Below, piece after piece: positions 1 through 64,000 of a stretch of DNA of 64,000 nucleotides. The position numbers were made by a program, and so were the translations under genes. Source of the stretch: an uncultured SAR86 cluster bacterium (GTDB lineage Bacteria > Pseudomonadota > Gammaproteobacteria > Magnimaribacterales > D2472); contig CACJBO010000006.1 in the NCBI GenBank assembly GCA_902591665.1, positions 2,281-66,280 of the forward strand, given 5' to 3'. A model generated the notes under the pieces. It was given only the letters and a program-made list of their open reading frames with translations. It searched no databases and was not told where the DNA came from. How positions within the stretch are numbered: position 1 is the stretch's first letter; each line of letters begins with the position of its first letter.

Positions 1-1123
1 GACCAGCAATAAAGTCAATTTCTTCTTTAAATAATCCTTTGCTATCTAGTGCTTTTATAATTTGAATATTATTTTTTTTACATATGGAAAAATCATCCAT
101 ACCGTGTGCTGGAGCTGTGTGAACACACCCTGTACCTGCATCGGTGGTAACATGATCAGCATGAAGAAGTTTAGATTTTCTATCTATGAATGGATGAATT
201 AAATCAATATCTTCTAATTCATGGCCTTTTACTGTTGAAATCTTCTTAACCTCAATACCCCACCTGTCAGAACACGATTCAATCATCGAATCAGCGATAA
301 TATGATGAGAATTATCAATTTTGATAAGTGTGTATTCCAAATCTGGATTAATACATACAGCTACATTTGATGGTATTGTCCATGGAGTAGTTGTCCATAT
401 AATAAAAGAAATAGATTCATTTTCAGAGAAACCAAAAACAGTTTTTACACTATCAATGCTCTCTTTATCAACTCTAAAAGCTACATCTATAGATTTAGAA
501 ACCTTATCTTGATATTCAACCTCAGCCTCGGCTAAGGCAGACCCGCAGTCTTGGCACCAATGAACTGGCTTTTCACCCTTTTGAAGATGATCAGCTTCAT
601 ATATTTTACCCAAAGCTCTAATAGCATCAGCCTCAAAAGTTGAATCCAAGCTTTTATATGGGTTGTCCCATTCACCAAATACACCAAGCCTAATAAAATC
701 TTTTTTTTGGTTTTCGATTTGAGTGAGTGCATATTCCTTACAAGCTTCCTGAAAAGTTTTCTTATCTTGAACTAGTTCACTTCTTTTTCCGTGCTTCTTT
801 TCAATATTCAGCTCAATTGGCAATCCATGGCAGTCCCATCCAGGAACATATGGAGCATTTTTTCCAAGGAATGTTTTTGATTTAATAGTAATATCTTTTA
901 GTATCTTATTAACTGAATGTCCGAGATGAATAGAACCGTTAGCGTATGGGGGTCCATCATGCAGAATAAAAGTTTCATCATTTTTATGAAGTTCTCTTAA
1001 CTTTTTATAGATATCAATATCATTCCAAAATTCAATTATCTCAGGCTCTTTTCTGGGTAAGCCCGCTTTCATAGATAATTCTGTTTCAGGAAGATTAAGA
1101 GTATCCCTATAATTAATCGTCAT
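1..1123 (-). CDS. ileS: Isoleucyl-tRNA synthetase, N-terminal part (gene runs off the window start)
   Basis: Not in the ORF track because there is no stop in the window. Manual translation from ATG 1123..1121 gives MTINYRDTLNLPETELSMKAGLPRKEPEIIEFWNDIDIYKKL...TFILHDGPPYANGSIHLGHSVNK. This is an IleRS N-terminus with the class I HIGH motif. It follows ribF by 3 nt, as in the conserved ribF-ileS pair. Confidence 0.93.
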   Translation of the reverse strand, partial: MTINYRDTLNLPETELSMKAGLPRKEPEIIEFWNDIDIYKKLRELHKNDETFILHDGPPYANGSIHLGHSVNKILKDITIKSKTFLGKNAPYVPGWDCHGLPIELNIEKKHGKRSELVQDKKTFQEACKEYALTQIENQKKDFIRLGVFGEWDNPYKSLDSTFEADAIRALGKIYEADHLQKGEKPVHWCQDCGSALAEAEVEYQDKVSKSIDVAFRVDKESIDSVKTVFGFSENESISFIIWTTTPWTIPSNVAVCINPDLEYTLIKIDNSHHIIADSMIESCSDRWGIEVKKISTVKGHELEDIDLIHPFIDRKSKLLHADHVTTDAGTGCVHTAPAHGMDDFSICKKNNIQIIKALDSKGLFKEEIDFIAG

Positions 1124-1126
1124 TTT

Positions 1127-2074
1127 TTATTTTAATAAGTTTTTTGCAGTCAATATGTCTTTTTGAATTTGTGATTTTAACATGTCTAAGTTCTCAAACT
1201 TCTTTTCTTCACGTATTTTATTTACAAATTGTACTGTTAGTCTTTTTGAATAAATCTCTTGATCAAAATTAAATAAATGAACTTCCAGCACTGGATTAGA
1301 GCCGCCCACTGTAGGTCTGGTTCCCATGTTAGCTATGCCATCAAAAGACTTGCCATCAAAAGTAGTTCTAACTGCATACACTCCAGAGATAGGAAGTTTT
1401 TGCTTTGGAAGCCAAATATTTGCTGTTGGCACACCAATTGTTCTTCCAAGATGCTGTCCATGGACTACTTTTCCTGAAAAAGTATAAGGCCTTCCTAATA
1501 AAATCTCAGCAAGCTGAAAGTCATCATTCAGGAGAGCCTTTCTTATTCTAGTACTGCTAACTCTCTGATCTTCATAGTTAAATGTTTCAGTATTCATTAC
1601 TTCAATACCTTTCTTTGAGCCCCATTTTGTTAAAAGATCAAAATCGCCTGCTCTATTAGCTCCAAATCTAAAATCATCACCTACAGTTAAAGATGCTAGA
1701 CCAACAGAATCTAATACATCTGAAATAAAAATTTCAGGAGTCATTTTTCTTAAGGAATTATTAAATTTAAGAAAAAAAGCAAAATCTATATCAAAATCTC
1801 TAAGAAGTTCAAATTTTTTCCTCCAGGGACAAATTCTTGGGGGTGCTTCATTTTGCGAGTTATTATTAGCAGCAAAGTACTCAGATGCATGTGGTTCTGT
1901 AAAAAAAACTATTGAGTAACCGTTCGTTTTCTTAGCTTTATTTTTAATTTTTGACAAAATAGCCTGATGGCCTTTATGTAAACCATCAAAATTTCCTATA
2001 GTTCCATGGAGTATTAGATTTGAATGTGATTTTTTAAAAAAATCTAAATTATGTAATCCTCTAATTAAGTACAT
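1127..2074 (-). CDS. ribF: Bifunctional riboflavin kinase / FAD synthetase
   Basis: 315 aa. N-terminus MYLIRGLHNL...GNFDGLHKGHQ aligns with the E. coli RibF start and nucleotidyltransferase motif. C-terminal kinase part has GVPTANI. murJ-ribF-ileS synteny. Confidence 0.93.
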   Translation of the reverse strand: MYLIRGLHNLDFFKKSHSNLILHGTIGNFDGLHKGHQAILSKIKNKAKKTNGYSIVFFTEPHASEYFAANNNSQNEAPPRICPWRKKFELLRDFDIDFAFFLKFNNSLRKMTPEIFISDVLDSVGLASLTVGDDFRFGANRAGDFDLLTKWGSKKGIEVMNTETFNYEDQRVSSTRIRKALLNDDFQLAEILLGRPYTFSGKVVHGQHLGRTIGVPTANIWLPKQKLPISGVYAVRTTFDGKSFDGIANMGTRPTVGGSNPVLEVHLFNFDQEIYSKRLTVQFVNKIREEKKFENLDMLKSQIQKDILTAKNLLK

Positions 2075-2075
2075 T

Positions 2076-3626
2076 TTAATTTAAAAATTCTTTAAAAGAA
2101 TACCCTCTAATTATTCTTGAGATAATGAAATATATGAATATTGATATTGTAACTTTGAAAAGAAGTGCCAACACTCTTTCAGTCTGATTTAAGTCAAAAA
2201 AATCAAAAAATTGAGCAGAGTAATTCAAAAAAACTATCACTAAGATAGAAGGTATTAATATAGAAAAATTAAACTTATTAAATGGATTAATAAGATTAAT
2301 TAGGCCATCCTTTACCAAAATTATTTCAAGGATAACTACACTGACAACAGCAGCAATTGAGCTTCCTATTGCTATACCAATATGTCCTAAGCCTAATTCA
2401 AATGCTAATAAATAATTCAAAAAGGCATTGAGCACCAACGAAAGTAATGCAACATACATAGGCGTTTTTGAATCTTTTCTTGCAAAGAATGCTGGCGTTA
2501 AAACTTTCATAAGCATGAAAAATGGTAAGCCAATTGAAAATGCCATTAAGCTCAATGATGATTGCTGGACATCATATGATGAAAACTCGCCTCTTAGAAA
2601 AATTGTGCTTATCAAGTCTACTGAACATAAATACAAACCAATAAAAGATGGCAATCCAATGAATAAAACAAACCTTTGACCTTTTTGTAATTCGGATATA
2701 AATAAGTTTTTATTCTGAGTAATATCAATTTTTGATAAGGTTGGCAAAAGAACTGTGCCAATAGCAATTGCAAATAAGCCCATTGGCAATTGAATTAATC
2801 TATCAGACACATACAACCAAGTTGGGCTACCTGTTTGAAGTAAAGATGCAAAAATAGTATCAATAAGTAAATTAATCTGAACAATTCCACCAGCAAGGAT
2901 TGCTGGAAATACAAGCGTAATAAATTTTTTTAAACCTGGGTGAGACCAGTTAAGAGTAGGCCTTGGAAGTCTATTAATTTTTTTTAATGCAATTATATGT
3001 ATTACTAATTGCATGAATCCAGCTGCAAGAACTCCCCATGCTAAGGCAAATACTGGAATACTAAATTTTGGTGCTAGATATACTGCAGCTATTATTAATG
3101 AAATATTAAATATTAAAGGTGTAAATGCCGGCAAAGAGAAACGATCATGGCTATTTTGTATGCCGCTTGAAAAAGCAACTAAAGAAATTAATGCTAAATA
3201 TGGAAACATTATTCTTAAAATATCTACCGCTAAGTCTTTTTTGAAATCATCAAAATAAAATCCTGGAGCAAATATAAAAATAAAAATTGGAGCTATTAGT
3301 AGCACTATGAGTGTAAAGAAAAATAAAACACTTAAAAATGATCCAGCTAAAGCATTGAGAAAGTTGTATATATCTTTTTCATTTTCGCTCTTCTGATAGT
3401 CACTATAAATTGGAATAAATGCTTGGTTGAAAGCACCTTCGGCAAAAAATCTTCTAAAAAGATTTGGAATTTTTAAAGTCACGACAAAAATATCATGAAA
3501 AACTGATGCTCCTAGCAAGCTTGTTGTAGCTATATCTCTAATTAAACCGAAAAGTCTAGATAAACCAGTCCATGCTGAAACCTGTGTTAATGCTTTAAAA
3601 AATTTATTTGATTTAACGCTAGCCAT
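2076..3626 (-). CDS. murJ: Lipid II flippase MurJ (MviN)
   Basis: 516 aa polytopic membrane protein. N-terminus ...[21 protein letters not shown] resembles the MurJ N-terminus. Located upstream of ribF-ileS. Confidence 0.9.
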
Positions 3627-4014
3627 CTTTTTTAAAATCCAATGAGGCAGAATTAATACAATACCTCAACCCTGTCGGTTTTGGGCCGTCATTAAAAACA
3701 TGTCCAAGATGGGCATCACATTGCTTACACTTAACTTCAATACGTGTCATTCCATGAGAGTGATCAGGAACTTCAGATATTGTTTCTTTATCTTTTGGAA
3801 GAAAAAAGCTTGGCCAGCCACAACCTGAATCAAACTTTGTATCAGATTCAAACAGTGGTGCATCACAGCAAATACAGTTGTATTGCCCTTTTTCACTAAA
3901 ATTCCAATATTTTCCTGTGAAAGGTCTTTCAGTGCCGGATTGTCGAGTTACATAATAACTCTCATCACTAAGTTGAGACTTCCACTCTTCATCTGTCTTA
4001 TTTCTATGCCACAT
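3619..4014 (-). CDS. msrB: Peptide-methionine (R)-S-oxide reductase
   Basis: 131 aa. Has two CxxC zinc pairs (CICC, CKQC), a GWPSF motif and the catalytic RYCINS motif typical of MsrB/SelR. Its 3' end overlaps the murJ start by 8 nt. Confidence 0.92.
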
Positions 4015-4079
4015 TATTCAATTGTAATGAACAACAATGAATATAGGTAGAGCTTTAGATCTATAGAGTAAAATTTAAA

Positions 4080-4484
4080 TTATGAAGCTTTATCGATTTT
4101 TACAGCTTTATCAGAATCGTTAGCATATTGAACAAAATCATTTAAAAGCGTTTCAGAAGGAAAATATATTCTTCTTCGTCTATCAACCTGGGATTGTTGC
4201 TCATCAATATATCCTAACTGAACTGCCTGTTTTAAAACTTGCAGTCTTTTAATTCTTGAGGCAAATTTTTTGGGCACTAATGAAATAGCATATTCTTGGG
4301 AGATTTCATTACCTTCAAGAGCCTCCCACATAAAGCTCATTAAAAAATAAAATCTGTAAGTATCTGCCTGAAAGAAATTAAGAGATTCTGGATTATTAGG
4401 ATTATCTATACTTGCACTTAATACTCTTCTAATAAGTTTCTTTGAATTTTTGAGAGATGTTTCGTCAATTTTTAAAAATTTCAT
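4080..4484 (-). CDS. Hypothetical small protein, possible MarR-like winged-helix DNA-binding protein
   Basis: 134 aa with an ATG start. The C-terminal segment ...LQVLKQAVQLGYIDEQQSQVDRRRRIYFPSETL resembles the recognition helix plus D-R-R wing of MarR-type wHTH proteins. No family recognised beyond that. Preceded by the longest spacer in the window. Confidence 0.45.
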   Translation of the reverse strand: MKFLKIDETSLKNSKKLIRRVLSASIDNPNNPESLNFFQADTYRFYFLMSFMWEALEGNEISQEYAISLVPKKFASRIKRLQVLKQAVQLGYIDEQQSQVDRRRRIYFPSETLLNDFVQYANDSDKAVKIDKAS

Positions 4485-4700
4485 GGTTTACCCTATTTAT
4501 TAAATATGTATATTTTATATATGCAATTTAAATGCCAAAAAAATGTACCTAACCTGCACTTTTTATTTTCAAATGAACTCTTTTTATTTATTTTTTATTT
4601 ACTGATTTGAAATATATGTTTTATATACATAATTTTAATATAAAAAAATACTATTTTGTGGGCCCCAGGGCAATAAGTATGCACTAATTAAGACAAAATC

Positions 4701-5744
4701 CTATATTTCTATGTCTTTTCTAAAATAATGATTAGATCTAGAGCTTTCAAAAGTTGCTTTTAAATCTTCGTGATTTCCTAGATAGGCTTTTTTGAATTTA
4801 GAAGATTCTTGGTTGATTGGGTATTCGGAATAAAAAGTATCTATTTTATATGGTTCAGTTAATTTAATTGCCTCTGAGAGACAATTCATTTTTTTATTAT
4901 TTTCAAATACCATCGACTTATCCATATCAAGAAATTCTTGTAAACGTTTAATTAAATAAAGTGTTCCATTTAATTTTCCATTAAAACTATGGCCTGCTAT
5001 ATGAGGTGTCGATAACAAAGAATAATCAATAATTTCTCTACTTGGAGTTGGTTCGTTTATCCAGACGTCAGAAATATAATTTACTTTGTTGTTTTTCAAC
5101 AAACTTTGCTCATCAATAATACCTCCTCTGGAAGTATTGATAAGGGTTTTATTACTAATATCATCTATAAAAACTTGGTCTACCAATTTAAATGTTGGAA
5201 ATAAAGTTTTATGAGTTAAAGGAACGTGTAAAGAAATTAAATCACATTCTTTAATTGTATTAATATTTGATAAAAAATCATGATCTAAGAATGGATCATA
5301 AACTGAGTTTCTTATTGAAAAGGTATCTAAAACAAATTTTAATTTTTTACCAATATTCCCATAACCAACTATTCCAACATTATCATTGATATTAAAAAGA
5401 TTTTCTCTCTTTAAATAGCATATTGCTGACATAACATAATTTACAACAGATAATGAATTAGAGCCTTCTGCACAAAACCATTTAATATTCTTGGTATTTA
5501 AATATTTTATGTCTAAGTGATCTATACCAGCTGTTGCTGATCCAACAATTTTAATTTTAGTATTTTTAAGTAAATCTTTGTCTACTGAGGTGGTTGATCT
5601 GATAAATAATGCTTCTGTATCTTTTAATTTATCGTTAGTTATTTCTTGTGTATGAAGGTATTCAAATTCTATCTCATCAAACCCATTAATTGATGTAATT
5701 ATTTTTTCAAAGGATTTTATCCCCTTATCAACCGTTATCTTCAT
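4701..5744 (-). CDS. pdxB: Erythronate-4-phosphate dehydrogenase
   Basis: 347 aa. The N-terminal organisation (MKITVD..., ALFIRSTTSV, VGSATAGIDHLD) parallels E. coli PdxB. It is a D-2-hydroxyacid dehydrogenase fold with a GYGNIG NAD motif and a PdxB-type C-terminal extension. Confidence 0.82.
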   Translation of the reverse strand: MKITVDKGIKSFEKIITSINGFDEIEFEYLHTQEITNDKLKDTEALFIRSTTSVDKDLLKNTKIKIVGSATAGIDHLDIKYLNTKNIKWFCAEGSNSLSVVNYVMSAICYLKRENLFNINDNVGIVGYGNIGKKLKFVLDTFSIRNSVYDPFLDHDFLSNINTIKECDLISLHVPLTHKTLFPTFKLVDQVFIDDISNKTLINTSRGGIIDEQSLLKNNKVNYISDVWINEPTPSREIIDYSLLSTPHIAGHSFNGKLNGTLYLIKRLQEFLDMDKSMVFENNKKMNCLSEAIKLTEPYKIDTFYSEYPINQESSKFKKAYLGNHEDLKATFESSRSNHYFRKDIEI

Positions 5745-5758
5745 TTATTAATTAGGTA

Positions 5759-6580
5759 TTAATTAGATTTATCTGGCATAACTAAACTTTTTAGCCATCC
5801 AAATAAACTATTTTGTCCCAGAGTATATCTATCCAATGCATCAAATTCTTTTGCTAGTTTAATAGGATCTTCAAGAAAGTTAGCTCTAGTATTGAATTCT
5901 ACATCATCTAATGTTTTTACTAATTTAGCCGGATTCCCAGCAAATATCGAATTTGGAGGAACATCTTTTGTAACAACAGCGCCAGCGCCAATAATACTAT
6001 TTTTACCGATAGTCACTCCTTTGCAGATAATTGCACTATCACCAATCCATACATTATCCTCAAAAACTACTGGCTTAGTATTTCCAACTGGTTCGGCTCT
6101 ATCATATATACCATGCCAGTCAGCATCTGATATGTATGCGCCATGAGCAATCATGCAAGCATCCCCAATAATAATACTTTTAGCAGACATTATTCTAACG
6201 CCAGGAGTAATCAAGCAAAACTTACCAATTTTTATTTCACCTTTATGTTCACCAATATCCCAAGAGGTAAATTGTATATGGGCATCTTTAGATCCAATTA
6301 AAGTAGGATAATCATCAATTGAGACATTACCGCCAAATACCTTTATGTAACTTGGTTTGAAATATGCGCCCCCTTTACCAAGATAATCAAATTGTGGTTC
6401 TAAGAATTGTCTTACATAAATTTTAACAATTTTGGTAACTAATTTTTTTAACCAATATGGTCTATTGTCTTTTCTGATAATAATCTCCAAAGGTGATATT
6501 TTAATATGATAAAGTAGCGGAAAAATTATTTCATAAAAATTGATTAAAAAATATTTAAAAGAATTTAAACACCTCTTCAA
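5759..6580 (-). CDS. Left-handed beta-helix (hexapeptide-repeat) acetyl/acyltransferase
   Basis: 273 aa. Hexapeptide repeats run through ...IGDACMIAHGAYISDADWHG...VWIGDSAIICKGVTIGKNSIIGAGAVVTKDVPPNSIFAGNPAKLV. The N-terminal ~100 aa are not recognised. The start as given is TTG (6580..6578) and overlaps the divergent MATE gene, so the 5' end is uncertain. Confidence 0.7.
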   Translation of the reverse strand: MKRCLNSFKYFLINFYEIIFPLLYHIKISPLEIIIRKDNRPYWLKKLVTKIVKIYVRQFLEPQFDYLGKGGAYFKPSYIKVFGGNVSIDDYPTLIGSKDAHIQFTSWDIGEHKGEIKIGKFCLITPGVRIMSAKSIIIGDACMIAHGAYISDADWHGIYDRAEPVGNTKPVVFEDNVWIGDSAIICKGVTIGKNSIIGAGAVVTKDVPPNSIFAGNPAKLVKTLDDVEFNTRANFLEDPIKLAKEFDALDRYTLGQNSLFGWLKSLVMPDKSN

Positions 6581-7904
6581 TATTGGATTTCCAATATTTG
6601 GCTCTCAATTATCTTATGCTCTTATGGGCACTACCGATACAATTATTGCTGGGAGAGCAAGTGCATCAGATTTAGCAGGTCTTGCTGTAGGAAATGCATT
6701 TTCCATGACTATTTTTATGTTTTTTTCTGGTGTAATTTTTGCTGTAACTCCAATAGTTGCTCAGCTTTATGGAGCAAAAAAATTCCAACTAATTGGTCAA
6801 AAACTTAGAGAAGTTTTATGGATATCTATTCTATTAGGATTCTTAATTGCTTTATTGTTTATGAATATGGGGATAATTTTAGATGTGTTGCCTATTGATA
6901 AAAGCGTTACAGATATTTCAGAAAAATACCTCAAAGCTGTAGCACTAGGTTTTGCTTTTATTACGGTCTTTACATGTTTGAGGTGTTATAGCGAAGGTAT
7001 GACTCTAACAAAACCTGTTTTTTATATTGCAGTATTTGGAATGATATTAAATATCCCCCTAGATTTAATTTTTGTATATGGATGGTTGGGAGCACCTAAG
7101 TTGGGTGGAGTTGGTTGCGGTATAGCCACTACAATTGTTTCATTTATTATGATGGTAACAATCTTAATTTACATCAATATAAATAAAAAATATAAAATAA
7201 CCGAGCCCTTCTCTAAATTTACGCCTCCTTCTATTGAGACTACTAAAGAGGTATTTAAGCTTGGATTGCCAATTGGTTTTGGAATTTTTATTGAACTAAG
7301 TATGTTTTCAGGTGCCCAAATTATTTTAGGTATTCTGGGTGAAGATATTGTTGCGAGCCATGCTATAGCAATTAATGTTGCTAGTTTATTTTTTATGGTG
7401 CCATTAGCAGTTGGTTTGGCTGCTGCAACAAGAGTTGGTAATTTAATTGGCGAAAATAATTATAAACAAGCAAAGGTTGCCTCTTCATCAACAATTTATT
7501 TATGTATTCTAACTGCATTAATGAATGTGATATTAATTTTAAGCTTTAGAGAGCTAATAGTTAGTATATATACAACAGATGAAATTATATTTTCTCTTGC
7601 TGTATATTTATTAATTTTTGCTGCAATTTTTCAACTGCCTGATGGAATTCAAATGGGCGCTCTTGGAAGTTTAAGAGGTTTTAAAGATACTTTTGTTCCA
7701 ATGATCCTTTTATTTATATCTTATTGGATATTTGCAATGCCAATTGGATATTACCTTACTATGACAGGTTTTAATGCGCCTATGGGTGCTGCTGGAATGT
7801 GGTTCGGAATGATAATTGGATTAAGTATATTTGCAATTTTAGCAATATTAAGACTTAGATGGATTATTAAAAAATATCTTAAAAAAGTTGAAGTTACTTA
7901 TTAA
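6540..7904 (+). CDS. MATE family multidrug/sodium efflux transporter (NorM-like)
   Basis: 454 aa with about 12 predicted hydrophobic segments. N-terminus [42 protein letters not shown] aligns with the E. coli NorM N-terminus. TTG start at 6540 with an in-frame TAA at 6534..6536, so it cannot start further upstream. Confidence 0.85.
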
Positions 7905-8762
7905 TTGCCTTTGCAACAGTTGAGCCGATCTCAGTTAAGTTATCAGCCACATAAACCCCACATTCTTTTAACTTAGAAATTTTATCTGCAGCAGTACCTT
8001 TACCTCCAGCAATTATTGCACCAGCATGCCCCATTCTTTTACCAGCCGGAGCGGTTTGGCCTGCAATATAAGAAATAACAGGTTTTGAAACATTATATTT
8101 TATAAATTCTGCTGCATCTTCCTCAGCAGTTCCTCCAATTTCTCCAACCATCACTATGGCTTCGGTTTGAGGATCATTTTCAAATAACTCAAGTATATCT
8201 ATAAAAGACGAGCCCGGAATAGGATCGCCACCAATACCCACACAACTGCTTTGGCCAAAACCTAATTCAGTTGTTTGTTTAACCGCCTCATAAGTCAATG
8301 TACCTGACCTTGAAATAATGCCAATAGATCCCTGCATATGAATACTTGCAGGCATAATGCCTAATTTAGCCTCTCCAGGGGTAATAAGACCAGGACAATT
8401 AGGGCCTATTAAAGTGAGGCCTAATTCGTCAACTCGTTTTTTAACATCAAGCATATCTAGAGTTGGAACGCCCTCTGTAATACAAACAATTAATTCTATT
8501 CCTGATTCTGCAGCCTCTAAAATAGAGTCTTTACAAAAAGGAGCTGGAACAAATATCAATGATGCATTCGGCTGAACACTTTTTACAGCTTCATCCATGG
8601 TATCAAATACCGGCTTTCCTAAATGCGTTTGCCCTCCCTTGCCTGGAGTAATACCCCCAACAATATTAGTGCCATACTCTATAGCTTGCTCTGAATGAAG
8701 AGTTGCCTGTGAGCCAGTAAACCCTTGAACAATTACTCTTGTGTCTTTATTAACTAAGATAC

Positions 8763-8766
<4 letters not shown>
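7894..8766 (-). CDS. sucD: Succinyl-CoA synthetase alpha subunit
   Basis: 290 aa. [33 protein letters not shown]..., phosphohistidine loop region GHAGAII. Follows sucC with a 4-nt overlap. Confidence 0.97.
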
Positions 8767-12557
<3,791 letters not shown>

Positions 12558-12565
12558 AATTATCC

Positions 12566-15370
12566 CTATTTTAACGCTTCTTCTATAAGATTGTTTTGTT
12601 GTTCAAGATGTAATTTCATCATACCAACGGCTGGAGCAGCTGCTGGAGGTCTGCTGACCATGAAGATTTCTTTACCTGAATCCAATCTATCTAAAACTCT
12701 TTGTAATCTATGTCTGTGACTAAACCAAGCTCCTTGGTTTGCTGGTTCTTCTTGGCACCAAACAATTTCTTCAACATTTTTATATTTTTTTAGGCATTCC
12801 TCTAAATCATCATATGGGAATGGGTATAGCTGTTCTATTCTCACAATAGCAATATGTTCTTTTTTATCTTGTATTTTTTTATTTTGAAGATCATAAAAAA
12901 CCTTACCAGAACATAGTATGATTTTTTTAACATTAGATTTTTTCTTGGTGTCACTATCAATAACGCATTGAAAAGATCCATCTGTTAATTCATTAATTGA
13001 AGAAGTTGCATTTGGGTTTCTTAATAAACTTTTTGGAGAAATAACTATAAGAGGAGTTCTCATTTTTCTTATTGCTTGCCTTCTAAGTAAATGGAATATC
13101 TGAGATGGAGAGCTAGGAACACATACTTGTATATTTTCTGATGCACATAACTGTAAGAATCTCTCTATTCTTGCACTGCTATGTTCTGGGCCTTGTCCCT
13201 CATACCCATGGGGTAAAAGCATAACTAATCCAGATAATCTCTCCCATTTGTGTTGTGCGGAAACTATAAATTGATCAATAACCACTTGAGCTCCATTTAC
13301 AAAATCACCGAATTGAGCTTCCCAAATGGTTAAACCTGTAGGCCATGTTGCAGAATATCCGTATTCAAAACCTAAAACTGCTTCTTCTGATAATAGAGAA
13401 TCATATATATCAAACCTTGTATTATGATCTCTAGCTATTTTTGATAACGGGATATAACCATCTCCAGTTTCTTGATCAAAAACACATGCATGTCTATGAG
13501 AAAAGGTTCCTCTTCTAACATCCTGACCTGTTATTCTTATTGGATAGCCCTCTGAAAGCAATGAAGCATATGACATACTTTCGGCAAATCCCCAGTTTAT
13601 ATCTAAACCACCTTCATTCATCTTTCTTCTATCAGAAAAAATTTTTGATGCCTGTGTTCCGAGATTAAAAGAATTAGGAACTTCGCATATTTGCTTGCCA
13701 AGTTTTTTTAATTTTTTTTGATCAAAAGCAGTGTTAACTTTAGGCCACCATAAAACATCTAAATATTCTGTCCAGTCAAACCACAATTCATTATTTGAAT
13801 GATCAGATAAGCTTTTTGCTACTGTTTCACCGCCTTCTAAAGACTTTCTATATGAATTTTTAATCTCTAATGCAGATTCTTTTGTGACATGACCATCGTT
13901 TATTAGCTTTTCTTGATATTGATTTAAAACAGATGGATGTTTAGCAATTGTCTTATACATAGTTGGCTGTGTTGCTGATGGATCATCTGCCTCGTTATGA
14001 CCTCTTCTTCTATAGCAAAATAAATCAATAACAATATCTTTGTTAAATTTAGCTCTGTACTTACAAGCAATTTTAACTGCTTTTACAACCATTTCTGGAT
14101 CGTCACCGTTTACATGAATAACAGGAGCCTGGATCATTTTTGCAACATCAGTAGCATAATCAGTTGATCTTGCATCCAATTTATTGCTTGTAGTAAAACC
14201 AATTTGATTGTTCACTATTACATGAATAGTTCCGCCAACATTAAAGCCTCTAGTTTGAGACATTTGTAAAGACTCCATTACTACACCTTGACCTGAAAAT
14301 GATGCGTCACCATGTAATAAAACAGGAACAACTTTTTTTCTTTCCACGTCATCTAGCCTATCCTGTCTTGCTCTAACCGATCCAAGCACCACAGGATCAA
14401 CGATTTCTAGATGGGATGGATTGTTGTTTAAAGACACATGAACTTCACCACCAGGAGTATCAATATTTGATGAGAATCCAAGATGATATTTAACGTCTCC
14501 AGTATTAGCACCTTCAAGTACATCAGTTTCATCAAATGCAGAAAATAAATCTTTTGGTAGTTTGCCTAATACGTTTACTAATAAATTTAATCTTCCTCTG
14601 TGAGCCATGCCAAAACAAATCTGATTTGCGCCCAATGCTCCACAATTTTGAATAACAGCATCAACTAATGGCACTAAAGACTCGCTTCCATCAATACCAA
14701 ACCTTTTCATACCTGGATATTTCGCAGCTAAGTATTTAGCTAGTCCTTCAGCAGAGTTTAACCTCTCAAAAATATGTATTTTTTCTTCATTTGAAAAACT
14801 ATAGTTTTCTATTTTTGATTCAAATTTCTTTTGGAACCATCTTCGCTCATCTGAATGCATAATATAGTTGTATTCAATTCCAATATTGCCACAGTAAATT
14901 CTTCTTAATTCTTTAACAATATTTCTTAAAGTAGATTTTTTTGGCCCAATATCAAAAGTATCAGTAAAAAATTCATCATCCAGATCAGACTTATTGAGAC
15001 CATGAAACTCAATTTTAAGATCTTCAATTTGATCTCTTTGCATAATGCCTAAAGGATCTAAGGTAGCTTCTTGATGACCTCTGTTTCTATATGCTTGAAT
15101 AAGTCTTATAACCTTTCCTTGCCTTTCGTCAACTGATTCGTGAGATGTGATTGAAGCTCTTGATAAATTCTTAAATTCTTCAACAATACTCTGATGTGAT
15201 ATTTCAATATTACCATTTGATGCATTTGGTAAGTTTTTAAAAAAATCTATCCACTCAGAAGATAAATCTTCTGGATTGTTTAAGTATTTTTCATACAGGG
15301 TTTCAAGATAGGCAGCATGTCCGGCTGACAAATGTGAACTCCCCCATAGTTCTTGCATCGAATTAGTCAT
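12566..15370 (-). CDS. sucA: 2-oxoglutarate dehydrogenase E1
   Basis: 934 aa. Typical SucA N-terminus (...[16 protein letters not shown]) and ThDP-enzyme length. Located between sdhB and sucB. Confidence 0.96.
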
Positions 15371-15376
15371 TTCAAG

Positions 15377-16123
15377 TTAATTCATAGCTCCATCTGTAGT
15401 GATAATTTCTTTTTTATCCTTCAACAGCATTGTCTTAATTTCACCAATTGCTTTATTTGGATTTAATCCTTTAGGACATACGCTTACACAATTCATAATT
15501 CCATGACATCTATAAACACTGAATGGGTCTGATAAATCTTCAAGTCTCTCATTAGTTTTTAAATCTCTTGTATCGGCAAGAAATCTATATGCTTGAAGTA
15601 AAGCAGCAGGTCCTAAAAATTTATCTGGATTCCACCAAAAAGATGGGCAACTTGTTGAGCAACAGGCACACAATATGCATTCATATAGTCCATCTAGTTT
15701 ATCTCTGTCTTCTGGAGACTGAAGTCTTTCTTGTTCTGGAGCAGTAGTACTATTTTGAAGAAAGGGTTTAATTTTTTCGTACTGTGCATAGAACTCTGTC
15801 ATATCAACAACCAAATCTCTAATAACTGGCAATCCTGGTAATGGTCTAAGTTCAATTTTGTTTTTCTTTAGAACAGAGGATATTGGTGTTATGCATGCAA
15901 GGCCATTCTTTCCATTTATGTTCATGCCATCTGAACCGCATACCCCTTCTCTACAAGATCTTCTATATGAAATAGATTCATCTTGCTCTTTCAATAGGTG
16001 CAGTAAATCCAAAACCATGATGTCTTTTGAAGGTTTTTCAATCTGATATTGTTTAATGTAAGGAAATTTATCCTCCTCAGGATTATATCTATACATATTT
16101 ACTTCTAAAATATTAGTTGCCAT
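15377..16123 (-). CDS. sdhB: Succinate dehydrogenase iron-sulfur subunit
   Basis: 248 aa. YRYNPEED start region and three Cys clusters (CREGVCGSDG, CILCACCSTSCP, CHGIMNCVSVCP). The ATG directly abuts the sdhA TAG. An alternative ATG exists at 16096. Confidence 0.96.
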   Translation of the reverse strand: MATNILEVNMYRYNPEEDKFPYIKQYQIEKPSKDIMVLDLLHLLKEQDESISYRRSCREGVCGSDGMNINGKNGLACITPISSVLKKNKIELRPLPGLPVIRDLVVDMTEFYAQYEKIKPFLQNSTTAPEQERLQSPEDRDKLDGLYECILCACCSTSCPSFWWNPDKFLGPAALLQAYRFLADTRDLKTNERLEDLSDPFSVYRCHGIMNCVSVCPKGLNPNKAIGEIKTMLLKDKKEIITTDGAMN

Positions 16124-17908
16124 CTAATAAGTCCTTACAATTGGTGGAAACGCCTCAACTTCTGAGGGATTAAAATTTACATCTCTTTTAGAGACTGTTT
16201 TTGATAATGGGTCATATAAAGAATGACATAGCCATCTTTCATCATCTCTATCAGGGAAATCATCTCTAGCATGAGCGCCCCTGCTTTCATCTCTGCTGTA
16301 TGCCGCAATTGCAGTAGCTTCTGCAACCTCAAATAAATTTTGAAGCTCAATTGCTTCTACTCTGCTTGTATTGAAAGCATTACTTTTATCTTTTAAATGA
16401 AGTTGATCAACCTTCTCTCTAATTTCTTGCAGTTCATCAAGGCCTTTTTTCATGTATTCGCCTCTTCTAAAGACTCCAAAATAATTTTGCATACATTGTT
16501 GGAGTTCTTTTTTTACTTCTGCTGTTTCATAACCGCTATCAGAATTATTTAATGTATTTAATCTATCAAGAGCATTATCAATATCATCTTTATCAGCAGA
16601 TTTAACACCGCCACCTGATTTTAAATCTTCTTGAATAAATATTCCTGTAGCCCTTCCAAACACAACTAAATCAAGAAGTGAGTTACCGCCAAGTCTATTT
16701 GCTCCATGTACAGAAACGCATGCTGCTTCACCAGCTGCAAACAAGCCAGGAATAATGGAATCAGTTCCATCAATTCTATTAAAAGCTTGTCCATTAATAT
16801 TAGTTGGAGTGCCGCCCATCATATAGTGACATGTAGGAACAACAGGTATTGGTTCATATATCGGATCTACGTGAGCAAAGGTTCTTGATAGTTCGCATAT
16901 TCCAGGCAATTTTGCATTTAATACATCAGCTCCAAGATGGTCTAGCTTTAAGTAAATGTGATCGTTGTTTTCACCACATCCTCTACCTTCAAGTATTTCA
17001 AGGACCATTGATCTAGCCACGACATCTCTGCCAGCTAGATCTTTAACATTTGGAGCATATCGCTCCATGAATCTTTCGCCATCTTTGTTTATTAAATATC
17101 CGCCCTCACCTCTACAACCTTCGGTAACTAGTGAGCCAGCCCCGTATATTCCAGTTGGATGAAATTGCCACATTTCCATATCTTGCGCCGGATAGCCTGC
17201 CCTTAAAGCCATGGCAAGACCATCACCAGTATTAATTAAAGCATTAGTAGTAGATGCATAAATTCTTCCAGCGCCGCCTGTAGCCATAACCGTAGATTGC
17301 GCTTTTAAATAAGCAACTTCGCCATATTCAATTGAAAATGCAATTACACCAGTGACCTCATTTTGAGCATTTTTAACTATATCTACTGCAAACCACTCGT
17401 TTAAGAAGTTTGTTCCTTCTTTAACATTATTTTGATAGAGAGTATGAAGTAATGCATGTCCTGTTCTATCTGCTGCAGCACAAGTTCTAGCAGCTTGGCC
17501 TCCCTTTCCATAATCTTTTGACTGACCTCCGAATGGTCTTTGATATATTCTCCCATTTTCAAATCTTGAAAATGGTAATCCCATATGCTCTAACTCAAAA
17601 ACTGCCTTTGGTCCTTCTGAGCACAGATACTCTATGGCATCTTGATCACCAATATAATCTGCTCCTTTGACAGTATCATACATATGCCATCTCCAATCAT
17701 CATTTGGATCGGCGCTTTGAATAGCACAAGTTATGCCACCTTGGGCAGAGACTGTATGAGATCTTGTCGGAAAAACTTTAGAGACAACAGCTGTTTTTAA
17801 TCCAGATTTAGCAAGCTCAAGAGATGCTCTCATTCCTGAGCCGCCGCCACCAATAATCAGAGCATCAAATTCTAATGTTTTGATATTTGAAGAATTGTAA
17901 TTAGTCAT
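16124..17908 (-). CDS. sdhA: Succinate dehydrogenase flavoprotein subunit
   Basis: 594 aa. FAD motif [14 protein letters not shown], covalent-FAD His region [10 protein letters not shown], and HPTG motif. Confidence 0.97.
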
Positions 17909-17911
17909 GTA

Positions 17912-18262
17912 TTAAAACCAAATAATTAAAATATACATAGCAGCAATCAATACTCCCAGTAAAATAAATATATATTCATAGATTTTTCTTAAGGTATTGG
18001 CAGAGGCTCCCAAACCTGAAGAAATAAAACCCAATGTTCTTTTTGTTAGATAATCAGTTCCAACAGTCCATAAGCCAATATAAGCATGCACACATGCAAG
18101 CAATATAAAAATACTGAGCGAAGCTTTAAATAAGTTGTTGCTATTTAAAAATTGAAAAGTAATTCCACTTGTCCAGAATGTGTACTCTAAATATACAAGA
18201 AATGTAATAAAGTAAATCGCACTATAGCGTTGGAGATACCATGTCAGTCTTCCGCTTTTCAT
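17912..18262 (-). CDS. sdhD: Succinate dehydrogenase membrane anchor subunit
   Basis: Small three-helix hydrophobic protein between sdhC and sdhA. I prefer the ATG at 18262, which forms an ATGA overlap with the sdhC TGA. The ORF track starts 12 nt further upstream at 18274. Confidence 0.85.
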   Translation of the reverse strand: MKSGRLTWYLQRYSAIYFITFLVYLEYTFWTSGITFQFLNSNNLFKASLSIFILLACVHAYIGLWTVGTDYLTKRTLGFISSGLGASANTLRKIYEYIFILLGVLIAAMYILIIWF

Positions 18263-18663
18263 AGCATCACCCATAAAGTTAGTAGAGCGTTAACTGCAAA
18301 TAAAACTAGGGTAGTAACTGCAGACTTGTATGATGAAGACAAGCTTTCATTAAGGATATGGAAATCCATTAAAATATGCCTTACACCAGTGAAAATATGA
18401 TATTGAAAAATTAGAATTAAACCAACGCATACAAATTTAATTCCTAAATTTTTATGATACATAATCACAAAGTTATTAAAAGAATCCTGACTTTGTGTTA
18501 ATTCTGAGAATATAAAAACTGATACAGGAAGTACTATAAAAAATATAAAAATCCCACTTATTCTGTGAGTGATAGATAAAAAAGCTGATAGCGGAAGTTT
18601 TATCTTTAATAGGTTTATGTTTACAGGTCTATTTTGTGTCATTAAGAAAGTGACAAATGTCAT
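18259..18663 (-). CDS. sdhC: Succinate dehydrogenase cytochrome b556 subunit
   Basis: 134 aa. QNRPVNINLLKIKLPLSAFLSITHRISG aligns with E. coli SdhC (KQRPVNLDL...ILHRVSG). An alternative ATG at 18642 would give the more usual length. Confidence 0.88.
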   Translation of the reverse strand: MTFVTFLMTQNRPVNINLLKIKLPLSAFLSITHRISGIFIFFIVLPVSVFIFSELTQSQDSFNNFVIMYHKNLGIKFVCVGLILIFQYHIFTGVRHILMDFHILNESLSSSYKSAVTTLVLFAVNALLTLWVML

Positions 18664-18740
18664 TTTTTTATGTGCTTTATAGCTAAATTATAACCGATTA
18701 TAAGCAATATAAATAAATGAAATTTTAAAAAATATGCTTT

Positions 18741-20117
18741 TTATTTTTTAACATGCTTCATCATTCTTTGTCTTTTCTTAATTTGCCTGTCTGTTAACTT
18801 ATTCACTTTATTTTCAAAAGGGTTATCAGATTTTCTAAAAATTAGTTTCAGCTGAATGCTCTGCAGTTTTAAAGACGATCTAAAAGAATTTTCAAGATAC
18901 TTTTTGTAATTTTGAGGGATTTTTTTATCTTGATTTGAATGAATAACTAAAGTAGTTGGATTGATGCCGCCAAAATGGATGTGCTTAAGCTTCAATTGTC
19001 TTCCATTAACTGATGGAGGAGCACTTTGAGTAGTAAATTTTTCTAAAAGCTTGTTCAATGATGAGGTTGTATATTTCTTTTGAGCGTTTTCGATAACATT
19101 ATTCGTCACCTTAAAAAGCTTTTTAAAACCCCTACCTTTAATACCAGAAATTTCTATTTTAAAAAAATTATCAACAAAATTTGATTGAACTCTTTTTGTC
19201 TCATATAAATCATCTTTTTGTCTTTTTGTAAGCAAGTCCATTTTATTGAATGCCAAAACAAGTGGCTTGCCCATTTCAGATATCATATTTATTATCTTCA
19301 AGTCCTGATCAACAAGCCCTTCACTTGCATCACACATAAATATAACTACATCACAAGTCTCAACAGAATGCATCGCTCTTACATATGAGAAATACTCTAT
19401 CTTATGAGCATTTCTGTAACCTTTTCTTATACCTGCAGTATCTATGAAGATAAAATCATCATCATTTACAGAGAAAGGTATGCTGATCGCATCAATGGTA
19501 GTTCCTGCTATTTCAGAAACAATCAGTCTATCTTCTCTTATGAACTTATTTATAAAAGTTGATTTGCCAGCGTTGGGTCTACCTAAAATTGCTATTTTTT
19601 TCCCTTCGGGCACCTGTGTTTTATTACTTGGAAGTGATTTCTTGATAAACGATCTTAAATCAAGGAGGTTTTTGCTGTGCTCTGCACTAATCTCAAAAAA
19701 ATTTTTAATACCTTTTTTATTTAAATCTTCTTTAATTAAAGCGTCTGATTTTTTATCTATTTTATTTAGAACTGTTATGAAAGTTTTATTTAATTTTCTT
19801 AATCTTGAAAGAATATCTAAATCTTCTTTGTTTAGATTTTGCGATCCATCAAGGAGAAATATAATTAAACTTGATTCCTCAGCTGCAATCCATGCTTGCT
19901 CTGCAATATCTTCTTTTAAGATGGTATCATCCTGAGCTATTCCACCTGTATCAATTAATAAACTTTTTTGTTCTCCGAAGGATATATATCCATAATTTCT
20001 GTCCTTTGTTAAACCAGAAAAGTCAGAGACTATTGCTTGCCTAGATTTTGTTAATTTGTTGAAAAGTGTTGATTTTCCAACATTAGGTCTTCCTATAATT
20101 GCTATTGATGTAAACAT
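18741..20117 (-). CDS. der: Ribosome-associated GTPase Der (EngA), tandem GTPase domains
   Basis: 458 aa with two P-loops (GRPNVGKST, GRPNAGKST) and a KH-like C-terminus. bamB-der synteny. Confidence 0.95.
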   Translation of the reverse strand: MFTSIAIIGRPNVGKSTLFNKLTKSRQAIVSDFSGLTKDRNYGYISFGEQKSLLIDTGGIAQDDTILKEDIAEQAWIAAEESSLIIFLLDGSQNLNKEDLDILSRLRKLNKTFITVLNKIDKKSDALIKEDLNKKGIKNFFEISAEHSKNLLDLRSFIKKSLPSNKTQVPEGKKIAILGRPNAGKSTFINKFIREDRLIVSEIAGTTIDAISIPFSVNDDDFIFIDTAGIRKGYRNAHKIEYFSYVRAMHSVETCDVVIFMCDASEGLVDQDLKIINMISEMGKPLVLAFNKMDLLTKRQKDDLYETKRVQSNFVDNFFKIEISGIKGRGFKKLFKVTNNVIENAQKKYTTSSLNKLLEKFTTQSAPPSVNGRQLKLKHIHFGGINPTTLVIHSNQDKKIPQNYKKYLENSFRSSLKLQSIQLKLIFRKSDNPFENKVNKLTDRQIKKRQRMMKHVKK

Positions 20118-20131
20118 GACTAATTATCATT

Positions 20132-21307
20132 CTATATGCTTAATGAATATAAATTAAAGGACTCATCAACAGCATAGAAATTTTTACTTCTACTTATAAT
20201 CTTTTTAATAGGTTTTTTTGAAATTTTCTTTCTACCAATTGTTTTTCCATTTAATGGATCGATTACATGAATATATCCCTCATAATCACCAACTAACGTA
20301 TAGCCAGAAAAACTTATTGGATTTGATAGCTGTCTATTTAAATATTCATCTGATGTCCATGACTCTTCGAGTGTTTTTGTAAAGAAAGATCTTAGATTTG
20401 ACTTTGATTCAACCAATACAATTAATCCTTTTATCAAAAGTGGAGAATAAAAAGAGGATGCTTCAGATTGCCAGATAGCTCTTTTTTGAGCAATATCAAA
20501 CAGAGTTAAGTTTCCTTGATAATTGGTTGTATATACAACTCCAGCTTCAACAATTGGATCTGAATCAGAATCAATTAAATTCTCTAGCTCTGATGCTCCT
20601 CTAACATATGAAATAGCTCCATCCCATATAGGAAAGCCTGAATCAAGCTCAAAAACTCCCAGTCTTCCATTATCAAAGGTAACATAAACATTATCATCCT
20701 CAATTACAGGGCTGCTGCTACCTCTTATTGTTAGTGCTGGTAGTTTAGATCTATATGACCATAAGATTTCACCATTAGATTTGTCTAGAGCAATTAACTC
20801 TCCGGAGCCTGTTTTTACAATAATAAATTTTGCATCAATTGCAGGGGGTGATAACACTTCACCTTTTAAATTAACAGTCCACAAAACAGAGCCATTATCT
20901 TGATTCAATGAAATCATGTTTCCTTGAACATCAGCGACAACAATTATTCCAAAACCTGCTGCAACACCAGACGATAGCTCACCAACTTCCTGCTCCCACT
21001 GAATATTGCCAGAGTTAGAATCTATTGATTTTATATTTCCATTTACATCAGCAAAAAAAATGCTTTTTGAACTAAAGGCAGGAACAAAATTTCCCAATAG
21101 GTTATCGCCTGAAAAAGATCTGTTCCAATCAACATTAATATTTATTGCATTCTTAATAGCCTCCAAAACGACAGGCTCATCTGGATCAATCTCATCACTT
21201 CCCCAAAACTTTAAAGAACTCAAAGAAGAGCATGATGAAACAATAAAAAGCATAAAAAATATTACTAAATATTTATTAGCTTTTGGATAAAATTTATTTT
21301 TTAACAT
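20132..21307 (-). CDS. bamB: Outer membrane protein assembly factor BamB
   Basis: 391 aa. Lipoprotein signal peptide (LFIVSSC) followed by a repetitive beta-propeller-like sequence. Located between yfgM and der as in other gammaproteobacteria. Confidence 0.85.
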   Translation of the reverse strand: MLKNKFYPKANKYLVIFFMLFIVSSCSSLSSLKFWGSDEIDPDEPVVLEAIKNAININVDWNRSFSGDNLLGNFVPAFSSKSIFFADVNGNIKSIDSNSGNIQWEQEVGELSSGVAAGFGIIVVADVQGNMISLNQDNGSVLWTVNLKGEVLSPPAIDAKFIIVKTGSGELIALDKSNGEILWSYRSKLPALTIRGSSSPVIEDDNVYVTFDNGRLGVFELDSGFPIWDGAISYVRGASELENLIDSDSDPIVEAGVVYTTNYQGNLTLFDIAQKRAIWQSEASSFYSPLLIKGLIVLVESKSNLRSFFTKTLEESWTSDEYLNRQLSNPISFSGYTLVGDYEGYIHVIDPLNGKTIGRKKISKKPIKKIISRSKNFYAVDESFNLYSLSI

Positions 21308-21309
21308 TT

Positions 21310-21948
21310 TTATATTGTTAAATTTGATATTTTCATTGAGATAATAGAAATAGAAGTATCATCAGTATATTTTTCTTTAGCAAGATTGTACTGCTCTCTA
21401 GCAAGTTCTAATTTATTTTGCTTTTGTAAAATATCGCCTATAAGCTCATGAATAACAGCATTTGACGAAGAATATTTATCTAAGATTATTAATGCATCCT
21501 CATAATTTTCTTGGGCATACATAATTCTTGCAGCATTAATACTTGCTATTTTGTTAAATAATTTGTTTCCGCCAATACCTTCTGTACTTTCTTTTAGCAA
21601 AAGAAAATAATTCAATGCCGATTCTAAATCACCATTATTTGCCTTAACAGATGCATGTTTAAGTAACGCTATATTTCCATATCCTGTTTTTTTATAAGAA
21701 CTAATTAAATCTGCAAATAATTCTTCTGAAATTATTTTACCCTCATCAGTTTCTGTCTCTTGAGCAATCCATTTATTGTATATTTCAGCAGCCTCTAAAT
21801 TATTCATCTTTGCAATTTGATTATTAATTAAATAAGCAGAAATTATTAAGATCACCAATGCAGCAATACCAAGAATTACTTTTCTGTAATTCATATAAAA
21901 ATTACGTATTGACGTTATTGCTGCATTATTTTCAAAAACTTCGTTCAT
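21310..21948 (-). CDS. yfgM: YfgM-like membrane-anchored TPR protein (ancillary SecYEG subunit family)
   Basis: 212 aa with a single N-terminal TM helix and a helical repeat region. Called mainly from the conserved position between hisS and bamB. Confidence 0.72.
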   Translation of the reverse strand: MNEVFENNAAITSIRNFYMNYRKVILGIAALVILIISAYLINNQIAKMNNLEAAEIYNKWIAQETETDEGKIISEELFADLISSYKKTGYGNIALLKHASVKANNGDLESALNYFLLLKESTEGIGGNKLFNKIASINAARIMYAQENYEDALIILDKYSSSNAVIHELIGDILQKQNKLELAREQYNLAKEKYTDDTSISIISMKISNLTI

Positions 21949-21963
21949 AAGTATTTCCTCGAT

Positions 21964-23241
21964 CTATAGAGTTTTATAAAAACTATATAAATCTTCAATT
22001 GAGACAGTTTGTTGCTCCTTAAGTTCATCATTCAAGGGCTTTATAACTGCAGTTTTATTATTAAACTCTTCTTCGCCAATAATAATTACGTAGTCGGAAT
22101 TATTTTTATTCGCTTTTCTCATCTTCGATTTAAGACTTCCTTCTGATAAATGAATATCAAGAACAACTTCTTTATTAATTGATCTAAGATGGTGCGCTAT
22201 TTTATATGCTTTTGGTTCTAAATTACTAGCTGCGATAACAAAAGAAACCAATTTTCTGTTTGGCTTTTGCAGGTTTGCAATATTTGCTAACCTTTCAAGT
22301 CCAATGGCCATGCCAATGGCAGGCAAGTCTTTTCCTCCAAGTTGAGAGCAAAGTTGGTCATATCTACCACCACCTAAGAATGAATCTTGTGCGCCTAGCT
22401 CTGATGATATCGCCTCAAATACAAAACCAGAATAATAATCTAAACCCCTGACCAAATTATGGTCGATTTCAATTTTACATATATCTGAGAACTCGTATTT
22501 AATTGAATCAAGCATTTCAATTGAAGCTCTATCAATAAACTCTCTTATAGAGGGTGCATTTTTTAGAATTACCTGTGTTTCAGAATTTTTTGAATCAAGG
22601 ACTCTTAATGGGTTTTTATTAAGTCTTTCTAAGTCTTTTGCATCGAGATCTTTTTTAAATGGTTCCAAAAACTCAACAAGTGCTTTACAAAAAGATTCTT
22701 TATTCTCTCTAGTCCCCAAGTGGTTAATTTTGATGCAACAATTTTTAAGTTTAAATTGATCAATAACATTACATACTACTGAAATCATTTCATATTCCGG
22801 CAAACCCTCTGGTATGCCAAGTATTTCAATACCGGCTTGATTGAATTGTCTATATCTGCCCTTTTGTGGTCTCTCATATCTCCACATAGGGCCTACATAC
22901 CATAACTTATGATTTGCCTGATCTAATTTCTTCTCAATGATTGATCTAATTACACTTGCAGTTCCCTCGGGTCTCATTGCAATAGTTTTATCATTCCTAT
23001 CATTGAAAGAATAAATTTCTTTATTAACAATATCTGAAGAGCCGCCAACACTCCTTTTGAATAAGTTTGCATCTTCCAGAACAGGAGTACGTATTTCTTG
23101 GAATTTATAATTTATGAATATATTTTTAATTACTTTTTCTACTTCAAACAGTTTTGATGATGCATTAGCCATATCACCATCGTCATACTGATCTAGCATG
23201 CCTGTTAATGATTGAATTTTATCCAATTTATCCCCTTGCAA
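21964..23241 (-). CDS. hisS: Histidyl-tRNA synthetase
   Basis: 425 aa. [13 protein letters not shown] and EIRTPVLE align with the E. coli HisRS N-terminus. Class II motifs are present. Confidence 0.95.
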
Positions 23242-24328
23242 TAATATCTTGTGAGCTTCTTAGTGACAGTTTTTCTCTTACTTTTTCTTCTATTTCTTTG
23301 ACTAAATTCTCACTGCTAATTTTTTTATCTGGTATGCCGTCAACATAAAGTAAATTTTTTGGACTTGCTCCGGTTAAACCAATTTCTGCTGCCTTACTTT
23401 CTCCAGGACCATTTACATAACAACCGATAATTGCAACCTCTATATCTTCAGATATGTCCTCTAATTTCTCTTCCAACTCATTAACCACCTCAATAACATT
23501 AAAGTTTTGTCTAGAGCAGCTTGGACATGCAATAATTTTCACCCCCCTGCTTCTAATGTTAAGACTTTTTAAGATATCCCAGCCAACTTTAATCTCATCA
23601 ACTGGGTTAGATGCTAGTGATATTCTAATAGTATCTCCTATGCCTTCAGACAAAAGCATCCCAACTCCAATAGAAGATTTTACTGTACCGGCACGAAAAC
23701 TTCCTGCTTCAGTAATGCCTAAATGAAGTGGCTGATTAATCAGATTAGATATTTTTCTATAAGCTTCAACTGTCATCTCAATGTTTGAAGCTTTGAGGCT
23801 CATTTTGTAATTATCAAAATTAAATCTATCTAATATGTCCACATGTCTTAGAGCTGACTCTACCAGCGCATCAGCATTGGGTTCGCCGTATTTTTTTTGT
23901 AAATCTTTTTCAAGTGAACCAGCATTTACTCCAACTCTTATTGGAACATCATTATCTAGTGCAGCAGTAATAACTTCTTTAATTTTTGATTCTTTTCCAA
24001 TATTGCCTGGATTGATTCTTAAGCAATCAGCAGAATCAGCAACCTCAATAGCAATCTTATAATCAAAATGTATATCAGCTACTAAAGGAATGGTTACAAT
24101 ACTTTTGATTTCTTTAAAGGCTTTAGCTTCATCAAAACCAGGAACAGATACTCTTACTATATCTGCACCTGCAGCTTGCAATTCATTTATTTGATTCACA
24201 GTAGACAGAACATCTAAGGTATTGGTGTTAGTCATAGACTGAATTGCAATTGGGTTATCTCCACCAATAGGCACACCCCCAACATTAACAACAGAGGTTT
24301 CTTTTCTTTTAATCCAATTACTCATCAT
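23228..24328 (-). CDS. ispG: HMBPP synthase (4-hydroxy-3-methylbut-2-enyl diphosphate synthase)
   Basis: 366 aa with typical IspG Cys ligands ([17 protein letters not shown]). rodZ-ispG-hisS synteny. Confidence 0.95.
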
Positions 24329-25082
24329 TAAACATAACAGTACTTACATTAAGTCTATTAGCATTAGTAATAAAATCAATGTTATTGCCATTATATGAAG
24401 CTTCTATAGCTTCTGCGTTGCCAACAACAATTTTAAAAGGTCTTTCAATCTCAAATTCAAAGCTATCTCCATATTTGAATAACTTATTAATTATCAACTC
24501 ATCATAAGCATATATTTCAATCCAGCATTCATCAAAGAAACTAAAAACAAGCTTATTTGGAATATTAATTAAGGGCTTCTCTTCTGTTATATTTGCAGGG
24601 GCTTCTATTAAATTATTAAAATTAACAGCTTCATCAATTTTATCTAATTCGTTGTTGGAAAAATTTTCTTTTACTGGCGATTGATCATTGTTCTTGGTTT
24701 CTTTGGAAAAGCTGATATTTATATATACGGCCACAATAATGATAATTACTATAAACCCTGCTACTTTAATGATTGGTATTAATGAAGGGTTTATTTTATC
24801 AATAGACTCTTTAATGATTTTATCTTTTCTATTGTTGTTCTCATATAGTGGTGGAAACTCACATTCTATTGATAAAAAATCTTGGTATTTAGTAAAGTAT
24901 GCTCTAGCAAAGACTTCGCTTGGAAAGACAGAATAATCACCTGACTCTATTGCATTAATATATCTAATATTCATAAACGCACTATTAGAAACTTCAACCT
25001 TGGTTAAACCAAGCTCTTTTCGCGCTACCTTAAAAACTTTACCAATTTTTGCTGATCTGGCTGACTTTAAATTTTCTGTCAT
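24318..25082 (-). CDS. rodZ: Cytoskeleton protein RodZ
   Basis: 254 aa. N-terminal XRE-type HTH, one TM helix ([15 protein letters not shown]), and a C-terminal beta domain. Located between rlmN and ispG. Confidence 0.8.
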
Positions 25083-26164
25083 GATATGAGTTTATGAGAT
25101 ATGAGTTTCTTACCTTTAATCGATTTATTTAATTTACCAACAAGCTGGCCACATGCACCGTCAATTGCATCTCCTCTTGTAACCCTTAATGTTGTTATAA
25201 AACCTTTATCCATAAGAATTTTCTTAAAATTTTCAATAGTCTTTCTTTTAGAGCGCCTATAGCTTGAGCCCTCAAAAGGATTGAAAGGTATTAAATTAAT
25301 TTTACACGATATATTTGATAATAGTTTTGCTAGTTTTCTTGCCAATTCTTCTGAATCATTAATACCATCTATCAAAATATATTCTATGGTTATGCTTCTT
25401 TTACCATCATAGCTTTTTAAGTAGTTGTCGCATGAATTCATTAAATTGCTTATTGGGTATTTCTTATTTATTGGAACTATCTCATCTCTCAATTCGTTTG
25501 TTGGCGCATGAAGAGATATAGCTAAAGAGACGTCTATTTCATCGCATAACTTATCTATTTGAGGTGTTATACCCGAAGTGCTTATAGTTATTCTTTTCCT
25601 TGAAAGCCCGTATGCAAGTTGTTCCTTCATTATCTTTGCCGATTCAATAACAGGTTCAAAATTTAACAGTGGTTCACCCATACCCATAAATACTACATTG
25701 GTAATTGGAGGTTCATCTTCTTGATAAAAGTTAGCAAGCCATAGCTGGCCAATAATTTCATCAGGAGTAAGATTTGTTTCAAAACCTTGTGCTCCAGTGG
25801 CACAAAAAGTGCACTGAAGAGCACAGCCTGCCTGTGATGATATGCAGAGAGTCATTCTTTTCTTTTCAGGAATTCTTACCATTTCAATCATGGATCCTGA
25901 TTCAAGTTTTACCAAATACTTAATTGTCCCCTCAGGAGATTTGTAAACCTTTTCAACCATTGGTGTTCTAAGACAAGCTACTAGTTCAAGCTTCTCTCTG
26001 AGAATTTTATTGAAGTCAGTCATCTGACTAAAATCAAGGATACCTTTCTGATGAACCCATTTAATTAATTGTTTAGCCCTGAATTTAGGCTCATCGATAT
26101 CATTAAAAAAAACTTCTAGGGATTCAAGAGAATACCCTAGGAGATTTATTTTTTTATCAGACAA
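25079..26164 (-). CDS. rlmN: Radical SAM 23S rRNA/tRNA A-C2 methyltransferase RlmN
   Basis: 361 aa with radical SAM motif CALQCTFCATG and a C-terminal GACGQL. ndk-rlmN synteny. Confidence 0.94.
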   Translation of the reverse strand: MSDKKINLLGYSLESLEVFFNDIDEPKFRAKQLIKWVHQKGILDFSQMTDFNKILREKLELVACLRTPMVEKVYKSPEGTIKYLVKLESGSMIEMVRIPEKKRMTLCISSQAGCALQCTFCATGAQGFETNLTPDEIIGQLWLANFYQEDEPPITNVVFMGMGEPLLNFEPVIESAKIMKEQLAYGLSRKRITISTSGITPQIDKLCDEIDVSLAISLHAPTNELRDEIVPINKKYPISNLMNSCDNYLKSYDGKRSITIEYILIDGINDSEELARKLAKLLSNISCKINLIPFNPFEGSSYRRSKRKTIENFKKILMDKGFITTLRVTRGDAIDGACGQLVGKLNKSIKGKKLISHKLIS

Positions 26165-26167
26165 AAT

Positions 26168-26593
26168 TTATTTAGATACTATTTCTTCTTCGGTGAAAAA
26201 ATAATTTATTTCCCTTACAGCGCTTGTTGCAGAATCAGATCCGTGAACAGCATTAGCATCTATGCTGTTTGCAAAATCTGCTCTTATTGTTCCAGGATCG
26301 GCTTCTTGTGGGTTAGTACTGCCCATAAGTTCTCTATTTTTTTGGATTGCTCCCTCGCCTTCAAGCACCTGAACAAAAACTGGACCAGATGTCATGAACT
26401 TTTTAAGATCATTGAAAAAAGGTCTACCTTCGTGTTCAGCATAAAATCCTGATGCCATTTCATCATCAAGCTGTATTAGTTTTCCGGCAACAATATGAAG
26501 ACCATTGTCCTCAAATCTGGAGATTATTTTGCCAATAATATTCTTTGATACTGCATCTGGTTTGATTATAGATAGTGTGCGTTCTGTTGCCAT
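26168..26593 (-). CDS. ndk: Nucleoside diphosphate kinase
   Basis: 141 aa. [12 protein letters not shown] and NAVHGSDS active-site motifs. Confidence 0.97.
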
Positions 26594-26633
26594 TTTGAAT
26601 TCCTTATAAAAAATTTTAGCTATTATATGAAAG

Positions 26634-26837
26634 TTATTTGGATTCTTCTATCCATAACATCTGAATAGCTTCAAGAATTTTTTCATTTGATTTGTTTGGA
26701 TCTCCAACAAATCCATCTAGGTTGCAAATTTTATTATGTAGATCAGGAAAACTTATCCATTGAGGATCAATTTCTGGAAATTTTTCTGAAAGCTCGATAG
26801 CGATATCATTTGTATCCAACCAATCTATACTATTCAT
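26634..26837 (-). CDS. iscX: Fe-S assembly protein IscX
   Basis: 67 aa. ...[20 protein letters not shown] matches the E. coli IscX C-terminus ([20 protein letters not shown]). Confidence 0.9.
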
Positions 26838-27175
26838 TAGTGATTCTCTGAAACCATATTAATATTGTATTTAGGTATTTCAATTTCAATATCTTCATCT
26901 TTTGGTATTGCCTGACAACTAAGTCTTGATGTTTGCTCAAGTCCCCATGCTTTATCTAGAAGGTCTTCTTCGATTTCAGTTGCTTCATCTAAACTATCAA
27001 AGCCTTTTCGAACAATACAATGACAGGTTGTGCATGCTGCAGACATCTCACATGCATGCTCTATTTGTATACCATTTCTTAGAGCCGCCTCACATATAGT
27101 TTCATCAGGCTGATTTTCGATTAAAGCTCCTTCTGGACAAAGGTCTTCATGAGGTAAGATTTTTATTTTAGGCAT
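26837..27175 (-). CDS. fdx: ISC-system [2Fe-2S] ferredoxin
   Basis: 112 aa. MPKIKILPHEDLCPEGA...HACEMSAACTTCHCIV...SRLSCQA is nearly colinear with E. coli Fdx. Confidence 0.95.
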   Translation of the reverse strand: MPKIKILPHEDLCPEGALIENQPDETICEAALRNGIQIEHACEMSAACTTCHCIVRKGFDSLDEATEIEEDLLDKAWGLEQTSRLSCQAIPKDEDIEIEIPKYNINMVSENH

Positions 27176-27177
27176 TG

Positions 27178-27519
27178 CTATATGGTAAAGCTTTCACCAC
27201 AACCACATACTGCTTTAGCATTTGGATTTACAAATTTTATTCCTTGGTTAAGGCCATCTTTTTGATAATCAACTAGACTACCTTTTAAAAAGTCTAGACT
27301 GCTATTATCAACAAAAATTTTGCATCCATTTTTTTCGAAAACAACACCGTCATCGTCAAAAGTGTCAACATAGTCAAAAAAATATTCATAACCTGAACAT
27401 CCTGCTTTTTTAACTCCAATCTTAATTCCAACACCCTTGCCACGATTTTCAAGGCTTGATAAAAAGTGGTCAATTGCAGAGTCTGAAAAATTTAAGTCTG
27501 TTGAGCTAAAAACTTGCAT
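27178..27519 (-). CDS. iscA: Fe-S cluster insertion protein IscA (A-type carrier)
   Basis: 113 aa. GCSGYEY and C-terminal CGCGESF motifs. Confidence 0.94.
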   Translation of the reverse strand: MQVFSSTDLNFSDSAIDHFLSSLENRGKGVGIKIGVKKAGCSGYEYFFDYVDTFDDDGVVFEKNGCKIFVDNSSLDFLKGSLVDYQKDGLNQGIKFVNPNAKAVCGCGESFTI

Positions 27520-27525
27520 GATTAT

Positions 27526-27930
27526 TTATTGTTTTGATTCGTAATCCTCTATTGCTTGTTTTATTGAATCCTCAGCTAAGACAGAGCAATGTATTTTTAT
27601 AGGGGGTAGCTCAAGGGCATCAACAATCTCTTTGTTTTTGATAGCTTTTGCTTCTTCTAAGGTTTTGCCAATAAGCATATCAACAAGTTCACTTGAAGAT
27701 GCTATGGCAGAACCACATCCGTAAGTTTTAAATTTTACATCTTTTATTACATGCGTATTACCAGACGGCTCACATTTTATTTGCAACTTCATAACATCTC
27801 CACAAGCTGGTGCTCCAACCATACCTGTTCCGACATTTTCTTCTTTTGGGTCAAATCTACCTACATTAAATGCCTTTGGATCATTTAAAGTATTTTCAAA
27901 TTTGTCTACAACTTTTTTACTATAAGCCAT
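27526..27930 (-). CDS. iscU: Fe-S cluster scaffold IscU
   Basis: 134 aa. GAPACGDVMKLQIK, YGCGSAIASSS, and LPPIKIHCS (an LPPVK-type chaperone-binding motif). Confidence 0.96.
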   Translation of the reverse strand: MAYSKKVVDKFENTLNDPKAFNVGRFDPKEENVGTGMVGAPACGDVMKLQIKCEPSGNTHVIKDVKFKTYGCGSAIASSSELVDMLIGKTLEEAKAIKNKEIVDALELPPIKIHCSVLAEDSIKQAIEDYESKQ

Positions 27931-27945
27931 TTCAAGCCTCCATTA

Positions 27946-29166
27946 TTAATGTGTATTCCAGGTTACAGTATCTAAATCAATTCCATCTAGATGCATTTCC
28001 CAAAGTGGAGAAAGTTCTCTTAATCTATCAACCACATTATTTAATATTGATAAAGTTTTATCTACATCGCTTTCTTTTGTAAACCTACCAAAAGAAAATC
28101 TTATTGAGCTGTGAGCTAATTCATCTTTTCTACCAAGAGCTCTCAAGACATATGAAGGTTCTAGGCTTGCAGAAGTACAAGCTGAGCCTGAGGATACCGC
28201 AATATCTTTAAGACCCATTATTAATGATTCTCCTTCAACAAAATTAAAGCTCATATTAAGTATATTTGGGACTTTATTCTTTAAGTCGCCATTGATATAA
28301 ACATGCTCAATTTTCATAGCTTCGTCTAGAAATTTTTCATGGTATTTTGCAATCATTTCATGATCTTTTGTCATTTCTAATTTAGCAATTCTAAATGCTT
28401 CTCCCATGCCAACAATTTGATGAGGGGCTAATGTTCCAGACCTCATGCCTCTTTCGTGGCCTCCACCATGAATTAATGCTTCGATTCTTACTCTTGGCTT
28501 TCTTCTAACAAATAAAGCACCAATGCCTTTTGGTCCATAAGTTTTATGAGCAGAAAATGACATCAAGTCTACAGGCAGTGTTGAAAGATCAATTTCGACC
28601 TTTCCAGTGCTTTGAGCAGCATCAACATGGAAAAATACGCCTGATTCTCTTGTAATTTCTCCAATTGATTGCAAGTCATTTAATGTTCCAAGCTCATTAT
28701 TGATATGCATTAATGAAACTAATATTGTAGATTCTTTTATGGCCTCTTTTACCTGCTCAGGTTCAATAATACCGAACTCATTGGGCTCAAGATAAGTAAC
28801 TTCAAAACCCTCTCGTTCTAATTGTCTACATGGATCTAGAACTGCTTTATGTTCAATTTTTGAAGTAATTATATGATTTCCCTTAGATTTATAAAATCTG
28901 GCAACACCTTTTACAGCAAGGTTATCAGCCTCAGTAGCACCAGATGTCCAAACAATTTCTCTTGGATCTGCGTTCACAAGGTTAGCTACATGTGATCTGG
29001 CCTCTTCAACAGCATCGTCAGCTTTCCATCCGTATCTGTGAGAACGAGATGCTGGGTTACCAAATTCACCATCAGGTGTAAGATACTCCATCATCTTTGA
29101 TGCTACACGAGGATCAACAGGAGTAGTTGATGCGTAGTCTAAGTATATGGTTGATTTTTCAGTCAT
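27946..29166 (-). CDS. iscS: Cysteine desulfurase IscS
   Basis: 406 aa. [15 protein letters not shown] start, PLP-Lys region [12 protein letters not shown], and active-site loop SSGSACTS. Confidence 0.96.
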
Positions 29167-29601
29167 TTATACAATCTCTCTTAACTTTATATATGGGTCA
29201 TTGTTGGTTTCTACAAGTGTATTAATTGTTATATTGCTTAAATAATTATTTACGACGTCATTAAGCTCATGCCATAAGTTATGGGTATTACATTTTTTTC
29301 CATCATTGCATGTGCTCATGCCACTGCAACTTGTTGCATCTAAGTCTTCTTCAACAGCATTCATGATATCTTTGATTGTAACTAATGCAGGATCTTTGGC
29401 ATAAAGATAGCCGCCATTACGACCTCTCGAACTAGCAACTATTCCGTAAAGCCTAAGCTTTCTGAAAATTTGTTCTAAATATGATATTTCAATATTTTGA
29501 TTAGCAGATATATCAGATAGTGAAACTGGGCCTTCTGAAGCCAAAAGACGAAGTTCAACTAAAGCATTAACAGCGTATTTACTTTTTGTAGTTAATTTCA
29601 C
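29167..29601 (-). CDS. iscR: Fe-S cluster-sensing transcriptional regulator IscR (Rrf2 family)
   Basis: 144 aa. (M)[13 protein letters not shown]... aligns with E. coli IscR MRLTSKGRYAVTAM. Cys ligands lie in the [13 protein letters not shown] region. The start codon is GTG (29601..29599). The nearby ATG (29605..29603) is out of frame and dead-ends. Confidence 0.93.
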
Positions 29602-29607
29602 GCATGA

Positions 29608-29635
29608 ATTATAAATACCTGACTAATTTAGTCAA
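29608..29635 (-). promoter_or_regulatory. Putative sigma70 promoter of iscR
   Basis: On the minus strand: -35 TTGACT at 29635..29630, a 16-nt spacer, then -10 TATAAT at 29613..29608. Only 6 nt separate the -10 from the GTG start codon. The -35 lies inside the IscR box. Confidence 0.55.
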
Positions 29636-29639
29636 CTAT
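29615..29639. promoter_or_regulatory. IscR type 1 binding site
   Basis: ATACCTGACTAATTTAGTCAACTAT satisfies all 25 positions of the E. coli type 1 consensus ATASYYGACTRWWWYAGTCRRSTAT, as I recall it. It contains the inverted repeat TGACT-N5-AGTCA. It lies 13 nt upstream of the iscR GTG and overlaps the purC stop codon (29628..29630). Confidence 0.8.
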
Positions 29640-30350
29640 TATATTCATACCAAGCCTATCAGCGACCTGATGGTATGATTCAACAACGTCGCCAAGACCT
29701 TGTCTAAATCTATCTTTATCCATCTTCTTTAAAGTTTCAGAATCCCATAACCTACATCCATCTGGAGTAAACTCATCAGCCAATAAAATCTTGCCTTGGC
29801 TGCAAACACCAAATTCAACTTTAAAATCTACTAATATTAAATTAGAGTTGATGAATAGCTCTTTTAAGACCGTATTAACTTTGTATGTGAGCTCTTTCAT
29901 CTTCTCAATTTGGTCTTTACTGGCCCAACCAAAAGAAATAATGTGTTCGTCATTTATTAATGGATCTCCCAAATCATCATCTTTTAAAAAGAATTCAAAT
30001 AAAGGATTTTCTAGTATAAGACCATCCTCAGTGCCTAATCTTCTACATATTGATCCAGACGCTCTATTTCTAATGACACATTCAATTGGAAACATATCTA
30101 ATTTATAAACAAGAGAGTCATTACTGTTAAGCACTTCAATGTGATGAGTCTCAACACCATTTTTTTCAAGATGGTCCATAATAAATGCATTAAATTGGTT
30201 ATTAACAGCACCTTTACCTAGTAAGGCTTCTTTCTTCTTGCCATCAAAAGCAGAAGTATCGTCACTAAAGTGCATCACCAGTTGATCATCATCAGATGTA
30301 GTAAATAATGACTTTGCTTTTCCTTTGGTTATTTCTTTAATTTTTTCCAT
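29628..30350 (-). CDS. purC: SAICAR synthetase
   Basis: 240 aa. ...GKAKSLFTTSDDDQLVMHFSDDTSAFDGKKK... is typical of gammaproteobacterial PurC. dapA-bamC-purC synteny. Confidence 0.95.
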   Translation of the reverse strand: MEKIKEITKGKAKSLFTTSDDDQLVMHFSDDTSAFDGKKKEALLGKGAVNNQFNAFIMDHLEKNGVETHHIEVLNSNDSLVYKLDMFPIECVIRNRASGSICRRLGTEDGLILENPLFEFFLKDDDLGDPLINDEHIISFGWASKDQIEKMKELTYKVNTVLKELFINSNLILVDFKVEFGVCSQGKILLADEFTPDGCRLWDSETLKKMDKDRFRQGLGDVVESYHQVADRLGMNIIVD

Positions 30351-30358
30351 AATTAGCC

Positions 30359-31336
30359 TTAACTTAGAGATTCATTAATTTTTGAGATTAGCTTTTCAGC
30401 TTCCTCAATTTTACCATCTTTTGAATATGCTCTTACATATGTTTTGTTATTTTTTTCTGTAATTTTTACCTCAAATTGAGCACCATCAAAATTAACTTTT
30501 TGATTTTTATCATTTCTACCAAAATTTAAAAATGAGAAAAAGCCACCTTCTTCTTCTTCGGCATAACTAACATAAAAAATACCATTACTTCTATCCTTAT
30601 CATTAGAAAGAATTTGAGATGCATCCATAGCTTTTGTGACTGAGGACCATGCCCTGTCAAAATTTAAATCAAGCTCTATGACGGTTTGACCATTCTCAAC
30701 AAAAATCTTTGCTTTCTTTATATCATTTAAGTTTTGAGCAGCTAGAGATGTGCCAGAAAACTGATCAACGGATTCGGCAAAATAATTAACTAAATTGCTA
30801 AGCTCAGATTGGATAAGCTCAGGATTACTTACAATTTCATTAGAATTTTTATCTATCTGAGCTAAGAAAATTTCTGTTGAAGCTTCTTTTATACCATGCT
30901 CAATTTTCATTTTTAATATTGAGGTTTCATCAAAATTTATATCGATTTCACCAGTTAAAGGGTCGGCATTTAGCGTTTCAAAGGATGATGTGTTCCAGTA
31001 GCTTTTTGTTATAGGCCATGATGTAGATGGCAAAGTCTCCACATATATCCACATCAACTCACCTAAACGCCTTAATTGAACAGAGCTATTTCCAGAGGAT
31101 GCAAAAATTTGTCTTGGCTTCGGAACCTCTTGATCATCAGATAATTCATTTACAACATTAACTGGATAATGATTTTCAATAACAATTACGTTTAATTCAT
31201 CTGGTAACTGCATATCATCTTCAACTTTTTCTTTAAGGAATGCATTTTTTGTGGGTGGGAACATTCCTTCTGGTCCAGATATATAGGAGCATGAAGTTGT
31301 TATGATTAATAAATTGATTATAAGAATTTTTTTCAT
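30359..31336 (-). CDS. bamC: Outer membrane protein assembly factor BamC (NlpB) lipoprotein
   Basis: 325 aa with a lipobox (LIITTSC). Called mostly from the conserved position between dapA and purC. Confidence 0.72.
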   Translation of the reverse strand: MKKILIINLLIITTSCSYISGPEGMFPPTKNAFLKEKVEDDMQLPDELNVIVIENHYPVNVVNELSDDQEVPKPRQIFASSGNSSVQLRRLGELMWIYVETLPSTSWPITKSYWNTSSFETLNADPLTGEIDINFDETSILKMKIEHGIKEASTEIFLAQIDKNSNEIVSNPELIQSELSNLVNYFAESVDQFSGTSLAAQNLNDIKKAKIFVENGQTVIELDLNFDRAWSSVTKAMDASQILSNDKDRSNGIFYVSYAEEEEGGFFSFLNFGRNDKNQKVNFDGAQFEVKITEKNNKTYVRAYSKDGKIEEAEKLISKINESLS

Positions 31337-32224
31337 TTAAATTAATTTAAGTTTATTTAGTTCTGACAAAATTTCATCATGATAAGTTTCATCTAATTCT
31401 ATCAAAGGAAGTCTGATTGAATTTTCAATCATTCCCATTTTAGTTAACATCCATTTCACCGGTATTGGATTGGATTCAACAAATAATAATCTATATATAT
31501 TGTTATTAAATTCATTTAATTTCTTTGCCTCTACAATATTATCTTCTCTTATTAGTTTGCATATTTGTGAAATTGATTTTGGTATAACATTAGCTGCCAC
31601 AGATATTACTCCGTGGGCACCTTCTATCAAAGCATTCATGAAGGTAGGATCATCACCAGAAAGAATAGCAAAATCATAAGAATTGTTAGAAATTTTAACT
31701 AGCTCTTTTATTCTTTCAATATCATCAACAGCTTCTTTTAGACCAACAATATTTTTATGTTCAGAAAGAATGCTAACTGTTTCAGGTTTTAAATCACAAG
31801 CTGTTCTTGAGGGCACATTATATAAAATCTGTTTAATATCTACGTTATTAGCAATTTTTTCATAATGTGCTAATAATCCTTTTTGATTAGGCTTGTTATA
31901 GTATGGGGTGACTAGCAGAACATAATCTGCGCCTTTTAATTTTGCTTCAAGAGATAGTTCAATTGCTTCATCTGTTGAGTTTGCGCCTGTTCCTGCAATA
32001 ACGGGTATTCTGTTTTGAACATATTTTACCGAATAGTCAATTACTTCAATATGCTCTTTTACGTTTAAAGTAGCTGATTCGCCTGTAGTTCCAACAGAAA
32101 CTATCCCATCGGTTTCATTAGCTATATGCCAGTCTAAAAGACTACTGAGAGATTCATAATCAACATCACCATTCTTTAAAAGAGGTGTTACTAGAGCAAC
32201 TAAACTGCCTTGTAAAACTTGCAT
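31337..32224 (-). CDS. dapA: 4-hydroxy-tetrahydrodipicolinate synthase
   Basis: 295 aa. GSLVALVTP, VGTTGESATL and YNVPSRT motifs. Confidence 0.96.
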   Translation of the reverse strand: MQVLQGSLVALVTPLLKNGDVDYESLSSLLDWHIANETDGIVSVGTTGESATLNVKEHIEVIDYSVKYVQNRIPVIAGTGANSTDEAIELSLEAKLKGADYVLLVTPYYNKPNQKGLLAHYEKIANNVDIKQILYNVPSRTACDLKPETVSILSEHKNIVGLKEAVDDIERIKELVKISNNSYDFAILSGDDPTFMNALIEGAHGVISVAANVIPKSISQICKLIREDNIVEAKKLNEFNNNIYRLLFVESNPIPVKWMLTKMGMIENSIRLPLIELDETYHDEILSELNKLKLI

Positions 32225-32292
32225 TGATAAAATTTTCAGTAAAAAATAGGACTATACACTATTTTATTAAAAATACTTATAAGGTGACAAAT

Positions 32293-32763
32293 ATGGCTAA
32301 AAATTTAGAAGGTAAAAAATGTCCAAAGTTTAGTGCAGAATGCACGAGCGGATTAAGTCTTTCCAATAAGGATTTTGAAGGGAAGAATTTTGTTATTTAT
32401 TTTTATCCAAAAGATAGCACTCCTGGGTGTACTACCGAAGGTCAAGAGTTCAGGGATAACTATAAATATTTTAAAAAACTTAATACAGAAATCCTTGGTG
32501 TTTCTAGAGATTCGATCAAGAGCCATGAAAATTTTAAGTCAAAACAATCATTCCCATTTGAGCTACTATCAGATCCTGATGAAAAAGTCTGCAATGCTTT
32601 TGATGTAATGAAACTAAAATCTATGTATGGAAGAGAGTATATAGGTGTTGATAGATGTACGTTCTTAATTGATGTAAATGGGAAAGTTTTAAAAGAATGG
32701 CGATCAGTAAAAGTTAAAGGCCATGTGGAAGAAGTATTAAATACTGTTAAAGATTTAACTTAA
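32293..32763 (+). CDS. bcp: Peroxiredoxin Bcp / PrxQ
   Basis: FYPKDSTPGCT peroxidatic Cys motif. I place the start at ATG 32293 (MAKNLEGKK...), preceded by AAGGTG. The ORF-track start at 32185 would overlap the divergent dapA start. bcp lies near dapA in E. coli too. Confidence 0.9.
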   Translation: MAKNLEGKKCPKFSAECTSGLSLSNKDFEGKNFVIYFYPKDSTPGCTTEGQEFRDNYKYFKKLNTEILGVSRDSIKSHENFKSKQSFPFELLSDPDEKVCNAFDVMKLKSMYGREYIGVDRCTFLIDVNGKVLKEWRSVKVKGHVEEVLNTVKDLT

Positions 32764-33819
32764 GTCGTTATTCGGCGATGATGGCCATGCATTCCATACC
32801 GCTTTTATAAAAGTTGCAATTGGAATTGAAAAGAATACACCCCAAAAACCAAACATGCTGCCAAATATAAATACTGCTAGTATTATCACCACTGGATGTA
32901 ATTTTACTGTTTCTGAAAAAATTATAGGCACAAGTAAATTACCGTCTAGGGCTTGTAAAAGAAGATATAAGCCTATTAGCAAATAGAACTCTGTTCCTAG
33001 GCCAAACTGAAGTAAACCTACTACAACAATAGGAATGGTTACCAAAAAAGCTCCAACATAAGGAATAATTACGGATAAACCAACTAATACTGACAATAGA
33101 GCAGAATACTTTAAACCCAGAGAAGCAAATATGATTGCAGCAGCAATTCCAACTATAAATATTTCAATTGTCTTACCTCTTACATAATTACTTAACTGAA
33201 TATCCATTTCAGCCCAAATATTAGTAAGCATTTCTCTCTTTCCTGGGATAATCTTTATAAAACCCTCAATAATATTTTTTCTATCAAATAAAAAGAAGTA
33301 CACAAGTATCGGGAACAAAATAATATATAAGAGAAATGTTATTGCACTTTGTATACCTGAAATAGATGACTTAACAATATTTTGAGCTATTGCACTAACC
33401 TCTTCTGATACCGCTTGGAAAAAGATAGATATCTGTTCGGATGAAACTAAATCAGGGAACTTGGCAGGCAATCCAGATATAAAATCAAGGAAATTATTTA
33501 TAAGATTTGGAACATCAAGAATAAAGGCTTGAAGCTGAATATACAAAAGAGGCACCAACCATATCAATAGAGCTGCTCCTGTAATGATGAAAACAGAAAA
33601 AGTAATAATTAATGCAACATTCGCACTGACATCATACGACTGAATTTTTTTTTGCATGCCAACTAGAAGATAAGCAACAACTATACTTATCATAAAAGGA
33701 GTTAAGATTGATCCGAAGAATGATATAACTAGAAAAAATAATAATATTGCTAACGAAAAGATTATTGTCTCCTCATTACTAAATATATTTTTTAATACTT
33801 TATTTACTTGTTCAAACAT
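32755..33819 (-). CDS. perM: AI-2E family (UPF0118, PerM-like) membrane transporter
   Basis: 354 aa polytopic membrane protein. Divergent neighbour of bepA, as perM(yfgO)/bepA(yfgC) are in E. coli. Confidence 0.72.
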   Translation of the reverse strand: MFEQVNKVLKNIFSNEETIIFSLAILLFFLVISFFGSILTPFMISIVVAYLLVGMQKKIQSYDVSANVALIITFSVFIITGAALLIWLVPLLYIQLQAFILDVPNLINNFLDFISGLPAKFPDLVSSEQISIFFQAVSEEVSAIAQNIVKSSISGIQSAITFLLYIILFPILVYFFLFDRKNIIEGFIKIIPGKREMLTNIWAEMDIQLSNYVRGKTIEIFIVGIAAAIIFASLGLKYSALLSVLVGLSVIIPYVGAFLVTIPIVVVGLLQFGLGTEFYLLIGLYLLLQALDGNLLVPIIFSETVKLHPVVIILAVFIFGSMFGFWGVFFSIPIATFIKAVWNAWPSSPNNDLS

Positions 33820-33980
33820 TTGTATCTTAAATAATTATCATCCTAGATTTTGAACTACATAATAAAAAAGCAGTCAAAATGTATAAAATTATAATAACTT
33901 AACCTCAACATGGGATATATTAATCTAAAAAACACGTTTATGTTAGTTTTAGCAGCATTGGATAAATTCTTATATTTAAA

Positions 33981-35408
33981 ATGAAGAAATATATTCTAGT
34001 TATAACTGCTGTCATATCTTTGCCATTTTTTAGCCAAGAAGATAATGAATTAGTATTGCCTGAGCTTGGTGATAGAGTTTCTGGAGCAGTATCTACAGCC
34101 GAAGAAAAATTAATAGGTAGAGAATTTTTAAAGCAAGTATACTTTCAAGCACCTTTAATATCTGACCCTTTAATACAGGAATACACAGAACTTCTAACAT
34201 ACAGACTATCAGAATATAGTGAGGTTAAGGACAGGCGTTTCACTGTACTGTTAATAGATGACGATTCTTTAAATGCTTTTGCCGCACCTGGTGGAGTAAT
34301 TGGTGTCAATGGAGGCTTATTTCTAAATGCAGACAATGAAGCACAATTTTCATCAGTTATGGCTCATGAGCTTGCCCATTTAAGTCAAAGACACTTTGCA
34401 AGAAATGTTCTAAATGCTCAAGATAGAAGCCTTGCATCTTCATTAACAATGATCTCATCAATTGCATTGGCACTAATAAGCAATAATCCAGGAGCTATGG
34501 TTGTGGGACCAGCTTTAATGCAAACTCAAAATCTTAGATATAGCAGGCTCTTTGAAAAAGAGGCAGACAGAGTTGGCTTTGCAAACCTTGTCAGGGCTGG
34601 ATATAACCCAAAAGCAATGGGTGAAATGTTTGAAAATATGAATGATCTTAGAAGGCTTGCCGGTGAAGCTCCTCCAGAGTTTTTATTAACTCACCCCTTA
34701 TCTTCCTCAAGAATTAGTGATGCGCTAAATGCTGCAGAAGGTGTTCCTGAAGAAGGTACCAAAAAAGATTCTTTAGAATTTTCATTAATTAAATCAAGAC
34801 TAAAAGTTTACTATGAAAGTATTCCAAGCCAATCAATAAGATATTTCAATGCTGAAATGAAGAAAGAAAACTCAGATTCTAATATTTATGGCCTTGCTCT
34901 GGCATATAGTCAAAATAATAACTTAAGAGAATCAGAGAATCTTATTAATATTCTCTTAAAAAAATATCCAAAAAATTTATTCTTAAATACATCTAAAATT
35001 GAAATTCTTACTAAAGCTCAAAAGTATGACGAAGCCTTACAACTAGCAAATACTTTTTTAGAAATTTCTCCAAAGAACTATCCTCTGACTATTACTAAAT
35101 CAAAATTATTGCTTGAAATGAAAAGGTTTTTTGAATCTGAAGAATTGATACGTGATCAATTAATAAGAAGAAATGAAGATCCTGAATTATGGTTATTGTT
35201 GTCTGAGATTCAGAGAAATAGCAAAAATATAGTTGGCTATCATCAGTCCAGAGCAGAATATTTTTTATTGCTGGGTCAAAATGAGCAGGCCCTTGGGCAA
35301 CTTGAGTTTGCTTTAAATCTAACTAAAAATAATTTTCAGGTTTCTGAGAGAATAATGAATCAAATTATCTCAATCAAGAAAGCTATTGGGGAGTCTCGGG
35401 GTTTTTAG
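33981..35408 (+). CDS. bepA: Periplasmic M48 metalloprotease/chaperone BepA (YfgC) with TPR domain
   Basis: 475 aa. Signal peptide, HELAHLSQRH zinc motif, and a C-terminal TPR-like region. Confidence 0.87.
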   Translation: MKKYILVITAVISLPFFSQEDNELVLPELGDRVSGAVSTAEEKLIGREFLKQVYFQAPLISDPLIQEYTELLTYRLSEYSEVKDRRFTVLLIDDDSLNAFAAPGGVIGVNGGLFLNADNEAQFSSVMAHELAHLSQRHFARNVLNAQDRSLASSLTMISSIALALISNNPGAMVVGPALMQTQNLRYSRLFEKEADRVGFANLVRAGYNPKAMGEMFENMNDLRRLAGEAPPEFLLTHPLSSSRISDALNAAEGVPEEGTKKDSLEFSLIKSRLKVYYESIPSQSIRYFNAEMKKENSDSNIYGLALAYSQNNNLRESENLINILLKKYPKNLFLNTSKIEILTKAQKYDEALQLANTFLEISPKNYPLTITKSKLLLEMKRFFESEELIRDQLIRRNEDPELWLLLSEIQRNSKNIVGYHQSRAEYFLLLGQNEQALGQLEFALNLTKNNFQVSERIMNQIISIKKAIGESRGF

Positions 35409-36627
35409 ACTTTTCTTCAAAAATTTTTGAAATTTTATATCCTGTTAGTGAAAAAATACCAGCAAATGGTATCGCTAATAGCGGCACCACAGTAATGCTT
35501 ATTGCTGCCACTTTACCAAGACCCACAAAAAGGCTACCGGTTAAGTCACCAAACCTAGTTACAAAAGTATCGATAAACACAGTTGATTTATATCTATCTT
35601 TTTTCTTTAGTTGGCTATAAATAATCTCTCTACTAGGTTTATTGAAGCCATATTCAAAAACTCTTAATAAGGCTTGAGAGAAAACTACCACACCTACAGA
35701 TGGCATTAAACCATATAAAAGAAAAACAACAATAAATAACAAACCATAAACAATTAGAATCATGGATGTGCCAAAGAAAGATATTACTAGATATGTCAAT
35801 GTTAACTGAGTTATTAAAGTTAAAGGCGAAACTAGTTGCTCAATACGATTAAATAAAACTATTCTATCTGGTGATAAATTTGAATAAGATTCAATAATTG
35901 GTATTGCGCTAATCCATTGAACTGTCATCAATGCAGTAAACAGCCATGAATATAAAGCAACCGACTTAACCTCTTTTACTGAAATTATATTTGAAATTGC
36001 ATCAGACCAATTTCCACCTACTTTTTTAATAAGTACCTCAGAATTATTAAGATTGACCAAGTATGTAGCGACAATAATTGCAAGAAATAATAATAAAGAA
36101 GATGCCAGGGCGAATAATTCTAAACCATAATTTGTATATGATTCTGAAAGTCTTACTGATATTTCGGAACCAACAATTGCTCCCAATGATCCGCCTGCCA
36201 TGATAAATCCATATAATTTTCTTGACTGAGAGTCTCTAAAAATATTTATTACCAGTACCCAAAAAATTGAAACAACAAAAAAAGAATATATATTGCACCA
36301 AACATAAAATACCCTACCCAGCCACATCTGTTGGGTTACATCACCTTCTTCTAGTGAACGAGAGTAAAGAATAAAAACAAATAGGTTCATTATCAAAAAT
36401 GAATAACAATATGTAATTATTTTTTTAAAGTTTTTTCTGGAAGCTACCCATGAATATATTGGATTGATTATTAGCATGGTCAGTGCTGTAAAAGACAAAA
36501 GTATTAACAAAAAATCTTGGCCATAATTTTCTACAGCCATTTCATTTCTAATACCTCTTATGACATACCAGGATGCTAAAACTAAAAAGAATAAAAAACT
36601 TGTTAGGATGGTATTTTTTAGTTTCAT
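35383..36627 (-). CDS. Polytopic membrane transporter, MFS-like, resembling the TLC/Npt (ATP:ADP antiporter-related) family
   Basis: 414 aa with about 11-12 hydrophobic segments. The first helix is followed by WYVIRGIRNEMAV, and later comes SIFWVLVINIFRDSQSRKLYGFIMAGGSLGAIVG. From memory these resemble the LNYxxLRxxKD and FWxxaN...KRxY signatures of TLC-family carriers. Not verified by search. Confidence 0.5.
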   Translation of the reverse strand: MKLKNTILTSFLFFLVLASWYVIRGIRNEMAVENYGQDFLLILLSFTALTMLIINPIYSWVASRKNFKKIITYCYSFLIMNLFVFILYSRSLEEGDVTQQMWLGRVFYVWCNIYSFFVVSIFWVLVINIFRDSQSRKLYGFIMAGGSLGAIVGSEISVRLSESYTNYGLELFALASSLLLFLAIIVATYLVNLNNSEVLIKKVGGNWSDAISNIISVKEVKSVALYSWLFTALMTVQWISAIPIIESYSNLSPDRIVLFNRIEQLVSPLTLITQLTLTYLVISFFGTSMILIVYGLLFIVVFLLYGLMPSVGVVVFSQALLRVFEYGFNKPSREIIYSQLKKKDRYKSTVFIDTFVTRFGDLTGSLFVGLGKVAAISITVVPLLAIPFAGIFSLTGYKISKIFEEKSKNPETPQ

Positions 36628-36648
36628 GGAAATATTATGCCCTATGAA

Positions 36649-36724
36649 TGGTGGGTCGCACAGGATTCGAACCTGTGACCAATTGGTTAAAAGCCAACTG
36701 CTCTACCAGCTGAGCTAGCGACCC
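36649..36724 (-). tRNA. tRNA-Lys (anticodon UUU), CCA encoded
   Basis: The reverse complement reads GGGTCGCTAGCTCAGCTGGTAGAGCAGTTGGCTTTTAACCAATTGGTCACAGGTTCGAATCCTGTGCGACCCACCA. It has a 7-bp acceptor stem, a GCTC/GAGC D stem, anticodon loop CTTTTAA, and T arm ACAGG-TTCGAAT-CCTGT. It is nearly identical to E. coli tRNA-Lys. Its location downstream of cpoB matches the E. coli lysT locus. Confidence 0.97.
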
Positions 36725-36751
36725 ATGGTATTGCATAATAAAAAAAGGTGA

Positions 36752-37393
36752 TTATTCCATATTTTTCAATAACTGCAAGGCTAAAGATGAAGCAGTGTCA
36801 TTTGGGTATTCTCTTATTACAAAATTATATTTATCTTTTGCCTTTTCTAGTTCATTCTTTTTAAGAAAAATATCTCCAATTTTCTTGTGAGCAAGAGGAG
36901 TTCTGTAATGTGAGGGGTATAGATTAACTAACTCTAAGAAATATTCTTGTGATGATTCTAGTTTGTTTTGAATCAATGCTATCTCTCCTAACCAAAAAAT
37001 TGAAAGAGGTAATTTTTCTTCATCCTTAAAATTATCTACGAAAAATTTAAACAAAGAACTGGCTTTTTCGAAGTCTTGATTTTGAAGAGATTGAGTTGCA
37101 CTCATATAAACCTCCTCTTTACTTCTAGTATCATCAATTCCTGCAAACCTTACAGTATTTTCTGAGGCAAGATTGCTAGAATCCTCATTGGGCTCTGTAT
37201 CATCTACAGATTCTTGTATTAATTTTTGAATTAAATAATCTTGAGATTCTAAAATATTTCTAAGCTCGGCAATTTCTGATTCTAATTCTTGTATTTTTAA
37301 AAATAATAAATCAACTTCTACGTTATCATCCTCAGAAATTAAAAAAGATGAATATATGAAAAATAATGAAAATATTATTATTTGTTTAAGCAT
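36752..37393 (-). CDS. cpoB: Cell division coordinator CpoB (YbgF), TPR protein
   Basis: 213 aa. Signal peptide, coiled-coil N-domain, and C-terminal TPR repeats. It is the last gene of the tol-pal cluster. Confidence 0.82.
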   Translation of the reverse strand: MLKQIIIFSLFFIYSSFLISEDDNVEVDLLFLKIQELESEIAELRNILESQDYLIQKLIQESVDDTEPNEDSSNLASENTVRFAGIDDTRSKEEVYMSATQSLQNQDFEKASSLFKFFVDNFKDEEKLPLSIFWLGEIALIQNKLESSQEYFLELVNLYPSHYRTPLAHKKIGDIFLKKNELEKAKDKYNFVIREYPNDTASSLALQLLKNME

Positions 37394-37397
37394 TTAT

Positions 37398-37901
37398 TTA
37401 GTTAATTTCTGCTCTTCTATTTTTAGAATAACTAACTTCATCAGACCCAAATGATGCTGGTCTTTCTTCGCCGTAACTTTTTACACTAATTCTATTTTTG
37501 TCTATGCCACTTAAAACAAAATAATCTTTTACAGCATCTGCTCTTCTTTGTCCTAAAGCTAAATTGTATTCTCTGGTTCCTCTTTCATCTGCATGTCCTG
37601 CAATTGTGATACGAATAGATTGATTGTCTTTCATAGCCGAAACAGCACTTTTAAGGGTTTGAAGAGACTTGCTATTTAAATTGAATTTATCAAACTCAAA
37701 ATAAACCGTTGCGTTTGTAAAAATTGCCTTTGTCTCATAATCTAGTTCAGTGTTTTCTTGCATTGAGGCTTCAACTGTTCTGATGCCGCCGTCATATACA
37801 ACTTCCTCGGTTACATTCATGCTTGAGCAGGACGAAATTAAGAAAACTAGAATAAATAAGTTATATAAATTTATATTTTTAATTTTTTTAATACTAAGCA
37901 T
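37398..37901 (-). CDS. pal: Peptidoglycan-associated lipoprotein Pal
   Basis: 167 aa. Lipobox (LISSCSS) and an OmpA-like C-domain (GHADERGTREYNLALGQRRA...NRRAEI). Confidence 0.95.
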   Translation of the reverse strand: MLSIKKIKNINLYNLFILVFLISSCSSMNVTEEVVYDGGIRTVEASMQENTELDYETKAIFTNATVYFEFDKFNLNSKSLQTLKSAVSAMKDNQSIRITIAGHADERGTREYNLALGQRRADAVKDYFVLSGIDKNRISVKSYGEERPASFGSDEVSYSKNRRAEIN

Positions 37902-37917
37902 TTTTTTTCTCCATAAA

Positions 37918-39195
37918 TTATCTTAAAAAACCAGACCATGAAGGCTCTCTAACTTGTCCAATTTTAGTTGGAAGCCTAAATCTAGCGCCGCTTAAAGTTA
38001 GTCCAGCCAGTAGCCCTGTTCCATCTTCCGATATTGCATAGATTATCACATTCCCGTTAGGAGAAATACTAGGTGATTCATCTAATCTTGATTTAGTAAG
38101 GGCACGTACAAAATTTTCATTAAAGTATTTTAAAGCTATCTGAAAACTATTATCTTTACGATGAACAAAAACAATACCTTCGCCGTTTGGTAAATATGAT
38201 CCTTTAGCATTGTAGTTACCTTCAAAAGTAATTCTTTTTGGTTTTGCGTTAAATTTTCTTAAATTAATTTCATATAACTGAGGCGAACCAGATCTGCCCG
38301 AGGTAAACATAATTTTTGAGCCGTTAGGTGACCATGAAGATTCTGTATCAATTGAATAATGATTGGTTAATCTAGTTAAATTTTTATTTTTAAGATTTAG
38401 TATATAAATTTCAGCATTACCATCCTGATAAAGAGTCAGTGATAAGAACTTGCCATTTGGCGACCATGAGGGAGAACTTATTTGAGAATTATTTTCTAGA
38501 ACTAGCTCTCTTGATCCAGATGCAATATTTTGTATATATACTTTTGCCATGCCAGTCTCAAAGGAGACATATGCAACTTCTTTTGAGTCTGGTGACCATG
38601 AAGGAGAAATAATTGGCTCCCTACTCCTAAGAAGAACTTGCTCATTCTCACCATCTGCGTCGGCTACAACTAGTTTGAATAACGATTTATTATCTATTAT
38701 TTGCTCAGTTACATATAACAATCTTGTAGATGCAACTCCTTTAATTCCTGTTACCTCTTCATATATTCCATCGCTAATATAGTGTGATAATTGTCTTAAT
38801 CTGTTTGGAATGCCGTATACCGTTGAAGTTCTTATCTTAGATTGCTTATTAACATTATAAATTTCATAGGCAACCGATATATTGCTTTTATCTTCCTGAG
38901 AGGTTGCGCCCATTACAATAAAATCAACATTTAATAACTTAAAATCATCATAATTAATCTCCTCTTGATTTACTGGTGATGACAGGAGTTGATTATCTTT
39001 AAGAATACGGAACTCTCCTGTCCTATTTAGGTCATTGGTAACTATAGAGCCAATTTGATTATTAATATTTTTTGGGCCATCAAAATTAATTATTGCTATT
39101 GAATACGGATCATCTGATCCTTTTGTAATTTCTAAAACCAACTCTGAGATAATTGGTTGTGAAAATAGAATAAATATCAATAATGCTTTTTTCAT
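37918..39195 (-). CDS. tolB: Tol-Pal system periplasmic beta-propeller protein TolB
   Basis: 425 aa. Signal peptide and repeated SPSWSPDG/SPSWSPNG/SWSPNG propeller motifs. Confidence 0.95.
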   Translation of the reverse strand: MKKALLIFILFSQPIISELVLEITKGSDDPYSIAIINFDGPKNINNQIGSIVTNDLNRTGEFRILKDNQLLSSPVNQEEINYDDFKLLNVDFIVMGATSQEDKSNISVAYEIYNVNKQSKIRTSTVYGIPNRLRQLSHYISDGIYEEVTGIKGVASTRLLYVTEQIIDNKSLFKLVVADADGENEQVLLRSREPIISPSWSPDSKEVAYVSFETGMAKVYIQNIASGSRELVLENNSQISSPSWSPNGKFLSLTLYQDGNAEIYILNLKNKNLTRLTNHYSIDTESSWSPNGSKIMFTSGRSGSPQLYEINLRKFNAKPKRITFEGNYNAKGSYLPNGEGIVFVHRKDNSFQIALKYFNENFVRALTKSRLDESPSISPNGNVIIYAISEDGTGLLAGLTLSGARFRLPTKIGQVREPSWSGFLR

Positions 39196-39800
39196 GAAGG
39201 GTTAAATGTAATAACTATATTTTTAAAATTGTTTTGGTATAAATTAAATGGAATTTTATTAAAGAAAGAGAAGGTTTCAACCCTCGAAATAGCTTTTATT
39301 GCAGAATTATCAAATCTTATGTTGCCGCTACTTTTTATTAAATCAATTCGAGTTACTCGGCCATTTTTATTTATTGTCATTCTAAGATCACATACGAGCC
39401 CATCTTGAATATTTTGCGGCTTGATCCAAGCTGACTGAATAGATTGAATTATTAAATTGCTGTACTCATTAATTAAAATATTATCAGATTTTTCCTGCGC
39501 TAATTCATCTTCTTTGATTAAATTATTAATATCTGTCTCCGGAATAACTGGAGTTAATTCAATCTTATTCTCAGCTTGATTAACTTGGACTTGTTCAATA
39601 ATCTTTTTTTGAATATTTTTTATTGGTAAAGATTTTTTGGGCACTTCTTTCTCAAATAAAAGCTCAACATTTACAGGCTTGCTTAAAACAGGTCTGGTGT
39701 TTTTTTCAAAATAAAAAAAATCTGTTAAATATAAAATTATTGTTGCGTGAATTACAAAAGATATAAAAGAAGCTACAAAATAATCAGATTTAATTTGCAT
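39192..39800 (-). CDS. tolA: TolA (short form)
   Basis: N-terminal TM helix, a short charged linker, and a TonB/TolA-type C-terminal domain. Located between tolR and tolB. I use the ATG at 39800. The ORF track uses a TTG at 39815. Confidence 0.75.
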   Translation of the reverse strand: MQIKSDYFVASFISFVIHATIILYLTDFFYFEKNTRPVLSKPVNVELLFEKEVPKKSLPIKNIQKKIIEQVQVNQAENKIELTPVIPETDINNLIKEDELAQEKSDNILINEYSNLIIQSIQSAWIKPQNIQDGLVCDLRMTINKNGRVTRIDLIKSSGNIRFDNSAIKAISRVETFSFFNKIPFNLYQNNFKNIVITFNPS

Positions 39801-40212
39801 AGCCTGTTGTGACAATTCCTATTTTTGAAATACCAACACTTTGAACGGCAGCCATAGCCTTAGCTACACTATCGAAAATTACATCCTTATCGCTTTGGAA
39901 TACTATTTCTATCTCAGGATTTGCTTCAAAGATTACACTAGATTTTCTTTTTAGCTCCTCTAGATCAATAGGCAAAGACTCATCACCAACATTAATAAAA
40001 TATTCACCTTCTTTATTAATAGAAATTACTAAAGGCTCATTTTGTACAGACATTTTTGTTGTATCTGTATTGGGTAAGTTAACTTCTATTCCTTGAATTA
40101 ATAGCGGAGACAAAACCATAAAAATAATTAACAAAACCAACATTACATCTATGTATGGCACAACATTTATCTCTGCCTTTAATGTCTTTTTTTTTGCTAA
40201 TCTGTATATCAT
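39790..40212 (-). CDS. tolR: TolR (ExbD/TolR family)
   Basis: 140 aa. ...EINVVPYIDVMLVLLIIFMV is the typical ExbD/TolR TM region. Confidence 0.92.
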   Translation of the reverse strand: MIYRLAKKKTLKAEINVVPYIDVMLVLLIIFMVLSPLLIQGIEVNLPNTDTTKMSVQNEPLVISINKEGEYFINVGDESLPIDLEELKRKSSVIFEANPEIEIVFQSDKDVIFDSVAKAMAAVQSVGISKIGIVTTGYAN

Positions 40213-40881
40213 TTATTTTATGGATTGCTTATAAAAAATACTTGCAAGTTCTTCTGAGAAAATAAGAGTTGATTGACTCATTGTCTCAAGTTCAGAAGTA
40301 TATTTATTAAAAGCAATAACTGCAGGTATGGCAGCAAAGAGCCCCATTGCAGTTGCGACTAGTGCTTCTGATATCCCTGGAGCAACAGCATTAATGGTAG
40401 CTTGAGTGGCATCAGATAAACCTTGGAATGAGGTCATAATTCCCCAAACAGTTCCCAATAAGCCAATGTATGGACTTACTGATCCTACGTTTGCTAAAAA
40501 AGGAAGGTGTTTATTCATCTCCTCTTCATCTGAAGCTATTGCAACACGCATACATCTATTAATACCCTCTAAATCTAGCTCAGTAATTTCTTTATTTTTA
40601 CTTATCTGAAGAAACTCTTTGAATGCGCTTTTGAATACACCCAATGAACCAAATAACGGGCCTTCGTGATTTTCTAACTCACTATAAAGAGTATTAAGAT
40701 CCTCTCCACTCCAAAACCTATCTAGAAAACTATCATTGATTAATTTAATTTTTTTATAAAAATTATACCTTTCTACAATTACTATCCAGGTTAGTAGAGA
40801 TGCTATTAACAATATAATCATTACGGTCTTTACAACCATACCGGCATCTAGAAAAAGGTTTAAAACTGAAATATCATCCAT
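40213..40881 (-). CDS. tolQ: TolQ (MotA/TolQ/ExbB proton channel)
   Basis: MDDISVLNLFLDAGMVVKTVM aligns with E. coli TolQ [21 protein letters not shown]. The ATG at 40881 is preferred over the TTG at 40899 in the ORF track. Confidence 0.93.
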   Translation of the reverse strand: MDDISVLNLFLDAGMVVKTVMIILLIASLLTWIVIVERYNFYKKIKLINDSFLDRFWSGEDLNTLYSELENHEGPLFGSLGVFKSAFKEFLQISKNKEITELDLEGINRCMRVAIASDEEEMNKHLPFLANVGSVSPYIGLLGTVWGIMTSFQGLSDATQATINAVAPGISEALVATAMGLFAAIPAVIAFNKYTSELETMSQSTLIFSEELASIFYKQSIK

Positions 40882-41302
40882 GCGCTTCACCGTTATCAAA
40901 AATTAATAATAAATCATTAGGAAAAGGTTTTGGTTTTTTTGTCTCAATATCTACCATACAAACTTCAACACTTCCCTCACATATTTGATTTTTGCTGTCA
41001 TCACTTATGATTTTTTGATTAAAAAGCATCCTAGCTTTAGATTTCTTTTCAACCTCGGTCTGAACTATTAATTTTTCACCAAGTTTAGCTGGATATAAAA
41101 AATCTATATCGATTCTTTTGATTACAAAACCTAGATTTGATTGTCTTAGATCATTCTGCGAAATGCCATTTATAGTTAAAAAGTTAGATCTAGCTCTTTC
41201 AAAATATTTTATGTAATTAGCATGATATACAAAACCTTGAAAATCAGTATCTTCAACAAAGATAGTTAATTCGAAATCTTTATGCTTGAAAATTTTGCTC
41301 AT
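40874..41302 (-). CDS. ybgC: Acyl-CoA thioesterase YbgC (hotdog fold)
   Basis: 142 aa. VEDTDFQGFVYHANYIKYFERAR is the 4HBT/YbgC motif. It is the first gene of the tol-pal cluster. Confidence 0.9.
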   Translation of the reverse strand: MSKIFKHKDFELTIFVEDTDFQGFVYHANYIKYFERARSNFLTINGISQNDLRQSNLGFVIKRIDIDFLYPAKLGEKLIVQTEVEKKSKARMLFNQKIISDDSKNQICEGSVEVCMVDIETKKPKPFPNDLLLIFDNGEAHG

Positions 41303-41705
41303 GAAGTTCTATATCTTCTTGAAAAAGTTCTAGAATAATTTGAATAAAATCAGGCCAAAGCAAATCAACAGTTATTAAATTGTTTTTAATTTTATTATTT
41401 ATTGATGAGGCTAGTACTCTTACTTTTATTGGTCTGTTATTAAATTTATAAACTAACGCTGGTTTCAAATTTGTGCCTTGTGAGGAAGCTAGCACTTGAT
41501 CCCACCAATCGGGTCTAGGTTCAGCTCCTGTGCCATAGGCTTTACATTCTATGCACCAATTTCCCAGCATTAAATCTGGTAATTCCTTCGTTCTTGTTTG
41601 TTCTAATATTCTTTTAACTGGATTTGTTAGATTAAGGTCTTCAATAAGAGCATTTGCAATTTGTCTTTCAAAAGCTGCACCTTTATTTCTTGAATTTATA
41701 GACAA
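41280..41705 (-). CDS. Small PD-(D/E)XK nuclease, Hjc/YraN-like (putative Holliday junction resolvase-type endonuclease)
   Basis: 141 aa. KGAAFERQIANAL (N-terminal Glu), then PDLML, then IECK, giving the E...PD...ExK catalytic pattern in Hjc-like spacing. This is followed by KPALVYKFNNRPIKV. TTG start at 41705, 3 nt after the yebC stop. Family assignment is by eye only. Confidence 0.55.
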   Translation of the reverse strand: MSINSRNKGAAFERQIANALIEDLNLTNPVKRILEQTRTKELPDLMLGNWCIECKAYGTGAEPRPDWWDQVLASSQGTNLKPALVYKFNNRPIKVRVLASSINNKIKNNLITVDLLWPDFIQIILELFQEDIELHEQNFQA

Positions 41706-41708
41706 TTT

Positions 41709-42446
41709 TTACTCTTTAACCTCAAAGTTTTCTGGAAATTCAGCATTTGTATGAACCTCTTGGACATCATCTAATTCATCCATAAAGTCCATAATTTTTA
41801 GCACTTTTTCTGACATCTCTTGATCTAAAGAAACAGATGTTTCTGCCCTAAGAGTTAATTCAGCATTTGTATGCTCAATTTTATTAGTTTTAAGAGCTTC
41901 TAGTACATTACTCAAATCAGTGCTTGAAGTGATTACCTCAAAGTAATCGCCTTCATCAACTAAATCCTCAGCTCCAGCATCTAGAACAACCTCTAACAAA
42001 TCTTCCTCTGAAAAGTCTTTAGATATATGAATGATTCCCAGTTTATTAAATAAATAGGATACAGATCCATCTGTACCTAAATTGCCTCCAAACTTAGAAA
42101 ATGCATGCCTGACATCAGAAACTGTTCTGTTTCTATTATCCGACATAGCTTCAACTAAAATAGCTACACCACCAGGTCCATATCCTTCCAATACAATTTC
42201 TTCAAGGGCTCCTGTTTCACCAGTACCAGAGCCTTTTTCTATTGCTCTTTTAATATTATCTTTAGGCATATTTGCTGCATTTGCTTTATCTAAAGCAAGC
42301 CTTAACCTTGGGTTGTCATCAGGATCAGGACCTCCTTTTGCAGCAACTGTTATCTCTCTAATAACTTTGGTCCAAATTTTTCCTCTAGACGCATCTTGTC
42401 GAGCTTTTCTATGCTTAATGTTTGCCCATTTGGAATGTCCAGCCAT
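41709..42446 (-). CDS. yebC: YebC/PmpR (TACO1) family protein
   Basis: 245 aa. MAGHSKWANIKHRKARQDASRGKIWTK... is a canonical family N-terminus. Confidence 0.96.
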   Translation of the reverse strand: MAGHSKWANIKHRKARQDASRGKIWTKVIREITVAAKGGPDPDDNPRLRLALDKANAANMPKDNIKRAIEKGSGTGETGALEEIVLEGYGPGGVAILVEAMSDNRNRTVSDVRHAFSKFGGNLGTDGSVSYLFNKLGIIHISKDFSEEDLLEVVLDAGAEDLVDEGDYFEVITSSTDLSNVLEALKTNKIEHTNAELTLRAETSVSLDQEMSEKVLKIMDFMDELDDVQEVHTNAEFPENFEVKE

Positions 42447-42450
42447 ATAC

Positions 42451-44217
42451 CTATTCTTCCTTGTGAGTACTGATAATTTTTAGTTCATCTAGTTGTTTTT
42501 GATCAACCTTGCTTGGTGCATCGGTTAATAAACAGGTTGCGCTTTGTGTTTTTGGGAATGCGATGACATCTCTAATGTTATTGGTATCTGTAATAAGCAT
42601 TACCAGCCTATCAAGTCCAAATGCAATTCCACCATGAGGCGGGCAACCAGATGATAATGCTTTAATTAAAAAACCAAATTTACTGTTAGCTTCTTCTTTG
42701 CTTATTTGAAGAATGTCAAAGATAGCGCTTTGCATTTCTGCATCAAAAACCCTTAATGAGCCTCCGCCTATTTCATAACCATTTAGAACTATGTCGTATG
42801 CATATGCAATAGCTTCTTCTGGCGTATTTGTTAATTCATCAATAGAACAATTAGGTAAAGTGAATGGGTGATGGAGAGACGTTAAATTGCCTTCACTGTT
42901 TTTTTCAAACATAGGAAAATTAACAACCCAACATGGAGCCCATTTTTCAGTATACAAGGATAAGTCTTCGCCTATCTTCTTGATTAAGCTACTCATACTT
43001 AGATTAACAACGTTTTGCTTGCCAGCTCCAAAAAATAATAGATCATCATTTTCTAAATCCAAATCTTTTACTAAAGATGCAACTGTTTCTGATTTTAAGA
43101 ATTTCAATATAGGCGATTGGAGTCCATTCTCGATATCACTTTTGTCATTAACTTTTATATAAGCAAGTCCCTTAGCTCCTAATTTAGAAACAAAGCTGGT
43201 GTAATCATCTATCTGCCCTCTAGATAATGAGTTTCCTCCTGGAATTTTTAAAGCTACAACCCTTGAATTTTTATCTTTCGCAGGCTCGGCAAAAACCTTA
43301 AATTCTTCATCTTTTACCAAGTCAGAAATTTCAACGAGTTTTAAAGGAATTCTTAGATCAGGTTTATCGCAACCATAATCCCTCATTGCATCATGCCAAT
43401 CTAAAACTTCAAAATCTTTTAGTTTGTCATTACAAAATTCTTCTATAAGGCCCTTAACCATACCTTCACCAGTTTGCATAATATAATCTTGATCAATAAA
43501 TGACGCCTCAATATCTATTTGCGTAAACTCTGGTTGTCGGTCTGCTCTTAGATCCTCATCTCTAAAACATCTAGCAATTTGATAGTATTTATCTAATCCA
43601 CCCATCATTAGCAATTGCTTAAAAAGTTGAGGTGATTGAGGTAAGGCGAAGAAGTTTCCTGACTGCACCCTGCTTGGCAATATATAGTCTCTAGCTCCCT
43701 CAGGAGTGGCTCTTGTTAAAATAGGTGTTTCTATTTCATTAAAATCATTACCATCGAGATAATTTCGAATCATTGAGGTAATTTTTGATCTGGTAACAAT
43801 TCTATGGTTCATCTCAGGCCTTCTTAAATCTAGAACTCTATTTTTTAAGCGAACATCCTCATTGACCTCTTGATAGTCATCTAATGGAAATACTGGGGTT
43901 TCAGCTTTGCTTAGAATTTTAATATCTTTGCTTTCAAGCTCTACTTCGCCTGTTGTCATATTCTTGTTAATTGTTCCCTCTAATCTTGCTTTTACTATTC
44001 CACTTATTTGAACAACATACTCATTTCTTAGGCTTTCAGCTATTGCAAAAGATTCTGCGTTATCCGGATTAATAACAGCCTGACATATGCCCTTTATATC
44101 TCTTACATCAAGAAAGATAACCCCACCATGATCACGTCTTTTGTGTATCCAGCCACAGATAGTTATCTCTTCATTAAGATTTTTAGAAGTTATTTCTCCA
44201 CAATAGTGAGATCTCAT
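42451..44217 (-). CDS. aspS: Aspartyl-tRNA synthetase
   Basis: 588 aa. MRSHYCGEI..., an OB-fold N-domain, and class II motifs ([25 protein letters not shown]). Confidence 0.96.
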
Positions 44218-44232
44218 AATTTTTCCCTATAG

Positions 44233-44523
44233 TTATTTACTAATCTTATCTTGTTTAGTCACTTTCTTGGAGTCAGATGACAAATTTTGTGAAGATTTGT
44301 TAGCTGATTCTTTATCGTTTGATACCAAATTCTTTTTTTTACCAGTTTTAAAATCGGTTTCGTACCATCCTCCGCCTTTTAACCTAAAAGAAGGCGCTGA
44401 TACAAGCTTACTAAGAGTATCTTTTTCGCAATTTGGACATTTAGTTTTAGGTTTATCACTAAACTTCTGTATTAGTTCAAATTCTTGCCCACAATTTGAA
44501 CATTTATAGTCATAAATCGGCAT
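44233..44523 (-). CDS. FmdB-family zinc-ribbon protein
   Basis: 96 aa. MPIYDYKCSNCGQEFE...CPNCE... with a C-terminal low-complexity tail. Confidence 0.85.
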   Translation of the reverse strand: MPIYDYKCSNCGQEFELIQKFSDKPKTKCPNCEKDTLSKLVSAPSFRLKGGGWYETDFKTGKKKNLVSNDKESANKSSQNLSSDSKKVTKQDKISK

Positions 44524-44587
44524 AAGTACTCAAAAAAAAGATAAAATTATAAACTATTAAGATTTATACATATAACTAATTTATAAA

Positions 44588-45868
44588 ATGTTATTTTCAA
44601 AAATATTGCTTCCAACTCTTAAAGATGCACCCCAAGAAGCTGAAGTCATTAGTCACAAACTAATGCTTAGAGCAGGAATGGTTAGAAAGGTTGCATCAGG
44701 AATTTATACATGGCTTCCACTTGGTCTAAAAGTCCTTAGAAAAATTGAAAATATTGTTAGAGAAGAAATGGATGCCTCAGGTGCTCAAGAAGTTTTAATG
44801 CCAATGGTTCAACCAAAGGAATTGTGGGATGAAACCAATAGATGGGAAAAAATGGGACCAGAGCTTCTAAGAATACAAGATAGGCATGATAGAGATTTTT
44901 GTTTAGGACCAACTCATGAAGAAGTTATTACTGATCTTATTAGAAATAATGTGAAGAGTTATAAAGAATTACCGCTCAATATTTATCAGATCCAAACAAA
45001 ATTTAGAGATGAGGTAAGACCAAGGTACGGAGTTATGAGAGGAAGAGAGTTTTTAATGAAAGACTCTTACAGCTTTAATATTGATGAAGCCTGTCTTGAA
45101 GAAACTTATTTAACAATGCGCAATACTTACAAAAAAGTCCTAGAGAGAATGGGTCTTGAGTATAAGATTGTTTCAGCTGACTCAGGTGCAATAGGTGGTG
45201 ACGCTTCAGAAGAATTTCATGTGCTCGCTGAAACCGGAGAAGACACCATCGCAGTAAGTGATAGCTCTGAGTATGCTATCAATACTGAACTGCTTCTAAA
45301 AGAAGGTGAAGATATTGAATCTCTAGAGGGAAAACCATCACCAGATGGCAAGGGAACCATTGAGATTAAAAAAGGTATTGAGGTTGGTCATATATTCCAA
45401 TTAGGAAAAGTTTATGCGGAAGATATGAAAGCAAATGTACTAAATAATGAAGGCAAAGCATCTACTTTATATATGGGCTGTTATGGGATTGGGGTTTCAA
45501 GACTTGTAGCCGCAGCTATTGAACAAAACAATGATGATAAAGGCATTATTTGGCCTCATAGCATAGCTCCATTTGATATAAATATTATTGCCATTGGCTA
45601 TGAGAAAGATGAAAAAATAGCTGAAGCATCTAACAATCTATACAAAGAGCTTACGGAAATGGGCTACGATGTTTTATTAGATAATCGTAAAGATGGTTAT
45701 GGAACTAAAATTAAAGATTCTGAGTTAATAGGAGTTCCACTAAATATTATTATTGGTAAGCAGTTCTTAGAATCAGAGGAAATAGAATTTAGAACAAGAT
45801 CTGGAGATACATCTCTTAGCAAAATATCAGATTCAAAAACTATCTTAGACTTCTTTAAAGATAAATAA
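44588..45868 (+). CDS. proS: Prolyl-tRNA synthetase, bacterial type but lacking the INS editing domain
   Basis: 426 aa. The N-terminal 230 aa and C-terminal 180 aa are colinear with E. coli ProRS ([67 protein letters not shown]). Only about 20 aa ([18 protein letters not shown]) sit where the insertion domain belongs. Confidence 0.93.
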
Positions 45869-45870
45869 TC

Positions 45871-47052
45871 TTAAACTACTCTTTTTATAATAGTAGCATT
45901 TGCTGTTCCGCCACCCTCACATATAGCTTGAAGTGCATACGTGCCATCTCTTCTTTCTAATTCATGAAGCAATGTTGTCATTAGCTTTGCCCCTGTAGCA
46001 CCTAGAGGATGGCCAAGTGCCATTGCTCCTCCATTTACATTCAGTTTAGTTCTATCAGCTTTAAGCTCTGCAGCCCAAGCCAAAGGCACTGGGGCAAAAG
46101 CTTCATTCACTTCATATAAATCAATATCATCAATACTTAAATTAGCTACTGATAGTGCTTTGTGCGATGCAGGAATTGGTCCAGTTAACATGTAGACAGG
46201 ATCATCTCCAACAACTGAGATTGATACTATTTCTGCTCTAGGATTTGCATTAATTTTTTTAAGTCCTGCTTCATTACAAACAAGAACTGCTGCTGCACCA
46301 TCTGTAATTTGGCTTGCATTGCCAGCAGTTACTACACCGCCTTCAGAAACAGTTTTAAGCCCTGCAAGTTTTTCAAGACTTGCATCAAATCTTATGCCCT
46401 CATCTGCAGTTACCATTTCTTCAATACCCTCAGCATTTTTAGCTTGAACCGGAAGAATCTCTCTATCAAAATATTTTAACTCAGTAGCATTTGCAGCTTT
46501 TTGATGACTTTCAAGAGCAAACTGATCTAAATCTTCTCTTGATAGATTCCATTTTTTAGCTACTAGTTCAGCACCTGTAAATTGGGAGAAAAATACACCA
46601 GGATATCTAGCTTTAATACCGTCAGAATCAAAAGGGAAACCATGGCCAGCATCATAACCATCTTTAACCGAAGCGCCAATTGGAACCATGGACATCACTT
46701 CAACACCGCCTCCAATGACAATATCTTGTGTACCTGACATTACGGCTTGAATTGCAAAATGTATTGCTTGTTGAGAGGAACCACATTGTCTATCAACGGA
46801 AGTTCCAGGAACCGATTCAGGAAATGATGAAGACAGAATTGCATTTCTTGCAACATTGCCTGACTGAGCACCAACTTGGTCTACACAACCAAAAACAACA
46901 TCGTCAACAAGAGCAGGATCCATATCAAGCCTAGAAGTTATCTCATCTAATACTTTTGCACCAAGATCAGCAGGATGCCAAAGACTTAATTTACCATCCC
47001 TTTTCCCACCTGCAGTTCTTACTGCCTCAACAATATAAGCTTTCTCTGCCAT
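45871..47052 (-). CDS. Thiolase (acetyl-CoA C-acetyl/acyltransferase family)
   Basis: 393 aa. VDRQCGSSQQA nucleophile region, NVNGGAMALGHPLGATG, and C-terminal CEGGGTA. Confidence 0.9.
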   Translation of the reverse strand: MAEKAYIVEAVRTAGGKRDGKLSLWHPADLGAKVLDEITSRLDMDPALVDDVVFGCVDQVGAQSGNVARNAILSSSFPESVPGTSVDRQCGSSQQAIHFAIQAVMSGTQDIVIGGGVEVMSMVPIGASVKDGYDAGHGFPFDSDGIKARYPGVFFSQFTGAELVAKKWNLSREDLDQFALESHQKAANATELKYFDREILPVQAKNAEGIEEMVTADEGIRFDASLEKLAGLKTVSEGGVVTAGNASQITDGAAAVLVCNEAGLKKINANPRAEIVSISVVGDDPVYMLTGPIPASHKALSVANLSIDDIDLYEVNEAFAPVPLAWAAELKADRTKLNVNGGAMALGHPLGATGAKLMTTLLHELERRDGTYALQAICEGGGTANATIIKRVV

Positions 47053-47087
47053 AAAAAAATCCCCACTAAAAAAATTCTAATGGGGAT
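47053..47087 (-). terminator. Putative rho-independent terminator downstream of recA
   Basis: The minus-strand RNA reads AUCCCCAUUA-GAAUUUUUU-UAGUGGGGAU followed by UUUUUU. This is a 10-bp stem with one G-U pair and a 9-nt loop. It begins 18 nt after the recA TAG. The U-tract runs directly into the thiolase AUG. Confidence 0.6.
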
Positions 47088-47105
47088 AATTGTATCAACA
47101 AAAAA

Positions 47106-48122
47106 CTATTTTGTAGATTTTGCCTTGCTGGTTATATAAGCTTTTCTAATTTCCTTTAACAGGCTATTACGGATTTTTGCATTCTCTTTTAAGAATAAAC
47201 TAGCTTTTACTTTTCCTTGTCCTATAGTTTCGCCATCCATTTTGTAGAAAGCACCAGACTTTTCAACAAGACCAAGTTTATGAGCATAATCCAATATTTC
47301 ACCTTCAGAATTAATGCCCTGACCATACATAATCTGAAACTCAGCTTGTTTAAATGGAGGTGAAACTTTATTTTTTACAACTTTGACTCTCGTCTCATTG
47401 CCCATAATTTCATCGCCTTCTTTAACAGCACCTATTCTTCTTATGTCTAATCTTACTGAAGAATAGAACTTAAGAGCATTACCACCAGTTGTTGTTTCAG
47501 GGCTACCAAACATTACACCAATCTTCATTCGTATTTGGTTAATAAATACAACTGTTGCTCCAGACCTTTGTATATTCCCTGTAATCTTTCTGAGAGCTTG
47601 AGACATTAATCTGGCTTGAAGGCCTACATGATGATCACCCATCTCACCTTCTATTTCAGCTCTTGGAACTAATGCTGCAACTGAATCAATGATAACTAAA
47701 TCAACACTATTTGATCTAACCAACATGTCAGCTACTTCTAGAGCTTGTTCACCAGTATCTGGCTGTGATAATAATAATTCGTCGACATTTACACCTAGCT
47801 TTTCTGCATATTGAGGATCTAGTGCATGCTCTGCATCAATAAATGCACATGTTCCACCCTCTTTTTGACATTGAGCAATAATTTGAAGAGTTAGAGTAGT
47901 TTTACCAGAAGATTCTGGTCCATATATCTCAGTAACTCTACCTTTTGGTATGCCGCCTATACCTAATGCTATATCTAACCCTACTGAACCTGTTGAAATC
48001 GAAGGAATATCAAGATTTTCTCTATCCCCCATTCTCATAACGGTGCCTTTACCGAAATGACTATCTATATCTGCAAGCGTATCCTTTAATGATTTTGAAC
48101 CTGTATCTTTTGATTTAGCCAT
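47106..48122 (-). CDS. recA: Recombinase RecA
   Basis: 338 aa. Walker [10 protein letters not shown] and typical RecA sequence throughout. AGGAG RBS at 48128..48132 (minus strand). Confidence 0.98.
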
Positions 48123-48132
48123 AATAACTCCT

Positions 48133-48152
48133 TACTGTATATTTATACAGTA
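48133..48152. promoter_or_regulatory. LexA (SOS) box
   Basis: TACTGTATATTTATACAGTA fits CTGT-N8-ACAG with an AT-rich spacer. It is close to the E. coli consensus TACTG(TA)5CAGTA. It lies immediately upstream of the recA RBS. Confidence 0.88.
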
Positions 48153-48176
48153 TAATAGTAATTAAGAAATTTACAA
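48149..48176 (-). promoter_or_regulatory. Putative recA promoter
   Basis: On the minus strand: TTGTAA at 48176..48171, a 16-nt spacer, then TATACT at 48154..48149. The -10 overlaps the LexA box, consistent with repression by occlusion. Confidence 0.5.
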
Positions 48177-48246
48177 CATAAAAGTATATTTTTTCTTTAT
48201 TTTATCTTACAGTCACACTTTTATAATAAAGTATCAACATTAAATT

Positions 48247-48570
48247 ATGGCATTCGTAGTAACTGAAACTTGTATAAAATGTAAATACACTGATTGTGTT
48301 GAAGTTTGTCCTGTAGATTGCTTTTATGAAGGCCCTGACTTTTTAGTTATTCACCCAGACGAATGCATTGATTGTGCTTTATGTGAACCAGAATGTCCGA
48401 TTGACGCTATTCTCTCAGAAGATGAACTTCCAGATGATCAAATAGACTTTATTGAAATCAATGCGCGTCTTTCAGAAGTTTATGAAAATATAACTGAAGC
48501 AAAAGACCCTCTTCCTGAAGCTGAAAAATATGAAACTGTTAAAAATAAAAGAGACTTAATAGGCCTATAA
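48247..48570 (+). CDS. fdxA: 7Fe ferredoxin ([3Fe-4S][4Fe-4S], Azotobacter FdxA type)
   Basis: 107 aa. [30 protein letters not shown]...[12 protein letters not shown]. Confidence 0.9.
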
Positions 48571-48575
48571 AACAA

Positions 48576-49307
48576 TTAGTTTGGAAAAATAAGAACTCCG
48601 CTTACAAAAATCAAAGCAGCAAAGAAAATCATTATATTTAATTTATATTTAGATAGTAGGTGATTGATTATTTTTGGCATTAAAAACAATGAAATCAAAC
48701 AACCAATTGCAAAAGGCATAAGTATCTCTAGCTGCATGTTTGCTATGGAGCCAATAATGATTTCATAGACTCCAATTGATAATAAAATTGCGCTTCCAGA
48801 AATCCCAGGTAGTAAAAAAAATGAAAATGCTATAAATCCAATTAATACAAATACAATAAATGATGGGTTATTTGATACCAGACTAATGGTATTAAGCATT
48901 GCTGCAAAAATTGCTCCTGCTAGAAAATAAATTATCCAATTCATATTAAACTTAAATTCGTTTTTTAATCGAAAGGCTATTAAGAAAGATATTGAACACA
49001 TCAAGAATGATAAGAATATTAAAAAACCATTCGTATACTCAGAATATAAAAATAAAATAAATTTTGAGGCAAATATTACGCTAATCGCCATAGCAATAAA
49101 AAAAGGAATTATTACATCAAGAAAAAAAATCTGATTTAATTTCTTAAAATTAAATGAAAAATTACTAATTTTTAAATTAGATAAAAATAAAATAAATTTT
49201 TCATATACTTTAAAAGCTATAGCAACAGTAGACCCAGATATACCTGGAAGAAGTTCAGCAAGACCAACAAAAAAACCTGCTATAACAAATCTTAACCTTT
49301 CAGTCAT
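48576..49307 (-). CDS. DUF368 family membrane protein (PopT-type candidate undecaprenyl-phosphate translocase)
   Basis: 243 aa polytopic protein with the duplicated LPGISGS signature (LLPGISGSTVA and LLPGISGSAIL) characteristic of DUF368. 4-nt ATGA overlap with pcm. Confidence 0.8.
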   Translation of the reverse strand: MTERLRFVIAGFFVGLAELLPGISGSTVAIAFKVYEKFILFLSNLKISNFSFNFKKLNQIFFLDVIIPFFIAMAISVIFASKFILFLYSEYTNGFLIFLSFLMCSISFLIAFRLKNEFKFNMNWIIYFLAGAIFAAMLNTISLVSNNPSFIVFVLIGFIAFSFFLLPGISGSAILLSIGVYEIIIGSIANMQLEILMPFAIGCLISLFLMPKIINHLLSKYKLNIMIFFAALIFVSGVLIFPN

Positions 49308-49987
49308 GAATCATTTCCATCAACAGATGTTCCTGAGAGCATTGGTACAAAAGCAACCTCTTCAAATACGTCTTCTTTAATATCCTCTCCCTCTAACTTA
49401 GTTATGACGTGTAATTGTTGAGATTTAGAATTTCCAACCGGTATTACAATCTTAGAATTTATGTTTAAGCAATCAATCAAATCTTGCGGGTACTGACGAG
49501 GTGCTGCTGCACATAAAACACCATCATATTTTAGTTTTTTGTCCCAATCCGTAAAACCATCACCATATTTAAACAAAACATTTTTGATTTTTAATTCGCT
49601 TAAATTTTCTCTTGCTTTTGTAACTAAGGGTTTGATTCTTTCTATTGCATGCACCTCTTCACAAAAATGTGACAAGACAGCTGACTGATATCCACATCCA
49701 GATCCAAGCTCTAATACTTTTTCAAAAATTTTCCCTCTAGATTTTGTATGTGATATAAGGTGCTCTGTCATTTTGGCAACTATATAAGGTTGAGAAATGG
49801 TTTGCTTATAACCAATTGTTAAAGATCTATTTTCATAAGCCCTAGATTGGAGAGCATTATCAACAAAAATATGACGAGGCACTTGTGACATTGCATCTAG
49901 AACTCTGAAATCTTTGATACCCATATCTAAAAGAGTTTCTATCATCTCTTCTCTAACTCTTCTAAATGTGAAGCCTGAACTATTCAT
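49304..49987 (-). CDS. pcm: Protein-L-isoaspartate O-methyltransferase
   Basis: 227 aa. ...VPRHIFV..., QTISQPYIVAKMTE, and SAM motif VLELGSGCGYQSAVL. surE-pcm synteny. Confidence 0.94.
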   Translation of the reverse strand: MNSSGFTFRRVREEMIETLLDMGIKDFRVLDAMSQVPRHIFVDNALQSRAYENRSLTIGYKQTISQPYIVAKMTEHLISHTKSRGKIFEKVLELGSGCGYQSAVLSHFCEEVHAIERIKPLVTKARENLSELKIKNVLFKYGDGFTDWDKKLKYDGVLCAAAPRQYPQDLIDCLNINSKIVIPVGNSKSQQLHVITKLEGEDIKEDVFEEVAFVPMLSGTSVDGNDS

Positions 49988-50726
49988 TGAAGTGTGATTT
50001 AAGATTTTCTCTTAGCATCTCCTGATCAAGATCATAATCTAATATAGAAATTGAAATATACCCATCGTGAACGGCATTTGCATCAGTTAATGTTGATTCA
50101 TTTACTGGTTCTCCAGAGAGGTTGTATCTATATCTTTTTGTATCTCCATCTGAGCTTATCTCAATGGGTCGTGATGGAACTCCTCTTTTTGCCAAAGATG
50201 TTACCCGTATTCCTTTACATTCATCCTCTGATATATCTGGAAAATTTACATTAAATACTTTGCCATGAAAATCTTCAGGTAAGTTTTTGACAGTATTAAT
50301 AATCTCTAAAGTTCTATTAACTATAAAATCCATATTAACTGTTTCATAAGAAGCAACAGATAATGCTATCGGGGGATATTTAAGTTTTCTGCCACCTACT
50401 GCTGCACCTACGGTGCCAGAATAAATAACATCCGTTCCAATATTTGCTCCATGATTGATGCCAGAGACAACCATATCAAATTCAAAATCAACAATTCCCA
50501 GCAAACCAAAATAAGTACAATCCGCTGGTGTACCATCAACAGCATAAACTCTATCTTCTACTTTTCTAATTTCGGTTTCTTTTAAAAAAGAAATAGCTGC
50601 ACTCATTCCACTGCAATTATTTTCAGGAGCTATAATCCATACATCATGTTCTTCTGATAATTTCTTAAAAAGATTTTGAATATTGGGAGCCTGATAACCA
50701 TCATCATTTGTTAATAAGATTTTCAT
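49980..50726 (-). CDS. surE: 5'/3'-nucleotidase SurE
   Basis: 248 aa. MKILLTNDDGYQAPNI, GINHGANIG and SGTVGAA motifs. Confidence 0.95.
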   Translation of the reverse strand: MKILLTNDDGYQAPNIQNLFKKLSEEHDVWIIAPENNCSGMSAAISFLKETEIRKVEDRVYAVDGTPADCTYFGLLGIVDFEFDMVVSGINHGANIGTDVIYSGTVGAAVGGRKLKYPPIALSVASYETVNMDFIVNRTLEIINTVKNLPEDFHGKVFNVNFPDISEDECKGIRVTSLAKRGVPSRPIEISSDGDTKRYRYNLSGEPVNESTLTDANAVHDGYISISILDYDLDQEMLRENLKSHFNE

Positions 50727-51862
50727 AAGATTTCTTTGAGGTTTACTAGTGATTGAACTGCTATAGCTTTATGCTCACCTATAATACCAATCTTTTCAGA
50801 AGTTGTAGCCTTTAAACCAATATTAGATTTTGAAATTTTTAAAATCTCAGACAAATTATCAATAATATTATTTCTATGAGGACTTATTTTAGGTGATTCA
50901 CAAATTATAGTTGCATCAACATTGCAAATCTCAAGATTCATTTCATGAATTTTTTCTAAACAAAAATTAATTATCTCCTTGCTATCGAGCCCTTTATTGG
51001 AAGGATCTTTGTCTGAGAAGAATATACCTATATCTCCAAGGGCTGCAGCGCCTAGGATGGAGTCTGCAATTGAATGAAGGAGAACATCACCATCGGAGTG
51101 CGCTTCAATTGCATAATCGCATTGAAGCATATAGCCCCCTATAATAAAACCTGTTCCAGGTTTATAGGTATGTAAATCAAAGCCACTGCCAACTCTTGAG
51201 TTTAATTTTCTTAGAAGATTTAAATCATGATTATAGGTAATTTTAATATTTGAGGCTTTGCCTTCTAATTTTGATACATGATAACCCTGGGATTCCATTG
51301 CAAACGACTCATCTGGAACATCAATCTTTTGATCAATAAGATAAGCCAATGAGGATTTTAATTTATTAAATTTTGATATTTGGGGAGTTTGTACTAAGTA
51401 ATAGTCTTGTTTATTTATAGTTTTATTAGATTTACTCTCCTTAATAGAATCGACAACTGGTTTGTAGAAAAAAGAGCAGTCTGATTTAGAGCTGGTTATC
51501 TTTTCATATATTGTGACTAAATCTTTAGCAGTTATGTTTGGTCTAGCTGCGTCATGAGTAATGACATAATCATAATTTTCATTAGTTTCGTTTAAAGCAT
51601 TTAGTACTGATATGGCTCTAGTCTGACCGCCCTCAACTATTTCCACTTTCTCATTATCAAAAAAATTTTGTTCTTTAATAAAATTATCTGATTTTGAAAC
51701 TGCAATTAGTATTTTTGATATAAATTCAGATTCTATAAAGGGTTTTATTGTTTTCTCTATAACGGACTGGCCATCTAGATACTCATATTGTTTTGGAATA
51801 TCACTCTGAAATCTTTCACCAATTCCTGCTGCTGGAATTATTGCTAATACTTTATCCGTCAT
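50723..51862 (-). CDS. ispDF: Bifunctional IspD/IspF (MEP cytidylyltransferase + MEcPP synthase)
   Basis: The N-terminal half has AIIPAAGIGERF (IspD). The C-terminal half has RVGSGFDLH...HSDGDVLLHSIADSILGAAALGDIG (IspF). They form a single uninterrupted frame. I start at ATG 51862 ([10 protein letters not shown]). The ORF-track start at 51904 adds 14 aa and a 53-nt overlap with ftsB. Confidence 0.9.
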   Translation of the reverse strand: MTDKVLAIIPAAGIGERFQSDIPKQYEYLDGQSVIEKTIKPFIESEFISKILIAVSKSDNFIKEQNFFDNEKVEIVEGGQTRAISVLNALNETNENYDYVITHDAARPNITAKDLVTIYEKITSSKSDCSFFYKPVVDSIKESKSNKTINKQDYYLVQTPQISKFNKLKSSLAYLIDQKIDVPDESFAMESQGYHVSKLEGKASNIKITYNHDLNLLRKLNSRVGSGFDLHTYKPGTGFIIGGYMLQCDYAIEAHSDGDVLLHSIADSILGAAALGDIGIFFSDKDPSNKGLDSKEIINFCLEKIHEMNLEICNVDATIICESPKISPHRNNIIDNLSEILKISKSNIGLKATTSEKIGIIGEHKAIAVQSLVNLKEIL

Positions 51863-52157
51863 CTTTAGATTCGTCTTCGTCCTTGAAAGATATAAACTCT
51901 TCATCAGGATATACTAAGTTCAATTTTTCTCTAGCAAAATTTTCTACATGTTCGTTTGACTTTTGTGCATTCTCAATTTCAAATTCTAAAATATCATTTT
52001 GTTTTTTTAGTTCATTGTTTTGTTCTTGTTGAAGATTATTTTCGCCAAGTATTTGAGTTTTCTTTTGATAAGAGTTTTCCCCAAAGAAAATACTGTTTAG
52101 CAGCATAATTATTAAAATAAGTAGGGCTAAAGCTAAAGAATAAAATAGTCGATTCAT
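51852..52157 (-). CDS. ftsB: Cell division protein FtsB
   Basis: 101 aa. N-terminal TM helix plus coiled coil. eno-ftsB-ispD synteny. Confidence 0.85.
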
Positions 52158-53431
52158 TGACTTAGATTGATACTAGGAAACTCCTCTTCTATCCATAGCA
52201 ATCGATTGTATTTTGCAACTCTATCAGATCTACACGGAGCTCCAGTTTTAATTTGACCTGCTCCAAGACCAACAGCTAAATCAGATATAGTCGTATCCTC
52301 AGTTTCTCCTGATCTATGAGAAATTATGGATTTATAATTATTTTGATTAGCAATATTAATTGTTTCTATTGTTTCGGTAATAGAACCTATTTGATTAAAT
52401 TTAATTAAAATTGAGTTAGCTAAATTATTTTCTATGCCTTCTTGGAAAATAGTCTTATTTGTTACAAACAAATCGTCTCCAACTAATTGACACTTGGAGC
52501 CAATTTTTTCGGTAAGAATTTTCCAGCCTTCTGAGTCATTTTCATCCATACCATCTTCGATAGAAATAATTGGGTATTTATCCACTAAACTTTCTAAATA
52601 ATCAGAAAAAGATTCAGAGTCTAAGGATTTGCCTTCACCAGCTAAATTATAATTTTTACCGTCATAAAATTCACTTGCAGCACAATCCAGTGCAATAAAG
52701 ACATCATCTCCTGGTATGAGACCGGAGATTTTTATTGCTTCAATAATTAATTTGATTGCCTCTTCATTTGATTGTAAATTTGGAGCAAAGCCACCTTCAT
52801 CTCCCACTCCAGTCGATAATTTTTTTTGTTGCAATATTGATTTAAGATTCCAATATATTTCAGAAGACCATCTCATAACCTCTTTAAAAGTCTTTGCACC
52901 TTTTGGGATAATCATAAATTCTTGAATATCAATATTATTATCAGCATGCTCTCCGCCGTTAAGAATATTTAACATAGGCATAGGAAGGTTAGACTCAACA
53001 TCTATTCCAGTGATATTTTTATATATCTCGGCAAAATGTTCATGCAATGAAATATTTTTATCTTTTGCTGCTGCATGAGAAACTGCTAATGAGACAGCTA
53101 GAATTGCATTAGCTCCAATATTTGACTTGTCACTAGTTCCATCTAACTCAATTAATTTCTGATCAATTAATTGTTGATCGTTTGGATCTAATTTTTCAAG
53201 AAGTGGGTTTATTAAGTCATTGATATTACTTACAGCTTTTTGAACTCCTTTACCCATGTACAAATTACCGCCATCTCTTAACTCTAATGCTTCCTTGGTT
53301 CCTGTTGATGCTCCGCTTGGTACTATTGCACTTGCTTTAATGCCATTATCAAGAATTACATTACAAGAAACTGTAGGAAGACCTCTTGAGTCTAAAACCT
53401 GAATAGCTTTTATTGATTGAATTGAAGCCAT
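52154..53431 (-). CDS. eno: Enolase
   Basis: 425 aa. ...[15 protein letters not shown]..., [17 protein letters not shown]. Confidence 0.98.
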
Positions 53432-53436
53432 GCTTA

Positions 53437-54276
53437 CTAAAAAATATCTAAAGTTTCTTGGCTTTTTACAAAAACATCTAGATCTTTAATTTGCTTTAAA
53501 AAAGGTTCCAGCATATCAAGACGAAGAGCACAAGGACCATCACATTTAGCTTTATCAGGATCTGGATGTGCTTCTAAAAATAGACCTGCTATTCCCTGAG
53601 AAATACCAGCTTTAGCCAAACTTAATAGATATTCCCTTCTTCCTCCAGCTGCATTACCAAGACCTCCGGGAAGTTGAAGTGAATGCGTAACATCAAAAAT
53701 TGCTGGCTTACCAAGATTCTTGAGAATTTGAAAATTAAGAGTATCTACAACTAAATTGTTATATCCAAAAGAATTACCCCTCTCACAGAGTGTAATTTTA
53801 CTATTACCAGCTGATTCACATTTTTCTATAATGTTTTTCATCTCGGGTGCTGACAAAAATTGTGGTTTTTTAAACTGCAAGATAGCATCTGTTTTTGCTG
53901 CAGCAACCACTAAGTCAGTTTGCCTTGCTAAAAAAGCTGGTATTTGAACAACTTCACATACTTCACTTACTGGCTTAGCTTGATCCGGTTCATGAATATC
54001 AGTAACTACAGGAACATTAAATTCTGTTGAAACTTCTTGGAGTAATTTAAGACCCTCATCCATGCCTGGACCTCTGAAAGAGGACACAGAACTTCTATTA
54101 GCCTTATCAAATGAACCTTTAAAAATATAATTAATCTCAAGCTTATCTGATATTAATTTAAATTTTTCTGCAACTTGCAATACTAAGTCTCGAGATTCAA
54201 GTACATTCATTCCTCCCATTAAAGTTAATGGCTGTGAATTTCCAATAGTAAAGTTTCTAAGTTTCAGATCATTCAT
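53437..54276 (-). CDS. kdsA: 3-deoxy-8-phosphooctulonate (KDO-8-P) synthase
   Basis: 279 aa. [22 protein letters not shown] and DVTHSLQ motifs. Confidence 0.96.
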
Positions 54277-54278
54277 AA

Positions 54279-55907
<1,629 letters not shown>

Positions 55908-55986
55908 TTAATTGAATCATGATGGGATAACAGAATAACAGAATACGCCTAAGAGTGAAATAAGCTTTATTAATATAATTAAAAAA

Positions 55987-57048
55987 TTAGCTTATTTTTT
56001 TATAAACTCTTTCAACTCTGGATTTTATTCTAATCATTATGTCATATGAAATTAAACCATTAGCTGAGGCGAGATTATTGATTGAATGATTAGGTGAAAA
56101 AAACTCACACCAATCTCCCACATTACATTCTTTAATATCAGAGACGTCTATAGTTGTTACATCCATGCTAATCTTTCCAAAAACACTAGCATCTTGATTA
56201 TTAACTTTTACAACTGTTCCATCTTTAATGTGCTGAGGCAAACCATCTGCATATCCAAGATAGACAGTAGCTACTTTCATTCTTTTTTCTGCAATGGCCC
56301 TTCCGTCATATCCGACCCTTTCTCCTATATTAAGTTCCTTAATATTTATTATTGGAGATTTAAGTGTAATAGCTGTTTTTAGTTCTTCATTTCCGATATA
56401 TCCACCAAATATTCCAATTCCTACTCTTACCCAATCAAAACACTTGTCAGGAAAGTTTAAAACACAGCCGGTATTTGCAATACTTTTAGTTACTCCGGAG
56501 TGTAAATCTTTGTAAAGTCTCTCAAACCTCTCGAATTGCTCAGTATTTGAGGGATCATCTTTCTTATTGGATGCAGCTAAATGAGTCATAAGTGTAAAAT
56601 TTATATCTTCAAGATAATCTTTATAAATCTCTAAAAATCTGTCTATTTCAAAACCCAGTCTGTTCATGCCGGTATTAACTTTTAACCATAAATTTTCAAA
56701 ATTATTGTTTTTAATAATGATATTTAATTGGAGTTCGTTATGAACTACTATATCTAAATCATGCTTCTTAGCTAAAAGGTAATCCTCCTGAGAATATATC
56801 CCCTGCATGAGGACAATTTTTTTTTGTGAGATTTTTCTTAAATCAATTGCTTCATCAAGTCTTACCACTCCATATCCATCAACCAGATCATCGATATCAG
56901 ATACTATATTATTAAGCATGTGACCGTAAGCATCAGATTTGATGACTGCTAAAAAATTTGAAGTATTTGAAGTTTTATTTTTTAATTTTTGAATATTGCT
57001 TCTTATGATAGATGGGTCTATTTCAAGAATGCTTTTTAATGTCGTCAT
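55987..57048 (-). CDS. alr: Alanine racemase
   Basis: 353 aa. PLP-lysine motif AVIKSDAYGH. dnaB-alr synteny as in Pseudomonas. Confidence 0.9.
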   Translation of the reverse strand: MTTLKSILEIDPSIIRSNIQKLKNKTSNTSNFLAVIKSDAYGHMLNNIVSDIDDLVDGYGVVRLDEAIDLRKISQKKIVLMQGIYSQEDYLLAKKHDLDIVVHNELQLNIIIKNNNFENLWLKVNTGMNRLGFEIDRFLEIYKDYLEDINFTLMTHLAASNKKDDPSNTEQFERFERLYKDLHSGVTKSIANTGCVLNFPDKCFDWVRVGIGIFGGYIGNEELKTAITLKSPIINIKELNIGERVGYDGRAIAEKRMKVATVYLGYADGLPQHIKDGTVVKVNNQDASVFGKISMDVTTIDVSDIKECNVGDWCEFFSPNHSINNLASANGLISYDIMIRIKSRVERVYKKIS

Positions 57049-58415
57049 TCAAAAGAGTCGTAATATCCATCGCTAGAAAAATTTTCAAAGCGCGTATATT
57101 CTTTTAGGAATGTTAAATTAACAGTTCCAATTGGTCCGTTTCTTTGTTTTCCAATAATAATTTCAGCTTTATTGCCTTGATCTGAATCTTCGTTATAAAC
57201 CTCATCTCTATAAATAAACAAGATAACATCAGCATCCTGTTCAATAGCACCTGAATCACGAAGATCTGCCATAATTGGTCTTTTGTTAGGTCTTTGTTCT
57301 ACCGCCCTATTAAGCTGAGAAAGTGCTATAACTGGAACATTGAGCTCTTTTGCTAATGATTTTAATGATCTAGATATTTCTGATATTTGATTCACTCTAT
57401 TTTCTGTTGATGTTGGCAACTGCATTAACTGAAGGTAATCAACTACGATTAGTGATAATCCATTCTCCTCTTGCCTTGCAAGCCTTCTGGCTTTTGCACG
57501 AAGCTCCATTGGAGTTAGCAGAGAGCTATCATCAATCCACAATGGTAAATTCTTGAGTCTTTCACCTTCTGAAAGTAACAATTTTAGCTCGTTGTCCTTT
57601 AACATTCCTGAGCGAACATTTTGCTGATTTAGTTTGCTCATTCCTGATAGCATTCTAGTTGTTAAAGCTTCACCAGGCATTTCTAAACTGAATATTAAAA
57701 CGGCACCATCATTATCTTTTTCAAGCAAAACATTTTCAGCTATATTCATAGCAAAAGATGTTTTACCCATACTTGGTCTTCCAGCAACCACTATAAGATC
57801 ACCGTTTTGGATGCCCTGGAGTTTGGTATCAAGATCTTTAAACCCTGTAGAAGAGCCAATTAATCCCCCAGCTTTATTAGACATCTCATGAAGCCTATCC
57901 ATTGTTGATGGAATTAATTCTTTCATCGATTGAAGGCTTTGATCATTTTGACTAGACTCATCATTCAATGCAAATATCATACTTTCAGCTTTGTCTAATA
58001 ATGCATTGCCATCTTGTCCTTGAGGGTTGTTGATTAATTCAGAAATCTCAGAATTAGCTTTCATTAATTTTCTGGTAATAGATCTCTGTCTAATTATTTC
58101 AGCATACGCTTCAAGGTTAGCAGCAGATGGAGTTGAAGTGGCAAGTTCAATTAAATAGTCTTTTCCACCAACTTTATTAAGAGAATTTTTATTATCTAAT
58201 TTTTCTGAAACTGTCAGAGGATCCAGAGGTTTGTTTTCTTCAATCAATTCAGACATTGATTGAAAGATAATTTGATGGTCTTTGCCATCAAAATCATTTT
58301 CTTTAATAACCTGTATTACTGTATCAAAACGATGTGTTTCGAGCATTAAACCACCAAGAACTGCTCTTTCAGCTTCTCTTGCTTGCTCGTTTTGATTTAT
58401 AGATAAGTCAGACAT
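57045..58415 (-). CDS. dnaB: Replicative DNA helicase DnaB
   Basis: 456 aa. ...AERAVLGGLML..., Walker A GRPSMGKTSFA, and IVVDYLQLM. Confidence 0.97.
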   Translation of the reverse strand: MSDLSINQNEQAREAERAVLGGLMLETHRFDTVIQVIKENDFDGKDHQIIFQSMSELIEENKPLDPLTVSEKLDNKNSLNKVGGKDYLIELATSTPSAANLEAYAEIIRQRSITRKLMKANSEISELINNPQGQDGNALLDKAESMIFALNDESSQNDQSLQSMKELIPSTMDRLHEMSNKAGGLIGSSTGFKDLDTKLQGIQNGDLIVVAGRPSMGKTSFAMNIAENVLLEKDNDGAVLIFSLEMPGEALTTRMLSGMSKLNQQNVRSGMLKDNELKLLLSEGERLKNLPLWIDDSSLLTPMELRAKARRLARQEENGLSLIVVDYLQLMQLPTSTENRVNQISEISRSLKSLAKELNVPVIALSQLNRAVEQRPNKRPIMADLRDSGAIEQDADVILFIYRDEVYNEDSDQGNKAEIIIGKQRNGPIGTVNLTFLKEYTRFENFSSDGYYDSFE

Positions 58416-58453
58416 TGGAATATGATTTTTACATCATATTTTAAAATATACAA

Positions 58454-58900
58454 CTACTCAGCTAATACTTTTACAGTTACTTCTGCAGATACCTCAGGAT
58501 GAACAGCAATAGTTATTAAATGATCACCAATTTCTTTAATTGGTCCGTCTGGCAGCTGAACCTCACTTTTATCTATTTCGATATCGATATTTGTAAATGC
58601 TTCGGAAATCTCTCTTGTACCAACTGAACCATACAATGCTCCCTCTTCAGTTACAGGCACTGCAATTTCACAAGTCTTACCATTGATAGTCTCAGCTCTT
58701 GCTTCAGCTTTAGTAAGCATGTCAGCAGATGCTGCTGCTAGCTCATCTTTTCTTGCCTCTACCTCAGCAATATTTTTATCACTAGCAAATGCTGCTTTCT
58801 TCTGTGGAATTAAAAAGTTTCTTGCATAACCAGAATTGACTTCAACTATGTCACCAATTTCGCCTAATCTTTGTATTTTATCTAATAATATAATCTTCAT
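58454..58900 (-). CDS. rplI: 50S ribosomal protein L9
   Basis: 148 aa. MKIILLDKIQRLGEIGDIVEVNSGYARNFLIPQKKA. Confidence 0.97.
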   Translation of the reverse strand: MKIILLDKIQRLGEIGDIVEVNSGYARNFLIPQKKAAFASDKNIAEVEARKDELAAASADMLTKAEARAETINGKTCEIAVPVTEEGALYGSVGTREISEAFTNIDIEIDKSEVQLPDGPIKEIGDHLITIAVHPEVSAEVTVKVLAE

Positions 58901-58904
58901 AATC

Positions 58905-59144
58905 TTATTGGTGCATATCCGTGTATGGTAAAAGAGCTAAAAATCTAGCTATTTTAATCGATTTTGTAACTTTTCTTTGATTTGATGCTGATACACCTGT
59001 AACTCTTGCGGGTATTATCTTTCCTGTTTCAGTAATAAATTGTTTCAAGATATCAATATCTTTGTAATCAAATTTCTTAGGCAATTCATATTTACTCATT
59101 ATCTTCACCTTCTTCTTGTTTAGCTTCTGATTTATCTTCGACAT
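58905..59144 (-). CDS. rpsR: 30S ribosomal protein S18
   Basis: ...[26 protein letters not shown]...[11 protein letters not shown]. The long start (ATG 59144) keeps a basic N-terminus ([20 protein letters not shown]) at the same spacing as the [20 protein letters not shown] of other S18 proteins. It overlaps rpsF by 53 nt. The alternative ATG is at 59099. Confidence 0.9.
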
Positions 59145-59541
59145 CCTCTTTTACTGGCTCAGGATCTTTCTTAACGTCTTCTTTATCTTTCTCAACTTCA
59201 GACGGTTCAGGTTTTTTGTTCTTTGATTCAACAAAGAGGCTTGAATCTTCTCCGTTGTGTTCTTTTACAACTAAAAATAAATGCCTAATGATGGATTCGT
59301 TATATTTAATTTTTGTTTCTATTTCTAATAATTTAGAAGGATCACCTTCAAGGTTAAATAAAATATAGTGGCCTTTATTATGATTAGCTATTGAATATGC
59401 TAATTGTCTTCTTCCAATATCTTCTGTTTTCACAATATTAAAAGAATTATCTTTTAATAGCTTCTCAAAATCTTTTTTAAAGTTATCAACCTTAGAAGAA
59501 AGGTTGGGGTTAAGAATTATTACTGCTTCGTACTTTTTCAT
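59092..59541 (-). CDS. rpsF: 30S ribosomal protein S6 with long acidic C-terminal tail
   Basis: 149 aa. [14 protein letters not shown]...GRRQLAYSI..., with a tail rich in E, D and K. Confidence 0.96.
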
Positions 59542-59622
59542 TTGCTACCTTATGGTTAAAGATTTGCTTCTTAATTGATGCAAACCAAGGAATGCGCATT
59601 CTAATGGAATTGATATGTAGAA

Positions 59623-60849
59623 TCAATACTCGCTTTTAACTATCTTTAAAAGCTTGGAAAGCCAACTTTGATTTTGCTCAGCTATTAAATCATCATTTTT
59701 CTGCTTAAAACCATGATCAACCAATCCAATGGATGTTGCGTAGATTGGATTTTGCAAAATACTTTCCATTCCAGAGAATTTATTTGGAATACCTAGTCTT
59801 ACAGATGTCTGAAAAATAGATTCTGCTAATTCAACTACACCTTCCATTTTCGATGTCCCGCCTGTGAAAACAATACCAGCAGAAATCTTATCCTCAAATC
59901 CGTTTCTCGTAATTTCTGCCTTAACAAGCTCAAATAACTCTGTATACCTAGGTTGAATAATATCTGCTAGAGAGCTTCTTGAGAGTTCTCTTGTTGGTCT
60001 TCCTCCTACACCAGGAACTTCAATACTTTCATCATCTTTTGTGAACTCAGCCACTGCACAACCGTGTTTTTGTTTTATATCCTCGGCCTGAGGTGTCGGA
60101 GTTCTCAACGCTTGCGCTATATCGCTAGTTACCTGGTCACCAGCAATAGGTATTACTCCAGTAAAAACTATTGAGCCAGAATTAAATATTGCTATGTCGG
60201 TAGTACCTCCACCAATGTCAACCAAACATACTCCCAAATCTTTTTCATCTTCAGAGAGAATAGAATGAGAACTTGCTAATTGCTCTAAAACAAAACCATC
60301 AACAGATAGGCCACAATTTCTTATACATTTTTCTATATTTTTTACTGCACTGTTAGCACATGTAACCAAGTGAACCTTTGCTTCAAGCCTCACCCCAGCC
60401 ATTCCAAGCGGGTCCAAGCTAACTTCTTGACCATCAATCACGTACTCTTGAGGAAGGACATGCAAAACATTTTGATCAGATGGAATTGATACTGCCTGAG
60501 CAGAATCAATAACTCTGTCAATATCATAAGGTGTAACTTCTTTATCTTTAATGCCTACAGCACCTTGAGAATTAAGACTTTTAATGTGACTGCCAGCAAT
60601 GCCTACATATACAGATCGGATCTTATCCTCAATCATCGATTGAGCTTGTTCTACGGCCTTTTTAATTGCATCAGTAGTAGCATCAATATTTACAACCACT
60701 CCTTTTTTTAAGCCGCTTGATGGGTATGCACCGAGTGAGATTATTTCTAGTTTTTGAGCTTCATTATATTTACCTACAATACAAACTACTTTGGAAGTAC
60801 CTATATCTAAGCCAACAACTATATTAGAATTTTTACCATTATTTGCCAT
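59623..60849 (-). CDS. ftsA: Cell division protein FtsA
   Basis: 408 aa. Actin-fold motifs (VVGLDIGTSKV, LVDIGGGTTDIA) and a C-terminal amphipathic helix SWLSKLLKIVKSEY. Confidence 0.96.
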   Translation of the reverse strand: MANNGKNSNIVVGLDIGTSKVVCIVGKYNEAQKLEIISLGAYPSSGLKKGVVVNIDATTDAIKKAVEQAQSMIEDKIRSVYVGIAGSHIKSLNSQGAVGIKDKEVTPYDIDRVIDSAQAVSIPSDQNVLHVLPQEYVIDGQEVSLDPLGMAGVRLEAKVHLVTCANSAVKNIEKCIRNCGLSVDGFVLEQLASSHSILSEDEKDLGVCLVDIGGGTTDIAIFNSGSIVFTGVIPIAGDQVTSDIAQALRTPTPQAEDIKQKHGCAVAEFTKDDESIEVPGVGGRPTRELSRSSLADIIQPRYTELFELVKAEITRNGFEDKISAGIVFTGGTSKMEGVVELAESIFQTSVRLGIPNKFSGMESILQNPIYATSIGLVDHGFKQKNDDLIAEQNQSWLSKLLKIVKSEY

Positions 60850-61471
60850 AATCTAAAGCAACTCCATCCTTATACCTTAAATCTATCATACTAGGAATTT
60901 TTCTATTTTCGTACAAGTAATTTAAGGTATCTTTTAATGAATTAAATTTATTATTTGAAAGTTTATTACCAATCATTATGACATGTAAATTCGTTTGAAT
61001 CTGCCATCCTGAAATATGTGAATAGGTAATTTTTACTATATTAGTATTATCAAAATTATTCACTTTAAAAAAATTAATAATATTAAGCGGCTCTTTCAAA
61101 TCTTCTATGGGTCCATTTACAGAAATCAAATTAAGAAAAGTTTTATCAAATTTAAACTTTTTTAAATTGGTATCTACAAAAAATTCATTATTTAATATAA
61201 ATATTGGTGTTCTTGTTTTTATATTTAATTTTGCAGAATTACTAAATGGTTTAACATTTAGAAAGTACTCATCTATCCAGTCCTGCTCCTCAAGTAAATC
61301 TTTAATATCATTCTTTGTCTTTAATTCACCTAATTTTTCAATGAATATTTTTTGAGACTTTAAATATATTTCTGAATCTAGCGAAATATCAATATTTAAA
61401 CCTTTTGAAAAAACTGATCCAGTAAAACAGAATACTATTAAGGCGTAAAAGGTTTTTTTAAAGTTTTGCAT
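60839..61471 (-). CDS. ftsQ: Cell division protein FtsQ (short)
   Basis: 210 aa. N-terminal TM helix then a POTRA-like region. Located between ddl and ftsA. Confidence 0.8.
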   Translation of the reverse strand: MQNFKKTFYALIVFCFTGSVFSKGLNIDISLDSEIYLKSQKIFIEKLGELKTKNDIKDLLEEQDWIDEYFLNVKPFSNSAKLNIKTRTPIFILNNEFFVDTNLKKFKFDKTFLNLISVNGPIEDLKEPLNIINFFKVNNFDNTNIVKITYSHISGWQIQTNLHVIMIGNKLSNNKFNSLKDTLNYLYENRKIPSMIDLRYKDGVALDYGK

Positions 61472-62363
61472 TAATAATATTTTGAACTACTTCCTCGTAT
61501 TCTAATCCAAGAAAGCTTCCTGATTTTGGAACACAACTGTGTGATGTCATTCCTGGAACGGTATTAATTTCAAGAACATGAAATTGACCTGTGATGTCTT
61601 GGAGAATATCAATCCGTGCCCATCCTCTGCAGTTCAGAGCATTATATGCATTTGAAGCAACCACATTTATTGCTGAGTGTTCCTCAGAAGTAAGATTAGC
61701 TTCAATAAGCCCTGTATTATTTGAGATATATTTTGCATCATAATCATAAAACTCATTCTCAGTTACTATTTCTATTACCGGCATACATTCATCTTTGATA
61801 ATTGTCACAGTAAACTCTTTTCCATCTATGCAGTTTTCCATTAAAAATGGTCTATCTATATTGTTTGCATTATTAAGAGCAACCATAAAATCTTTATCGT
61901 CTTTTATCTTAAAAATATCAACGCTTGAGCCTTCTTGACTTGGTTTTAAAAAATAGTTTTTATTTTGAAAATCTTTGAAAGTTTCATTTAAAAATGGTTT
62001 TAAAGTCTCATAATATTTCCATGATGGAGTCATAACATTATGAGCTTTTAAAATTGTTTTACATGTATTTTTATCCCATGTATTTCTGCAAGCTTCTGGC
62101 CCTGATCCGGTATAAGGTATAGATAGATCATCAAATTTTTCTTGGAGATTACCTCCTTCACCCTCAAACCCATGCAATGCTATAAAAATAAGATCATACG
62201 TTTTAAAAATATTGAAATCACTAATAGTTTTAAAATCTACAATAGTTGTTTCATATCCTAATTTTTTTAGGGCATCATAGACCCCCTTGCCACTTTGCAA
62301 AGATATTTCTCTTTCTGATGACGAGCCGCCACATATGACAATAATTTTTTTTATTTCTTCCAT
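61458..62363 (-). CDS. ddl: D-alanine--D-alanine ligase
   Basis: MEEIKKIIVICGGSSSEREISLQSG aligns with the E. coli DdlB start [23 protein letters not shown]. C-terminal EINTVPGMTSHS. The ORF track starts 21 nt upstream at 62384. Confidence 0.94.
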   Translation of the reverse strand: MEEIKKIIVICGGSSSEREISLQSGKGVYDALKKLGYETTIVDFKTISDFNIFKTYDLIFIALHGFEGEGGNLQEKFDDLSIPYTGSGPEACRNTWDKNTCKTILKAHNVMTPSWKYYETLKPFLNETFKDFQNKNYFLKPSQEGSSVDIFKIKDDKDFMVALNNANNIDRPFLMENCIDGKEFTVTIIKDECMPVIEIVTENEFYDYDAKYISNNTGLIEANLTSEEHSAINVVASNAYNALNCRGWARIDILQDITGQFHVLEINTVPGMTSHSCVPKSGSFLGLEYEEVVQNIINAKL

Positions 62364-63745
62364 GTTTCTTTTATTAATTCGCATACGCTTGAAACACTGC
62401 CTGCACCCTGGGTAATAAGAACATCGAAACTATTTTCTTTTGATTCAATAAGTTTAATTACATCATTATGTTTTTTGATATACGAAACATCTTTATGTCC
62501 TGTTTGCTTAAGTGTTTCAACAATGGTTCTTGAATCAATACCTCTGATAGGATTTTCACTTGCAGCATAAATATCCAGCATTATCAATGAATCAACTTTT
62601 TTAAGAACTTGAATAAAATCATCAAACAATTGTGCTGTTCTAGAAAATCGATGAGGTTGAAATATCATACAAATCTTTTTTCTAGGAAATTCTTCTTTGC
62701 ATGCTTTTATATTAGATAAAATTTCTATTGGATGATGACCATAATCATCTATTAGAATTTTATTATTCGAATTAATTTTAATATCTGCCTTCTCATACCT
62801 TCTGCCAACTCCTGTAAATTCTTTAATGCCTTTTTTTATTGCATTTATAGGTAAGCCTTCTTCTATACATACAGCTATAGAAGCTGTAGCGTTATAAATA
62901 TTATGAAAACCAGGCTGCCTGATGCAAAAGGCATATTTTTTACTTCTTTGATTATCCATAATCTCAAAGGTCTGAAATCCGTTTTTATAACCAGAGTTTA
63001 AAATTTGAAAATCTACATTTTTTGATTTTCCAAAAGTAATCTGTTTTCTTGAAATTCTTTTTGTAATTTTTTTTATATTTTTATCATCTCCATTAACCAT
63101 CAGATATCCATAAAAAGGCACATTCTCTGAAAATTGAATAAATGAATCTAAAAGGTTTTCAAAATTATTGTCATAGTGAGTCAAATGATCATCATCTATA
63201 TTGGTTAATATCGCTACATCTGGGTTTAAATGAGTAAAAGATCCATCACTTTCATCTGCTTCTGCAATTAAATAATTACCCATACCTAAATCAGAGTTTT
63301 CATCAGTGCTTAAAACTTTTCCTCCAACTACATATGTTGGGCTTAGTTCAGCAGTATTAAAAATTTTTGCAATCATGCTTGTTGTAGTTGTTTTACCATG
63401 ACTTCCAGCGATGGCTATGCTCTCATAACCTCTCATAATGCTACCAAGCATTTCAGCACGAGGAATTATTGTTATACCATTCTTTATGCCTTCAAGAATT
63501 TCTGGATTTTTATTATCAATAGCAGTTGAGACTACTATTAAGTTCGCTTTTTTGATGTTTGTTTTGTCATGACCTATAAAGACTTTTGCGCCCTCTTTCT
63601 TAATTTTTTTTAGCTCATATGTATCATTAATGTCAGACCCAGATACTTTGTAGCCCTTTTTAAGAAGCAATCTTGCTATACCTATCATTCCGGCACCGCC
63701 TATGCCTACAAAATGTATATGTTTTATTTTTTTAAAAAAATTCAT
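62351..63745 (-). CDS. murC: UDP-N-acetylmuramate--L-alanine ligase
   Basis: 464 aa. HIHFVGIGGAGMIGIA and GSHGKTTTTSM motifs. Confidence 0.96.
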   Translation of the reverse strand: MNFFKKIKHIHFVGIGGAGMIGIARLLLKKGYKVSGSDINDTYELKKIKKEGAKVFIGHDKTNIKKANLIVVSTAIDNKNPEILEGIKNGITIIPRAEMLGSIMRGYESIAIAGSHGKTTTTSMIAKIFNTAELSPTYVVGGKVLSTDENSDLGMGNYLIAEADESDGSFTHLNPDVAILTNIDDDHLTHYDNNFENLLDSFIQFSENVPFYGYLMVNGDDKNIKKITKRISRKQITFGKSKNVDFQILNSGYKNGFQTFEIMDNQRSKKYAFCIRQPGFHNIYNATASIAVCIEEGLPINAIKKGIKEFTGVGRRYEKADIKINSNNKILIDDYGHHPIEILSNIKACKEEFPRKKICMIFQPHRFSRTAQLFDDFIQVLKKVDSLIMLDIYAASENPIRGIDSRTIVETLKQTGHKDVSYIKKHNDVIKLIESKENSFDVLITQGAGSVSSVCELIKETWKK

Positions 63746-64000
63746 TTCATTTGCTCAAGGTATTCGATAACTTTGCCTGCGATAATAGAAGCTGACTCAA
63801 GATGGTTTTTATTTCTGTGTAATTTCCATGTATTGTATGTTTTTTGATTAACAATTGTTGATATCTTTTTTTTAAGGGCATCTAAACCATCTTTTTCTTC
63901 ATGTATAAGCCCCATATTTAAGTCCTCAATATGTTTTGCATTATAAAGTTGATGATTATCAATAGCAGACGGTAGCGGTATCATAAGCAGGCCTTTGGAT
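63742..64000 (-). CDS. murG: MurG glycosyltransferase, C-terminal part (gene starts beyond window end)
   Basis: The frame stays open to the window edge (...SKGLLMIPLPSAIDNHQLYNAKHIEDLNMG...), matching the MurG C-terminal HQ..NA region. murG-murC synteny with a 4-nt overlap. Confidence 0.88.
   Translation of the reverse strand, partial: SKGLLMIPLPSAIDNHQLYNAKHIEDLNMGLIHEEKDGLDALKKKISTIVNQKTYNTWKLHRNKNHLESASIIAGKVIEYLEQMK

Follow-up and report, generated by a model that had tools for sequence, protein, structure and literature searches.

The closest described counterparts of the gene presented here are the archaeal resolvases Hjc and Hje (PDB 1gef, 2wcw, 1hh1 and 1ob8), small proteins of about 120-140 aa. 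In the Firmicutes and Mollicutes, the Hjc-related PD-(D/E)XK resolvase RecU has displaced RuvC non-orthologously in a whole bacterial lineage; the lineages concerned retain RuvAB, and their recU gene lies away from the ruv locus. That a phage-derived resolvase can take over from RuvABC inside a bacterium is exemplified by RusA from DLP12, a cryptic prophage of E. coli, but RusA is normally silent and accessory, RuvABC is retained beside it and it is not fixed across a lineage. Phages further carry a family known as PDDEXK_15 in Pfam and as PHROG 244, under the name 'RusA-like Holliday junction resolvase'.

RuvAB is present in more than 98% of bacteria, and most of the less than 2% that are without it are parasites. 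SAR86 bacteria are free-living and belong to the most abundant bacterial groups of the surface ocean, and their genomes are streamlined (1.0-1.6 Mb). In Table S1 of Ramfelt et al. (2024; PMC11582366), the markers PF01330, PF07499 (RuvA), PF05491 (RuvB) and PF02075 (RuvC) are scored absent from the closed genome of the isolate HIMB1674 and systematically over about 730 SAR86 genomes, including SAR86A (GCA_000252525.1), and it is these published CheckM marker tables that define the genome-wide absence of RuvABC referred to throughout (PMC11582366). RadA, RecN and MutS are missing from SAR86 in the same tables; because the FtsY and SRP54 domains are flagged absent as well, some of the negatives may be HMM misses, the lineage being AT-rich and quick to evolve (PMC11582366). 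The loss of the RuvABC markers was published as an issue of genome completeness, with no link to any replacement, and our literature search found no paper that ties it to the gene described below.

This gene, hereafter gene X, lies in a stretch of 64,000 nucleotides from an uncultured SAR86 cluster bacterium (order Magnimaribacterales, Suzuki/D2472 family); this stretch was analysed as a whole and is called the window. We consider it fairly likely that gene X was domesticated from a phage, occupies the ruvCAB slot and encodes a small metal-dependent PD-(D/E)XK endonuclease with which SAR86 resolves Holliday junctions and branched DNA of other kinds.

The gene X locus and its conservation in SAR86

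The initial annotation of the window had placed a single 141-aa ORF between yebC and ybgC, and no further ORF fits there (Table 1). The yebC stop codon (41709-41711) is found 3 bases before the TTG start of gene X, and the ATG of ybgC at 41302 makes ybgC and gene X overlap by 23 nt. All four motifs quoted in that annotation are present in the product, namely KGAAFER (residues 8-14), PDLML (residues 43-47), IECK (residues 52-55) and KPALVYKFNNRPIKV (residues 81-95). YebC of the window is 51% identical to YebC of E. coli, and the TPR protein of the tol-pal cluster is YbgF/CpoB according to Pfam analysis of the window proteins. The retention of RecA and of an SOS box, also proposed from the sequence, is borne out by the features listed in Table 1, and a scan of the window revealed no LexA box before aspS, yebC or gene X. 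As had likewise been noted, RuvA, RuvB and RuvC are missing from the window, where tblastn with the E. coli proteins gave a best match of only E=1.4; more than 250 loci likewise yielded no RuvABC match.

Table 1. Gene X, its predicted catalytic codons and the neighbouring features in the window.
Feature	Position	Strand	Remarks
Gene X, 141-aa predicted PD-(D/E)XK nuclease with Hjc-like fold	41280..41705	-	TTG start; end coordinate includes the stop codon
E13 codon, first acidic catalytic residue, in KGAAFER	41667..41669	-	Invariant; aligns with Hjc E9
D44 codon, 'PD' of the motif	41574..41576	-	Invariant; aligns with Hjc D33
E53-C54-K55 codons, (D/E)XK part	41541..41549	-	E53 and K55 invariant; align with Hjc E46 and K48
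yebC, upstream neighbour	41709..42446	-	Pfam TACO1_YebC_N and Transcrip_reg
aspS, upstream of yebC, same tightly packed string	42451..44217	-	Pfam tRNA-synt_2, GAD, anticodon OB fold
ybgC, 4HBT thioesterase, first gene of the tol-pal cluster	40874..41302	-	Pfam 4HBT_2 and 4HBT
tolQ-tolR-tolA-tolB-pal-ybgF, downstream	36752..40899	-	Pfam MotA_ExbB, ExbD, TonB_2/TolA, TolB_N/PD40, OmpA, TPR
recA	47106..48122	-	Pfam RecA, E=1.9e-142
LexA (SOS) box, perfect, CTGTATATTTATACAG	48135..48150	+	13 nt upstream of recA; only match in the window

The usual occupant of this position is ruvCAB. In P. aeruginosa, PA0964-PA0967 read pmpR(yebC)-ruvC-ruvA-ruvB, and in E. coli yebC adjoins ruvC; the strongest genomic-context partners of RuvA, RuvB and RuvC in STRING are YebC, YbgC, TolB, TolQ and TolR. 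The assignment of gene X to the ruvC-ruvA-ruvB slot is upheld by the gene order of P. aeruginosa and by these partners, and gene X lies at the ancestral ruvCAB site, from yebC to ybgC-tol-pal, as is expected of a displacement in place.

A survey of relatives, which had been suggested as a check of the replacement, revealed the same arrangement. One and the same order, aspS-yebC-X-ybgC-tolQ, was seen at each of the 86 loci examined, which include the best 80 GTDB species genomes listed in a genome scan with a profile built from 8 closer sequences; most of these 80 are labelled SAR86 and many are MAGs of unclassified Gammaproteobacteria, while three bear the labels Proteobacteria, Pseudomonadota and Rhodospirillaceae. 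Genomes of the RedeBAC7D11 family and of a third lineage keep this order, and SAR86A (GCA_000252525.1) carries the locus, so that gene X is directly seen in two named SAR86 families (Suzuki/D2472 and RedeBAC7D11) and in some further lineages, among them some with a GC content of 36-37%. On 80 further metagenome contigs, yebC was found upstream of gene X in 63 of 63 cases and ybgC downstream in 75 of 76. The chromosomal gene X of SAR86 has no phage genes beside it. In each SAR86 locus examined the gene is intact, of equal length and unchanged in position, even where AspS identity falls to 66%. In degree of conservation its product is roughly on a par with AspS, YebC and TolQ and surpasses YbgC, and a median dN/dS of 0.045, calculated from 106 pairs of gene X sequences of SAR86, reveals strong purifying selection.

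Family and fold of the gene X product

The gene X product matches the Pfam family PF24608 (PDDEXK_15, "phage putative PDDEXK endonuclease") over residues 4-111 with 40.4 bits and E=3.7e-10, the curated gathering cut-off of the family being 27 bits, and it matches PHROG 244 with E=6e-13. Every listed homologue carries the precomputed PF24608 assignment. Five residues do not vary in any of 62 homologues (27-91% identity), namely G9, E13, D44, E53 and K55, and these include the Glu, Asp and Glu-x-Lys residues on which the nuclease prediction had been built; together with the PF24608 score above the cut-off, this invariance argues that the motif is not a product of chance. By score and by the same invariant residues, gene X is a member of the phage PDDEXK_15/PHROG 244 family, from whose other members the SAR86 copy differs in being chromosomal, in having no phage neighbours and in keeping a fixed place in a housekeeping operon throughout the order. 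The 'RusA-like' wording attached to the family goes back to nothing more than a functional label in PHROG. The fold of RusA is another one, and despite the name neither a RusA nor a RecU family profile matched gene X in Pfam or NCBIfam, the NCBIfam search with gene X giving no match at all. Several homologues are annotated as "Holliday junction resolvase" by the JGI pipeline.

An AlphaFold single-chain model of the product (pLDDT 89.7, pTM 0.85) places E13 in a helix (residues 3-23), D44 before a strand (45-47) and both E53 and K55 in a strand (50-57), and the features by which the PD-(D/E)XK superfamily is recognized (a conserved acid in helix 1, (P)D where a strand begins and (D/E)-x-K in the strand that follows) are all found in gene X. 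When the model was compared with the PDB by Foldseek, ranks 1-18 were all taken by archaeal Hjc/Hje, with E-values down to 2.7e-4, TM-scores of 0.5-0.59 and probabilities of 0.95-1.00 for the top matches. An hhalign comparison of the gene X profile with P. furiosus Hjc (probability 88.5%, E=2.8e-6) sets E13, D44, E53 and K55 in register with Hjc E9, D33, E46 and K48; being an alignment to one Hjc sequence, it indicates homology, not family membership. These fold matches and the four aligned catalytic residues substantiate the proposed reading as an Hjc-type PD-(D/E)XK nuclease. RuvC is a different matter, since its E. coli query found no match in the window or in the loci examined and the fold of gene X is PD-(D/E)XK instead.

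Gene X and Hjc/Hje thus share the small size, the secondary-structure order alpha1-beta-beta-alpha-beta and an E / D / E-x-K tetrad in register. They differ in two additional helices at the C-terminus of the gene X product (residues 117-140) and in their distribution, Hjc/Hje being archaeal and gene X being found in a bacterium and in phages. Membership in the Hjc family is likewise not seen at the level of Pfam, where the search for Pfam Hjc / COG1591 gave no Hjc match at E≤10. A profile search of PDB sequences returned weak Hjc matches near the top (E=0.065-1), with unrelated proteins at similar E-values, and the single gene X protein matched nothing among PDB sequences.

Phage-borne relatives and possible continued exchange

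The gene X family has members in 70 cultured phages, and at least 563 contigs of IMG/VR carry one as well. Outside SAR86, members of the family lie on contigs of at most 60 kb with genes for integrase, YqaJ, Sak, primase/helicase, terminase and structural proteins, and the closest of them are marine phage copies that are 53-67% identical to gene X. In Roseobacter phage CRP-811, the homologue adjoins the genes for an exonuclease-like protein, SSB and a helicase, while in some phages it is located within the structural module, an atypical place for a resolvase gene. Gene X had been called an archaeal/phage-type nuclease at the outset; the second half of this term stands, the family being phage-borne (PF24608, PHROG 244), whereas an archaeal origin has to be given up in favour of a phage origin. 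Phage copies nest inside the SAR86 clade, and a clade of SAR86 sequences only was recovered in just 2 of 100 bootstraps. On this ground we reject strict monophyly of the SAR86 copies, and with it the idea that the gene was acquired once and never exchanged afterwards.

Proposed role and alternative explanations

Since recA is retained, recombination intermediates are made, and gene X is probably the means by which SAR86 cells cut them, because its product has the fold of Hjc, the gene sits exactly in the ruvCAB slot and RuvABC is reportedly missing from SAR86. In the mechanism that we propose, RecA, under SOS control, would make joint molecules; the gene X product, presumably a homodimer like Hjc, would bind the resulting four-way junction and introduce paired nicks by means of E13, D44, E53 and K55 with Mg2+, and this nicking would proceed without a RuvAB motor. 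We infer the cleavage of four-way junctions by analogy with Hjc, and dimerisation, junction specificity and the status of sole resolvase are to be read as equally indirect. As our literature search found no biochemical characterisation of any PF24608 or PHROG 244 member, junction specificity in particular is argued from the analogy of folds. Fold, family, slot and the published absence of RuvABC agree with one another and support the earlier suggestion that the canonical resolvase was replaced non-orthologously and in place. Whether RuvAB had been removed or relocated was left undecided in that suggestion, and the marker tables for HIMB1674 and about 730 SAR86 genomes favour removal (PMC11582366).

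Among the described systems, RecU offers a precedent for such a displacement. SAR86, however, is reported to lack RuvAB, which the RecU lineages keep, and gene X occupies the ruv locus itself. From RusA, gene X is set apart by being fixed across its lineage.

The most serious alternative, which we regard as unlikely, holds that gene X encodes an active Hjc-fold nuclease with another job, be it on stalled or regressed forks, flaps, single-stranded DNA or foreign DNA or in some role connected with YebC or Tol-Pal, and that it came to lie in the slot by chance after a phage-mediated deletion of ruvCAB. The likeness to Hjc is moderate (TM 0.5-0.59) and the PD-(D/E)XK fold is functionally promiscuous, occurring also in restriction enzymes, exonucleases and flap or fork nucleases, so that both the fold and the place of some phage copies in structural modules would suit such a job, as would the lack of a characterised family member in the literature. 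On the other hand, the best matches by structure and by profile are junction resolvases without exception, other phage copies lie in recombination or replication modules and the exact positional replacement has been kept across the order, while a lineage that keeps RecA without RuvABC needs some route to remove junctions. The identity of a defence nuclease was considered separately and rejected, as PADLOC gave no match of gene X to any defence-system model.

A junction resolvase that came from a phage and took the place of ruvCAB remains our preferred reading of gene X. Its status as the cellular resolvase would be different if RuvABC or another canonical resolvase were encoded elsewhere in the genome, with gene X as a prophage-derived backup comparable to RusA in E. 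coli K-12. This is improbable: more than 98% of bacteria do possess RuvAB and the published absence relies on HMM markers that also miss the FtsY and SRP54 domains, but a closed genome and hundreds of SAR86 genomes score zero for each of the RuvA_N, RuvA_C, RuvB_C and RuvC markers, and an HMM is unlikely to overlook RuvB, which few bacterial proteins surpass in conservation. The absence of RuvABC matches from the window and the further loci points in the same direction, and so does a constraint on gene X at the level of housekeeping genes.

The initial annotation had paired Hjc with YraN in its label, and a protein of YraN/UPF0102 type, i.e., of a bacterial Hjc-like family and not a phage-type resolvase, would indeed belong to the same superfamily and be of similar size. 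However, at E≤10 the only Pfam match of gene X is PDDEXK_15, with none to PF02021 and none in NCBIfam, and the UPF0102-like structure 3fov ranks just 44th in the fold search (E=0.52), which makes this identity very improbable and leads us to drop that half of the label. That gene X is a decaying or selfish prophage remnant without cellular function is hardly credible, for although the family is overwhelmingly phage-borne and close copies occur in marine phages, the low dN/dS, the intact gene of constant length and position in SAR86 loci as divergent as 66% in AspS, the missing phage neighbours and the streamlining of the genomes to 1.0-1.6 Mb all speak against it.

Implications for SAR86 and for the phage family

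The broadest form of the proposal, in which a whole order without RuvABC (and also without RadA, RecN and MutS) resolves its junctions with one domesticated Hjc-type phage nuclease that is still exchanged with phages, seems to us about as probable as its opposite. Gene X offers a concrete candidate for the way in which a streamlined genome keeps RecA recombination and drops a three-gene machine, and it would be a clean example of a core cellular function displaced in place by a phage gene. The PF24608 / PHROG 244 family would at the same time gain a function that can be tested, and the cultured SAR86 isolate HIMB1674 is open to experiments. If the proposal is true in its broadest form, SAR86 would represent the first bacterial lineage in which an Hjc-like enzyme is the sole cellular resolvase and works without RuvAB.

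A Predicted Nuclease in the ruvCAB Slot

The ORF that the initial annotation had placed between yebC and ybgC is real and lies where it was described, with a gap of 3 bases from the yebC stop codon to its TTG and an overlap of 23 nt with ybgC, and it encodes a protein of 141 aa that contains all four motif peptides previously read in it, KGAAFER (residues 8-14), PDLML (43-47), IECK (52-55) and KPALVYKFNNRPIKV (81-95). By Pfam searches of the window proteins, the neighbours are RecA, AspS, YebC, YbgC (4HBT), TolQ, TolR, TolA, TolB, Pal and a TPR protein (YbgF/CpoB), and the window YebC is 51% identical to that of E. coli (tblastn). The zinc-ribbon ORF, aspS, yebC, the nuclease gene, ybgC and tol-pal share one strand and either overlap or stand a few bases apart, and this tight packing is consistent with co-transcription. 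A perfect LexA/SOS box (CTGTATATTTATACAG) precedes the recA start codon by 13 nt; the 64-kb window has no other match, and none stands ahead of aspS, yebC or the nuclease gene. A tRNA-Lys(UUU) gene comes directly after ybgF/cpoB, the last gene of the tol-pal cluster; tRNA genes also lie there in E. coli.

The proposal that this is the slot of ruvCAB is borne out by other bacteria. In P. aeruginosa, ybgC-tolQRAB-oprL-ybgF occupy PA0968-PA0974. The genes before them, PA0964-PA0967 of strain PAO1, are pmpR (yebC), ruvC, ruvA and ruvB (PMC6448920). In E. coli, yebC adjoins ruvC (NC_000913.3), and in STRING the context partners that rank highest for RuvA, RuvB and RuvC are YebC, YbgC, TolB, TolQ and TolR (Zhang et al., 2012; PMC3403352). 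The reported absence of RuvA, RuvB and RuvC from the window was confirmed by tblastn with the E. coli proteins of NC_000913.3 as queries (best E=1.4).

Coordinates of features in the window and of homologues in three phage contigs
Feature	Sequence	Position	Strand	Remark
Nuclease gene	window	41280..41705	-	141 aa
Start codon of nuclease gene	window	41703-41705		TTG
yebC stop codon	window	41709-41711		
ybgC start codon	window	41302		ATG
Zinc-ribbon ORF	window	44233-44523		
tRNA-Lys(UUU)	window	36649-36724	-	
LexA/SOS box	window	48135-48150		
Homologue	L108	5995-6414		
Homologue	L093	8001-8384		
Homologue	L092	5004-5420		

Family and Predicted Fold

The single Pfam match of the protein, with a score of 40.4 bits (cut-off 27 bits), is PF24608, PDDEXK_15 ("phage putative PDDEXK endonuclease"), and in PHROGs it falls into phrog_244, labelled "RusA-like Holliday junction resolvase" (E=6e-13); NCBIfam, PADLOC and a single-sequence search of the PDB returned no match. 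The family is small, since only 253 clusters were found at E<=1e-3 among 1.84 billion cluster representatives. In an alignment of 62 members (27-91% identity), the presumed catalytic residues E13, D44, E53 and K55 are invariant, as is G9, and R6, K8, R32, L34, Q36, Y57, W67, W68, Q70 and P82 are nearly so. The confident AlphaFold model obtained from this alignment (pLDDT 89.7, pTM 0.85) places E13 in a predicted helix (3-23) and D44, E53 and K55 on predicted strands 45-47 and 50-57, which would be followed by a helix, three strands and two C-terminal helices.

When this model was compared with the PDB by Foldseek, ranks 1-18 were all occupied by the archaeal resolvases Hjc and Hje (2wcw, 2wiw, 2wcz, 1gef, 1ob8, 2eo0; E from 2.7e-4, TM 0.5-0.59), with restriction enzymes and lambda exonuclease ranking below them. 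The family profile matched Hjc sequences of the PDB below threshold, at E 0.065-0.95 and interleaved with unrelated proteins of similar E-values, and a direct hhalign comparison with a P. furiosus Hjc fragment (88.5% probability, E=2.8e-6) paired E13/D44/E53/K55 with E9/D33/E46/K48 and PALVYKF with PVLAVKF. Because of the Foldseek and hhalign results, the Hjc-like PD-(D/E)XK half of the original Hjc/YraN-like label is upheld as regards fold and remote homology, and the YraN half is not, the actual family being, as judged from sequence, the phage family PF24608.

Conservation Across SAR86

With one genome scanned for each GTDB species, relatives were found in 234 species. The best 80 of these 234, in which the protein is 67-99% identical, include SAR86A, SAR86B, SCGC AAA076-P13 and a 1.30-Mb chromosome-level MAG; most are titled SAR86, many of the others are unclassified Gammaproteobacteria MAGs, and three are titled Proteobacteria, Pseudomonadota and Rhodospirillaceae. 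In Tables S2 and S3 of Ramfelt et al. (2024; PMC11582366), SAR86A is a member of the "Suzuki" family (GTDB D2472), and this puts the window in the same family. Several of the 80 are 99-100% identical to the window over aspS, yebC, the nuclease gene, ybgC and tolQ. aspS-yebC-nuclease-ybgC-tolQ keeps its order and spacing in 86 of 86 loci, with no RuvA, RuvB or RuvC match in any, and more divergent 136-aa versions occupy the slot in RedeBAC7D11-family genomes (GTDB AG-339-G14; GCA_902614925.1 and GCA_902524805.1) and in a third lineage. A further 80 contigs came from metagenomes searched with a 58%-identical version as the seed; they again lack RuvABC matches, and in them yebC lies directly upstream (63 of the 63 with enough flank) and ybgC directly downstream (75 of 76); the GC content of some, 36-37%, is typical of Magnimaribacteraceae, which is a hint only.

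The nuclease loses sequence identity at much the same pace as its housekeeping neighbours (one comparison gives 69%, against 66% for AspS, 69% for YebC, 65% for TolQ and ~49% for YbgC). The median pairwise dN/dS is 0.045 and the highest value 0.25 (106 unsaturated pairs). Strong purifying selection acts on the gene, which has been passed on at this position throughout the deep diversity of SAR86.

Start codons vary: among the Suzuki/D2472 copies read, those of the window, SAR86A (L039) and loci L068 and L087 have TTG and that of locus L085 has ATG, and the RedeBAC7D11 copies and the L097 lineage have an ATG two residues further in (MTNSRNKG...). Three database homologues from contigs <1 kb (P0285, P0288, P0293) join ~97 N-terminal residues of Suzuki/D2472 type to ~40 C-terminal residues of RedeBAC7D11 type, and are either artificial chimeras of metagenome assembly or the products of real recombination between SAR86 families. 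In another (P0141) the YebC C-terminus is fused to the nuclease N-terminus; the likeliest cause is a frameshift or a gene-calling error spanning the 3-base gap.

Phage Relatives and Origin

Outside SAR86 the family is phage-borne. Among the matches listed, all non-SAR86 members lie on contigs of <=60 kb, and the three inspected carry phage genes (integrase, YqaJ, Sak, primase/helicase, terminase, lysozyme, head-tail connector). Members occur in 70 cultured phages, with hosts including Salmonella, Escherichia, Pseudomonas and Roseobacter, under annotations varying from "RusA-like Holliday junction resolvase" to "putative resolvase" and "endonuclease", and on at least 563 IMG/VR viral contigs, the best 80 of which lack yebC, ybgC, tolQ and aspS. 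In Roseobacter phage CRP-811 the homologue adjoins a second PD-(D/E)XK protein, SSB and RepA helicase; there and in phage contig L093 it sits in a replication and recombination module, and in L108 it is flanked by genes for a virion structural protein and for a large transglycosylase/ejection protein.

The closest viral copies among the matches listed are L102 (57% identical to the window protein) and L103-L112 (53-55%, and 62-67% to the RedeBAC7D11-type protein); both L102 and L108 are genuine phages and carry genes for virion proteins, tail fibres, endolysin and ejection proteins. A C-terminal helical extension is common to the SAR86 proteins and L102-L112, and in a simple neighbour-joining distance tree of ~130 columns they form one subfamily (bootstrap 77), with L102 joining the Suzuki clade (75) and L103-L112 weakly joining the other lineages (43). 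SAR86-only monophyly was rejected (2 of 100 bootstraps). The gene is of phage origin, and the pattern is read as the uptake of a phage gene at the ruv locus in the ancestor of SAR86, after which SAR86 and its phages would have exchanged copies. A 135-aa relative on the 12.9-kb IMG/VR contig L114, identical to database protein P0134 and 45-48% identical to the window protein, was considered as a divergent SAR86 copy and rejected, the contig being classed as viral and the protein falling outside the SAR86 subfamily.

Proposed Role and Alternatives

In the best-supported reading, which we consider probable, RecA would make joint molecules and the nuclease would cut them as Hjc does, as a dimeric, Mg2+-dependent, structure-specific enzyme acting through E13, D44, E53 and K55. 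It would work without RuvAB, branch migration being spontaneous, driven by RecA, or performed by a helicase such as RecG, and may be the sole resolvase. That the protein is a nuclease with a different role is unlikely.

A RuvABC encoded elsewhere, with the nuclease as a backup, is improbable, and published marker tables settle most of this question. Ramfelt et al. (2024; PMC11582366) list 27 markers systematically absent from 732 putative SAR86 genomes; their Table S1 gives "No" for PF01330 and PF07499 (RuvA), PF05491 (RuvB C-terminal domain) and PF02075 (RuvC), with zero counts in nearly every genome column, SAR86A included. RadA, RecN, MutS domains I and IV and YbaB/EbfC are scored absent too, as are FtsY and the SRP54 signal-peptide-binding domain. 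The last two absences would be surprising in any bacterium and point either to strongly diverged SRP components or to false negatives of the HMMs, so that some of the negatives in this table may be model misses. RuvAB is missing in <2% of bacteria, and these are for the most part parasites (Zhang et al., 2012; PMC3403352). A YraN-type protein is very improbable for a member of PF24608, and a prophage remnant, which the phage relatives might suggest, is scarcely credible for a gene so conserved in place.

The words ruv, Holliday and resolvase are nowhere in the main text of Ramfelt et al. (2024; PMC11582366), and in literature searches no paper came up that links SAR86 with ruvC or "Holliday junction". 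The Pfam family PF24608 is known but uncharacterised, and the JGI pipeline already names some homologues "Holliday junction resolvase". Among known systems, RecU of the Firmicutes is a PD-(D/E)XK resolvase in place of RuvC. RusA is a prophage resolvase able to substitute for RuvABC. What appears to be new is that an Hjc-like nuclease of phage origin has apparently displaced all of ruvCAB in place, and has done so across an abundant, free-living gammaproteobacterial order in which RuvAB is reportedly lost and genes still seem to be shared with marine phages.
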